NCBI GenBank assembly: GCA_051599415.1
Contig: AP039697.1
Location: 496,001 to 537,975, forward strand
From: Savitreella phatthalungensis
Lineage: Eukaryota
Direction of reading: 5' to 3'
DNA: 41,975 nt
Shown: positions 1 to 41,975 of the stretch, piece by piece
How the letters are laid out: each line of letters starts with the position of its first letter
Numbering within the stretch: the stretch's first letter is position 1
Made by a program: the position numbers and the translations under genes
The notes under the pieces: model-generated
Told to the model about the DNA's origin: nothing
Databases searched by the model: none
Seen by the model: the letters and a program-made list of their open reading frames with translations, nothing else

Positions 1-2
1 AC

Positions 3-359
3 GAGAATATACTTCTCTCAAGACTGCCGCAGCTACTTGGTGTACCACACGCTGAGCGCATTGTGCGAGAGATGATCGTGGCTGGTAGACTGCGCGCTGT
101 GATTGATCAGGTCGACGGAGTGCTGTTTCTGCTAGATCAGAGCGATGCGGCCGACGACGGGGCTGAGGATGAGGAATTGACAGCCGAAGCTGGCACAACA
201 ATGCTCCAGGCCGACTCCGGCGTCGTCGAGGACAACGCAGCAACCAAGCTAGCAACGACAAACGCACGCAGACCTGCTGAAGCCTTTGACACGCGGGTGA
301 CAACGATAATCCAGGCTGTAGAGCAATTGTCGACGGATCTTCGGCTCGTAATGACATGA
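3..359 (+). CDS. CSN4: C-terminal part of a PCI-domain protein, most likely COP9 signalosome subunit 4 (5' end outside window)
   Basis: Frame is open from position 3: (Y)ENILLSRLPQLLGVPHAERIVREMIVAGRLRAVIDQVDGVLF matches the PCI winged-helix end of CSN4 (YxNI...L..LL....AE....MI..GRL...IDQ.DG). The terminal helix FDTRVTTIIQAVEQL also fits. Confidence 0.7.
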   Translation, partial: ENILLSRLPQLLGVPHAERIVREMIVAGRLRAVIDQVDGVLFLLDQSDAADDGAEDEELTAEAGTTMLQADSGVVEDNAATKLATTNARRPAEAFDTRVTTIIQAVEQLSTDLRLVMT

Positions 360-386
360 ATGAATGAGTATTCTAGATCCTTCTGT

Positions 387-2306
387 CTAGCGCGACCTCC
401 TTGAACCCAATCCAATCTTGCCGCTGTACAGGTGCTTCGGCTTCGTCTCTGCGATGTGTCTGTCGGACTCTGATGCACGAGCCATGCGGTTACGCTCGCG
501 TTGCTGTACTTTGAGCAAACGTTCCGCTTTAGAGCGCATGATTTCCGTAGCGAAGCCAGCGCGAGAGCGGTCGCGAGTCGGTGCACGGGAGACAGACCGA
601 ATGCGAGAGACTGATCTTGCAGCGGCCTCTGAGTCGACCATGTCAATATCTGCCGCGGGCCGAGCGCGGCCACGACTCGCCCGTTCTTCGATCGCCCTGG
701 TTGGCAGGTTATTGGATTGCAATGTATCGCGAAGGTCTGAGAACTTTTGCAATCCAGCTGTGCGTGGGATTTGCGGTCGATTTTTCAGGACCTTTTTCGA
801 TCTGGCCAACTTCTTCAACTTCTCGTTCTTTTGACGGATGAGCTGAGCTTTTGTCAGAATCTCCTCGTCGGCGTCATCCACCATCTCATCTTCCTCGTCG
901 TAGAAGCCCTCTTTCTCAAGCGTTTCTTCTTCAGCCTCCAGCGCTGCAAGCTTGGCATCAATGTCGGGGTCAATGTAATCAGCAATGTTGCGTCCATTGA
1001 TAAGTTCTGGAGCCTTGTCAGCTTTCCATTCATCATTCTCCAGATCCCACTTCTTCTTGAGATCGTAATTGTATGTTCCTGCGCCGCCATGTTCGGCTTC
1101 GAGGTCTCGCTCGAGTCGTCGTCGATCCGGTGCGTTCCAGTCATAGTGTGCTCCTACCACAGCGCCGTCGGGAATGTGGGGCAACCTGGGATTGTCATCT
1201 CTGGCGGCTGGATTGGACAGATGTATCCGATTGAGCACATCGTTGATCTTATTACCGCGCAACTTTGATTCGACGCGCGCGGCCAGGAGCTTGTCGCAAG
1301 CAACATTACGAACGGCCATGACGCCCTCATCGTTGAAGCATGAAGATGTGACCATTTGCACACCAGACTCGACGATCCCCTGCAGGAGAGCAGCATTCTC
1401 CGGGTCAAGATCTTCCGGCCGCACGATGTCTATTTTGTTGACCACCAAAACGACGGGCTTATTTGCAAACAGCGGCTTGATTGAATGGAAGAGTTGCACC
1501 TGTGCTGCGATCGTATAACCGCACTGTTCCGACAGATCCATGAAATACATCACGCAGGCACGGAGATGCGCCATAGCTGTAATGCTTTGCATCTCGATCG
1601 TGTTCATTTCCTCCAGCGGATGGTCAAGAATGCCTGGTGTATCAATCACCTGCCAGCGAAGGTATCGATAGTCCATATGCCCAACGAAAAGCGACTTCGT
1701 CGTGAACGCGTATGGTTGTACATCGACATCAGCCCTTGTAATCTTATTGATGAACGATGACTTCCCGACATTCGGATAGCCGCAGAGAATCAGAGTCCGG
1801 GTATTGGTATCAATCGCTGGCAAACGACCGAGATGCTGTCTGACTTGTTCGAGATACACAAGAGAGTCCTTTGCGCGGCCTCTGAGGATTGTTGCCATGC
1901 GGCCGAGAGCAGCGCGCTTGAGCTGTTTGCATCGATACAGCGAGTCTCCGTATTTAATGAGGCGAACATAGTCCCTGGAAACCTGCTCAATCAGATGCTT
2001 CGCTGTGGACAACTGAGATAGCGCGATCTTGAGATGGTCGCGGTCATATAGAACATTCAGAAGATCCTGATAGAATGGATGAATGTCGTTGAGCTTGGGA
2101 AATTCGTCGAGAATGCTCTGGAGCTTCTCCGAGAACGTCTCCTGCGTGAACTTGATCTTGCGAGCATAAAAATTGCGGATACGCGAGATCTTGAAACCAG
2201 AGCGGATGACAGTAGGCGTCTTGCGTTGCGTTCTGGACAGAACAATATCGAGGAAGTCCGTTGCGTTGGGAATCGGCTGAATAGCCTTGAACCCTGCCGT
2301 GGCCAT
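387..2306 (-). CDS. NOG1: Nucleolar GTP-binding protein 1 (60S biogenesis GTPase)
   Basis: 639 aa with N-terminal [17 protein letters not shown]1 GYPNVGKS, G2 YAFTT, G3 DTPG, G4 NKID and C-terminal KPKHLYSGK, all typical of Nog1. Confidence 0.97.
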
Positions 2307-2771
2307 AGTGCGTTCTACAGTCTCAAGAGATTGTTCACTGTTTGATAGACGAGCTTTTTCACGCGATGTGCGAGCGTCTCAGGCTATACTGAGGATTGCT
2401 CGTATCAAGTTTGAGCGTGCAGTCAGCTTCCCAGCGCCTTTACTGACTCGTAACTGTGACCTTGAGATGTGGATGGGTAAATGAGGTGTGATCTGTGCCT
2501 GGGATTTGGAGTGCGGGTTTTGCACGATTGAGCGCACGTGTATGGAATGATGATTCGATCAAACTATACTTGCAGATTCCACATGCACGGATCCTGACGA
2601 TATCTTGGTTCAAGCCAGTACTCACCGGTCTGTTTAGGGGGGTCGATGTCACCCACGCACCTATACTAAACATACATCAAGAACCTCAAGGGTAGGAGGA
2701 ACGTGATCTCAATAGCCTAGGAGGGACGCGCTCTCTCTCTCTGGGACATTAGACAGCTTGGAAGAATTCCA

Positions 2772-3734
2772 ATGAATCCATCTGCGGATCCAGAATCGAT
2801 ACGACTGTCGCTGCTCTCCAATCCGCAGATGCTCGCGCAACTTCGAGCGCAACAACCGGCTCTAGCAGAAGCGGCGGTCAATGATCCTCCGCGCTTTGCG
2901 CAGATGCTCAGAGATATGGCTCGACAGCAGTACGAAGATCAAGCAGAGCGCGATCGTCAATATCGTGCACTTGAGGACGATCCGTTCGATGTTGAAGCGC
3001 AACGCAGGATCGAGGAGATCATCCGGCAAGAAGCGGTACTGGATAATCTCAACAATGCTATGGAATATCACCCGGAGTCATTTGGCCGAGTGACGATGCT
3101 CTACGTCGATGTCGAGGTCAATGGACACAAGGTGAAGGCATTCGTCGACTCCGGCGCGCAGGCAACGATCATGTCGCCGGATTGCGCTGAGCGCTGCAAC
3201 TTGACTCGTCTGATCGATAAGCGTTTTGCTGGCATTGCGCACGGCGTCGGGACAGCCAACATCCTTGGTCGCGTCCACTCCGCCCAGGTCAAGGTCGGCA
3301 GCATGTTTATCCTCTGTAGCTTTACGATCATGGAAGGCAGAACAGGTCCCGAGATGCTGCTTGGACTTGACATGCTTAGGAGACACCAGGCCAATATCGA
3401 CCTGGGAGCAAACAAGCTACGCATCGGCAACGAAGCCGTCCGATTTCTGGATGAGCATGAAATACCTGCTGAAGCCAAAGACGTGGAGGCTAAAGCGAAG
3501 ATGTCGGCAGTGCCATCAAACCCATCGCAGCTCGACCGACAGGCGCCATTGACATCGCAACCGGCTTCGACAGGGCCAATGGCATCGTCGCAGCCCTCTG
3601 TCAGGGGCGCGGCTTCAACTGAGAAAGTGCAGCAGTTGATCTCCATGGGCTTTGATCACGCGGAGTGTGTGCATGCACTTGAAGCGACAAGGGATGACGT
3701 CGAACTGGCAGCAGGCATTTTGCTGGGCAATTAA
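2772..3734 (+). CDS. DDI1: DNA damage-inducible aspartyl protease / ubiquitin receptor Ddi1 (Mud1-type: HDD-RVP-UBA, no UBL)
   Basis: Retroviral-protease-like motif AFVDSGAQATIMS, LLGLDMLRRH, and a C-terminal UBA (QLISMGFD...ALEAT..DVELAAGILL). Confidence 0.93.
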   Translation: MNPSADPESIRLSLLSNPQMLAQLRAQQPALAEAAVNDPPRFAQMLRDMARQQYEDQAERDRQYRALEDDPFDVEAQRRIEEIIRQEAVLDNLNNAMEYHPESFGRVTMLYVDVEVNGHKVKAFVDSGAQATIMSPDCAERCNLTRLIDKRFAGIAHGVGTANILGRVHSAQVKVGSMFILCSFTIMEGRTGPEMLLGLDMLRRHQANIDLGANKLRIGNEAVRFLDEHEIPAEAKDVEAKAKMSAVPSNPSQLDRQAPLTSQPASTGPMASSQPSVRGAASTEKVQQLISMGFDHAECVHALEATRDDVELAAGILLGN

Positions 3735-3897
3735 CGAATTACCTTTAACGAATATACTACGCCCGGTCATCCTTTGTCTAAAAAGTCGTTGCGCGCTCGA
3801 TCATGCTTCAGTACGTTGGTCAATGAGAGAGTGGGAGAGTGGATGTGGGGCAATACGCGCCGTGCGGACCATTCATGAACCTTGAGCACTGCTTCCT

Positions 3898-4866
3898 TCA
3901 GCCGCGTACCGACGACGACAATTCCTTGTAGTACATGAGCTCATCATAGCAATTCCTGTAGACACAGCCAGCCAGGTTGATGACAAAGTCGCGTTCGGCG
4001 TAAAAAAACTGACGATCATTCTGCGCTTCAGTGCAAGCGCCCGGGGGAAACGCGTTGATCTTCCGATTACCGACAAATGCAACAGAGGAGCGCAGCCATG
4101 ATTGACTGCGGTAGAGCTCTTGAAAGGCATCCTGCTCCTTTTGAGCCCACTGCATGTGCTTCTGCTCGTAAAATACCGGGTCCCACCAAACGTCCAGCAA
4201 GCGCTCGGTCCATTCACTCCGTCGGAGGAAGAATGATCCGAGATTAAAGCCGCCGCAATCCTGTGGAACGATCATATTTATGGGCTGCGAGAAGTCGACG
4301 TATGGCGCCTCAACATCGCGCATATCCAGAGGATTGTACGCGACCGACAGATTTCGCACTACATTCTCCTGCAAATTGTCGAACAAGTGTCGCTCGAGGG
4401 AGATGGACGGCTCCATGATGAAAGTTGTCAGATCGAGCCACCAGAACCATTCGGCATGTGGATGGTCGCGCATGACACGCTTGATAGTGTCAACCTTCTC
4501 CCACGATTCACGCCATTCATGCGCGTATTTGCGCTGCATTGACATGTCCATCACCGCGAGCTCGTAGCCGTGCTTGCGCGCGTATGCTCTCTTGTTGCCG
4601 ATAGATACCTTCTCGACTGCCCATTCTTGAGGACCTTTCCAATTCAGTACACCCCCACCCTGATTGATGGGCATAATGATGACAAGCTTTGGATGGCTGG
4701 GGAACAGGACATACAGTAGTAGATAGACAATGGCGATGAAAGCAATGACTACCAGCACCAACCATCCTGCCGGAGTGAAACCGAATCGTAGCAAACCGTA
4801 CCGTCGAGACATGTCGTCATCGTCATCATCCTCATTCAGATTGCGGGCGCGTGCACGCCTGACCAT
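3898..4866 (-). CDS. MNN10: Glycosyltransferase family 34, alpha-1,6-mannosyltransferase Mnn10-like (type II Golgi membrane protein)
   Basis: N-terminal TM anchor (WLVLVVIAFIAIVYLLLYVLF); NKRAYARKHGY, WRESWEKVD, AEWFWWLD, QDCGGFNLGSFFLRRSEW and EQDA motifs. Confidence 0.85.
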   Translation of the reverse strand: MVRRARARNLNEDDDDDDMSRRYGLLRFGFTPAGWLVLVVIAFIAIVYLLLYVLFPSHPKLVIIMPINQGGGVLNWKGPQEWAVEKVSIGNKRAYARKHGYELAVMDMSMQRKYAHEWRESWEKVDTIKRVMRDHPHAEWFWWLDLTTFIMEPSISLERHLFDNLQENVVRNLSVAYNPLDMRDVEAPYVDFSQPINMIVPQDCGGFNLGSFFLRRSEWTERLLDVWWDPVFYEQKHMQWAQKEQDAFQELYRSQSWLRSSVAFVGNRKINAFPPGACTEAQNDRQFFYAERDFVINLAGCVYRNCYDELMYYKELSSSVRG

Positions 4867-6177
4867 CGTCCTTGACAGAAGTGACTTATGCGAGACGCGT
4901 ACACTTTCTGCAGATCGAAACGAGCTGACAAACAGCGAAGCTCAAGGGCGAACGCAGATTCCGCACACGCGCCGTCAGCTCGCGGGTAGTCTGTGAATTG
5001 AAACCTCCGGGAGCTGTCGAATGGAGGTCAGACTGATGCTGATGAGCCTTGCCGCTCCACTCACTGATACGAAGGCCTCACGACTGCTTGTCAATGGCTG
5101 TGTTACGCGGAAAAAGCCCACACTTCTATATATCGGACGCCGTAGTGCATAGGTACAGTCACGTTCTGCACACGAAAGCCGTGTATGCACGATATCCCGC
5201 AAAGTGGTGCATAGGACGTCGAAAGCGCGTTTGCTGAGACAATTCGCCATGCACAGGTCGACTCACAGGTCGAGTCGAAATGTAAATTAGCTTGTGTATC
5301 TGGTGCTATTTGAGCACATATACAGTGAATATTCGATCTTGCATACAGTATCCCTTCAATCACTTATTAGGATCATTACACGTTTGTAAACTTCAGCTTG
5401 CCATAAGGAGATCTTTGAACGATCGAGCTGCCGCCTGTCGATAGGCGGACATCAAGCATGATGATACGGCTAGTATTGATTTAGTGATCTTATTAACCAG
5501 TTGTTTGGCGTTCAGCATGTGGTTTCGTTGAGCTGCAAATGAAAATCGCCGATGGTATATGCATCGGTCAGCATTTGCACACTCAAGCGGGAGAACTACT
5601 GATCAGAAGGTATCGAAGAATGATAAATGACAGATTAGTCGGGGTCGGGAATTGCAATTGGGACTAGCCGTATGCGGATACCGACATCACACTGCACAAT
5701 ATTGTCCAAGACCGCCGGCGGATCGAGTCGAAAGATCTCGTCTCCCCTAGCAAGCCTTGAGAATGCAAGAAAACATGTGAGTGCCTAAAGTTTGATCTTG
5801 ACTTTGCAGCTCGAAGCGAGATCACGAAGGATATTTTGCCCTTTTTTGTTTACACAAACTGATTGAGCTGCATAAGAATCAGCTTGGTACATCACATCAA
5901 AGTGGTATTGATTCAGTACGAACGTATGCAGCGCACATAACAGGGCATTATGACGGGTTCGTGCACGCGTCTATCGTTCTCCTGTACGTGTCAGTAACGA
6001 AGATCTTGTAGGACTGATATTGAAGGCTCTTAAGAATTGCGTGAGTCCGTCATTCGAATTTTGTACCGATCCCGCCTGGCTGAAACCTAAGATTGCTACC
6101 ACAGCTCACGCGCCGTTTAGAACACTCACCTATTTAAATGCGTGAGAGCTAATTGAGTCACACACCAATAAGACAAC

Positions 6178-8088
6178 ATGACCATGTCGACCGATTCAGC
6201 TTCACCAATCAAGCCTGCGTTCTGCGGCGTCATGTCCGACAACGATGCTAAACAGCTCGCTATACTCAGGCTTAGAGACTTTGAGGTGGCTGCTTTGGCC
6301 AGCGCACGGGTGGAAGCGAGTTTTCGCAATGCCTTTGCTTGGCCGGTAATTCTCCTCCTACGACCTTTTTGGTGCTGGTCCAAGAGCTGTGCCGGGCTGC
6401 CCCACTCCCACCGTCTTGATACCTGGCAGGGGAACGGGAACCGCATCGAGCAATTTGTCGTCAGCCTTGCTCCTCTGACACGCTTCGCCTGGAGCTCCAT
6501 CAAGAACTTGGTCTTATCTCTCCGAGATTGGCGTGCACTGGCGGCTGATCCTTTTGGGTTCGTCTTCAGCATCGTTGCCTTCATTCTCGTCATTCTCATT
6601 CTTCTCGTCTTCACACTCACCGTGATGATCTTCCAAGACATTTTCAAGGCTACTGATTGGATCAAGCGAGCTGGTAATGCTGCCACCCAAGCCATTGTCA
6701 TCTCGTCTGAGTTCCGTGCCCCCGAGGCCTGGGTCAAGTCGACTCACAAAGAGCTATCGGTGGGCCCAGCGGGCTCGACCGGAGACAACGACATCGTGCT
6801 GTCCCCGGCCATCGCACAACTCACATTGCTTCTTGCTTCTGCGATCTATCAGCGTGACGCGCAGGTCGAGACTCAGGCAGGAAAGCTCTACAATAGTCGA
6901 GCTCTTGTCGTCGGTAAGTCAATCCCTCGCGAGCCAATCATCGTTCAACGCAGCCGAGACGCTCCTGGCGTGATCGAGCTCGAGTCGCCAGAATTTCACA
7001 TCCCGCATGAAAGACTTGAGCTTGGCAAGGAGCTACAAAAAGTGCTGCTACGTGCGGACGAGGCAATCGATCGATCTGCTCGCAAGCTCGGCTTAAATTA
7101 CCAGACAGTGTCTGAGCTTGATACCGGCTTCGGAGGTTCATTCTGTGGTTTCTTCATACCTTCCGAGCGTGTGTCCGGTTGTGATGACTTTCTTGTCGTC
7201 ACGTTCAAGGGAACCACTCCAACAGACCCAACAGAGTTCATCGTTGATGCCGATTTCACCAAAACTGACGCATCGGAATATCTAGCTGGCAAGTGCCACA
7301 CAGGCTTCTACACTAGCTTGTTTCCCTCTCATCAGACACCACGCCGGGAATCTCGAGCGGACGAAGAGACTGCGGCCTCCTCATCTCCCTACAGCCGTAT
7401 CATGCAGGCACTGCGATTTGCTATTCGTGCCATGCAGCGCAGCGCGGGACCGAACAGGACGGTGCGCATCTACGTGACCGGACACTCGCTCGGAGCCGCG
7501 TTAGCTACGCTATTTTATGCTCGTCTGCTTTTGCATCCCGAGGACCTGGATGGCCTCAACAATGTCGAGCTCGCGCCACTGCATGTCTACGGCTCTCCCG
7601 CTGTCGGGGACACGGAGTTCGCAAAGGCTTTTTCGTCTGCAGCCGAAGCAGCACGCAAGTCAGCCAGAGCTTCCGGGAAAGGTGTTGAACGCGACATCGG
7701 GGCAATTCGCATCATCGATCGAGACGATGTCGTGACCCGTGCTCCGCCGAACTTTAATGGCTCCGGGGTTGGACATGATCGCCGTAACATCTTTGTCAAG
7801 GCTGGTAGCATTTTCGATTATGTGCAGGTGGGAACTGGCTGTCGAGTCTACGCCACTGGGATGCCCGCGGAGCTCAGTTCGCGCACCGAGCTCCTGCCTT
7901 TCAAGCATCACCACATCGATGTTGGGCTCGGCACATCTCACCCATTCTCTTCTGAGCCGCCGACAATTATTCTTCGCCTCCTCTCTCATGTTCCAATTAT
8001 CAGCGGATTTGTCAATCACAGCGGCAGGATGTATAATTATGGCATCCAGCGCACTTTTCGTCCCGCTGATTCTCTGAACGGTCAATAG
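6178..8088 (+). CDS. Class 3 (fungal-type) lipase with an N-terminal transmembrane segment
   Basis: VVTFKGT oxyanion region, HTGFY, nucleophile elbow YVTGHSLG (7480-7494), YGSPAVGD, DVVTRAPP and a late His (NHS). Hydrophobic stretch FVFSIVAFILVILILLVFTLTVMIF. Confidence 0.88.
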   Translation: MTMSTDSASPIKPAFCGVMSDNDAKQLAILRLRDFEVAALASARVEASFRNAFAWPVILLLRPFWCWSKSCAGLPHSHRLDTWQGNGNRIEQFVVSLAPLTRFAWSSIKNLVLSLRDWRALAADPFGFVFSIVAFILVILILLVFTLTVMIFQDIFKATDWIKRAGNAATQAIVISSEFRAPEAWVKSTHKELSVGPAGSTGDNDIVLSPAIAQLTLLLASAIYQRDAQVETQAGKLYNSRALVVGKSIPREPIIVQRSRDAPGVIELESPEFHIPHERLELGKELQKVLLRADEAIDRSARKLGLNYQTVSELDTGFGGSFCGFFIPSERVSGCDDFLVVTFKGTTPTDPTEFIVDADFTKTDASEYLAGKCHTGFYTSLFPSHQTPRRESRADEETAASSSPYSRIMQALRFAIRAMQRSAGPNRTVRIYVTGHSLGAALATLFYARLLLHPEDLDGLNNVELAPLHVYGSPAVGDTEFAKAFSSAAEAARKSARASGKGVERDIGAIRIIDRDDVVTRAPPNFNGSGVGHDRRNIFVKAGSIFDYVQVGTGCRVYATGMPAELSSRTELLPFKHHHIDVGLGTSHPFSSEPPTIILRLLSHVPIISGFVNHSGRMYNYGIQRTFRPADSLNGQ

Positions 8089-8234
8089 GCCGATCCCGCT
8101 TCGTCACTAAATAGCGGTTCATACTTCTGATTGCATCGATACGAAACACGTTTCATAGTGTCAGACGCGTGATCGAAGTGTATAATGCTGAAATCGCTGG
8201 CGTTCATGACAAACAACAGAGGACGCACCTTGAC

Positions 8235-8909
8235 ATGAGTGCTGTCAGGCGTAAAGGCTCCCTGACGCCTTCGCAGCTGCGTCAAAAAGGGGGCACGGTC
8301 AGAATCCGAGGCAAATCAGCTTCGAATCAATCGGCATCACAAAGTGGCGAGATTGAGCAAGAGCGAAACGAGGCAGAGGCCATTCAGGACGAGAACGAAG
8401 CAGTTCAAAACCATGAGGAGCAGGAAACATCTCAGCATTTCAATGAGGGAACAAACGATGCTTCAAGCTCTTCACAGCGCTCAGCTGCGGATATTCTGGC
8501 GGATCACGAAGCTCGTCGACAAGCTCAGCGTGATAGAGCCCCGCAGAAAGGATCTCAGGAAAAACGTCCGCTTGGCTCGCATCTGTCGTTCGGCGGACCG
8601 AAGAGCAAATTGTTCGCTCGCCGGCGCTTGATCTCACGTGAACCGCGTAAGGATGCCTTGAGTGGCATCACCAACAATGACTTGCGTCGGCTGGCTCGTC
8701 GTGGTGGAGTCAAGCGTGTGAGCGCTGCAATCTACCCTGAAGCTCGACGAGCCATGCGCGATTTCGTTCGACCGCTCCTTGGCAATATTGCGGCAATCGT
8801 AGAGATGCGAAAGCAGCAGACCGTCACATACAAAGACGTGATTTATGCGCTCAAGTTCGCTGGCAAGACGCTATATGGATTCAGCAATGATGTCAAAGCG
8901 AAGCGTTGA
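8235..8909 (+). CDS. Divergent histone H4-like protein (H4 variant) with a long N-terminal extension, 224 aa
   Basis: First ATG at 8235 (the ORF track starts at a GTG at 8169). The C-terminal DALSGITNNDLRRLARRGGVKRVS...TVTYKDVIYALKFAGKTLYGF aligns without gaps to H4 residues 24-100. Confidence 0.85.
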   Translation: MSAVRRKGSLTPSQLRQKGGTVRIRGKSASNQSASQSGEIEQERNEAEAIQDENEAVQNHEEQETSQHFNEGTNDASSSSQRSAADILADHEARRQAQRDRAPQKGSQEKRPLGSHLSFGGPKSKLFARRRLISREPRKDALSGITNNDLRRLARRGGVKRVSAAIYPEARRAMRDFVRPLLGNIAAIVEMRKQQTVTYKDVIYALKFAGKTLYGFSNDVKAKR

Positions 8910-8948
8910 CAGGTAATGCAAGCGCGAGCATCTATGTCCAGGAGATCG

Positions 8949-9364
8949 TTACACTTTACGTGAGCGTGATCGCACTGCTGTAGTTGGAGATTGTGTCGCG
9001 GTCGAGCCGATCTTCTTCGTTTCCGCTGTAGTGCGAGTCGTGATAGCATCGCTCGCGGCTACCTCGGCCTCTTGCTCGGGCGCGGCGATATGGTCGGCTT
9101 CTTCCTGTGTCAGGATCGCCGTCTGTCTTCGTTGATCTGCGGGCTTTTTGCTGTCGGCGAGCCCGGCTGATGGAAAAGGATGGTTTGACACTGGCTTGCC
9201 TCTAGATCTCACCGGGTCAGTGGCTGAAGCTCGAAGTCTAACGTGGTCGGGTTTACTCACTTCAATTCCTCCCGTGTTTTCTCTTGCGTTCTCCGCAGAC
9301 TCGACACAAGGATAAGCACAGCGACGAGGATGACGGTGCCCCACAGAAATGCTGACCAAGACAT
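8949..9364 (-). CDS. Hypothetical 118-aa single-pass membrane/signal-anchor protein, two exons (9364-9261, 9201-8949)
   Basis: ATG at 9364 gives MSWSAFLWGTVILVAVLILVSSLRRTQEKTREEL. A 59-nt intron 9260-9202 (GTGAGT...CACTGAC...CTAG) splices in frame (AA+A=Lys) onto the 8949..9359 ORF (GKPVSNHPF...RSRKV*). Confidence 0.65.
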
Positions 9365-9606
9365 GATGGTGCTAAGCAATTACGCTGGCGTTCACGGTGT
9401 CGTCAAAATGTTCATATTGTGCGGGCTGGCAGTATGACGTGCGGCTGAATTTTTAGCAGGTTTCGATATTCGTGTCACGAAAGTGCGCGGCCACGAGCTC
9501 GATAATACGTCGTAGAAGTGGAACAACTTGCGCATTTGCACGAGAACGACCAGCGGGGCGAAGGCGCGAAGTAAACACAATTAGAAGGACTTTGCGTGAC
9601 CGAGCC

Positions 9607-10110
9607 ATGATACACGCGATCATGATTTTCAACAACGACGGCAAGCCTCGATTGACGAAGTTCTATGCTCAGATTCCCGTATCGACGCAACAAATGCTCA
9701 TCTCGGAAATATTCTCGCTCGTCAAGGGCAGGCCTTCATCGGCGTGCAACTTTCTTGAGGGTTCGACCCTTCTTGGAGGAGACGAGGTTCGTATTGTCTA
9801 CAGAGGGTACGCAACGCTCTGGTTCTGCTTTGTGGTTGATGATGGAGAGTCTGCGCTGGGTACCCTTGATTTGATTCAGGCGTTTGTCGAAGCGCTGGAT
9901 ACAAAATTCGGTAACGTATGTGAGTTGGATCTCATATTCCACTTTGACACTGTTCACGCTGTATTGGCTGAGTGCGTAAGCGGTGGGTTGGTCGCGGAGA
10001 CCAATGTTTCCGCGATCGTTGCTGCTGTCGACGAAGGCACGAAACAGCAGGCGCTTGACAGGTCGATTAGCGGCGGCATCTTCCGACGCAATCCCCTCCG
10101 CAGCAGATGA
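9607..10110 (+). CDS. APS3: AP-3 adaptor complex sigma subunit
   Basis: MIHAIMIFNNDGKPRLTKFY...CNFLE...YRGYATLWF...VCELDLIFH is the sigma-3 signature. The start is placed at ATG 9607. Confidence 0.92.
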   Translation: MIHAIMIFNNDGKPRLTKFYAQIPVSTQQMLISEIFSLVKGRPSSACNFLEGSTLLGGDEVRIVYRGYATLWFCFVVDDGESALGTLDLIQAFVEALDTKFGNVCELDLIFHFDTVHAVLAECVSGGLVAETNVSAIVAAVDEGTKQQALDRSISGGIFRRNPLRSR

Positions 10111-10164
10111 CACATTCGTCACTGTACTGTATTGAAGCAGACACGAATAACGACTTATTTATGA

Positions 10165-11364
10165 CTAGAGCTTTGGAGTGCTTCTAACAATCGCAGAACC
10201 CGCGCGAGACGCATTGTTGCGGTGAATTCGACGCGATATCCAGTCGCCTGTATTGGCCAGAGCAAGCAGATCTATGCCTGTTGTATAGCCAGAGCCGTGG
10301 AGCATATAGACAAGGTCCTCTGTGGCCAGATTGCCGGTCGCGCCTTTTGCGAATGGGCAGCCGCCCAGACCTGCTACAGAGGCATCAAATGCCCGAATAC
10401 CCAACTCAAGACCGACGGCGCAGTTTGCCAGAGCCTGACCGTATGTGTCGTGACAATGCAGCGCAAGCACCGTCGGTGAGATGCGCGCATCGTGGAGGAG
10501 ATGTAGCAATAGACGCTTCCACATGCCTGGCGTACCTATGCCCGTCGTGTCGCCCAGAGAGATCTCGTAGCAACCCATGGCGAGGAGCTCTTTGGTCAGC
10601 CATGCTACATCGCGGACAGAGACCTGGCCGTCATACGGGCAGCCAACAACACATGAGATATAGCCCCGCACCCGCATTCCGCGGGACCTGGCCAACGTGC
10701 AGACAGGTCTGAATCGCTCGAGCGATTCAGCCCTTGTGCAATTGATGTTTTTGCGAGAGAATCCTTCGCTCGCTGAGGCGAAGACCGCGATCTCCCGCAC
10801 GCCTGCTTGGACAGCAAGCTCCATATGCCGGATCGTCGGAACTAGGACTGGATAAGAGATTGGGTGCGGTAAGTAGCCTCGGTCATGCTGATCGAGGAAC
10901 GACGGCGACGACGACGATGTTGGTGTCGTCGAAGGTAGCCCTCCGCGAGCTCGAATGCCTGTGAGCACCTCGGCAGCATCCGCGAGTTGCGGAATGAGCT
11001 TCTTGCTAACGAACGAAGTCGCCTCAATCGTTCGCAGGCCTGTACGAGCAAGTCTATCTATCAACTCAAGTTTTGTAGCGGTATCGACGAGTGTCGGTTC
11101 GTTCTGGAGGCCGTCCCTGGGGCCGACCTCGACGATGCGCACATGCTTTCCGGGTCGAGTTGCGTCTGCCATGAATGCCGGGGGCGCTGGAGGTGGCGTG
11201 GCTGTAGCACTCCGTAGCGGGATGGACGCGTGTATCAGCCTGGAGGCTGTCCTCGGAGGCGATCGTGCCGGACCATGTCGCCCAGTTGCAAGAGCGGGCG
11301 ACATACTCGTGGCTACTGAGCGCGAGCGTAGACTTGGCATCAAGATATAGTGTACAGGCGCCAT
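10165..11364 (-). CDS. HMGCL: Hydroxymethylglutaryl-CoA lyase, mitochondrial
   Basis: VRIVEVGPRDGLQNE, ISLGDTTG.GTP, ALHCHDTYGQALAN and GLGGCPFAKGATGNLATED motifs; Arg/Ser-rich presequence-like N-terminus. The exact start Met is uncertain. Confidence 0.93.
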   Translation of the reverse strand: MAPVHYILMPSLRSRSVATSMSPALATGRHGPARSPPRTASRLIHASIPLRSATATPPPAPPAFMADATRPGKHVRIVEVGPRDGLQNEPTLVDTATKLELIDRLARTGLRTIEATSFVSKKLIPQLADAAEVLTGIRARGGLPSTTPTSSSSPSFLDQHDRGYLPHPISYPVLVPTIRHMELAVQAGVREIAVFASASEGFSRKNINCTRAESLERFRPVCTLARSRGMRVRGYISCVVGCPYDGQVSVRDVAWLTKELLAMGCYEISLGDTTGIGTPGMWKRLLLHLLHDARISPTVLALHCHDTYGQALANCAVGLELGIRAFDASVAGLGGCPFAKGATGNLATEDLVYMLHGSGYTTGIDLLALANTGDWISRRIHRNNASRAGSAIVRSTPKL

Positions 11365-12074
11365 TCGATGCCGACAGTTGTCCGAGGAGCCAACAGAGAG
11401 ATGATCAGACCTCTCGCCAGTCGCAAGGACGCAGCGTAGGGTAAGCTTGAGTGGTGCCGTTCGATGGTCTGCATGTGCGGAATAGGTGGGCTATCCGGAA
11501 TGTCTCAGATCCGGGGTAATCCACCTCGATCAGATTCAGACCAATTCAGCATGTGACAATATGTGCACCCGGCTGAGAGGTGAAAAATTGGATTTCTGAT
11601 TTCCTGAAGATACCTATTCCGGTGATGCGTAATTTCACTAAGATTCATAACACCGAGCAACGCGCACTTGTTCATGATCAATTACAGTACTGATTCAGTG
11701 CCGATCGATAGAGATTGAATAGCGAACAAATTCATGCATACAATTAAATTATATAAAACCGGTCTAAATTAGATGCATTACTTCTGATATGTGATCTATA
11801 GGCTCGCCGTTCTTGGTGAAGTCCGTACTATGCTACTGTAGTTCTACTCCATCACACGATACTGCACCGCTCGCCTCTGAAGTCGAGCCGACAGCATACT
11901 TGAACCCGGAGACGATCCGGGACGAACTAACGAGGCTTCGAACAAGCCTGGATTGACAGACGTGCAAAGTGTTTAGCAGAGCAAGGGATTGCACTGATAG
12001 GTCAATGAGGTATATAAGTCATGAGGATGAGAATAAGTAAGCTCACTATGGTATCATTCGTTTTCGTGTATCGT

Positions 12075-13319
12075 TCACGCGTCGTCTGCAGCACCGTCGA
12101 GCTTGAAGCGATGACTCGGAGCTGGCAGTAGCAAATCGCTTTCTTCGTCGATGCGAGTAATCGGTGGCGTCTTTTGTAGCAGGGACAGGCCGAAATGAGC
12201 GCTCGCCCTACGATTGCTGCCAGGTGGTAAGATCGGGCTTTGAGCACCAGCTGCTGGCCGACGTTGAGCAGCCAGACCAGCACTGATGCCAGAAACTTGT
12301 GCCATTGATCTGGAGGAGTTTGTCGTAACGAGTGAATTCATGCCGGAAGTCACTTCGGCAAGGGCATGCTCCGTCAGTGGGCACTCTTGTACGTACGACT
12401 CAAGCAGTGAACCCCCAATAAATCGAGCCTCTTTGGCGTCCGGTCGCTGATGGGAAGGATCTTGAGCAGTGCCCCTAACTTTCTTCTCTGGTACCCACGG
12501 CGTATACTTCTGTGGTTCCGGTTGCTGGGTCACAATTCGCAGCTTTTCTCTCCCGTCTGGTACACGATTCGCAAAGACTACGCGCTGTGTCCGATAGAGA
12601 TAGTGCTTGCCTTCAGCAGTGCAGCAGATCTGGACGTGTATGGCATAGCGCATCTTGTCGTCCTCGTAGTGCTTCTGACGGAAGAAAGTCTTGTGAAGTG
12701 GCGGCATGTCGGCTACGTCGTAGGGAACAAGGAAGAACTTCACGGCGGTCTTGTTCGGATTCTTGATGATGATCTGAAGCTGACCCTGGGGTGGAATTCG
12801 ATATCCTCGGCGGGTCACAACAGAATCGAGATCAATCTGACCGACGTAAGGCGACACATCAGAATAGAAGCTTGCAGGAAATTCGATGGTGAGATGGGGA
12901 GGACACCTGAGTGACGTTTTACACTTGCCTGTGCCTAGAACGCCAATGCTAGCGGTGAAGTCCAGAGGCCTTGACAACGACTGGCTCATGCGACCTGATA
13001 ATAACGACTCTTCGTAGCTTCCGACGAAACTACCCATACTCCTTCCGAAGGATAGCCGACGATTGAAAGACCGTGCGCCAACCGGGCCGAGCCTGGGAGA
13101 TGGCAACGAGAAGCTTGTACTCGACAAGTGCGGCGCATCGTACGAATTCTGAACTCGTCGATCCTTGTAATATGCTCCATCCTCAGTGATGTCAATTGGG
13201 TCGCTTTCGTTCGAGTCGAGGCTCGTGCCTCCATGTATCAATGGAGAGGAAATCTTGACCTGCGCGGCCGTAGGCGGACCGCCCGTTGAGGCGAGCGACT
13301 CGCGCATCGGTTGGCGCAT
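12075..13319 (-). CDS. FAM214/Atos (DUF4210 + chromosome-segregation domain) family protein
   Basis: GSFVGSYEESLLSGRMS, LDFTASIGVLG..C...L.CPPH, PYVGQIDL, GQLQIIIKNPNKTAVKFFLVPYD..DMP...KTF.RQ, RYAIH and RVVF motifs. A possible extra 5' exon (13545-13442, intron 13441-13378 GTACAA...GCTAAG...CATAG) splices in frame. Confidence 0.8.
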   Translation of the reverse strand: MRQPMRESLASTGGPPTAAQVKISSPLIHGGTSLDSNESDPIDITEDGAYYKDRRVQNSYDAPHLSSTSFSLPSPRLGPVGARSFNRRLSFGRSMGSFVGSYEESLLSGRMSQSLSRPLDFTASIGVLGTGKCKTSLRCPPHLTIEFPASFYSDVSPYVGQIDLDSVVTRRGYRIPPQGQLQIIIKNPNKTAVKFFLVPYDVADMPPLHKTFFRQKHYEDDKMRYAIHVQICCTAEGKHYLYRTQRVVFANRVPDGREKLRIVTQQPEPQKYTPWVPEKKVRGTAQDPSHQRPDAKEARFIGGSLLESYVQECPLTEHALAEVTSGMNSLVTTNSSRSMAQVSGISAGLAAQRRPAAGAQSPILPPGSNRRASAHFGLSLLQKTPPITRIDEESDLLLPAPSHRFKLDGAADDA

Positions 13320-13687
13320 ATCCTTGATGCGTATCAGATTGTAGTATTGCTCATCGCTGCTAAGGTACGACGTACAGCTATGAGCTTAGCCTTCTTGATG
13401 TCGTCTAAGCGATGACGATGTCGTTCCAATAAGGCTTGTACCTGACCGTTCTTGGAATCTGATTTGTGCGGAGATTAAAGTAGAGCCGTCCGTAGCATGC
13501 AGAACGGCGCGCAGGCTTTGAAGTAAATTCAATCATATCTGGCATAAATGCACAGCGTAGGTCTACAAGTTTCACAAAGTACGTTCAATCGATCGTGTAT
13601 AAATTTAATTAAATTAGATTTACGTACACAGTAGCTACTAGCTTTGCACATATGACTGAAGGTTGTATCCTGACCATACCAGGCAGT

Positions 13688-16111
13688 TCAGGACCGAGCC
13701 ATCAACTGATCGCGAAGGACTGTGAATTCAGCCATGGCGGCGTCGGTCGGGGTAATCTCTCCCATTTGCTCAGGCTCATCGATCCCAGCTCTCTGCATGG
13801 CTAGCATGTATCTCTTGCTGGCACATGGATCAGCAACAAAGCCAGCTTCACGCATCTGCTCCCAGCATTGACGCATCAGCTCGGGCCGATGCGGCTGAGT
13901 TCGTTCATATACTGCAAGCATTTCTTCGAACACGGCACTGAGTGCGTATTGCCCTTCTGTCTGGACGAGACCGCTCGCCTCGCGTGGCAGCTTTGCCATC
14001 AGATTCTCTACAGTGCGATGCCAAAGGGTTTGCGCACCCTGCAGGTCATCCGTTGAAGCGCAAATCTGCAACATTTTGTGCACAGATGGCAAATCCGCCC
14101 AACCGGCAAGGTTGACGCCCAAATCAAATAGCGCGTCCACTGACAACTTCATGTTTGCGACGTCGAGGTCGATGTTCGCCTTGACACCGACGAATTCGCG
14201 TTGCCACTGTCGAAGACTCAGGCGCAAGAGCTCTTTAGATGCGCTCGGACGACGCAGGGCAGCTTGCAAGATGAAGTATGTGGGCAATGAGCATTTGCCG
14301 AGCTCGTCCTGGAGGGCACGTATGACATTGAGAGCAGCCTCGCGGTTACCCCGTGCGAGCTGTCCAAGACTCAGGGCGACAACGCAATGTTCTCGCAGCG
14401 CGACAGGCAGCCCTAGACTGCCTGCCAGGAGCTTCGACTGTAAGATTGTGCTCGTATCTATTGCCTTTGCATAGACAAGCAGCACGAATGTTCCACGGTC
14501 CTGCCGGAACCCGCGGGCGAGGTCAGATTGTACTGCTCCGAGAATCTCGTCCGTGCTTCTTCCCGCGAGGATCATGCTTTTGAGGTGCAAGTTGAGCAGG
14601 ACTGAAGATCCAGATTCCCCGTCCGGTTCGACACCATGCCAGAGATTCTCGATAGCTGAAAACTCTTCGCGAATGAGATGGAGCTGGATGGCTGCGAGGA
14701 TGGTCGTGGCCTCTGAGCCTTGGAGCAATTGGGCAACAGCTTCCTGAGCTCCATCGCCATCTTGGCGAGCTGCGAAAATGTCAATGCTCTGCAACTTAGC
14801 AAGAGTACGGACTGGCACTCTGCCTCGCTGCGCTACTGACAGAACATCGAGAGAGCCATACGCATCGAGCATGCCAGCCCGCATCCAGTGAAGGATTGCG
14901 AAAACAGCTCGATCAGGCTGCTGTCGATATTGCCGAAATCGAGCGAGAGCGCGTCTGACGCCGGCAACATCGAAAGCATTCACCTCCGCCTGCACCAGCA
15001 CACTGAGCATTTGTTTGTCTGGAACGAGACCACTTCGAAGGAATTCTTCAAAATAGCGCTTCGTCTCCTGAGGCTTGCCTGCTGCGGCGAAAGCGTGCAT
15101 TATACTCGTATACGGGCGAACGAGTTCGAGGGCGTGCGCTGGACGATCGTCAAGGCATCCTTGAAATACTTTTACGGCGTTCTCTAGGTCGCCGACCTCT
15201 CCATGAGCTCGAATCAATACTGCATCCAGTCTGGGCGATCGCGTGATACCTGATTTTGCGTCCGCAAGCACCTCGTCATAGAGCGCGATTGCGAGCTTCG
15301 GGCGGGAGTCACTGATGCAGCCGGACATGACCGCTCCGATCTCGTTTCGTGTCAGCATGCCATCCTGCCAAAGTGCTCTTTGTAGAAATCTGTAAGCCTT
15401 GAGCGAGAGACCTCGACGACTCAATCGAAAGACCATTTCTCTTCTGAATACTATGCGAAAGCTGCGCGCGACGTCGTCACTGATACACTTGATACAAGCA
15501 AATGTGTCTTTGTTAGGGAGAAGATCGATAAGCTGGGCAATTGCCTCGGGTGGTCCTCCATACTCGGAGAAACCGTCATGAAAGTTTCCGGTGATTGTGC
15601 GATGGCATTCGTGCCACAACCTAAGACCAGTCTGCCAATCTCGCAGGGCAATAGCAAGCATCATCAATCTATCCTTCAGCTCGTACTTGTCTTCCGGCTC
15701 GAGTCGTGGGAACAGTTTCCAGGCATCTTCGACAGCTCCCACACTGATGAATGCCCAAACCTTATAGTACGTCAAGGTCGCACGGTGAAGCTGTTCCGAG
15801 ACGGATCGACTGTCTAGGAGGGTGAGCAACCGCTGAGCGTCCAAGCGGGATTCTGTTTTGTACATCTCCAGTATTCTGCCAAGCAATGCATGCTTAGATG
15901 CGAGCATGTCTTCCGAAGAAGCCATCCAAGCTCGCCATAATGTTTCTTTATCACCGGCGGCAAGCAACCGGTCAAAGTCTAGAGATGACTCTCTGGTCAA
16001 AGTTGAAAACGTATGTGGAAGAATGAGAGGCCGCAGCAGTGACGCAACCGTCTGTCTGACATTTGGACATGCATGCCGCAGCGCTGTGAAGCCAGATTGC
16101 GCAATCTTCAT
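13688..16111 (-). CDS. Pentatricopeptide-repeat (PPR) protein, probably a mitochondrial RNA factor
   Basis: ~35-aa helical repeats, e.g. LDAVLIRAHGEVGDLENAVKVFQGC and YTSIMHAFAAAGKPQETKRYFEEFLRSGLVPD. First ATG at 16111 with a presequence-like N-terminus. Confidence 0.8.
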   Translation of the reverse strand: MKIAQSGFTALRHACPNVRQTVASLLRPLILPHTFSTLTRESSLDFDRLLAAGDKETLWRAWMASSEDMLASKHALLGRILEMYKTESRLDAQRLLTLLDSRSVSEQLHRATLTYYKVWAFISVGAVEDAWKLFPRLEPEDKYELKDRLMMLAIALRDWQTGLRLWHECHRTITGNFHDGFSEYGGPPEAIAQLIDLLPNKDTFACIKCISDDVARSFRIVFRREMVFRLSRRGLSLKAYRFLQRALWQDGMLTRNEIGAVMSGCISDSRPKLAIALYDEVLADAKSGITRSPRLDAVLIRAHGEVGDLENAVKVFQGCLDDRPAHALELVRPYTSIMHAFAAAGKPQETKRYFEEFLRSGLVPDKQMLSVLVQAEVNAFDVAGVRRALARFRQYRQQPDRAVFAILHWMRAGMLDAYGSLDVLSVAQRGRVPVRTLAKLQSIDIFAARQDGDGAQEAVAQLLQGSEATTILAAIQLHLIREEFSAIENLWHGVEPDGESGSSVLLNLHLKSMILAGRSTDEILGAVQSDLARGFRQDRGTFVLLVYAKAIDTSTILQSKLLAGSLGLPVALREHCVVALSLGQLARGNREAALNVIRALQDELGKCSLPTYFILQAALRRPSASKELLRLSLRQWQREFVGVKANIDLDVANMKLSVDALFDLGVNLAGWADLPSVHKMLQICASTDDLQGAQTLWHRTVENLMAKLPREASGLVQTEGQYALSAVFEEMLAVYERTQPHRPELMRQCWEQMREAGFVADPCASKRYMLAMQRAGIDEPEQMGEITPTDAAMAEFTVLRDQLMARS

Positions 16112-16835
16112 ACATACATCTCCGCGCGAGGTCTCTTGAGTGACTGCTGCGTACGCGCGAGACCCTTTTGTGGATATCACCTACCGGCACTTTTTTTTCG
16201 CAAGCTTGCTTACAAGGACATTAATATCGCATGACAGTGATGCCTGATGATCAGGACGATGATGAGGCATGCAACCAGGAATCAGGTGTACGTGAAGCAG
16301 CTGGCCAATCTCAATGCAAATCAAGAATTTGCCGTTTTTTTCTCTACGCTCGTTTTCACTGAATCAGCAATCGTTTGCTGCTGATCAAATGCATTCGCGT
16401 ACGTACGTATGAGTGCGTGGGGATTTTCTACTCCGCTAGATACAGGCATGATTGTGCATCAGAGAGCGATGAGATGAGGCTGCAGGTGACGAATCCATAC
16501 ACATGTGTCATTGTAGTGATGACTGCATGTATATGAATGCACAGCAATTAACCGCAATTAATTCAGGGTCAGTCCACAGTTACACATGATTGCACATGTA
16601 CGTTGCGATGAGCAAGCTAGCTAGATGATCAATGCAGCAAATTCAGTGTTTTGTTTAAAATCTTTGGACGCCTTAGCCTGTTCGAACTTGAATATCAGCC
16701 TGACTAGTGCGCACTGTGTCAGGGATCTGCCAAATATAGAATCAGGCATGAGGATAATCACAGGGCAAGAGGGAAGCCAAGACGCGCTGTAGATCGGCAA
16801 CACTCTCTTCCCTTCTTCTGACGCAAAGTTGCAAT

Positions 16836-18005
16836 ATGCAGAGAACGCCGTCAAGAGCACATCGGGAAGGATTGGATGAGTATGCGCCTCCACCGGTCAT
16901 CCGGCTCCAGCGCGAGCCTTCGGTTGAGGGCGAACTGATTGATGGCTTGAATGGTACACACATCAGCCCTACTGGGTCGCGTACATCGTCCTATGGCTCT
17001 GCAAGCATTTCGCGACAAGACTCTACAAAGAGGACAACACCAACGAGCAAGCGCATGTCTCGCAGATTCCTTGATAGCATGCACTTACGGTCTCGCAGCA
17101 CCTCGCGCGCCAGTCAATACTTGCCCGATTTCAAGCCGATAGACAGAAGTGCAGACGTCGAATCTCAGTACGAAGAGCGCGCAGTGATGCTTGCGCGGGC
17201 AGGTCCTCCGTCTCCTGCCCTGCCTCGGAGTGACTCCATCTTTGATATGGGTGCACCACGGATACCTCCTATACAATTCCACGCGGGCAGTCCAGAGCGC
17301 AAGGAGCAGCCTGGCACACCTGGCCGACTGGCGTCTGGAGGTTCTGATGGCCCGGTAATGATTGATCGGAGCGAAGAGGATTTGCCGAAGGACGAAATCC
17401 TGCAGCGGGCGATCCTTCTGCATGAAGCTGGACAGCTCGAGAACGCGACCCGGCTATTCCGGCTATCCGGCCAGGGTCAGGATGGACTGGCTATCGGTCA
17501 GCTCATGTATGGCTTATCGTTGCGGCACGGGTGGGGTATCCCGAAGGACGAGGCCAAGGCGATCAATTGGTTACGCAAGGCCGCTGCATCCTCGGCTGAT
17601 CATGAGGCTGAGGCTTTGAGCGAGAAGCGTCCGACCGGGGGCACCATGAAGGGCGATTTAATACTAGCGATTTTCGAACTCGGCAATTGCTTTCGCTATG
17701 GCTGGGGCTGCGAAATAGATCGCGATCTTGCGCGACATTATTACGAAACTGCGGCCAATCTTGGCGACGCAGATGCCATGGCAGAGACAGCCTGGTGCTA
17801 TGAGACTGGCTTTGGACTGAAGAAGGACAAGTATAAGGCGGCGTTCTGGTACAGACGAAGCGAGCAAGCTGGCAACAAGATCGTTGGCAATCAATGGATC
17901 TGGAAGCCCAAATACGATCCTGATCCATTTGTCTCGGATGATGCAACCAAGGGAAAATCACATTGGTGGCAGAGGTCGAAACTGACGGGAGGCAGCCCAA
18001 AATGA
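16836..18005 (+). CDS. Sel1-repeat protein, Dsf2 / S. pombe Nif1-like
   Basis: Disordered Ser/Arg-rich N-terminal half, then AILLHEAGQLE, GQLMYGLSLRHGWG, AIFELGNCFRYGWG, AANLGDADAM...CY..G.G.KKDK..AA.WYR and GNQWIWKPKY. Confidence 0.8.
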   Translation: MQRTPSRAHREGLDEYAPPPVIRLQREPSVEGELIDGLNGTHISPTGSRTSSYGSASISRQDSTKRTTPTSKRMSRRFLDSMHLRSRSTSRASQYLPDFKPIDRSADVESQYEERAVMLARAGPPSPALPRSDSIFDMGAPRIPPIQFHAGSPERKEQPGTPGRLASGGSDGPVMIDRSEEDLPKDEILQRAILLHEAGQLENATRLFRLSGQGQDGLAIGQLMYGLSLRHGWGIPKDEAKAINWLRKAAASSADHEAEALSEKRPTGGTMKGDLILAIFELGNCFRYGWGCEIDRDLARHYYETAANLGDADAMAETAWCYETGFGLKKDKYKAAFWYRRSEQAGNKIVGNQWIWKPKYDPDPFVSDDATKGKSHWWQRSKLTGGSPK

Positions 18006-18495
18006 AGCATTCCGGGAAGTGCTACGTCGAGGTCTGTCCCGGAGACATGGTCACGACAGTGGTGCGGTCACCAATCGTTTCCTCAGCTTTCAAATACTAC
18101 TCAGCACGGGTACTGTACCTTTTGAGACGAAAACTCTGTAATGCTCGATCATCGCGACTGCGGTGCGCTCTCGCTTCAAAAGCTCACACGTCCCCGACCT
18201 TGGAGATTGCGGGATCGCTTCGTACGCTGAAGTGTGCATATGGTCTACATTTCTGAGATCTCATATGCGCTGCACGTGCCGTTTTAACTGGCGCTGTGGA
18301 CAAATCAAGAAACATATGTAAGTTCATAGCAGGGATATATGTTGCATCGTGCACTGAATATATCTGATCGAATCTTCAATTTAATTCCATCAATTGATTG
18401 TTCGCATTACCAGATATAATTTCTGGTAAGCACTACAAAGCCGGTTTGGTGTATGCTCTTTTCTCAGCGCTTGCTAGACTTGACACCTGGTCGAA

Positions 18496-18524
18496 CAGCC
18501 AATCACAAGCGTCTCAATTGGCTG
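18496..18524. promoter_or_regulatory. Inverted pair of CCAAT boxes (CAGCCAAT-N13-ATTGGCTG) upstream of SDH2; candidate CCAAT-binding complex/HapX(Php4) site
   Basis: CCAAT at 18499-18503 and ATTGG at 18517-18521. Each strand fits CSAAT-N12-RWT. It lies ~400 bp upstream of an Fe-S respiratory gene. Confidence 0.55.
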
Positions 18525-18716
18525 ACGAAGTACTCGGCAATGTTTTGACCCGGACCACATCTCAATTTTGTCTTCCGGGGCGAATCGGCGAGATTATCTA
18601 AGGCATATGCTAGTAAAGTCTATAGGAATCCACAGTTCCTTTGTACACGCAGGACTCACTAACCCCGCGACAATTACAGTCGTGCTCGACAAGCACCAGG
18701 AGCCGCATAGTCGGAG

Positions 18717-18813
18717 ACACATACTCACGCACACAATCACATACTCACACACACACACTCTCACACACACACCTACTCTCACACACATACACACTCTCAC
18801 ATACGCTGACACA
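18717..18813. repeat. Imperfect (CA)n/(CT)n microsatellite-like tract
   Basis: acacatactcacgcacacaatcacatactcacacacacacactctcacacacacacc...; nearly G-free on the + strand. Confidence 0.85.
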
Positions 18814-18923
18814 GGCTTTGCAAACTCGTGCACCTTTGGCCGCTGACCTTCGATTCCATTGAAGGTAATCACAAGGCAAGCTTAAATACGTGGAAGCGAC
18901 AAGATCTTTCGACGAGTTACAAT

Positions 18924-19757
18924 ATGCTATCCAGAAGAGCACTGACGACCGCAACTCGCATGCAGGTGCATGTGCGTGGGATTTCAACGACAGCCAAGGT
19001 TGCAGCATCAGTCGCGACTTCCGAACAGGCTCCTCGCGCTGGAAAGGAGCCAAAGATGAAGAAGTTTTCGATCTACAGGTGGTCGCCAGAGACGCCAGAG
19101 GAGAAGCCCAAGATGCAGCAGTACGAGATCGACCTCAACGCATGCGGTCCGATGGTCCTCGATGCGATCATCAAGATCAAGAATGAAGTTGACCCTACCC
19201 TCACATTCCGACGGTCTTGTCGCGAAGGTATTTGTGGTTCTTGCGCGATGAATATCGACGGCCAGAACACACTAGCTTGTCTTTGCAGGATTGACCCAAC
19301 GAAGGAGACGAAGATCTACCCGCTGCCACACACCTACGTCGTCAAGGATATCGTTCCAGATTTGACATTGTTCTACAAGCAATACAAGGCGATCAAGCCT
19401 TACCTGCAGCGCAACGAGAAGGACTTCCCAGAGGACGGCACGGAGATTCGTCAGTCAAAGGCAGACCGCCGCAAGCTCGATGGTCTGTACGAGTGCATCC
19501 TGTGTGCATGCTGCTCGACTTCGTGCCCATCGTACTGGTGGAACTCTCAGGAGTATCTCGGCCCGGCCGTACTCATGCAGGCCTATCGCTGGCTCATCGA
19601 CTCGCGCGACCAGGCTGGCGCGGAGCGTCGCGACATGCTGAATAACTCCATGTCTCTTTACCGCTGTCACACCATCATGAACTGTGCTCGCACTTGCCCC
19701 AAGGGTCTCAATCCGGGACTTGGCATCGCAAAGATCAAGAAGATGATGCTCGATTAG
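18924..19757 (+). CDS. SDH2: Succinate dehydrogenase iron-sulfur subunit
   Basis: Presequence MLSRRALTT...; Fe-S motifs [35 protein letters not shown] and [20 protein letters not shown]. Confidence 0.98.
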
Positions 19758-19902
19758 AAGGATACTTCGTACACCACACATAGTGGCTGCGGCTGCAGCT
19801 TCAACAACGACTCCCAGCGTCCGTTTAGCGAATGTATGCATGACTTTGTAGACTGTTTTTACAGAAATTGAAGCAGTGAATCAAAACGTCGATGATATGG
19901 AC

Positions 19903-20979
19903 TCACCGTCTACGCTTCGCCGGCGGTGTGACTTTCTTACACGCGTCACAGAACCATGATCCTCGTGGCGGTGCGGTCAAGTTGACGCAAGCGAGGTGGA
20001 ACCATTCGCGTTCGCAGTCGTCACCATCACACGCAACCATCTCGCCGTAGGACACCTGGTTACAGTAGCAGTAGGTCGGCTCATCGTCCGGCGCATTAGC
20101 GATAGCTGCTGCTGCCTGCGCGGCCACCTTGGCTGGCAGCAAAGGTGACAAGGACCGACGGCGGGGCTTCGACTGCCTGCCCGTGCGGGATACGGTGACC
20201 TTTGACTCCGCATAGCTGCTGCCGTGGCTGCCTGCGTTGTGATGTGCGCCACCACCGCTCCCTTGACCGCTCGTGCCTCCTTGCTTCACATGCACGCCAC
20301 CATTGGCGGTCTCCTCTCTGTAACCGACAGCCGGATGAACGGCTGACGACTGCTTTCCTGAAGTCGTCGTCACACTCGGTTTCTTATTCGAAGGTGGCTC
20401 GATGCGCTTAGGCGCATTACGTATTGCAGCTTGAACGGAGTTGATACGAGGTGGTGGGGTTCCTTCGCGCAAATGCTGCGGAATCTCAACGTCTCTCAGT
20501 AGAGCGAAGTCTCTGTCAAGCCTAGCCATATGGCGCGAGACAACATCTGCAGCTGCAGATGCGACAGAGACCTTCTCATCAGAATATGCGAAACCCTGCA
20601 TGATGAGCTCCTTGATGCGCACAAGTCTCTCCGATGCGCGTTGATGGGCCTCTTCTTGAACATCCTGCTCTGTACCCGCGTCTGAGACGTCTCTGTCGAC
20701 TGCCGACGCCTGTGACACTGGACGGGCTACCGTGGCTAAGCCATCCGTCAATGCTTGTTGCGGCGGATCGATCAAAGGAGCTTTTGAGCCTTCGATCGCT
20801 GTGGATTCCATCGGTAACTCGTCCATGAACAGCTGGATCTCCTCGATCAGCTGCGCCTGAAGCCCCACTGTTTTGCTGTCCACTTCTCGCAGGAGGGTGA
20901 AATTCCGCACGAGGTCTGCCGGTAATGCCTCAATGGCGTCGCAGAAGTCATTGAGTGCAGGCAAGATCTGAGCCGACAT
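19903..20979 (-). CDS. ING-family chromatin protein (Yng2/Pho23/Png-like) with a C-terminal PHD finger
   Basis: N-terminal ING domain ([22 protein letters not shown]...DEKV..A......RH..RLD) and [36 protein letters not shown]...P.GSWFC..C. Confidence 0.93.
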
Positions 20980-21373
20980 TTTCCCTTGAGAAGACCGGAC
21001 GATGCGATTTTCTTCCGTTCAGCACGCTCTATCTGTCCTGGTGCTTGTCCAGGCTCGCTGGGAGGAGGATGGTCCTGGATCACACTTCTAGCTGTTGCTT
21101 TTGACGCATTCTCGGTGCATCGATCATGATCGATCATATCAGTCGACAAAATAAATCCAGCCTACGCGCCTCCATCTAAAACTCTGGACAATTAGGGTAG
21201 ATATCCATACCACCAAAAGCACTTATACAGCGGCCGATCGGGAAGATGTCCACGGCGTTCCAGGGCTGCAGGACTGAGTAAGCGTCTTGGCTCCACCACA
21301 AAGAGCTCACAGGATCGATACTGAACACGACTGGCGATAGGTGAGGCACACGCTCCATACGCGAGCGACATCC

Positions 21374-22912
21374 ATGGCCTTCGGTGCGCTCTGGGATGGC
21401 CTGACCCGGCGCTTTCTCTCGATTCAATGGTTAATCGCTCTTCTTGTCGACCTCGCTCCATTGTACCCACGCTGGGTCATCTTCAAGCTGCCGCATGCCA
21501 TCAGCAGTTATTATGTGGATACCTTCAATGATCCCCTGGCGGCTGGCCGCAGCAAACCGGGAGGCTGGTATCATTCACTCGTCTGGCTCGAGATTGGAAT
21601 TCAAGTGCCACTGTCCCTCTGGATCGCGAGGCAATATCGTCGAGGCCGACAATATGATACAAAGACTCTTGCAGGTCTGCTATTTTACGGCGCCCAGGTC
21701 GCAACAGCGACTTATGCTTGTATATATGAGATGCTTTCTTTTGATGCCGCAACCTTAAGGGCTCAAGAGAAGCTGATCCTTTTCAGCTTCTTTGTTCCTT
21801 ATGTCATCCTGCCGCTGGGCTTCGTTTTCACTGCCGTACTACGCCTTTGCGCCAATACTCACAAGGCAAACCAACAGGCAGCTGTCCTGGCATATATCGG
21901 TCGACAAAAAGTCGATAGCCTCACTTATGTGGTAACCGGTGCAAACTCCGGCATCGGATTTGCCATAGTTGAGCAGCTGATCGATCAGTCAGAGCTCGCA
22001 TTGCAGATGAGAGTCGTTCGACTTCAGCTAATACTGACAGTCCGAGATCAGAAGAAAGCACAGGCGACACGAGTGAGACTACAAAGCCGCCTCGAGCGGT
22101 ATGATATCGAAATCACGTTTGTCATTCTCGACCTGTGCTCGATGGCGTCTGTCTCGGCTGCAGTGAAGGACATCAAGTCGCACGTGTCATCGATCGATGC
22201 GATCATTCTGAACGCAGGCATGGCCGAATTTGAGCAGCTGAGCGTATCGATTGCAATCAAACAGGTCCTCACTCGTGGTGTAGTGCATGCCATCACATAT
22301 CCTGAATATAAGGTGCAACGTCTCGGCTCGAAAACCGCCGATGGCATGACACGCATTTTCCAGGCCAATTTCTTTGGTCACTACATTATGGCTAGTCTAC
22401 TGGAGGACATCAGCAAGGCCGCCATCTGGATGAGTTCTCTTGAAGCATATAAGGAAAACTTTGATCCTCAGGACTGCCAGGCTTTGAGCCATCGCAATGG
22501 ATATGAGTCGAGCAAGCGCCTCACAGATATCATGTTCTTTGACCAGCGCGCTCGCTCCAATGGTCGCAGGTTACATCTGGTGCATCCCGGCTATTGCTCG
22601 ACCAACATCGTTTCAGCCGTTCTTCCGAGGCCTCTTCTCTATCTGTGGGAGCTCACTTTCGACTTCATGTATATATGTGGCCACCGCTTCCATACCGCCA
22701 CTGCTTATAACGGTGCCTATTGCCCAGCAAGAGTCGCTCTGAATGTCGACGTCCTGTCACAAGACGTCAAGTGGGGCTCAACCGTTTCTAGACTAGGCGT
22801 CAGTGGCATTGGAGTCACCGATTTCCCTACAGTCGATCTCAACGAGCCAGCAACAAAGCAAGTGGTCCGGGAGGTTAATGCGCTGCGCCAGGAATGGCTA
22901 AATAGACTATAG
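21374..22912 (+). CDS. ERG27: Fusion protein: N-terminal EXPERA (TMEM97/Ema19-like) membrane domain + 3-keto-steroid reductase Erg27
   Basis: The N-part has LLVDLAPLYP, YYVDTFNDPL, W..S.VWLEI..QVP, YG...AT.T..CI.E and PYVILP (EXPERA). The C-part has VVTGANSGIG (21929-21958), LILTVR...KA, ILNAG, FQANFFGHY, IWMSSLE, YESSKRLTD (22502-) and HPG (Erg27-type SDR). No stop between the two. Confidence 0.85.
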   Translation: MAFGALWDGLTRRFLSIQWLIALLVDLAPLYPRWVIFKLPHAISSYYVDTFNDPLAAGRSKPGGWYHSLVWLEIGIQVPLSLWIARQYRRGRQYDTKTLAGLLFYGAQVATATYACIYEMLSFDAATLRAQEKLILFSFFVPYVILPLGFVFTAVLRLCANTHKANQQAAVLAYIGRQKVDSLTYVVTGANSGIGFAIVEQLIDQSELALQMRVVRLQLILTVRDQKKAQATRVRLQSRLERYDIEITFVILDLCSMASVSAAVKDIKSHVSSIDAIILNAGMAEFEQLSVSIAIKQVLTRGVVHAITYPEYKVQRLGSKTADGMTRIFQANFFGHYIMASLLEDISKAAIWMSSLEAYKENFDPQDCQALSHRNGYESSKRLTDIMFFDQRARSNGRRLHLVHPGYCSTNIVSAVLPRPLLYLWELTFDFMYICGHRFHTATAYNGAYCPARVALNVDVLSQDVKWGSTVSRLGVSGIGVTDFPTVDLNEPATKQVVREVNALRQEWLNRL

Positions 22913-22926
22913 CACGTGACACGTGA
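22913..22926. promoter_or_regulatory. Tandem E-box pair (CACGTGA)x2 in the VTI1 promoter
   Basis: CACGTGACACGTGA lies immediately after the ERG27 stop and ~90 bp before the VTI1 ATG. It resembles a bHLH (Cbf1-like RTCACGTG) site. Confidence 0.35.
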
Positions 22927-23017
22927 TCTAGATCAAATCAATTGACGTCGTCCAGAGTCTGCAGTGTTAACCCCCACCCGTGAAATATCCGGATGTCCAC
23001 GAACCTAGAATCCCGTC

Positions 23018-23695
23018 ATGGCTACGGAGCGCTTCACCACATACGAGGAGGACCTACAGCTGGTTCTAACGGAGCTACAGGCATCGCTTGATTCAGCTAG
23101 TAGCCTGAAAGGTGAAGCGCGGAAGAAAGCGCTATCGTCATGCGACAGATCTCTCGACGAGGCTCGAGAGCTGGTCGGTTCGCTCGAATTGGAGTTGCAG
23201 GAAATTCCAACGGCGCAGCGCGCGGACCCAAATCGACGTGTGAGAGAAGCACGAGCCAAAGCGGACTCACTCAAGCGAGCCATAGCAGTAGAGAGAGAGT
23301 CAGGCGCACGGCGAGAGTTGTTCGGCGGCCGTGGAGCTAATGGTGGAGACGATCCATTCGCAGATACAGACGATGCCTCACACGCTCAGCGTCAAAGACT
23401 CCTTAGAGGGACTGATACACTAGAACGCACGAGTGATCGATTGACAAATGCGCAACGGCTGGCGAACGAGACTGAGAATGTTGGCGCCGGCATACTGGGG
23501 GATTTGCGAATTCAGGGCGAACAGCTGCGCAATACACGAGACCGGTTGTCGCAAGCTGACACCAATGTCGATCGCTCACTGCGCACTCTCAAGGTGATGG
23601 GCCGAAGACTGATCACCAACAAGCTCATCACAGGCAGCATCATCGCCCTGCTCGTCCTACTCATCCTGCTTGTTCTTTACTCTAAGTTCAGGTGA
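23018..23695 (+). CDS. VTI1: Vesicle transport Qb-SNARE Vti1
   Basis: Habc start F..YEED, QRQRLL.GT..LER.S.RL..AQRLA.ETE.VG..IL.DL..Q.EQL SNARE motif, and a C-terminal TM ending YSKFR. Confidence 0.93.
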   Translation: MATERFTTYEEDLQLVLTELQASLDSASSLKGEARKKALSSCDRSLDEARELVGSLELELQEIPTAQRADPNRRVREARAKADSLKRAIAVERESGARRELFGGRGANGGDDPFADTDDASHAQRQRLLRGTDTLERTSDRLTNAQRLANETENVGAGILGDLRIQGEQLRNTRDRLSQADTNVDRSLRTLKVMGRRLITNKLITGSIIALLVLLILLVLYSKFR

Positions 23696-23779
23696 AGGTG
23701 AAAACAATTGAGTTGACCATGCAGAACAAGTGATAATGCTTATGCTACGAGGAGACATTCGAGACGGCAGGCTTCTACA

Positions 23780-24781
23780 TCATTCCTCTTCCTCATCCGA
23801 TTCATCCTCGTCTTCGTCGCCAGAGACCTCGAGGTTATCCTGCTCTGCCTTGAGCATGAGCTCTTGGAGCTCTGCCTCATCCGCATCGGATGTAGAGAAT
23901 GGCTTGCGCTTGATGACCAAGTTGCCACCACGTGACCTGATGGATTTTTCAATCTCGGAGATGGCATCGTCCAGACGTTTGATGCCTTGAGTCTTGTCGA
24001 GTGCCTGTGTAAGGACAACGAATAGTGGTGCAGCGACAAGCTTGACTTGAACTTTGCCCTGCTCTACGCCTGCTGCTTTTGCTTCTGCAGCCGCAACTTG
24101 TTCCTTCTCAGGATCTGCCGCCGCGGCTGCCTGGAGTGCCTCAGAAGGCTTGTGTGCAGCCTTGAGGGCCTCCTTGATAGCGTCGATGCCATCGTATCCA
24201 AAGCATGTCACTTCGATGTCCGCACGACACTTGATTGCCTGCGGCGTGAGCCTGCGGGAGATCTGCTGCAACAGATCTCGCTTGACCTCAGGTGACGGGA
24301 AATCGATGCCGTCAAAGATGACATCTGGCTGAGCGATCGCCATTTTGAAGGCATCGTACGCGTGGCCATGCTTGCGTGCGAGAGGCCATCCGATCCGTTC
24401 GTAGAACTCTTCGAGCGATACATTGTGCTTTTCTGCAACGTTCCGAAGGATCGAGTGGACACTTTTGGACTTGTTATAGCGTTCCTCACACTTGGCGATG
24501 TCTTCAGGTGAAACACGACGTTTCGACAAGTCGATATATCCCTTCTCCTTATCAACACGCAGAACAACGACGACCTCGTTGCGCCCGACGCGGATGAGTT
24601 TCTGAATGGAACGAATCCGCCGCCGAGAGAGCTCACTGAGCAGGATCATGCCCTCGATGTTGTCGTACTCGAGCAGGCGGACATACGCCCCCATCTCTGC
24701 GATCTGCCGAACATTGACGACGGTGAGCTCATCGACTTCTGGGAGTTTGTTCTCGTAATACCTGCAGGAGGTGAGACTCAT
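23780..24781 (-). CDS. SUI2: Translation initiation factor eIF2 alpha subunit
   Basis: MSLTSCRYYENKLPEVD, EGMILLSELSRRRIRSIQKLIRVG (Ser51 loop), KGYIDLSKRRV and an acidic C-terminus. ATG at 24781. Confidence 0.97.
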   Translation of the reverse strand: MSLTSCRYYENKLPEVDELTVVNVRQIAEMGAYVRLLEYDNIEGMILLSELSRRRIRSIQKLIRVGRNEVVVVLRVDKEKGYIDLSKRRVSPEDIAKCEERYNKSKSVHSILRNVAEKHNVSLEEFYERIGWPLARKHGHAYDAFKMAIAQPDVIFDGIDFPSPEVKRDLLQQISRRLTPQAIKCRADIEVTCFGYDGIDAIKEALKAAHKPSEALQAAAAADPEKEQVAAAEAKAAGVEQGKVQVKLVAAPLFVVLTQALDKTQGIKRLDDAISEIEKSIRSRGGNLVIKRKPFSTSDADEAELQELMLKAEQDNLEVSGDEDEDESDEEEE

Positions 24782-26234
24782 GGTGACTCGCACGGGACTA
24801 GAAGATTTCGAGTCGCGCGTTTGATGTGGTCAGGCTCCAGGCTGCCAAATTCTTTTGCCTAGATTTGCTGCAGCTGAGACGTCGTGACGTGCGCTGCCTC
24901 TTCGTAAATCGCGTAGTGCTCGAAAGCACGTCGGAAGATGTGGATTGGCTTTCCGGGAGCGTGAGCAGCAAGTTTTGAAGAGTGACTTGTGCCAACCTAA
25001 CTTGAAAATGAGGCATGCGAGACGACCAGGACGTAGACATTTTTTATCGTGTGAGTCACGTGTTTGTGGCTTCGTTCGCTGTGCCACAAATGGTTGAGTC
25101 GCAACTGGGCACCACTGTACTGATATCGCGGCGCGTCGGGCGAACGAAGCAAGATATCGACAGAACCAGAAATTGAGACAACGACGGCAGGCTGATCTAA
25201 TAAAGTCCATGATGAGCATTAGCTCCGCGATCGACGTCTTGATTCCGGACAAAGATATTCTTAGTCGAACAAAGAGGCGAACGCCAGATTCCCACGGACC
25301 ATGCATAGCATAGAGCGAGGTTTCTTGTATATCGAGTTCTGATAGCCGTGCGTGCATCAATTGTCATTAACCTGAGTAGATTGGCGAGTCTAGGACAGCT
25401 CGATTGCCACCTAGAAATCCATTTTTCCAGTAACATTGCTAGCTAAGCAGGCGATTTTGTATAGCGACACCAGAAATGCTGCGTAGCTGCAGACACTTCT
25501 CCAACTCCATCGAGAGGCTCTAAAGCTTTGTCCACGCACATCCCTGAATCGGCAATGTTATTCCTGGTCATACCTGTCATATCTCGCTGCTCTTTCCGCA
25601 TTTGTATGCCATGCAGACGCTTAGTGGATCATGTCATTAACTAATGATAAGGGGTGCTCTAGATTATAACACTCGCTCCCCGAGACGGGCGTTCCCGCTG
25701 ATCGTGGGCCATCACGCGATCGTGCACGTTTCCTGGATTACGTCCATGCCGTCATTTCGCTTGACTTCTTTCTGTATTCATGACTTAACGGATAAAGTTA
25801 CCTTCCGGGCGTAGTATTGTCGTTTTCTCACTCACTGAGAATGCTTGATGAGCTCTCTAGTTTGCCGACCAAGCGCGTATCGGATCTCGCAGCGCTTACT
25901 CCACTCACGAAGAGCATTTTCTAACAGCTTGCCGGCTAAAACATTGTTGGTCTGTGCTCCTTGTTTCATCTTCTCGAAACGCTCGTCGTCGTGATCTCAA
26001 TCTTCTCAACTGACAAAATGTTCGTCGGGCCGTCGTATCTTCGGCTCAACACGCTTTTCCAGACACGGTACTCATCTTCTCGCATGCAAGGAAAGCGTCA
26101 GGTGACCCCACGCTGAAAGCCTTTTGTCGAATACCCTTTCCTCGTATACGTCCAATCGTTTTCGCGAGGCTTTGCAGGGGAGAGCTTTGCAGCAAAAAGG
26201 TCGATTGAACACTGAAATCCTGCTCATACATCTC

Positions 26235-28574
26235 ATGAGTAGCCGGGCCACTGATCAATCCGATGTGGGCAGAGCGACCTACGTTGGGATCGAGCGATGG
26301 ATGAAGCGCATGGTCTTTGTCATGCTCAGCATCGCTATGCTCACGGCGGGTCTACAAGCCGAGATTCTGGGCGATGCGGCACCTACGATCGCGGTGGTCT
26401 TTTCTGCTCAAACCATGATAAGTTGGCTTGGTGCCGCGGGTTTTCTCATTCAAGCAGCTACAGAACTCTTTTTTGGTCGGATCTTCGACCTGATCGAGCC
26501 ACGCATAATCATGCTTTTTCTCGCAAGCAGCTTCATACTCGGCACCGTGCTCTCAGCTACAGCTACAAGCTTTGAGGTCATTGTCCTTGGCCAAGCAATC
26601 TGCGGCCTTGCACGATCAGGCATAGTCATTGGCAGTGTGATGATTCTTGCCGTTTTAGAGTCCGACCGGCATAAACGGGCTATGCTCGTCGCCATCGTTT
26701 CTGGAATGTATGGTATCATGCTGAAGCTTGCTCCCGTCGTGGCAGGAGCAATTTTGACTCGTCATTCTGACGATCAATGGCGCTGGGTCTTTTGGGTCGC
26801 ACTTCCGCTACAAATCATGATCTTCATCGGAGCTTTCGCAATGCCGACTCTGCGAAGACGACGGAACGCCTTTCTCCATGGCCTTTGCCAGATTGATATT
26901 ATCGGTGGAGTGCTCTCCGCCTCCTGGATTATCTGCTTTGTCCTTCCTTTTGTGTTGATGCAAAAGTTCAGTGGTGAGCAGCACTGGGGAAACATGAAGC
27001 TCATCGTCCTTTACATTTTAACTCCTCTGCTAGCCTTGTTTTCAACCTGGTGGGAGTGGCGAAAGCCGGAGTCGAAGCGCTATATTCCTCTTCGAATTAT
27101 CACGGCTGATCGATCGGTCATCTGCTATGCAATCACCTCTGCCGTCTCCTCTTTCATCATCGCCGCCTCAACGTTTTACATGCCTGTCTATTTACAGATT
27201 GTCCGCAAATCGAGTCCACTTCTTGCAGCCCTTCAGCAATTGCCGTGCATCTTGCTTGGCTCACTTGCATCAGTAATTGTCGGCAGATTCATCCTGACCT
27301 GGGGTCCGACAACCCCGCGCGCCTGGTGCGTCGTCGGAAATCTCGTTGCCGCCGTGGCAGGGCTTTCTTTTTGGGCCACGGACTACGACATGTCGCTGAC
27401 AAGCTGGTTCGCCACCACGATCGTGCTTGGCATCGGTTCGGGAATCACATTCGCCATCGGAGTGACACTGATCATCGAGAAAGTACCATCTTCGCGTTTC
27501 GGTGCTGCATCAGCGTTCATGTCTACTGCAACAGCTTTGGGAGGGGTCCTTGGTATCACGCTACACGGCATTATGGTGTCGAATTCTCACTCGCTATTTT
27601 ACGAGCGAGCTCGCAATGCTGCTGAGCGATATGTTGACAGTAGCGACCCGAGGATCGCTTTACAAGCGTCTCAAGTTCTGAACGACCTGGAAAACACAAC
27701 AGCAATGGCAGTAGCCGTGGGGACGCACGCCGGACCCTTAGCAAGTCTTGACTCTATCGATATTAGCAGTGTATTTCCGGGACAGACTGCCGACAACATC
27801 TATCGCCAGATGCACCATGACTCGATGAAACAGGCGCTTGTCATGTATGCTGTTGCGGCTGTGCTGGGCTTGATCGCATCGCTTTTCGTCCGACCTCATG
27901 TGACGCTAGATGATCAAATCGCTGTAACGTCAGTCAGCGAGGCACGCCACAACACCCCGTCATCTAGACAAATTTCCACAACGACATCAGAGGATCCAGA
28001 AAAGATCGTTTACAAGGTCCAGCAGATATCTCATGCATCGCAAAGGTTCCGTCACACGTTACACGATTCTTTCGACGCAAAAGACTCAGCCACGTTCCAT
28101 ATGAAGGGCAAGGACGACATGGCGGTCGCAGTCGGACCGGCGCCTGGAGTTCTTGAGACGGACGAGCTTGACAATCAGAATGGTCCCATGAGACAGCGTC
28201 GTGATTCTTTTGGCTCAATTAACTGTGCGAATCAGTCTGAGCTCGTACTCTACCGAGCTCGAGATTGTTGTGCGGTGGATGACGCTTCAGCAGCGACGTC
28301 ACCGCACTCGCAACTTTCCATTCCGCAGCCGGTTTGCCACCGCTCGATGCATGCACACCCGCGTCCGTGGTCGTCTGACACTCTAAATCCTTCTTCGAAG
28401 CATCATGGCTCCGATTCTCTGACGGAGTCTTTTCCTCAACAGCGACAAACTGTTGATCAACGTAACTGCTTTGATTTATTCACCCCTGAGCATGAAACAT
28501 CGACGACTCCGTGTGGTGCACCACAAGATTCGGCATTTCTCCCAGCACCATCGATTGCAATCGCTCGACTGTAG
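26235..28574 (+). CDS. Major facilitator superfamily transporter (DHA2/14-TM-like) with a long hydrophilic C-terminal tail
   Basis: Many TM segments; WL.AAGFL...A....FGRIFD, WRWVFWVALP, IDIIG, FYMPVYLQIV...SPL.A and LGGVLGI motifs. First ATG at 26235. Confidence 0.85.
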   Translation: MSSRATDQSDVGRATYVGIERWMKRMVFVMLSIAMLTAGLQAEILGDAAPTIAVVFSAQTMISWLGAAGFLIQAATELFFGRIFDLIEPRIIMLFLASSFILGTVLSATATSFEVIVLGQAICGLARSGIVIGSVMILAVLESDRHKRAMLVAIVSGMYGIMLKLAPVVAGAILTRHSDDQWRWVFWVALPLQIMIFIGAFAMPTLRRRRNAFLHGLCQIDIIGGVLSASWIICFVLPFVLMQKFSGEQHWGNMKLIVLYILTPLLALFSTWWEWRKPESKRYIPLRIITADRSVICYAITSAVSSFIIAASTFYMPVYLQIVRKSSPLLAALQQLPCILLGSLASVIVGRFILTWGPTTPRAWCVVGNLVAAVAGLSFWATDYDMSLTSWFATTIVLGIGSGITFAIGVTLIIEKVPSSRFGAASAFMSTATALGGVLGITLHGIMVSNSHSLFYERARNAAERYVDSSDPRIALQASQVLNDLENTTAMAVAVGTHAGPLASLDSIDISSVFPGQTADNIYRQMHHDSMKQALVMYAVAAVLGLIASLFVRPHVTLDDQIAVTSVSEARHNTPSSRQISTTTSEDPEKIVYKVQQISHASQRFRHTLHDSFDAKDSATFHMKGKDDMAVAVGPAPGVLETDELDNQNGPMRQRRDSFGSINCANQSELVLYRARDCCAVDDASAATSPHSQLSIPQPVCHRSMHAHPRPWSSDTLNPSSKHHGSDSLTESFPQQRQTVDQRNCFDLFTPEHETSTTPCGAPQDSAFLPAPSIAIARL

Positions 28575-28861
28575 TCACGCACCTCAGGCGACTCCGTGTA
28601 TGGTACCCCACTTGCAGTGCTTAGCATTACTACGCTCGATATTCATGCGAACGCGAACTAAGAAGACTCATTCGTGACTGCTTGCGAGCCTGCACTGTTC
28701 CAGCTGCGCTTCCAAGTAATTTTAGTTCTCGAGAAGATAGCATTTCTATGATTGAGCTATGAGACCTAAATGACAAGATGGCATAAGAAAGAAGAAGAAA
28801 GGATAGGCGTGCCACTTCATTGCTAAAGATGATTCGTTCAAGGGGCTTAGAGACAAGCGCT

Positions 28862-31800
28862 TCACCGGCCTGCCAGGACTCCCGCAGCACTGCAGCTGTA
28901 AAGTGCAGGATCGTAGCACGCCTGCCCACAAGCCTGTGTGACAACGCCGTTGATGATTGGGCATAGCTGGGCATCGCTGTAACAAGTGTAGGAAGACTTG
29001 TCGTACGTCGTGGTCCCGCAAAGGCCTAAGCCTCCGGAGACAGGGGTCGCGCCTGCTTCAGCACCCTGAGCAAGCTTGCCCGTCACAGTATCGCAGTGGT
29101 ACAGCGCTGGGTTGTAGCAATCGTTGCCGCACAGCTTGGAGACGACATTGCCCTGGATCGGACACAGCTTGTTGCCGTAACAGGTGTACGAGGCTGGATC
29201 GTACTGAGCCGCGCCGCAAGACTGCAGGCTCGGAGCCGAGACAGGCTTGGGAATCGACGAAGCTACACCGACGAGAATCTGGCCTGATGGACAAGCGTAT
29301 TTCGCTGGATCGTAACACGCACCTGCGCAGTTGTAGTAAATCGTGCCGGCTTGAATCGGGCACAATTGCGAATCGTCCCAGCACACGTACCAGCCTTCAG
29401 TGAATTTGGTGCCCGCGCATGTGCCACTGGTTGTGTAGATGCGACCAGATCCTGTAGCAGAGCCAACCTGACCTGGAGTCATGTCAGACGCGCCAGGGGC
29501 GAGAGCAGCGCCAGAGGACGCAGCCACGACTCCCACTGTCGTCGTCTCGGAAGGCGCGGTAGTCACTGGAAGACCAGCACCTGGTCCGCCCGCGGTCGAG
29601 CCGGTCGAACCGGATGAGCCAGTGGCACCAGCGGATTCAGTCGAGCCGCCCGAGCTATTGGGCGGCGCGGAGCCAGAGACTGCGCCAGTGCCAGAGTTAC
29701 CAGATGAGCCAGTAGAGCCCGAGGAGGAGCTGCCTTGATTGTTCGAGACAGAATCTCCGGGTGGCGAACCACTCGAGCTCTGAGATCCGGAGGTCGAGCC
29801 ACTCGAGATAGTGGAACCAGAAGAGGACCCGGTTGAGTCAGACGATCCAGATGACCCAGACGACCCAGCGGAACCGGTCGAGGCAGAAGATCCAGGAAGG
29901 CCACTCGAGCTAGAAGAGCCGTTTGAGCCTGATGATTCGGTCGAAGTGTCTGTGCCACTGTTGCTAGAGCCTGATGATGCGCCTGCATTCGTGCCGCTGG
30001 CAACACTCGATCCAGCGCCAGAGCCAACCACAGTCTGCGTCGACGAGGACTGCGTTACTGTAGTCAAGGTCGAACCGCCAATTGTTAGCGTGCCGCCACC
30101 AGCAGTGATCGTTGTGGGCGGCAAGACCGTGGTAGATGTGGTTGCAACAACAGTAGTCGACGTTGCGGCCGGGACACTAAAAGCCGAGGAGCCAGTCGAG
30201 GCACTTGATGCACTAGCCGAAGAGGTTGACACGCTTGAGGTGCCAGCGGATGTGCTTGTACTGCTTGAAGCAGATGTACTCGTGTTCATCATGACGCTCG
30301 CGCTGCTGGAAGGAACGGTCGAGGTGGTCGAGACGATCGAGTCCATGGAGCTCGCGGAAGAGGGTAACGTGCCACTCGTAGATACGCTGCTGGGAAAGAT
30401 GGCAGATACAGACACGCTTGAACTTGCAGGTAGAATCACTGGCGAGCCTGAGACGGTGGTCGAGAGGGAGATCGTACTTGTCAGCGAGACCGGAAGCTGA
30501 CTGGTTATGCCAGTGACGGTCGCCGTCACAGGAACGGTGCCAGAAGCAGTAACAGCCAGCTGGAAGTTGCCAGCACCGCCAAGACCGGCAGCGTATGTCA
30601 GATACCAGGTCAAGGAAGCACCTCCGTCCAACCAGCTAGAACTGTAGTTGGGATCACTGAAGGTCTGATATGCTGCGGTAGCGTTAGATATCGCCAGGTT
30701 GGCATACAGAATGCCCTTCCAGCCAGACGTGAGTGTTGGCGCCAGGGCGCCCAAAAGAGCAGACCATTCCTGTGCAACAAACTTAGGCTGGCGAATGAAG
30801 GCTGAGACCGGAGTCAATGGGATCATGTGAATACCCTGAATGTATTCAAGGTTGCTGCCAAAGTAGGTCGTGTGGTCGATCTTGTTCTCAAAAGTGATGC
30901 CCGCCACATAGTTGTTGATCATGGCAGGAGGCATGACTGTGTTGTCGGGTCCGAGAAGCATGTAGTCATTCATAGCCCGCCGCATGATGGAGAGCTGCAG
31001 ATTGGCGCGGGCTTCCATGGACGGATCACCGATGACCTTACCCCACAGCTTGATAGCGTATATCGAGTTGTAATCTTCCGAGCTCGACTCTTCGTCTTTG
31101 CCGTCCGCGGATTCTGTAATACCGTGTGCCCAACTGTGTCCGGCGAACCAGTCGAAAGAACGAGAGAAGGGCAGATACGGATCGCTGGTCGACGGATTGG
31201 CGTAGTCACGAATCAAAGTATTGACCCAGGCTTTGTTCTTTCCTTGCTGCAACCAGGTCGGGTCGATGTGCGCGATAACAGCAGCGGTATAAACATGATA
31301 GCCGTAGTGGAAGTGATGGTCATTGTAGACAGCATTGCCGAAGTCGCAATCCCGCTGAGCTGTGCCACCGGCGTCACCACAACTCGACATGACGCCCTTC
31401 CAGACGGTGTCATATGCGACCGGGTTGATATTGCTGCTGCCAATGAATGGGGCGAAGGCAGACTTCAGAGATGACAAGCACGAGGTCGCGTCAGAGCCAA
31501 GAACGTCATTGACAACGAGACAGATCTGCGCGAACTTGGCCAGAGCCTTCCCAGAGAAGTACATGCTGTCCATGTTGGTCTGAGCAGCCATGTTCTGTTG
31601 CAGCTCGGCGTTGGCAGCCTTCGCGATAAGCTGCAGAGCAGAGGCAGAATAGTTCTGCAGATTTCCAAGCGGACTCCACGGCAGCCAGTTGATGTCGGTT
31701 GGCAGGTTGTTCTCGCTGAATGAAAGTGTATTACCCTGATATGCACGCATCAATCCTTTGGTGTTGGACCAAAGCTTGAGCGAGGTCGGTACGCCGGCAG

Positions 31801-33037
31801 AGACGGACTCCTGGAGATGGGGGTAGACGAATGTCAGGAGCGGCAGGCCAAGTAGTTGTACTGGACTGTAGCTGAATGAGTACGTCGCGACCTTGCCAGA
31901 ACCCTGGCCACTGACGATGGCACCGGTCGGGTAAGTTCCGACCGATGAATCGTATGTCGCCTCGTCGGCGTTGGTGAAGCCTGCAGGTAGCTTCGCAACC
32001 TGAAGAGCACCGGTCCAGGGCGCGTTGCCAGCGAGTTGTGCACCGTTTGTTGCAAGCGTCAAGCTTAGAGGAGTAGAGGACGATGAGATGGCGTATACAA
32101 GCCAGGTGTCGCCGTTGTTAATATTGAGCCTCCATTTTGTGACGCCGGAAGAGACGCCCACAGGTGCCTTGAATGACACAGGCGTCAACAATGTGAAAGC
32201 TGCAGTGCCGGAGAAGAGGCGAGGCGTTAAATTGTTGTACCGCATGGTGAGCAACGCATTGCCATGCACGAGAGTAATGACTGCGCTGCCACTGCCAGAG
32301 GTCAGCGTGACGTCAAGAGATTGGGACTGGATGTTAGAATTTTGCAGAGCAGGCGCATTCGAAGTGAATTCTGTAGCACCGAAGCCCACCGGGCAGCGTC
32401 CCACAGGAGCAAAATAGTAAGAAGGATCGCCGTTAAAGCTGCCGCCATACACATAGTCGGACGCGGCGTTGTTGCTGACGCAAAGGCCGTTACTCTTGTC
32501 CAGGTTAAGAACGTAGGGCATTGGGTAGATCTGCGAGGTCTGACCGCCAACCAGCAAGTTCGTGTAAAAGTTATTGGTCTGAATAGGCGATCCAGAAGTA
32601 CCTCCGTATTGAGAAGCGACGTTCAGCGGCGGCTGAAACTGTTCCGTCGTCGTACGTCCAAGAACAGCAGCTGGGTTATCGGTAGCGATGCTCGCGAACA
32701 GATCATTCGCGATTGCATTGGCGACGACGGTCGGCTTTACGAGGTTTGTGGTGAGAGAAGTTGTAGCAATCGAAGGAGCGTTGGCTGTTGTCGCTTGCGT
32801 TACTGTAGATGGCACGATTGGATCTGTCCCTGTCTGGGTAATTGGCGTATAGCCGCTCGTTGCGGAAACGGCTGCAAGAGTTCCATTCGCGACTTGAGGG
32901 GAAGCTGTTGCATCAGCAATCGTGGCGGTGTTCACCGAGGTGCCCGTTCCCGCCGAGGACTGTCCAGCAGCCAGGCCGAACAGTGCCGCAGCAGCGGCCG
33001 CTGTGGTCGTTGTAGAAAAGATTGTAGGTTTCCTCAT
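28862..33037 (-). CDS. ENG1: Secreted GH81 endo-1,3-beta-glucanase Eng1 with a Ser/Thr/Gly linker and three Cys-rich CBM52-type repeats
   Basis: Signal peptide; PIQTNNFY, SMYFSGKALAK, DFGN..YNDHHFHYGY, RSFDWFAGHSWA.G, DGKDEESSSED and FENKIDHTTYFG...EYIQGIHM motifs; three C-terminal CG...Y....Y.C....LCP.......CG..CY.P..Y.C repeats. Confidence 0.95.
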   Translation of the reverse strand: MRKPTIFSTTTTAAAAAALFGLAAGQSSAGTGTSVNTATIADATASPQVANGTLAAVSATSGYTPITQTGTDPIVPSTVTQATTANAPSIATTSLTTNLVKPTVVANAIANDLFASIATDNPAAVLGRTTTEQFQPPLNVASQYGGTSGSPIQTNNFYTNLLVGGQTSQIYPMPYVLNLDKSNGLCVSNNAASDYVYGGSFNGDPSYYFAPVGRCPVGFGATEFTSNAPALQNSNIQSQSLDVTLTSGSGSAVITLVHGNALLTMRYNNLTPRLFSGTAAFTLLTPVSFKAPVGVSSGVTKWRLNINNGDTWLVYAISSSSTPLSLTLATNGAQLAGNAPWTGALQVAKLPAGFTNADEATYDSSVGTYPTGAIVSGQGSGKVATYSFSYSPVQLLGLPLLTFVYPHLQESVSAGVPTSLKLWSNTKGLMRAYQGNTLSFSENNLPTDINWLPWSPLGNLQNYSASALQLIAKAANAELQQNMAAQTNMDSMYFSGKALAKFAQICLVVNDVLGSDATSCLSSLKSAFAPFIGSSNINPVAYDTVWKGVMSSCGDAGGTAQRDCDFGNAVYNDHHFHYGYHVYTAAVIAHIDPTWLQQGKNKAWVNTLIRDYANPSTSDPYLPFSRSFDWFAGHSWAHGITESADGKDEESSSEDYNSIYAIKLWGKVIGDPSMEARANLQLSIMRRAMNDYMLLGPDNTVMPPAMINNYVAGITFENKIDHTTYFGSNLEYIQGIHMIPLTPVSAFIRQPKFVAQEWSALLGALAPTLTSGWKGILYANLAISNATAAYQTFSDPNYSSSWLDGGASLTWYLTYAAGLGGAGNFQLAVTASGTVPVTATVTGITSQLPVSLTSTISLSTTVSGSPVILPASSSVSVSAIFPSSVSTSGTLPSSASSMDSIVSTTSTVPSSSASVMMNTSTSASSSTSTSAGTSSVSTSSASASSASTGSSAFSVPAATSTTVVATTSTTVLPPTTITAGGGTLTIGGSTLTTVTQSSSTQTVVGSGAGSSVASGTNAGASSGSSNSGTDTSTESSGSNGSSSSSGLPGSSASTGSAGSSGSSGSSDSTGSSSGSTISSGSTSGSQSSSGSPPGDSVSNNQGSSSSGSTGSSGNSGTGAVSGSAPPNSSGGSTESAGATGSSGSTGSTAGGPGAGLPVTTAPSETTTVGVVAASSGAALAPGASDMTPGQVGSATGSGRIYTTSGTCAGTKFTEGWYVCWDDSQLCPIQAGTIYYNCAGACYDPAKYACPSGQILVGVASSIPKPVSAPSLQSCGAAQYDPASYTCYGNKLCPIQGNVVSKLCGNDCYNPALYHCDTVTGKLAQGAEAGATPVSGGLGLCGTTTYDKSSYTCYSDAQLCPIINGVVTQACGQACYDPALYSCSAAGVLAGR

Positions 33038-34699
33038 GCTTTGAGGTGTCGGTTATGTGTTTGCTCGGCGGCCTGCGCCAAAGTTTTGTCAAGAAGGAAA
33101 GCTCGTCTTCCTTATGCCCTCGTGCTAGTGTCTCTCGCTCTCGACCTCTCGATATGGTGTCTGTCCAGGTCAACTGAAGACGAACGTGCGATACCCGTGA
33201 AGCGAGTGAAACGGGAAGCGAGCGACCGAGGGAGTCGGACGAGAAATCGTCCGGTATGACAAAGGGGTCGTCTTATGGTCCATGCAAAGATGGGAAGAAA
33301 GCTTGCGTGCCGTGTAGCACAGACGGGCTTCGACGCGTGCGGCGAGCGCTGCCCATGGCTTTGCGTGGTATATGATGATGTCCCGCGCTGCTGCTGCTGC
33401 ATTGCAGAGCCTTATTCCACAACCCGCACAGGGGTTAGCTCAGGCTTCCTTTCGCCCATCACCTTCTCCTTATTGGCCTAAGGGGTAAAAAGTGGATGCA
33501 ATCTGTGTTGTTTTCAAGATTCCAGTGCGCTGAGTCTGCGATTGGCAACAGAACGCTTCGATTGTTTTCTTCAAAATATGACCAATGCGGCTGGTCACCT
33601 CTCCTAAAGTAGAACATTTAGTCGAACGCAATTTGATTGCAAGGACATTCAACCAAACCCGGAACACTTGACAGCTATGTTAGTCTTCGGCCTGGATCAT
33701 CTTCGAAAATGTCGTTTTCGTAAGACCTTCTGTGGCTATGCGTTGAGAAAGGGGCAGGAGAGGGCAGAAATCAGATGTCCTCGCTCATTTCTCGAACTCG
33801 GGATTCCCGCTTCCGAAGAATGAGCATCTATCGAGACAACAAGTCATGGCAAGCCGTGATCTCTCCTCCTTTCTAGACTGCAATTCATCTTGGTCGTCGT
33901 CAATATTGCTGAAGCACTCTTCTCATATGTACTCTCTGAATAGTTGGTCATGGCACCACTAAGCATTGGCAAAGTGCATTTGGACGGAACATTGCCGTTG
34001 CAACGACTCCCGCGTGATGTCTTAGTCAGGAATGCGCAGCGATCACAAGGAAGCACTTCCTAGAGATTCGCTTGAATCGAACGCATTACAGATAATCTGT
34101 GGTGCCAACTGAGGCTGCCTAACCATGGCCAAACGTCATAGGTCGTGGAGGTGGAAAATAGGAGAGGCGGCGACTGCAATTTGAGTTCCTGCAAACTTCA
34201 TAGCACCCTTCTGACCTCTGGTGCGTCTCTCTGAGGACTCTACAGCTCGATGAAAGTGAGACCTTCTTAAGGCAGTCTTGATCGAGAATCTCGAAGAGGT
34301 TCGGGAACTGATGGCTCTTCCTCTTTGTGCATCGAGCCATTCAAATCCTGCATGCATTTTGACTAAAATTGTTTCGATTCGTCTTCGACTGGACGATCAT
34401 ATCTACACAAACGTGATCTGATTTGCACTGGCAAATACGTGAGTCCAATGACGAATCCAAATGTCTGTGATCCAGCCGAAGCGCGAGTCCACGAATGACC
34501 CTGTGCGAATACGTTTGTAACACTCTCCAGGCGTTCAGGAATCGATTTCCTGAGTACTCTGACCGTCTCGCGACCTTTCATGACCTGGTCAAGAAACGCA
34601 AACACTCACACCAACCGGTAACATCTCTGACGGGTACTTTCTTGTCTTATCGCTGTAGGCCACTGCTCAGCATCGAGAAGTGCTCTGCGCAAGCCTGAT

Positions 34700-35764
34700 A
34701 TGGAGCGCGAGCAGCAGCTGCTCGAGCAAATCGCCCAGGTCGCGGGCGCTATCAACAAGCATAATAATCGCAGTGCTGTTGCCAAGGCGTCCTCTCAGCA
34801 CCGTGTCTGGACACCGGGTCAGACACACAATAGACCCCAACAGGCTTCGTTCAATCGATCGCTTGTACTCGGCCAAAAGCGTAAGGCTGGCGCTCCCACT
34901 GAGTGGGTGAGTAGCAGAAATCGGGGTCACTTGACTCTCACAAATGTTGCGGTTTATGACGACAAGACGGCGCGAAAGCTTGCGCGCCTCGACGAGGCAC
35001 GATCCGCAGCCCGCCGAGAACGATTGCGACAGCGTGAAGAGCGAGAGCGAAGGGAACTTAAACAACTTGCTCAAACGACCCTCGTCCATGATGGTGTCAC
35101 ATATCGCTTCAATAAGCGCTTCAATCTGCTGATCCGAGTGAATACTGATGGTCCGCCCACGCCAATAGAGACCACTATTCATGGCGTCGTCTTCCTCAAA
35201 TCACCGAAGTCTGAGAATCTGTTCCGGAAGACCGCGGTCAAGCTTCTCTCACAACACCGCGCAAATAAAAACAAGCATCTTGCCGGTCAATGTCGGAATT
35301 TTTGCAGAACGGGGGTGTGTCGGAAGAACGATAAAGGGCAATGCTGTTTCTCGCACGATCGTGCGACACGCGCAGTCTGCAGGTACTGGCTACGACACGA
35401 ATGCAGGCATACGAAAGCGGCTGACTGCAGACTAATTCACGAGCAAGCGAACTTGCACAACAAGCCGGATTGTACGAGGCATATACACGAAGACGCTGAC
35501 GATGACTGTCGCTTCGGCCATCGTACAATTGCTTCTCCGGGATTAGCATGCAAGATCTTCGCCAGGACGGGCTGGTGTCCTGTAGGTGGAGCTTGCCCAC
35601 GCGGGCACAATCGAGAATGCACGAGACGTCCGTGTGACGATCCAAAATGCAGATTGGATCACCCTGATCGACAGCGCGTCGACGATTTCTCAGACTCGAC
35701 AGATACCTTCAGCGAAGAGGACTTCGACGAGGCTGCATTTGATGCCGACTTTGTGCATCTGTAG
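34700..35764 (+). CDS. Multi-CCCH zinc-finger protein, ZC3H3 / S. pombe Red5-like
   Basis: N-terminal LLEQIAQVAGAINKH helix, NRSLVL and WVS..R motifs; tandem CCCH fingers (CRNFCRTGVC...CCFSH, VCRYWL..C....C.L.H, CKIFARTGWC..G..C...H..EC). Confidence 0.72.
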   Translation: MEREQQLLEQIAQVAGAINKHNNRSAVAKASSQHRVWTPGQTHNRPQQASFNRSLVLGQKRKAGAPTEWVSSRNRGHLTLTNVAVYDDKTARKLARLDEARSAARRERLRQREERERRELKQLAQTTLVHDGVTYRFNKRFNLLIRVNTDGPPTPIETTIHGVVFLKSPKSENLFRKTAVKLLSQHRANKNKHLAGQCRNFCRTGVCRKNDKGQCCFSHDRATRAVCRYWLRHECRHTKAADCRLIHEQANLHNKPDCTRHIHEDADDDCRFGHRTIASPGLACKIFARTGWCPVGGACPRGHNRECTRRPCDDPKCRLDHPDRQRVDDFSDSTDTFSEEDFDEAAFDADFVHL

Positions 35765-36045
35765 AATATCTCAGTGATCGTGCTCTCATAATAATACTGC
35801 ATCGTGACACGGTGGTGATGCGAAATCGAAGCATATGTATCCGTCGGATCTGCATATGGAACATGCTCTATTAGAACCACTCGAGCCTTGCGCAAAAGAC
35901 GTCGTGTAAGAAAAGCGGTCGCACGCGTGTCAGCCTGCCCAATCTGGAGCTGCATTTGGAGTTACTGGTAAGAAGGATCGCCCCAGAGATCCCTGCCGAG
36001 CATGCAGCCAAGACCGGAAGCAAAGGGAGGCGGCGCTCCCGGCTA

Positions 36046-37107
36046 ATGCTTGACGAGACTGGCGCTAGGGACATAAAGGAGCTTCGCGAGATCGGTATCA
36101 AGCACGGCTATCCAGCCCGTTTGCGTCGGCAAATCTGGTCCATTCTTTTGGGTGTCGACGATGGGGGGGACGACCGGTCTCCGTCGGATGGTGCTGAACT
36201 ACATCCGGATGAAAAGCAGGTCACTCTTGACACTAATCGATCTTTCACAAACCTGGCTGAGCTGACAGATTTGGCTGTGACGTCTGAATCCCTGCCCGAC
36301 ATGAAGCGATCCCTCGAGCTTGTCATTGTCGGCACACTACGCACATTGCAGTGGTCACACTACTATCAAGGCCTGCATGATATCGCTCAAGTTCTGTTGC
36401 TTGTAGCTGGGGAAAAGCTTGCGATGCGAATGCTTCGGCGACTAGCGATGACACATCTTCGCGACTTCATGTTGGCAAAATTGTCGCCGACCACGTCCTT
36501 ATTGCTCCTCGTGCTTGACCAGATCAGGGTGATCGACCCCGGATATTATGCTCACATGCGCCAGCTTGGTGTTGAACCTTTCTACGCACTCGCGAGCTTG
36601 CTTACCTGGTGGTCACATTCGGTTGACGAACATGAGAGCATTTGTCGTATCTTCGATTTCCTACTCGCTGGTCCCCCAACTGCAATTCTTTACACGATTG
36701 CTGCGGCCACACTCTTGAAAAAGGACGAAGTCACACTGGCCGACGATGCCGACCTCGCCTTTCTAGCCCTCAGTAAGCCCCCGAAAGACATCGGAGAAAT
36801 GCTAGTCCTCGCCTCCGAGCTTCAGAAAAGCATCAGACCTATTCAGCTCGCTCACTGGCGGCGTATCAGTGATCATTCTTGCTTCAAGACTTGGGGCGAA
36901 CATGGGACGCTAGATGAGCGCGCTCATGAGCACGCTCGTCAACAAGAACTGGAAGTCAAAAATGATGATCTGGCAGAGGAACGGCGAAAGCGAATACGCA
37001 AAGCATTGACGCTGACCTCGGCTCAATCGATGATCTTGGGAGCTATCGGTTTCGGCTGCCTGGCTTATGGAGTGGCTGTTCTGCTTCGGCCTGCGAGCAA
37101 AAGCTGA
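36046..37107 (+). CDS. GYP8: TBC-domain Rab GTPase-activating protein, Gyp8/TBC1D20-like, with a C-terminal TM anchor
   Basis: LRRQIWSILLG, HPDEKQVTLDTNRSF (Arg finger), YYQGLHDI (Gln finger), LRDFM, LLTWWSH and RIFDFLL; hydrophobic C-tail. First in-frame ATG is 36046; the 5' end is uncertain. Confidence 0.85.
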   Translation: MLDETGARDIKELREIGIKHGYPARLRRQIWSILLGVDDGGDDRSPSDGAELHPDEKQVTLDTNRSFTNLAELTDLAVTSESLPDMKRSLELVIVGTLRTLQWSHYYQGLHDIAQVLLLVAGEKLAMRMLRRLAMTHLRDFMLAKLSPTTSLLLLVLDQIRVIDPGYYAHMRQLGVEPFYALASLLTWWSHSVDEHESICRIFDFLLAGPPTAILYTIAAATLLKKDEVTLADDADLAFLALSKPPKDIGEMLVLASELQKSIRPIQLAHWRRISDHSCFKTWGEHGTLDERAHEHARQQELEVKNDDLAEERRKRIRKALTLTSAQSMILGAIGFGCLAYGVAVLLRPASKS

Positions 37108-37136
37108 CGTGTCGATTTGTTTCACAATGTCACGTT

Positions 37137-37150
37137 CATTGACGTCAATG
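37137..37150. promoter_or_regulatory. Perfect 14-bp palindrome CATTGACGTCAATG containing a full CRE (TGACGTCA)
   Basis: Self-complementary sequence read directly; CRE is the ATF/CREB (Atf1/Pcr1-type) consensus. Confidence 0.4.
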
Positions 37151-37222
37151 TCGCCTAGCGGGCATTGACCCTTCAATATTGCTTGTCACCTCCCACAGGA
37201 GCTCCAGACGCCCAATCGAAGA

Positions 37223-37334
37223 CATCAATTGCATCTTTGCTTGCAGAAGTCATCAATTGCATCTTTGCTTGCAGAAGTCATCAATTGCATCTTCGCTTGC
37301 AGAAATCATCAATTGCATCTTTGCTTGCAGAACT
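37223..37334. repeat. Minisatellite, 4 x 28 bp (CATCAATTGCATCTTTGCTTGCAGAAGT)
   Basis: Head-to-tail units start at 37223, 37251, 37279 and 37307, with 0-2 mismatches each and no spacers. Confidence 0.95.
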
Positions 37335-37946
37335 CTCCATTGGCAGCAGCGGTTTTCGAATTGTCCGTCACTTACAGCCCGCGTCTCCCAGTCCGGGTAC
37401 TGGTACTGCGCCAGTGTGCCAGCCGCCAATGACTCGCCTGGGCGTCGTATCTCGAAATTCGTGGCGAAGCAATTTTGGTCTGCACGTGGACTTTTACAAA
37501 TGGCCACATCAGAATTGTACCTCTAGCTACAACGGCAGAACGGCAGCGTCATCCTTGCGTCTGATGTTGAGATGGTGCTCAATGACGTTACCAATGACTT
37601 AACGCCGTCGATGACAAGGACACAGCATTGAACAAGAAGCAATCGTGCATTTGCAGAATTGTGTAGTGGCTGGTCTGGAGCAGAAGACCCTCGCGGGCTT
37701 TTCGACAATGCACTTCCTATTGTCAATGATTGACCGACCTGTATGCCCATCACTACCGAGTACAATCGATCTCCGATTTCGAAGGTCCTGCAGAATCACA
37801 TAAAAGGCGCCCCCATTCCCGAGTATCTGTCTTCACTTTTTCACAAGCTCACTTGGTCTTCCTAGTCTTCTCAAGCCTAGTCGGACCCCGTAACGCTCAA
37901 ACACTCAAACCCAACGCTCAAACAAGTTCACTTCATCCCAAGCAAC

Positions 37947-39209
37947 ATGTCGGCCATTGCCTTCCCACTTCTCGCTCTCGCCCTCGGCTCCCTGAAGATC
38001 AACAAGCAGCAGCAGCAGCAACAGCCGCAGCAGCAGTTGAAGTTCGTCGTCGGTGAAGCTCCGCAAGTCCCACTGACACTCGCCATCGTCGGGCGCCTTG
38101 CCTTCGCCAAGGCTACGTTCAATGCCAAGATCGCAGCCCTCGAGGCTGCTATGATCGATGACGACGCCGACTTCTCGCGTCTCTCGGCCGGCGAAATGTG
38201 CTCGCCGCCTTCCTTCACGGCCTGGTCGCCCATCGTTCAGCAGACCGCGACTATCCTCGGAGAGATCTTCGAAGACGAGATCGATCTCGACGATGCTGAC
38301 TGCGATGTTTCTTTCCTCGATCTCAACGGGTTCGCCTCTTCTGCTCCAACTTCAGCCTCGCCCACCCTGTCTGACTGCGAGTGGTTCAAGTGCCCATCCT
38401 CACCATCTACCTGTTTCTTCGACTCCGCTTACGGCAGCGACACTGAGGGTGCCTTTGACGAGAGCTCAAAGGACGAGCTGATCTCCTACAAAGATTTTGT
38501 CTCCGGTATCACCTGCGAGAATGTCGATCTCCCTGAGTCCACACTGATTTGTGAAGGGGAGCAGCTCGAAAACGTGGAGGCCTTCACCAGCTTCGATCGC
38601 GACCTGGAGTCAGAACTCGGCAAGCTCGTCGAGGATCTTGATGAGCCGATGAAGGACAATCTTATCGCCGATACTGCCATCGTCGCCGACACCACTGTGT
38701 GCAAGCCCTCTGACCTCGAGATTCCTGCTCCTATCAACGATGCCAACGCCCTATTTGCACTCCTGGACCACGAGGCGCCCAACGAACCCAAAAGCGCGGA
38801 TCCCATCAGCCCAGCAGTTGTCGTCCAGCAGTGCTACCCCGTCATCCACGAAGGTCCAGGCCCGAACGATCTCTACAGCAACTCAGCCCGCGTCAGCGCT
38901 GGGCTCGAGACGGAAGACAAGCCTGTTGATTACAAATCGCCTTATGCTATCAGCTACAGCCTCGTCAACCGCAACGAGTCACGTCTTCGCGTGACCGTAC
39001 TTGGTCAGCGCTTCAGCAACAATGATCGCTACAACATGACCGTGATTGAGACGGCAGACATTCGATGCCGCGCGTTGCCGAAGCTCATGCGCACCCTGGT
39101 CGGCAGCAAATCCGCAGTGCAGATCAACACTACAGTCATCGATATTACGCGCGCGGTCAGCGACGTCGCTTATCGCCGGAAGCTCGGTCAGGAGCACATT
39201 GCCGCCTGA
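37947..39209 (+). CDS. Orphan acidic protein with a hydrophobic N-terminus and polyQ; probably continues by frameshift to 39406
   Basis: 420-aa ATG ORF with strong C-ending codon bias, preceded by a TATA-like CATAAAAG (~37799) and a pyrimidine-rich leader. No family recognised. Confidence 0.65.
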   Translation: MSAIAFPLLALALGSLKINKQQQQQQPQQQLKFVVGEAPQVPLTLAIVGRLAFAKATFNAKIAALEAAMIDDDADFSRLSAGEMCSPPSFTAWSPIVQQTATILGEIFEDEIDLDDADCDVSFLDLNGFASSAPTSASPTLSDCEWFKCPSSPSTCFFDSAYGSDTEGAFDESSKDELISYKDFVSGITCENVDLPESTLICEGEQLENVEAFTSFDRDLESELGKLVEDLDEPMKDNLIADTAIVADTTVCKPSDLEIPAPINDANALFALLDHEAPNEPKSADPISPAVVVQQCYPVIHEGPGPNDLYSNSARVSAGLETEDKPVDYKSPYAISYSLVNRNESRLRVTVLGQRFSNNDRYNMTVIETADIRCRALPKLMRTLVGSKSAVQINTTVIDITRAVSDVAYRRKLGQEHIAA

Positions 39210-39826
39210 TCAGCACTCCTGGAGCCTTCCGAAAGATGCCTACAGGAGCGCGCGCGAAGTGCGCGACCGCCATGGCTCACGTTCGCCACCTCTCTACCAG
39301 CGTCTACCTGGCTGATGAGCGTATTGAGGGTCTGCCGAATGAGCACACCATCACCGGCGCTGACCTCCTCACTTGCGTGGTCGAGGAGCGCCTTCTCGAG
39401 CTCTGATGATCTCGCTATGCTAAACGTCTACACCATCTACCACATTTTCATTCTATCATGACAACAGTTGCCAACCGGAACAATGACACGAAAAGCCCAA
39501 AGAACGTTCGATTGAACAGAAAAAACTATCTTCTTTCTTAGTGATGTAGCCCTGAAAGCACGCTTTTCAATGACTTCAATCGTCCCACTGATCCTCTTGA
39601 TTGCACCTCAAACCTCTGTTTTGCTTGCATCTGCAATGTTCCAGATTTCTCCGATTGGCGACGTCTAAGTCTCGTTCAATGACAACGCTCTCTCTCAGGG
39701 CCAAACTGGACTATAAATATAGCATGCAGACATCCTCGGCCAGCGAGACGAGCCGATGCAGCAAATCATGACGCACTCAAATCTTTCGTGCTGTATCCGT
39801 GCTGGGTGAACTGAAACATACGTGTC

Positions 39827-39847
39827 CACACACACACACACACACAC
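39827..39847. repeat. (CA)10 microsatellite
   Basis: cacacacacacacacacacac read directly. Confidence 0.95.
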
Positions 39848-41193
39848 CATAGATATTAGACATAGACGGTTTTCTTCAGACGCTCACTGTCACAGAACTT
39901 AGTGTCACGGAAGCAAAGTCATACGCCGAGAGTCAGCTGCACGTGGGTACGTGAAGTCGTGTGATTGGCAGTTTGAATTGCCAATCAAACAACTTGACAT
40001 ACTCACACTCAGCCCCTGAGAGCGCTTTTGCTCCCTGACTGCCTAGAGCTTCTTAGCAATTAATTGTTGCTCCAAGCAGGATTTGGACTTGAGACCTCAA
40101 AGTTCGAATTCTGCCAGACCTGCATCTACCCTCCATGCACAAAGCTTGTGACTCAGCAGCTCAGTGGGGACCCCAAACCACTGTGCCACAAGACCAAGGG
40201 CCTTGCATTGAAAGCACGTGGCAAGCTCAGTATATAAACCCAATCTTATTCACATAAAAAACCATTGTACATGTGAAAATGTTTTTTATAGAGTCAATCA
40301 GTGGCGTCATGATGAGACTAGTCTCATGATCATCTGACATCTGGATCAGAAGATATAGCCAGTCAAAGTGGACAGAATGAGAAAATGATGTGATGTTGCG
40401 CACACATAGAGGCAGAGATAAAATGAGATAGGAGATAAGATAGGAATAAAATGGACCAATTAAGCAGTGCACATCTATATGGCATAGACTGGCATGCATT
40501 GACAACAAATGAAATGATGTGGAATGGGTGTGGAGAACGGGAGATAGATAACAGTGATCACAGTCAATCAAAAGTAGACAGGGAGATCAAACAAGCTAGA
40601 GAGAAAGCACAGACAGGCACAGTCACAATGTAGTTGACAGATTACAGTGCATGACAGTGGCAAGTACAGGTGACAGCGCACAAGACAGGCAATAAGAGCA
40701 AGTGAGAGTGGATTAGATTCAGTTGTGGCATAGAGAGCACAGCGCAGTGCAAGCAATGGATTTGACAAGCAACAGTGGATGGAATAGTGCATGCCATGTG
40801 ACATTGCAGTCAATTGCAGTCAATTGATGTTGCACAACAGGCGCCAATGGCAATTACAGACAGAGGAAAGAGAACGCATGCAAGTGGGTAGAGTCAGAGC
40901 CAAGCAGGTGGTGTTTATAACAAGCAAAGACAGAGACAGTGGCAGGGCCAGGTGACAAATGACAGTGACAAGTGACAGTGCAGGAATGACACATCAAGTG
41001 ACAGTGCAGTTTGAACAAATGGCAGCATTTGACAAGTGGCAGTGCAGTGATGGAACAGGGTACAGTCCAGGCAACAGTGAGTGACAGAAACAGAAAACGG
41101 GAGATGACAGGTGAACAGCAATTGGCAGATCCAGGGGTTGACAAATGCCAGACCACAGAGCAGGGCAGTGGGTCAGGTGATGGTGCAGGCCAA

Positions 41194-41390
41194 GGCATTT
41201 GACAGACAATGGTGCAGGTAATGGCATTTGACAGATGATGGTGCAGGTAAAGGCGTTTGACAGATGTGTTGCAGGTAAAAGCGTTTGACAGATGTGTTGC
41301 AGGTAAAGATGTTTGACGGGTGGCAGGGCAGGTAACAGCATTTGACAGGCGACATGCAGATAACGGCATTTGGCAGGAGACGGTGCAGTT
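41194..41390. repeat. Degenerate subtelomeric minisatellite, ~7 x 28-29 bp (consensus GGCRTTTGACAGATGNTGGTGCAGGTAA(A))
   Basis: Units start at 41194, 41223, 41252, 41280, 41308, 41337 and 41365. Further decayed copies lie near 41021. Confidence 0.88.
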
Positions 41391-41522
41391 GCAGTTGAAT
41401 CAGGTGGCAGGATTGTTAAGAGTAGGAATGTGGGGAGCAAATAGCATGGGATGTTCCAGGGAAACAGTAAACGGGAGGAAGAGTGTCAGATAGATGAGGG
41501 ATTGAGGGCAGGAGTACAGCGG

Positions 41523-41561
41523 AGAGAGGAGCAGCAGAGAGGAGCAGCAGAGAGGAGCAGC
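41523..41561. repeat. 3 x 13-bp perfect tandem repeat AGAGAGGAGCAGC, followed by (GAT)4
   Basis: Units at 41523, 41536 and 41549. Confidence 0.9.
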
Positions 41562-41654
41562 AAGATGATGATGATGTTGAAGTCCAGCAGGGGCGTATGC
41601 ATGCGGACAAGAGTAATGTAGCAAGGCAGCAGGCGTGAGCAAAGAAACAAGGTT

Positions 41655-41690
41655 AGCAAGCAAGCGAGCGAGTGAGCAAGCAAGCAAGCA
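41655..41690. repeat. Tetranucleotide repeat, 9 units AGCA/AGCG/AGTG
   Basis: AGCA AGCA AGCG AGCG AGTG AGCA AGCA AGCA AGCA. Confidence 0.85.
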
Positions 41691-41745
41691 AAGCGGAGCA
41701 AGGGTTGGGGCATTGGTTAGTTTGACGGCGGTTAGTTTTTGTGGG

Positions 41746-41783
41746 TCAGGGTGAGGGTCAGGGTGAGGGTCAGGGTGAGGGTC

Positions 41784-41787
<4 letters not shown>
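41746..41787 (+). repeat. Proximal telomere-variant repeats: alternating TCAGGG/TGAGGG (7 units)
   Basis: TCAGGG TGAGGG TCAGGG TGAGGG TCAGGG TGAGGG TCAGGG, directly abutting the canonical tract. Confidence 0.92.
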
Positions 41788-41816
<29 letters not shown>

Positions 41817-41898
41817 GGTTAGGGTTAGGGTTAGGGTTAGGGTTAGGGTTAGGGTTAGGGTTAGGGTTAGGGTTAGGGTTAGGGTTAGGGTTAGGGTT
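41788..41898 (+). repeat. Telomere (TTAGGG)n, right chromosome end
   Basis: TTAGGG, TTTAGGG, then 16 x TTAGGG (41801-41896) and a partial unit. The G-rich strand runs 5'->3' toward the end of the window. Confidence 0.97.
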
Positions 41899-41975
41899 AG
41901 GTGCTGTTCTCGCAAAGGCAGAAAGTAGTCTTAACCTTAGCAATACGTAACTGAACGAAGTAGCTACATCATAAG
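41899..41975 (-). other. Sequencing artefact: Oxford Nanopore native barcode NB06 with flanks plus ligation adapter
   Basis: AGGTGCTG (41899-41906) + TTCTCGCAAAGGCAGAAAGTAGTC (41907-41930) + TTAACCTT (41931-41938) + AGCAATACGTAACTGAACGAAGTA (41939-41962). This is the reverse complement of adapter TACTTCGTTCAGTTACGTATTGCT-AAGGTTAA-GACTACTTTCTGCCTTTGCGAGAA-CAGCACCT. Confidence 0.95.

Follow-up and report, generated by a model that had tools for sequence, protein, structure and literature searches.

An extremely diverged, putative histone H4 variant of Savitreella phatthalungensis, possibly allied to fungal H4E/H4v

Among the core histones H4 evolves most slowly, and genuine variants of it are rare. 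In the window, the 41,975-nucleotide stretch of Savitreella phatthalungensis contig AP039697.1 that was analysed here, a preliminary description made from the sequence alone had pointed to a reading frame whose C-terminal part, aligned to H4 24-100 without gaps, is identical to it at only about half of the positions. This locus raises the question whether the reading frame is a real gene, whether its product is a histone H4 and how it relates to the H4 variants known from other fungi. Our favoured answer, held with moderate confidence, is that a single-exon gene encodes an extremely diverged H4 variant, which is either a far-diverged member or a sister lineage of the fungal H4E/H4v family. The features of the gene and of its product (the query in the comparisons below) are as follows:

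8235..8909, + strand: complete single-exon coding sequence of the H4 variant, ATG to TGA, 224 codons plus TGA (open reading frame listing)
8235..8354, + strand: N-terminal basic block, residues 1-40, net charge +7 (charge table; pLDDT about 50-53, no secondary structure)
8355..8474, + strand: acidic/polar block, residues 41-80, net charge -11, with 12 D/E and 1 K/R (charge table; modelled as disordered)
8484..8531, + strand: predicted amphipathic helix, residues 84-99 (AlphaFold2, block pLDDT about 73-74)
8535..8654, + strand: basic region in place of the H4 tail, residues 101-140, net charge +9 (charge table; register)
8652..8882, + strand: H4 histone-fold region, residues 140-216, corresponding to H4 24-100 (38/77 gapless identities; phmmer; pLDDT)
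8883..8906, + strand: C-terminal extension SNDVKAKR, residues 217-224, six residues longer than canonical H4 (direct reading)

The reading frame is a real gene. An identical 224-aa protein is present as a called gene in a public protein collection. The nearest upstream in-frame stop lies at 8112, and the protein contains no methionines other than M1, M174 and M191, with none between M1 and the fold. The codon-usage score of the coding sequence is 0.228 bits/codon in frame and negative in the other five frames, compared with 0.098-0.321 bits/codon for the 17 Pfam-supported genes of the window that served as reference. Taken separately, the extension (0.219) and the fold (0.242) are both inside this range, again with negative scores off frame. 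In sliding windows of 30 codons the reading frame was positive in 13 of 13 and top-ranked in 12 of 13 windows, and the strongest coding signal of all came from the acidic block (0.36-0.43). The N-terminal extension thus carries the codon signature of the genome in frame. Short contigs from four DNA runs of near-identical strains show three differences inside the reading frame: two adjacent ones at 8295-8296 change a single codon (T21 to Q) and the third, at 8444, is synonymous.

The genes adjoining the H4 variant encode a class-3 lipase (Lipase_3) and an AP-complex sigma subunit (Clat_adaptor_s). A tblastn search with six fused gene models (H4, partial H3, H2B, H2A and H1; the H2A and H1 parts are known by their listed Pfam families) found no other histone gene in the 42-kb window and matched 8637-8951 only, through the H4 parts of the queries; the gene is thus not paired with an H3 gene, as had been noted. 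The MCB-like hexamer ACGCGT described upstream is indeed present at 8165-8170; its regulatory value, however, did not stand, since ACGCGT occurs at chance frequency in the window (11 seen, 11.28 expected) and the hexamer is no evidence of regulation. Among the neighbours, an HMG-CoA lyase has best named matches that are only 50-57% identical. Of ten proteins of the window that were looked up in clusters at 90% identity, four had an exact counterpart, in each case in a nameless singleton cluster.

The C-terminal 85 residues were shown to be an H4 histone fold. In a gapless register, in which H4 residue p corresponds to residue p+116 of the protein, our recount gave the 38/77 identities over H4 24-100 that had been reported; by segment, 29/64 fall within H4 30-93 and 3/23 within H4 1-23. 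Against 51 unique canonical-like cores the query is identical at 35-40/77 positions (median 38). The similarity to H4 is far beyond chance, with an E-value of 2.9e-20 in a phmmer search of the PDB, where the best 60 of 93 matches were all H4. AlphaFold2 places the helices of the fold at residues 147-156 (alpha1), 164-191 (alpha2) and 199-208 (alpha3) with pLDDT values of 91-97. In Foldseek about 78 residues of the model superpose on nucleosomal H4 chains (rmsd about 2.7 A, target-normalised TM score about 0.7), and the matches listed were all chains of nucleosome or histone-chaperone entries.

What the query has in common with canonical H4, besides the fold itself, is the stretch RRLARRGGVKR (151-161), which contains the L1 loop RRGGVKR, and the strand TLYGF (212-216), both retained as described. 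The L1 loop and alpha1 contacts to DNA are kept (R35, R36, R39, R40, K44 and R45), as are T80, D85, Y88 and K91; TLYGF is presumably the ASF1 contact on H4. Unlike canonical H4, the protein has 224 instead of about 103 residues, 49% identity in the fold and no H3 gene next to it. All the substitutions flagged earlier (D68N, Y72I, H75M, R92F, R78Q, K79Q, E52P and N64P) were found in register; Y72, H75 and R92 are residues that we take to be H2B-facing. With K79, all modifiable tail lysines are gone as well.

H3 and H4 are the textbook pair, and the complex predictions indicate that the fold of the H4 variant docks in silico on an H3 fold. With an animal H3 as stand-in, the predicted complex scored 0.81, compared with 0.00 for the best of three controls; among solved complexes 51 of 78 attain the mark set for this score, among mismatched pairs 2 of 108. 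At least 87% of the contacts agreed between prediction runs, and the pLDDT of the partner was at least 77. Since the pair is a textbook one and the H3 comes from an animal, this predicted docking shows a likeness to the H3-H4 handshake and not binding.

CENP-T has a long disordered N-terminal region followed by a C-terminal histone fold. The query is built in the same order, which would suit a non-histone protein with a histone fold (CENP-T, TAF6 or similar) that merely resembles H4. We consider the chance of this to be close to nil, given the H4 matches in the PDB and the intact RRLARRGGVKR and TLYGF. Furthermore, neither the whole protein (E<=1) nor residues 122-224 (E<=10) matched PF15511, PF00125 or PF02969, and no CENP-T_C, TAF or other histone-fold model of Pfam was matched at E<=10, whereas a canonical-type H4 used as control (P0115) matches PF15511 (CENP-T_C) at 32.4 bits. 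A search of NCBIfam returned nothing relevant. The earlier assignment to an H4-derived, non-canonical histone and not to the CENP-T/TAF6 type therefore holds.

N-terminal to the fold, the protein has an extension that had been put at about 139 residues. This number of residues indeed precedes the aligned part, but canonical H4 has 23 residues there and the net surplus is 116. The basic-acidic-basic layout is borne out by the net charges listed above. Residues 1-140 are poor in lysine (8 K, 17 R), and K5, K8, K12, K16 and K20 of the H4 tail are all replaced in register. The basic region that takes the place of the tail includes an RRR patch (129-131) and a helix predicted by AlphaFold2 (125-133). 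At the other end, the C-terminus reads SNDVKAKR instead of the canonical GG, as had been stated.

These changes in the tail bear on a further explanation, namely that the query is the only or main H4 of an organism in whose lineage all histones have diverged, as is reported of Microsporidia and Rozella. Lineages with divergent sole H4s are noted in a passage of PMC10878826. We regard this explanation as highly improbable for the present gene: NOG1 and SDHB, housekeeping proteins encoded in the window, are ordinary and well conserved (909 and 425 bits, respectively, against solved orthologues), and the gene stands without a paired H3. Canonical H4 genes typically lie divergently next to an H3 gene. 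In addition, we know of no bulk H4 that has lost all tail lysines and K79 and carries a 116-residue surplus.

Closest to the query are five metagenome proteins (P0004, P0005/P0006, P0260 and P0305), which are identical to the query at 35-49/77 positions and form a clade with it (UFBoot 100, SH-aLRT 97). Across the six members 24 columns are invariant. In the five clade rows that were tabulated (the query, P0004, P0260, P0005 and P0305), I34L, T54A, V57A, T73V and K79Q/N are present in all five, and R92 is replaced in four of five by differing residues. P0005/P0006 (304 aa) share the basic-acidic-basic layout of the extension with the query, whereas P0004 (141 aa) and P0260 (156 aa) are short, the latter with a 16-aa insert in alpha2. 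The sequence similarity between the extension of the query and those of its relatives was not significant in a shuffle test, and conservation of the helix at residues 84-99 in the relatives was not found. An N-terminal motif, R.G.LTP...VRI, that the query has in common with P0005 was rejected as being at chance level: 238 of 2000 shuffles of the first 35 residues and 69 of 1000 shuffles of the whole extension reached the observed score. Neither P0004 nor P0005 attains a Pfam cut-off. Two metagenome scans for the DNA of the relatives (queries P0001 and P0260) confirmed nothing, and a profile search with the clade alignment gave no further member among the 120 matches listed, which were dominated by tandem-H4 fusion gene models.

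The derived residues shared by the query and its five relatives suggest long-term constraint. This is important for the possibility that the gene is a decaying duplicate, an H4 copy that is dead or dying and has kept its long reading frame by chance. Such a copy might well have a strongly diverged H4 core, match no Pfam model and lack a paired H3. All of this is found here, the core of the query ranking second in divergence among 254 compared proteins. However, the 224 codons are intact with genome-typical codon usage throughout, the relatives retain the same derived residues along with the invariant columns, and the model of the fold is confident and has a predicted H3-type interface. We think it very unlikely that the gene is decaying.

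To which known histones is the clade related? The preliminary description had led to ascomycete H4 variants (Neurospora hH4v, now H4E/H4v), and this lead was apt. H4E is the product of hheA in A. nidulans and H4v that of NCU04338 in N. crassa; these variants are treated in PMC10878826 and in a 2026 preprint (10.64898/2026.08.11.744009). The query is most like these rare variants, yet more extreme than those compared. Similar to the query, they have an H4 core that aligns without gaps, both termini are diverged and longer than in canonical H4, the tail is poor in lysine, and there is no pairing with H3. The H4E sequences compared also continue past YGF in short tails, acidic then basic as in the query; at H4 position 101, 19 of the 34 H4E rows have D and 9 have G. 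Nearest among the Atlas clusters are 135-149-aa proteins named 'Histone H4' that are commonest in Ascomycota, an observation that serves as a lead only.

Several derived residues are common to the query and H4E/H4v: A33D, V57A, T71A, an aliphatic residue at Y72, and T73V. Over the clade rows, the 34 H4E rows and 51 canonical cores, in this order, A33D has frequencies of 4/5, 65% and 0%, V57A of 5/5, 47% and 2%, and T73V of 5/5, 59% (20/34) and 0%. Position Y72 is aliphatic or C in 5/5 clade rows and V or I in 20/34 H4E rows, and H75 is H in just 16/34 H4E rows; on this alignment, several of the positions flagged earlier as altered are thus variable across H4E. The earlier suggestion that the protein may form unstable or H2A-H2B-poor particles, or act outside nucleosomes, gains no support from the present analysis. 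K79Q/N, I34L and T54A, as far as the aligned rows tell, are specific to the small clade of the query, and these states are rare in H4E (I34L 6%, K79Q 3%, T54A 12%). R78Q and R92F are likewise atypical there.

The clade was placed outside the 34-row H4E group in a free maximum likelihood search. A tree constrained to unite the clade with the 34 H4E rows had a log-likelihood 23.8 above that of the free tree (p-AU 0.805), in an alignment of only 83 columns in which long branches may attract each other. The hhalign score of the clade profile was 219 against H4E and 157 against canonical H4, a difference that can arise from the greater diversity of the H4E profile alone (Neff 3.0 vs 1.2). In plain identity the query is not closer to the H4E rows (35-43/77, median 38) than to the canonical cores. 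Unlike the query, most H4E/H4v proteins have a much less diverged core: the medians of the 34 rows against canonical H4 are 38-57/77, and one row alone is as low as the query. The N-terminal surplus also differs, with 116 residues including an acidic block in the query compared with 25 in Neurospora and 5 in A. nidulans in the cited papers, and the query is without the 35-aa C-terminal element described for Neurospora H4v.

Some leads suggest that the organism is an ascomycete, possibly of Taphrinomycotina. According to passages of PMC10878826, H4E is found in Taphrinomycotina and its gene has seven introns in Pezizomycotina, some of them common to basal Taphrinomycotina. H4E-type introns are absent from the reading frame of the query, which is uninterrupted and aligns without gaps in the fold; introns may have been lost. 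The nudA-hheA-svf1 gene order, reported there for Eurotiomycetes and Dothideomycetes, is absent at the query locus, and its conservation across subphyla is not expected. Thus the missing introns and synteny, an identity no higher than to canonical H4 and the free tree count against a link to H4E, and the shared derived residues, the likelier constrained tree and the better profile score favour it. On these sequence comparisons we consider the link of the clade to the H4E/H4v family favoured but unproven.

The observations that count against the link would instead be expected if the gene arose independently, as an H4 duplicate specific to its lineage, so that the six members form a family of their own and the residues shared with H4E are convergent. 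The clade-specific states that are rare in H4E fit with this, as does the fact that R78Q, K79Q, R92F and H75M exceed the typical changes of H4E; furthermore, the authors of PMC10878826, in the passage concerned, could not resolve whether the fungal H4 variants have a single origin. The function of such a duplicate could differ, for instance in tetrasome- or hexasome-like particles of H3 and the variant with weak H2A-H2B binding, or as a chaperone-bound protein off chromatin. However, the tree joining the clade to H4E was better than the free one and was not rejected, derived residues and profile score favour H4E, and, as both fold and predicted interface to H3 are intact, nothing points away from nucleosomes. 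An independent origin is therefore possible, in our view, though unlikely. A more far-reaching form of it, which we find doubtful, would be a fungal H4-variant lineage, undescribed so far and distinct from H4E/H4v, that consists of the query and its five metagenome-only relatives. It would have lost the L2 contacts to DNA (R78 and K79) and the H2B-bundle contacts (Y72, H75 and R92), and some members would have gained more than 100 disordered residues of basic-acidic-basic layout. Such a self-shielded histone might form sub-nucleosomal particles with H3 (tetrasome- or hexasome-like) or otherwise mark special chromatin.

If the query is, as we favour, a member or sister of H4E/H4v, its mode of action can be outlined by analogy. 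A. nidulans H4E is reported to be nuclear and to interact with H3 (in part of PMC10878826), and Neurospora H4v to be present in MNase-resistant nucleosomes and bound to ASF1 and H3, and to be dependent on SAD-6 (in part of 10.64898/2026.08.11.744009). Both H4E and H4v are responsive to nitrogen starvation. The H4 variant would pair with H3 and be escorted by H3-H4 chaperones, for example ASF1. As for Neurospora H4v with its ATRX-type remodeler SAD-6, deposition might be local and independent of replication and reach a minority of nucleosomes, and bulk H4 would not be replaced. Genes for H4E/H4v are known to occur alongside canonical H4 genes, whose place they cannot take. Variant nucleosomes would be missing K5, K8, K12, K16, K20 and K79, and readers of these marks would not be engaged. 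The L2 loop would have two positive charges fewer through R78Q and K79Q, and Y72I, H75M and R92F would change the putative H2B-facing side, so that both the dyad-proximal contact to DNA and the interface with H2A-H2B should loosen. Conceivably, the acidic block of the disordered surplus shields the basic parts before deposition or recruits partners.

Other rare replacement-type H4 paralogues with specialised roles in chromatin are trypanosome H4V, human H4G and rice H4.V. These are about 73-85% identical to their own canonical H4, as given in a section of 10.64898/2026.08.11.744009, in contrast to about 49% for the query, which in addition has the long disordered extension. The same preprint links H4v of ascomycetes with genome surveillance and defence of the ATRX type.

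With no match to the Pfam histone models, genes of this kind are probably annotated as hypothetical proteins. If the query belongs to H4E/H4v, the known sequence range of this family is widened and a long acidic extension is added to it; if it does not, H4 variants evolved more than once in fungi. The parts of H4 that face H3 or form L1 are retained, while the tail lysines, K79 and several presumed H2B-facing residues have been discarded. The protein can thus be seen as a separation-of-function allele made by nature, which reveals the features of H4 that are dispensable in a replacement-type H4.

The histone H4 variant, the query of our searches, is encoded close to a small convergent gene:

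8235-8909, plus strand: H4-variant ORF, ATG to TGA, 224 amino acids
8930-9364, minus strand: small convergent gene, adjoining the H4-variant gene on its 3´ side

The nearest in-frame stop codon 5´ of the H4-variant ORF is at position 8112, and since there is no in-frame methionine between M1 and the histone fold, the fold cannot be produced from this ORF without the N-terminal extension. With 17 Pfam-supported window genes as the training set, codon-usage log-odds were 0.219 bits per codon for the extension and 0.242 for the fold (known genes 0.098–0.321) and negative for the off-frames; in sliding windows, frame 0 was positive in 13/13 and the top frame in 12/13. The identical 224-residue protein is already held as a called gene in the public protein collection. 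An MCB-like ACGCGT described 5´ of the gene is indeed present at 8165-8170, but is uninformative because the window has 11 copies of this hexamer, against an expectation of 11.28. The 42-kb window contains no further histone gene, and the gene is, as stated previously, not paired with an H3 gene. The convergent gene begins with MSWSAFLWGTVILVAVLILVSSLRRTQEKTREELK (likely a membrane helix), directly followed by a donor-like site, GTGAGT, and the genome therefore has introns. One metagenome contig, from a near-identical strain, has 8 extra bases (TTCCAATG) inserted at 9461, in intergenic sequence upstream of the AP-complex sigma gene.

Compared without gaps to an animal-type H4 (the first 103 residues of P0241, a stored fusion model), the query fits best when H4 residue p is paired with query residue p+116. 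In this register 38/77 residues are identical over H4 24-100, in agreement with the preliminary description, 29/64 over H4 30-93 and 3/23 over H4 1-23, while 51 unique canonical-like cores share 35–40 of 77 residues with the query. All substitutions named in that description were found (D68N, Y72I, H75M, R92F, R78Q, K79Q, E52P and N64P), as were the retained RRLARRGGVKR and TLYGF, the C-terminal SNDVKAKR where canonical H4 has GG, and the loss of the tail lysines (0/5 of K5, K8, K12, K16 and K20 survive in register). The basic residues of L1 and alpha1 are also kept, together with T80, D85, Y88 and K91. The extension is basic-acidic-basic as claimed, with net charges of +7 (residues 1-40), -11 (41-80) and +9 (101-140); any functional role of its acidic block is speculation. 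AlphaFold2 (86-row alignment) modelled helices at 147-156, 164-191 and 199-208 with pLDDT 91–97 and the extension with pLDDT of about 50 except for helices 84-99 and 125-133. The Foldseek matches listed for this model were nucleosome or histone-chaperone chains only (rmsd about 2.7 Å over about 78 residues).

A phmmer search against PDB sequences yielded 93 matches at E ≤1, and the best 60 of these 93 were all histone H4 (top E 2.9e-20). Alignments starting at query residue 114 pair the query's GSH with the GSHM that opens PDB chains, which artificially extends the H4 match; we take GSHM to be an expression-tag remnant, and the matches therefore count only from about residue 135 on. No Pfam histone-fold family matched the whole query or its C-terminal 103 residues, even at E 10. 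The canonical-type control P0115 (32.4 bits) and a Tuber H4E protein, P0019 (22.8 bits), both matched CENP-T_C, so the query is too diverged for curated profiles. The proposed non-canonical H4 identity is thus borne out, and the kinship with CENP-T or TAF6 that had been named against it is clearly rejected.

The word-indexed search gave 608 matches among 1287 candidates and HMMER, run exhaustively over 1.84 billion representatives, 3373 matches at E ≤1e-3; with tandem-H4 fusion models set aside, both led to the same nearest relatives, five metagenome proteins from Logan, ENA or JGI.

Metagenome relatives of the query
P0305: 187 amino acids
P0004: 141 amino acids, core 49/77 identical to the query
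P0005 and P0006: 304 amino acids, core 46/77 identical to the query
P0260: 156 amino acids, 16-residue insert in alpha2

The insert of P0260, a JGI protein, sits between H4 positions 64 and 65 and could be an unspliced in-frame intron in a metagenome-pipeline gene call. Of 254 H4-like proteins compared by BLAST, only P0260 is less identical to the canonical core than the query (49%). A maximum-likelihood tree (LG+C20+F+G4 PMSF, 83 alignment columns) was calculated from 125 rows, 95 of them less than 80% identical to canonical H4 and 30 taken from a set of 101 unique cores of canonical-like type. Four models were left out as chimeric or truncated, and any segment below 75 residues would have been as well. 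The query and its five relatives form a clade in the quick tree (SH-aLRT 97) and in the careful tree (UFBoot 100/SH-aLRT 97, bootstrap not fully settled). I34L, T54A, V57A, T73V and K79Q/N are common to all five tabulated rows (query, P0004, P0260, P0005 and P0305). The extensions of P0005 and P0006 have the same basic-acidic-basic layout as the query, but their sequence similarity to it is not significant, the observed score being reached by 238/2000 and 69/1000 shuffles. An apparent common extension motif is therefore not supported.

Fungal H4 variants have been described before. According to PMC10878826, H4E is found throughout Pezizomycotina, and also in Taphrina, Saitoella, Neolecta and Glomeromycota. 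Its termini are longer and poor in lysine, its gene has a characteristic structure with multiple introns, and its deletion in A. nidulans causes no phenotype. The Neurospora study (10.64898/2026.08.11.744009) reports that H4v is 62% identical to H4, is contained in MNase-resistant nucleosomes, binds ASF1 and H3, and requires the ATRX orthologue SAD-6 for deposition, and that perturbed chromatin needs H4v for its silencing. A 34-row group of our tree, with support 97/88, contains the variants from named Pezizomycotina (Tuber, Pyronema, Orbilia, Calycina, Cladosporium and others), and the free search placed the query clade outside it. Constraining the 6 and 34 rows together gave a log-likelihood 23.8 above the free tree with p-AU 0.805; a common origin with H4E is thus not rejected, and no better topology was found, although long-branch attraction remains a risk. 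Both groups also have derived residues in common that are rare or absent in canonical H4.

Derived residues common to the query clade and H4E
A33D: clade rows 4/5; H4E rows 65%; canonical cores 0%
V57A: clade rows 5/5; H4E rows 47%; canonical cores 2%
T71A: clade rows 3/5; H4E rows 47%; canonical cores 2%
T73V: clade rows 5/5; H4E rows 59%; canonical cores 0%
Y72 to aliphatic or C: clade rows 5/5; H4E rows V or I in 20/34; canonical cores 0%

In hhalign, the clade profile reached a score of 219 with H4E and of 157 with canonical H4, although the former may be raised by the H4E profile being the more diverse. The earlier pointer to Neurospora hH4v was right. Several differences count against H4E membership: the query gene has no introns whereas the H4E gene has several, the nudA/svf1 synteny of H4E is absent at the locus, in raw identity the query is no closer to H4E than to canonical H4, and it lacks the long C-terminal element that Neurospora H4v has. 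With slightly better than even confidence, we assign the gene to the known fungal H4E/H4v kind, as a new and extreme variant; an independent origin apart from H4E/H4v is considered less likely.

A GMA12/MNN10 transferase encoded in the window is of fungal type, as is a GH81 glucanase that carries three Carb_bind modules. Four neighbouring genes are listed here:

387-2306, minus strand: NOG1
13688-16111, minus strand: PPR protein, 807 amino acids
21374-22912, plus strand: ORF with EXPERA (EBP-like) and short-chain dehydrogenase/KR domains, 512 amino acids
28862-33037, minus strand: GH81 endo-beta-1,3-glucanase, 1391 amino acids, Carb_bind modules (PF10645) C-terminal

NOG1 matched PDB chains 8esq_b (909 bits), 3jct_b (760), 8i9r_CH (756) and 6lss_4 (696), which we take to be from Schizosaccharomyces pombe, S. 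cerevisiae, Chaetomium thermophilum and human, respectively; this order would point to Taphrinomycotina, as a lead only. Searches with proteins of the window brought up no named close relative. If the Taphrinomycotina lead is right, PMC10878826 may already include the query gene in its count of H4E genes from basal Taphrinomycotina. The nearest Atlas clusters of the PPR protein ('Complex I intermediate-associated protein 84' and PET309-type) are commonest in Ascomycota, and its resemblance to CIA84-type complex I assembly factors suggests that the organism retains respiratory complex I. The domain pairing in the 512-residue ORF looked unusual. Three ORFs of 175–420 amino acids (24830-25357, minus; 34700-35764, plus; 37947-39209, plus) matched no Pfam family at E ≤1e-5. 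Plain translations of six ORFs (387-2306, 2772-3734, 3898-4866, 9607-10110, 18924-19757 and 23780-24781) are absent from the protein collection and four others from the contig are present; the deposited models of these six genes probably have other start codons or introns.

Complex prediction, a check suggested in the preliminary description, gave the query an H3-type handshake with a score of 0.81 versus 0.00 for the best of three controls; the mark for this pairing score is reached by 51/78 solved complexes and 2/108 mismatched pairs. Runs agreed in at least 87% of contacts with partner pLDDT of at least 77. Since this is a textbook pair and an animal H3 fragment served as stand-in, the prediction shows likeness only. 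We take R78 and K79 to be L2-loop charges near the nucleosome dyad, Y72, H75 and R92 to be positions of the H4-H2B four-helix bundle, and K16, K20 and K79 to be binding or modification sites for several readers. On this basis, R78Q and K79Q would deprive the L2 loop of charge in the dyad region, the four-helix bundle would be altered by Y72I, H75M and R92F, and loss of K16, K20 and K79 would remove the sites of these readers. The H2A-H2B-poor particles envisaged in the preliminary description are hypothetical. By analogy with H4E/H4v, the protein may be chaperoned and deposited locally and replication-independently, possibly in an ATRX-dependent manner.

Follow-up and report, generated by a model that had tools for sequence, protein, structure and literature searches.

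At one locus of Savitreella phatthalungensis, a membrane domain of the type found in the sigma-2 receptor is joined in frame to an enzyme of sterol synthesis. The enzyme, Erg27, is the sterol 3-ketoreductase that acts in C4-demethylation. The sigma-2 receptor (TMEM97) is a target for drugs and imaging in cancer, pain and neurodegeneration, and belongs to a poorly understood family whose molecular role remains unsettled. The window, by which we mean the whole stretch of 41,975 nucleotides analysed here, encodes a NOG1 with 80% identity to that of Taphrina deformans, which places it in the Taphrinomycetes. From the letters alone, a first-pass annotation had proposed that one frame in it joins an EXPERA domain of the TMEM97/Ema19 family to a complete Erg27. 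Is this a single protein, how far is the arrangement shared among relatives, and what would the membrane domain do for the reductase?

The proposed frame of 512 codons is indeed uninterrupted on the + strand (Table 1). A TAG lies in frame at 21338-21340, 11 codons 5' of the ATG at 21374, so that this ATG is the first in frame. The remaining five frames contain 17-29 stops over the same stretch, and from the base composition a run of 512 codons without a stop would be expected by chance with a probability of about 1e-10. Methionines occur at positions 1, 120 and 212 and then further on; the 67 codons ahead of the Rossmann motif are thus free of an in-frame Met, and the reductase has no start of its own, as had been claimed. 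The region upstream of the gene is shared with an ING/PHD gene in divergent orientation (19903-20979, minus strand). A 53-base stretch in the reductase part (around 21990-22042) has the GT...AG look of an intron; this candidate was rejected because its removal breaks the frame, and because the protein aligns residue for residue throughout with the fused proteins described below and with unfused Erg27.

Table 1. Positions of the fused gene and its parts within the window, with the basis of each assignment.
Feature	Position	Strand	Basis or remark
Upstream intergenic region, containing the in-frame TAG	20980..21373		presumed promoter and 5' UTR
Coding sequence of the fused protein	21374..22912	+	uninterrupted ATG-to-stop frame, 512 aa plus stop; 11 other fused homologues
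EXPERA (TMEM97/Ema19-type) four-helix membrane domain, aa 14-155	21413..21838	+	Pfam, phmmer, model, Foldseek
Putative sigma-2 pocket counterparts D26, Y47, D53, E73, Q77	21449..21604	+	sequence alignment to sigma-2
Linker, aa 156-183: predicted to prolong the last membrane helix into the cytosol, then a short coil	21839..21922	+	full-length model; homologue alignment
Erg27/HSD17B7-type SDR, aa 184-512	21923..22909	+	adh_short/KR matches; S. pombe Erg27; Atlas
Rossmann motif TGANSGIG, aa 188-195	21935..21958	+	T188, G189, N191, G193 and G195 invariant in 12/12
NAG, aa 280-282	22211-22219	+	invariant in 12/12
Catalytic Ser355	22436-22438	+	SSLE at aa 354-357; S355 invariant in 12/12
Catalytic YESSK, aa 377-381 (Y377, K381)	22502..22516	+	invariant in 12/12

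The N-terminal part was recognized as an EXPERA domain by a profile search, in agreement with the earlier assignment. Pfam PF05241 matched aa 45-151 (E 6e-15); the whole protein scored 56 bits and aa 1-165 by themselves 60 bits, both well above the gathering cut-off of 25.7 bits. All motifs named in the first-pass annotation were found, those of this domain being LLVDLAPLYP (aa 23-32), YVDTFNDPL (47-55), WLEIGIQVP (71-79), YGAQVAT (105-111) and PYVILP (142-147), but one spacing had been given wrongly: WLEIGIQVP has three residues from E to Q, not two. In a model of this part (pLDDT 91.3), helices span residues 2-26, 65-89, 96-122 and 130-175, and residues 35-51 form a capping helix. TMEM97 and Ema19 stand alone and are about 170-180 aa long; here, by contrast, the domain makes up the N-terminal third of the 512-aa protein, and its C-terminus runs on into a 330-aa enzyme.

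Within the EXPERA superfamily, which also includes EBP and in which all these proteins share PF05241, the domain resembles sigma-2 most. The sigma-2 receptor was the sole significant match of the EXPERA part among PDB sequences (phmmer, E 2e-4), and EBP gave no match there up to E 10. The same holds for the fold. All of the ten best PDB matches of the model in Foldseek were sigma-2 chains, with TM 0.70-0.76, rmsd 2.4-3.5 Å and 21-24% identity to bovine sigma-2 (7mfi/7m93/7m94), whereas EBP (6oht, 8w0r) was a weaker match at ranks 14 and 23 (TM 0.63 and 0.59, rmsd 4.8-5.8 Å, E about 2-3). PF05241 was carried by 24 of the 30 Atlas matches to the EXPERA part, and the top clusters bore the names 'Sigma intracellular receptor 2' and 'Efficient mitochondria targeting-associated protein 19'. 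Sequence comparison and the predicted structure place the N-terminal domain in the TMEM97/Ema19 branch, nearer to sigma-2 than to EBP.

Beyond the linker follows a complete Erg27-type SDR, just as had been read from the sequence, with its motifs intact and full-domain matches to Erg27 and HSD17B7. Pfam adh_short matched aa 186-291 (E 9e-10), and S. pombe Erg27 (O74732) matched aa 186-511 with residues 8-335 of its 338 (E 5e-40, 33% identity). Homologues of this part from Neolecta, Saitoella and Pneumocystis gave E values of 3e-45 to 1e-36; other named relatives were a Dothideomycete Erg27 and fish HSD17B7, and identity to named Erg27 (S. pombe, Pneumocystis, Dothideomycetes) was 29-33%. With the full-length protein as query, the nearest Atlas clusters were HSD17B7 and 3-keto-steroid reductase (0.91); the clusters shown were all of the Erg27/HSD17B7 type and none of them held both families, in a search that covers clusters of at least 50 members. 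On these matches, the SDR domain is classed as an Erg27/HSD17B7-type 3-ketosteroid reductase. It has in common with O74732 and HSD17B7 the full-length SDR match, TGxxxGxG, NAG, the Ser-Tyr-Lys residues and hydrophobic helices near aa 409-434, which are seen in the full-length model. Known Erg27 and HSD17B7 begin a few residues ahead of the Rossmann motif and are without a membrane-spanning N-terminal domain, in contrast to the fused protein.

Relatives were then the natural place to look for a conserved fusion, as had been suggested from the start. A first homologue search gave 9 fused homologues with 39-51% identity among 24 non-self matches, and a search of 1.84 billion representatives gave at least five two-domain proteins among the 150 matches listed, including R4XER1 of T. 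deformans. Altogether, 11 more distinct proteins of 492-585 aa carry EXPERA and then SDR in identical order, and the fused proteins are 34-58% identical overall. In a tree of the SDR domain with 25 rows, in which 10 of the 22 inner branches are open, the 12 fused proteins group with a truncated Protomyces model in a single clade (support 98/95), and Erg27 of Schizosaccharomyces, Pneumocystis, Saitoella and Neolecta, all unfused, fall outside it. The tree does not place the fused clade relative to other Taphrinomycotina and Saccharomycotina Erg27, and the branch of the window protein is long. That 12 distinct fused proteins form a single clade strengthens the Rosetta-stone argument. Metagenome contigs were also searched; the 80 loci kept matched the SDR part only, with 29% identity at best. 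Ten of these were picked because their SDR motif lies beyond the first 130 residues of a stop-to-stop frame that is 250 aa or longer, and among these ten Pfam found no EXPERA domain, with two having an AhpC/TSA_2 domain instead. Wide annotation of the fusion in fungi, which would have taken away its novelty, is not what the sequence searches and the SDR-domain tree show: judged by them, the fusion is genuine and lineage-wide, limited to one fungal class and not widespread.

The three parts of the protein have not changed at the same pace. Over the 66 pairs of the 12 fused proteins, mean pairwise identity is 51% in the EXPERA domain, against 47% in the SDR and 19% in the linker, and the EXPERA domain is constrained at least as strongly as the enzyme. 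The linker varies in sequence but not in length, with 33-39 residues from aa 155 to T188 in all 12 proteins and L172 invariant within it. The full-length model (pLDDT 86.9, pTM 0.73) has an unbroken helix at 142-175 and then a strand at 181-187. The loop at aa 86-100 contains five K+R against one D+E, which fits the cytosolic side and would therefore put the C-terminus in the cytosol. When aa 1-165 were docked onto aa 180-512 without a homologue alignment, the score was 0.01 against a mark of 0.34, which speaks neither for nor against a contact between the two domains.

With the four-helix EXPERA fold, the fused protein shares counterparts of the ligand pocket with TMEM97/sigma-2 (7m93-7m96, 7mfi) and Ema19. 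In the alignment to sigma-2, D26 corresponds to Asp29, Y47 to Tyr50, D53 to Asp56, E73 to the acid at 73 and Q77 to Gln77. Y47, D53, E73 and Q77 are kept in 12/12 fused proteins and D26 in the 11/11 that cover its position, and T111 and T113 are likewise unchanged. There are also differences from sigma-2. The position of His21 is Gln in the window protein and its closest relative (His in the other nine covering sequences), and three residues are inserted after the DPL motif, with G58 among them kept across the aligned fused proteins. In the sigma-2 report, both termini of TMEM97 are cytoplasmic and the pocket, which opens sideways to the bilayer and was found with cholesterol bound, sits closer to the luminal face than to the cytosolic one (bioRxiv 10.1101/2021.04.29.441652). 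Direct transfer of a sterol from pocket to active site is not obviously possible, because the pocket would lie towards the luminal side and the reductase in the cytosol.

We consider it likely that this is the Erg27 gene of a Taphrinomycetes yeast, ancestrally fused at its N-terminus to a TMEM97/Ema19 EXPERA domain that would serve as an anchor and putatively bind sterol. The fusion would have arisen in the ancestor of the Taphrinomycetes and have been permanent since. As in TMEM97, the four EXPERA helices would span the ER membrane and leave both ends on the cytosolic side; the last of them would extend about 10 residues beyond the membrane, with the Rossmann fold starting about 5 residues later. 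With so short a gap, the NADPH-dependent reductase would be held tight to the cytosolic face of the ER. In baker's yeast, Erg27 depends on a separate scaffold, Erg28, which is described as anchoring both Erg26 and Erg27 to the ER (PMC2817430); by comparison with this role, and because the reductase would be so tightly held, the EXPERA part may be a built-in membrane anchor. Since the pocket residues are conserved, it is proposed also to bind a sterol, either to pass it on or to sense it. The most likely ligands would be the delta-8 sterols on which Erg27 works and which it releases (4-methylzymosterol, zymosterol).

This reading presupposes one protein with Erg27 activity, and each half of that statement can be questioned. 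The two domains might be encoded by two genes that abut in frame, or a stop might have been deleted by an assembly error, with the parts made separately; judged by the base composition, a linker of 40 codons would lack a stop by chance in 17% of cases. Such an accident is hardly credible in view of an open linker of conserved length in 12 distinct proteins of 34-58% identity. The reductase of the window gene is also without a start codon, and the Met that five relatives do have in the linker does not stand at one common place. A stop or indel in the linker, the fault that could undo the claim, was looked for in other assemblies and not found: a contig of 341 bases stemming from a separate study, which spans 21833-22173 (linker and Rossmann motif), is identical with 0 differences and 0 gaps. 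Two contig sets from one sample also contain the entire stretch 21374-22912 with 0 differences, but as the window may itself come from that sample, these are not independent. The seven sequencing runs listed for this stretch included none of RNA, which has no bearing on whether the gene is expressed. We infer that the gene would give one mRNA and one polypeptide. As for the activity, the fused gene might be an extra, diverged copy for another 3-keto/3-hydroxy lipid, with the canonical ERG27 elsewhere in the genome. The low identity of the SDR part to named Erg27 and its long branch would fit, yet we hold this to be very improbable. All the nearest relatives that bear a name are Erg27/HSD17B7 from end to end, the fused protein of T. 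deformans is the one called 3-keto-steroid reductase, and no second Erg27-like protein of Taphrina or Protomyces appears among the ten best-scoring non-window proteins, which is a small sample. The fused clade may also occupy the place expected of the Taphrinomycetes orthologue, in a tree that does not fix its position among ascomycete Erg27.

If the protein is a fused Erg27, what does its EXPERA part do? It could merely tether the enzyme to the ER, with no ligand role for the pocket, in which case the fusion would not inform on the function of TMEM97 and Ema19. The tight join of helix and Rossmann fold in the model is what anchoring needs, and the requirement of yeast Erg27 for a separate anchor points the same way. 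The pocket residues themselves could be structural: a hydrogen-bond network that matters for folding is described as including Asp56 of sigma-2 (bioRxiv 10.1101/2021.04.29.441652), so that their conservation may mean folding and not a ligand. However, a passive anchor would tolerate far more change than is seen in a domain no less conserved than its enzyme (51% against 47%), with D26, Y47, D53, E73, Q77, T111 and T113 all invariant at such overall divergence, and we think this reading unlikely. At the other extreme, the EXPERA part could be catalytic, for instance a delta-8 to delta-7 sterol isomerase, so that one protein would carry out two consecutive steps. EBP is such an isomerase, and from pathway knowledge its substrates are the delta-8 sterols that Erg27 makes. 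The paired acidic residues described for EBP-type isomerases have invariant counterparts in the fused clade. Taphrina and Protomyces, which belong to the same clade as the fusion, are reported to produce brassicasterol and not ergosterol (PMC2878339, PMC3648899), an unusual end sterol to which a second activity might relate. Nevertheless, the domain is closer to sigma-2 than to EBP, and sigma-2 with the same residues is reported neither to rescue erg2 yeast nor to convert zymostenol in vitro (bioRxiv 10.1101/2021.04.29.441652), which weakens the idea of a second catalytic activity. The T. deformans genome paper describes most sterol genes as conserved, and the brassicasterol link is a correlation that comes from one clade and so counts as a single event. 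A bifunctional enzyme is, on balance, improbable.

The favoured reading, an anchor that may also bind sterol, bears on the TMEM97 family as a whole. Sigma-2/TMEM97 is described as binding sterols and as resembling a sterol isomerase without being one (bioRxiv 10.1101/2021.04.29.441652), and processes of quite another kind have been linked to its yeast relative Ema19. A class-wide fusion in which the pocket is kept would be independent genomic evidence that puts this family physically beside the 3-keto reduction of C4-demethylation, and it hints at a job for the family. By extension, free-standing TMEM97 and Ema19 are suggested to act beside post-lanosterol sterol enzymes, in agreement with a 2026 report that knockout of TMEM97 in human cells disturbs post-lanosterol intermediates (PMC13382799). 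A more general proposal, which we put forward tentatively and regard as possible but doubtful, is that TMEM97 and Ema19 are sterol-binding partner subunits of 3-keto/3-hydroxy sterol SDRs, which would capture or sense delta-8 sterols. The partnership would be covalent in Taphrinomycetes and non-covalent elsewhere, including humans (TMEM97 with HSD17B7/NSDHL). If true, this would set the sigma-2 receptor in a definite biochemical context, and it might bear on the brassicasterol pathway of the clade. The fused protein offers a directly testable system for a role of the TMEM97 family in sterol synthesis. There is a practical side as well. Taphrina is the agent of peach leaf curl. Erg27 is described as the target of hydroxyanilide fungicides, and as it is fused in the Taphrina group, that target has an unusual architecture there.

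The fusion had been put forward as undescribed, and this stands in so far as no description of it was found in the literature searched. What does not stand is its absence from the record, since the fused T. deformans protein (R4XER1/CCG82961.1), labelled just '3-keto-steroid reductase', was already public; the architecture is not new data, merely unremarked. This protein of 498 aa has the identical two-domain layout, falls in the same clade and is 43% identical to the window protein over aa 8-502 of the latter. Where the second membrane helix ends, its model lacks about 19 residues present in all other fused proteins, probably as the result of a mis-called intron.

At the DNA level, the fusion is real. 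A single frame on the forward strand runs from ATG to stop over 512 codons, as the first-pass annotation had described. An in-frame TAG lies 11 codons 5' of the ATG, and position 21374 is therefore the first possible start. The remaining five frames across the same interval contain 17–29 stops each, and from base composition the chance of 512 codons without a stop is about 1e-10. Since methionines occur only at residues 1, 120, 212 and later, while the Rossmann motif TGANSGIG occupies residues 188–195, the reductase part has no start codon of its own, again in line with the earlier description. The whole 1.7 kb is identical in two contig sets of one sample, which may be the source of the window and is thus not independent. 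The linker and the Rossmann motif are also covered, with 0 differences and 0 gaps, by a 341-base contig of a different study. This match speaks against a missing stop or an indel there, either of which the first-pass annotation had named as a concern.

The N-terminal part had been described as an EXPERA domain of the TMEM97/Ema19 type, and that identification is correct. Pfam places EXPERA (PF05241, cut-off 25.7 bits) at residues 45–151, scoring 56 bits for the full-length protein and 60 bits when residues 1–165 are taken alone. In a sequence search of the PDB, the sole matches were to the sigma-2 receptor/TMEM97 (7m93 and five more entries, E 2e-4); EBP was absent at E up to 10. A confident model of residues 1–169 made using 11 relatives (pLDDT 91.3, pTM 0.83) has bovine sigma-2 chains as all of its ten top structural matches (TM 0.70–0.76, rmsd 2.4–3.5 A), with EBP at ranks 14 and 23 (TM 0.63 and 0.59). 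By language-model features, the clusters nearest to residues 1–165 are "Sigma intracellular receptor 2" and "Efficient mitochondria targeting-associated protein 19" (0.91–0.92), the latter being Ema19, and 24 of the 30 cluster matches carry PF05241. The motifs listed for both domains were all found at their expected sites, except that between E73 and Q77 there are three residues and not two.

The assignment of the C-terminal part to the Erg27-type SDRs is also correct. It matches adh_short and KR in Pfam, and the named proteins most similar to it are 3-ketosteroid reductases: residues 186–511 align with 8–335 of the 338 residues of S. pombe Erg27 (O74732; E 5e-40, 33%). Further matches include homologues from Neolecta, Saitoella and Pneumocystis, Dothideomycete Erg27 and fish HSD17B7, and the features of the full-length protein place it closest to clusters of HSD17B7 and of 3-keto-steroid reductase (0.91). 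No close solved structure was found for this part, the best match being a plant monoterpene reductase, limited to the first 105 residues.

The fusion is conserved. A word-based search gave 24 non-self matches, nine of which carry EXPERA and align across 86–100% of the query; these nine (492–585 aa, 39–51% identity) are all unnamed proteins from Logan or ENA assemblies. An exhaustive HMMER search over 1.84 billion representatives returned 744 matches at E up to 1e-3. Both domains are covered by five of the 150 matches listed (the query, P0002, P0005, P0146 and P0147) and the reductase part only by 144; the remaining one, 149 aa long, is a fragment of the fused type with EXPERA alone. By exact look-up, P0146 is a 498-aa protein of Taphrina deformans PYCC 5710 (CCG82961.1, UniProt R4XER1) named "3-keto-steroid reductase". 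Its model is missing about 19 residues (approximately 80–98 of the window's protein, where the second membrane helix ends and passes into the next loop) that are present in all 11 other fused proteins, probably through a wrongly predicted intron.

Erg27 is unfused in Neolecta (317 aa), S. pombe (338), Saitoella (350) and Pneumocystis (337). In a maximum-likelihood tree of the reductase domain (25 rows, every chosen sequence kept), the 12 fused proteins form one clade with a fragment from Protomyces lactucae-debilis (98/95), within which the fused homologue P0147 branches first. Outside it fall the unfused Taphrinomycotina, one Saccharomycotina sequence and the Pezizomycotina, with 10 of 22 inner branches open in the deeper order. 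The Protomyces model (ORY86883.1, 312 aa, flagged "partial") begins exactly at the Rossmann motif and has no methionine there. Because BLASTP places it nearer to the fused proteins (40–46%) than to the unfused Erg27s compared (27–38%), this gene is probably also fused and its public model cut short. The fusion is ancient within the Taphrinomycetes, and the tree suggests one event in their ancestor, with the fused gene as the probable Erg27 of that lineage.

Over the 66 pairs among the 12 fused proteins, identity averages 51% in the EXPERA domain, 47% in the reductase and 19% in the linker, values which indicate that both parts are under selection and that the linker is a spacer. From residue 155 to the Rossmann threonine there are 33–39 residues in all 12, and five of the 12 have a methionine inside the linker, at differing positions. 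L172, in an "L.YL"-like motif of the linker, is invariant. Throughout the fused proteins T188, G189, N191, G193, G195, N280-A-G, S355, Y377 and K381 of the reductase are unchanged. Pocket residues were mapped through the HMMER alignment to 7m93 (native numbering is chain numbering minus 6), with their roles taken from the sigma-2 structure preprint (bioRxiv 10.1101/2021.04.29.441652). The sigma-2 residues Asp29, Tyr50, Asp56, the acid at 73 and Gln77 correspond to D26, Y47, D53, E73 and Q77, which, together with T111 and T113, do not vary within the fused clade (for D26, in all 11 sequences covering it). At the position of His21, nine sequences have His, and the window's protein and the relative closest to it have Gln; one truncated sequence does not cover the position.

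How might the two domains work together? The loop at residues 86–100 has five K/R against one D/E and would thus be cytosolic by the positive-inside rule; with four membrane helices, the C-terminus of the EXPERA domain would also lie in the cytosol, as in TMEM97. Both termini of sigma-2 are cytoplasmic according to the preprint (bioRxiv 10.1101/2021.04.29.441652). In the full-length model (pLDDT 86.9, pTM 0.73), the last membrane helix is unbroken from 142 to 175, most of the linker prolongs it and the first Rossmann strand starts at 181. The NADPH-using domain would accordingly be clamped on the cytosolic face of the ER, beside its own hydrophobic helices (approximately residues 409–434). In baker's yeast, a separate protein, Erg28, holds Erg26 and Erg27 at the ER (PMC2817430), whereas here the EXPERA domain would be an anchor built into the same chain.

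That the domain is an anchor and nothing more is a less likely, rival reading. Conservation is as strict in its pocket as in the active site, and for that reason we think that the pocket is used. Delta-8 sterols, which Erg27 handles and to which EXPERA enzymes and receptors are tuned, are its most plausible ligands. Sensing of delta-8 sterols is an idea that the authors of the sigma-2 work also put forward; in the same preprint, the sigma-2 pocket is closed toward the lumen, opens sideways into the bilayer, can hold cholesterol and sits nearer the luminal leaflet (bioRxiv 10.1101/2021.04.29.441652). The last point disfavors a simple tunnel between the two sites, and the domain could hand sterols on, sense them or stabilize the enzyme. 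A second catalytic activity is another rival reading, and the gene could instead be a diverged paralogue. Least likely are two separate products from the locus, against which stands the open frame conserved across 12 proteins. We favor the EXPERA domain as both anchor and sterol-binding partner of Erg27.

The EXPERA and Erg27 families are both well known, and it is their covalent union that is unusual. No account of an EXPERA/TMEM97–Erg27 fusion was found in open-access full texts and bioRxiv, and within these sources the suggested novelty holds for the description, but not for the record itself: R4XER1 is already public and named, and public domain-architecture listings presumably display it with both domains. 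The words "fusion" and "fused" are absent from the accessible text of the EXPERA-defining paper (PMC4263179) and of a sterol phylogenomics paper (PMC2817430), and the T. deformans genome paper, as far as seen, treats sterol genes in general terms only (PMC3648899). Brassicasterol takes the place of ergosterol in the clade that has the fusion (PMC2878339), a coincidence that is a single shared event and only a correlation. In human gastric cancer cells, TMEM97 knockout is reported to lower cholesterol synthesis and to raise the post-lanosterol intermediate FF-MAS, without TMEM97 binding TM7SF2 or DHCR24 (PMC13382799, 2026); these data fit a role close to this segment of the pathway. Two unrelated metagenome loci (L047, L073) hold an AhpC/TSA_2 domain and an SDR within one stop-to-stop frame, and are either two abutting genes or an SDR fusion of another kind.

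The window is compact and fungal, with few introns and about 52% G+C. Its NOG1 is 80% identical to that of Taphrina deformans, 79% to Protomyces lactucae-debilis, 68% to Saitoella and 64–65% to Schizosaccharomyces, and by these identities the host belongs to the Taphrinomycetes. No further sterol gene was found near the fusion gene within the window.

Features of the window and coordinates where available
Feature	Position	Strand	Remarks
Fusion gene	21374..22912	+	512 aa
In-frame TAG	21338-21340	+
Linker	21839-21922	+	aa 156-183
Contig from different study	21833-22173		341 bases
ING/PHD protein			divergent to fusion gene
Vti1-type SNARE			106 bases downstream of fusion gene
NOG1			housekeeping
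GMA12/MNN10-family transferase			housekeeping
SdhB			housekeeping
eIF2-alpha			housekeeping
Ddi1-like protease	2772-3734	+	HDD, retropepsin-type protease, UBA
GH81 endo-1,3-beta-glucanase	28862-33037	-	1391 aa; three C-terminal "Carb_bind" (PF10645) repeats
331-aa frame	32264-33259	+	antisense to 5' part of GH81 gene
224-aa frame	8235-8909	+
354-aa frame	34700-35764	+
420-aa frame	37947-39209	+

At E up to 1e-5, Pfam gives no match for the frames of 224, 354 and 420 aa. The Ddi1-like frame starts at HDD, with no ubiquitin-like domain reported, and this simple ORF may be missing an upstream exon. The 331-aa antisense frame most likely arose by chance, opposite a real gene.
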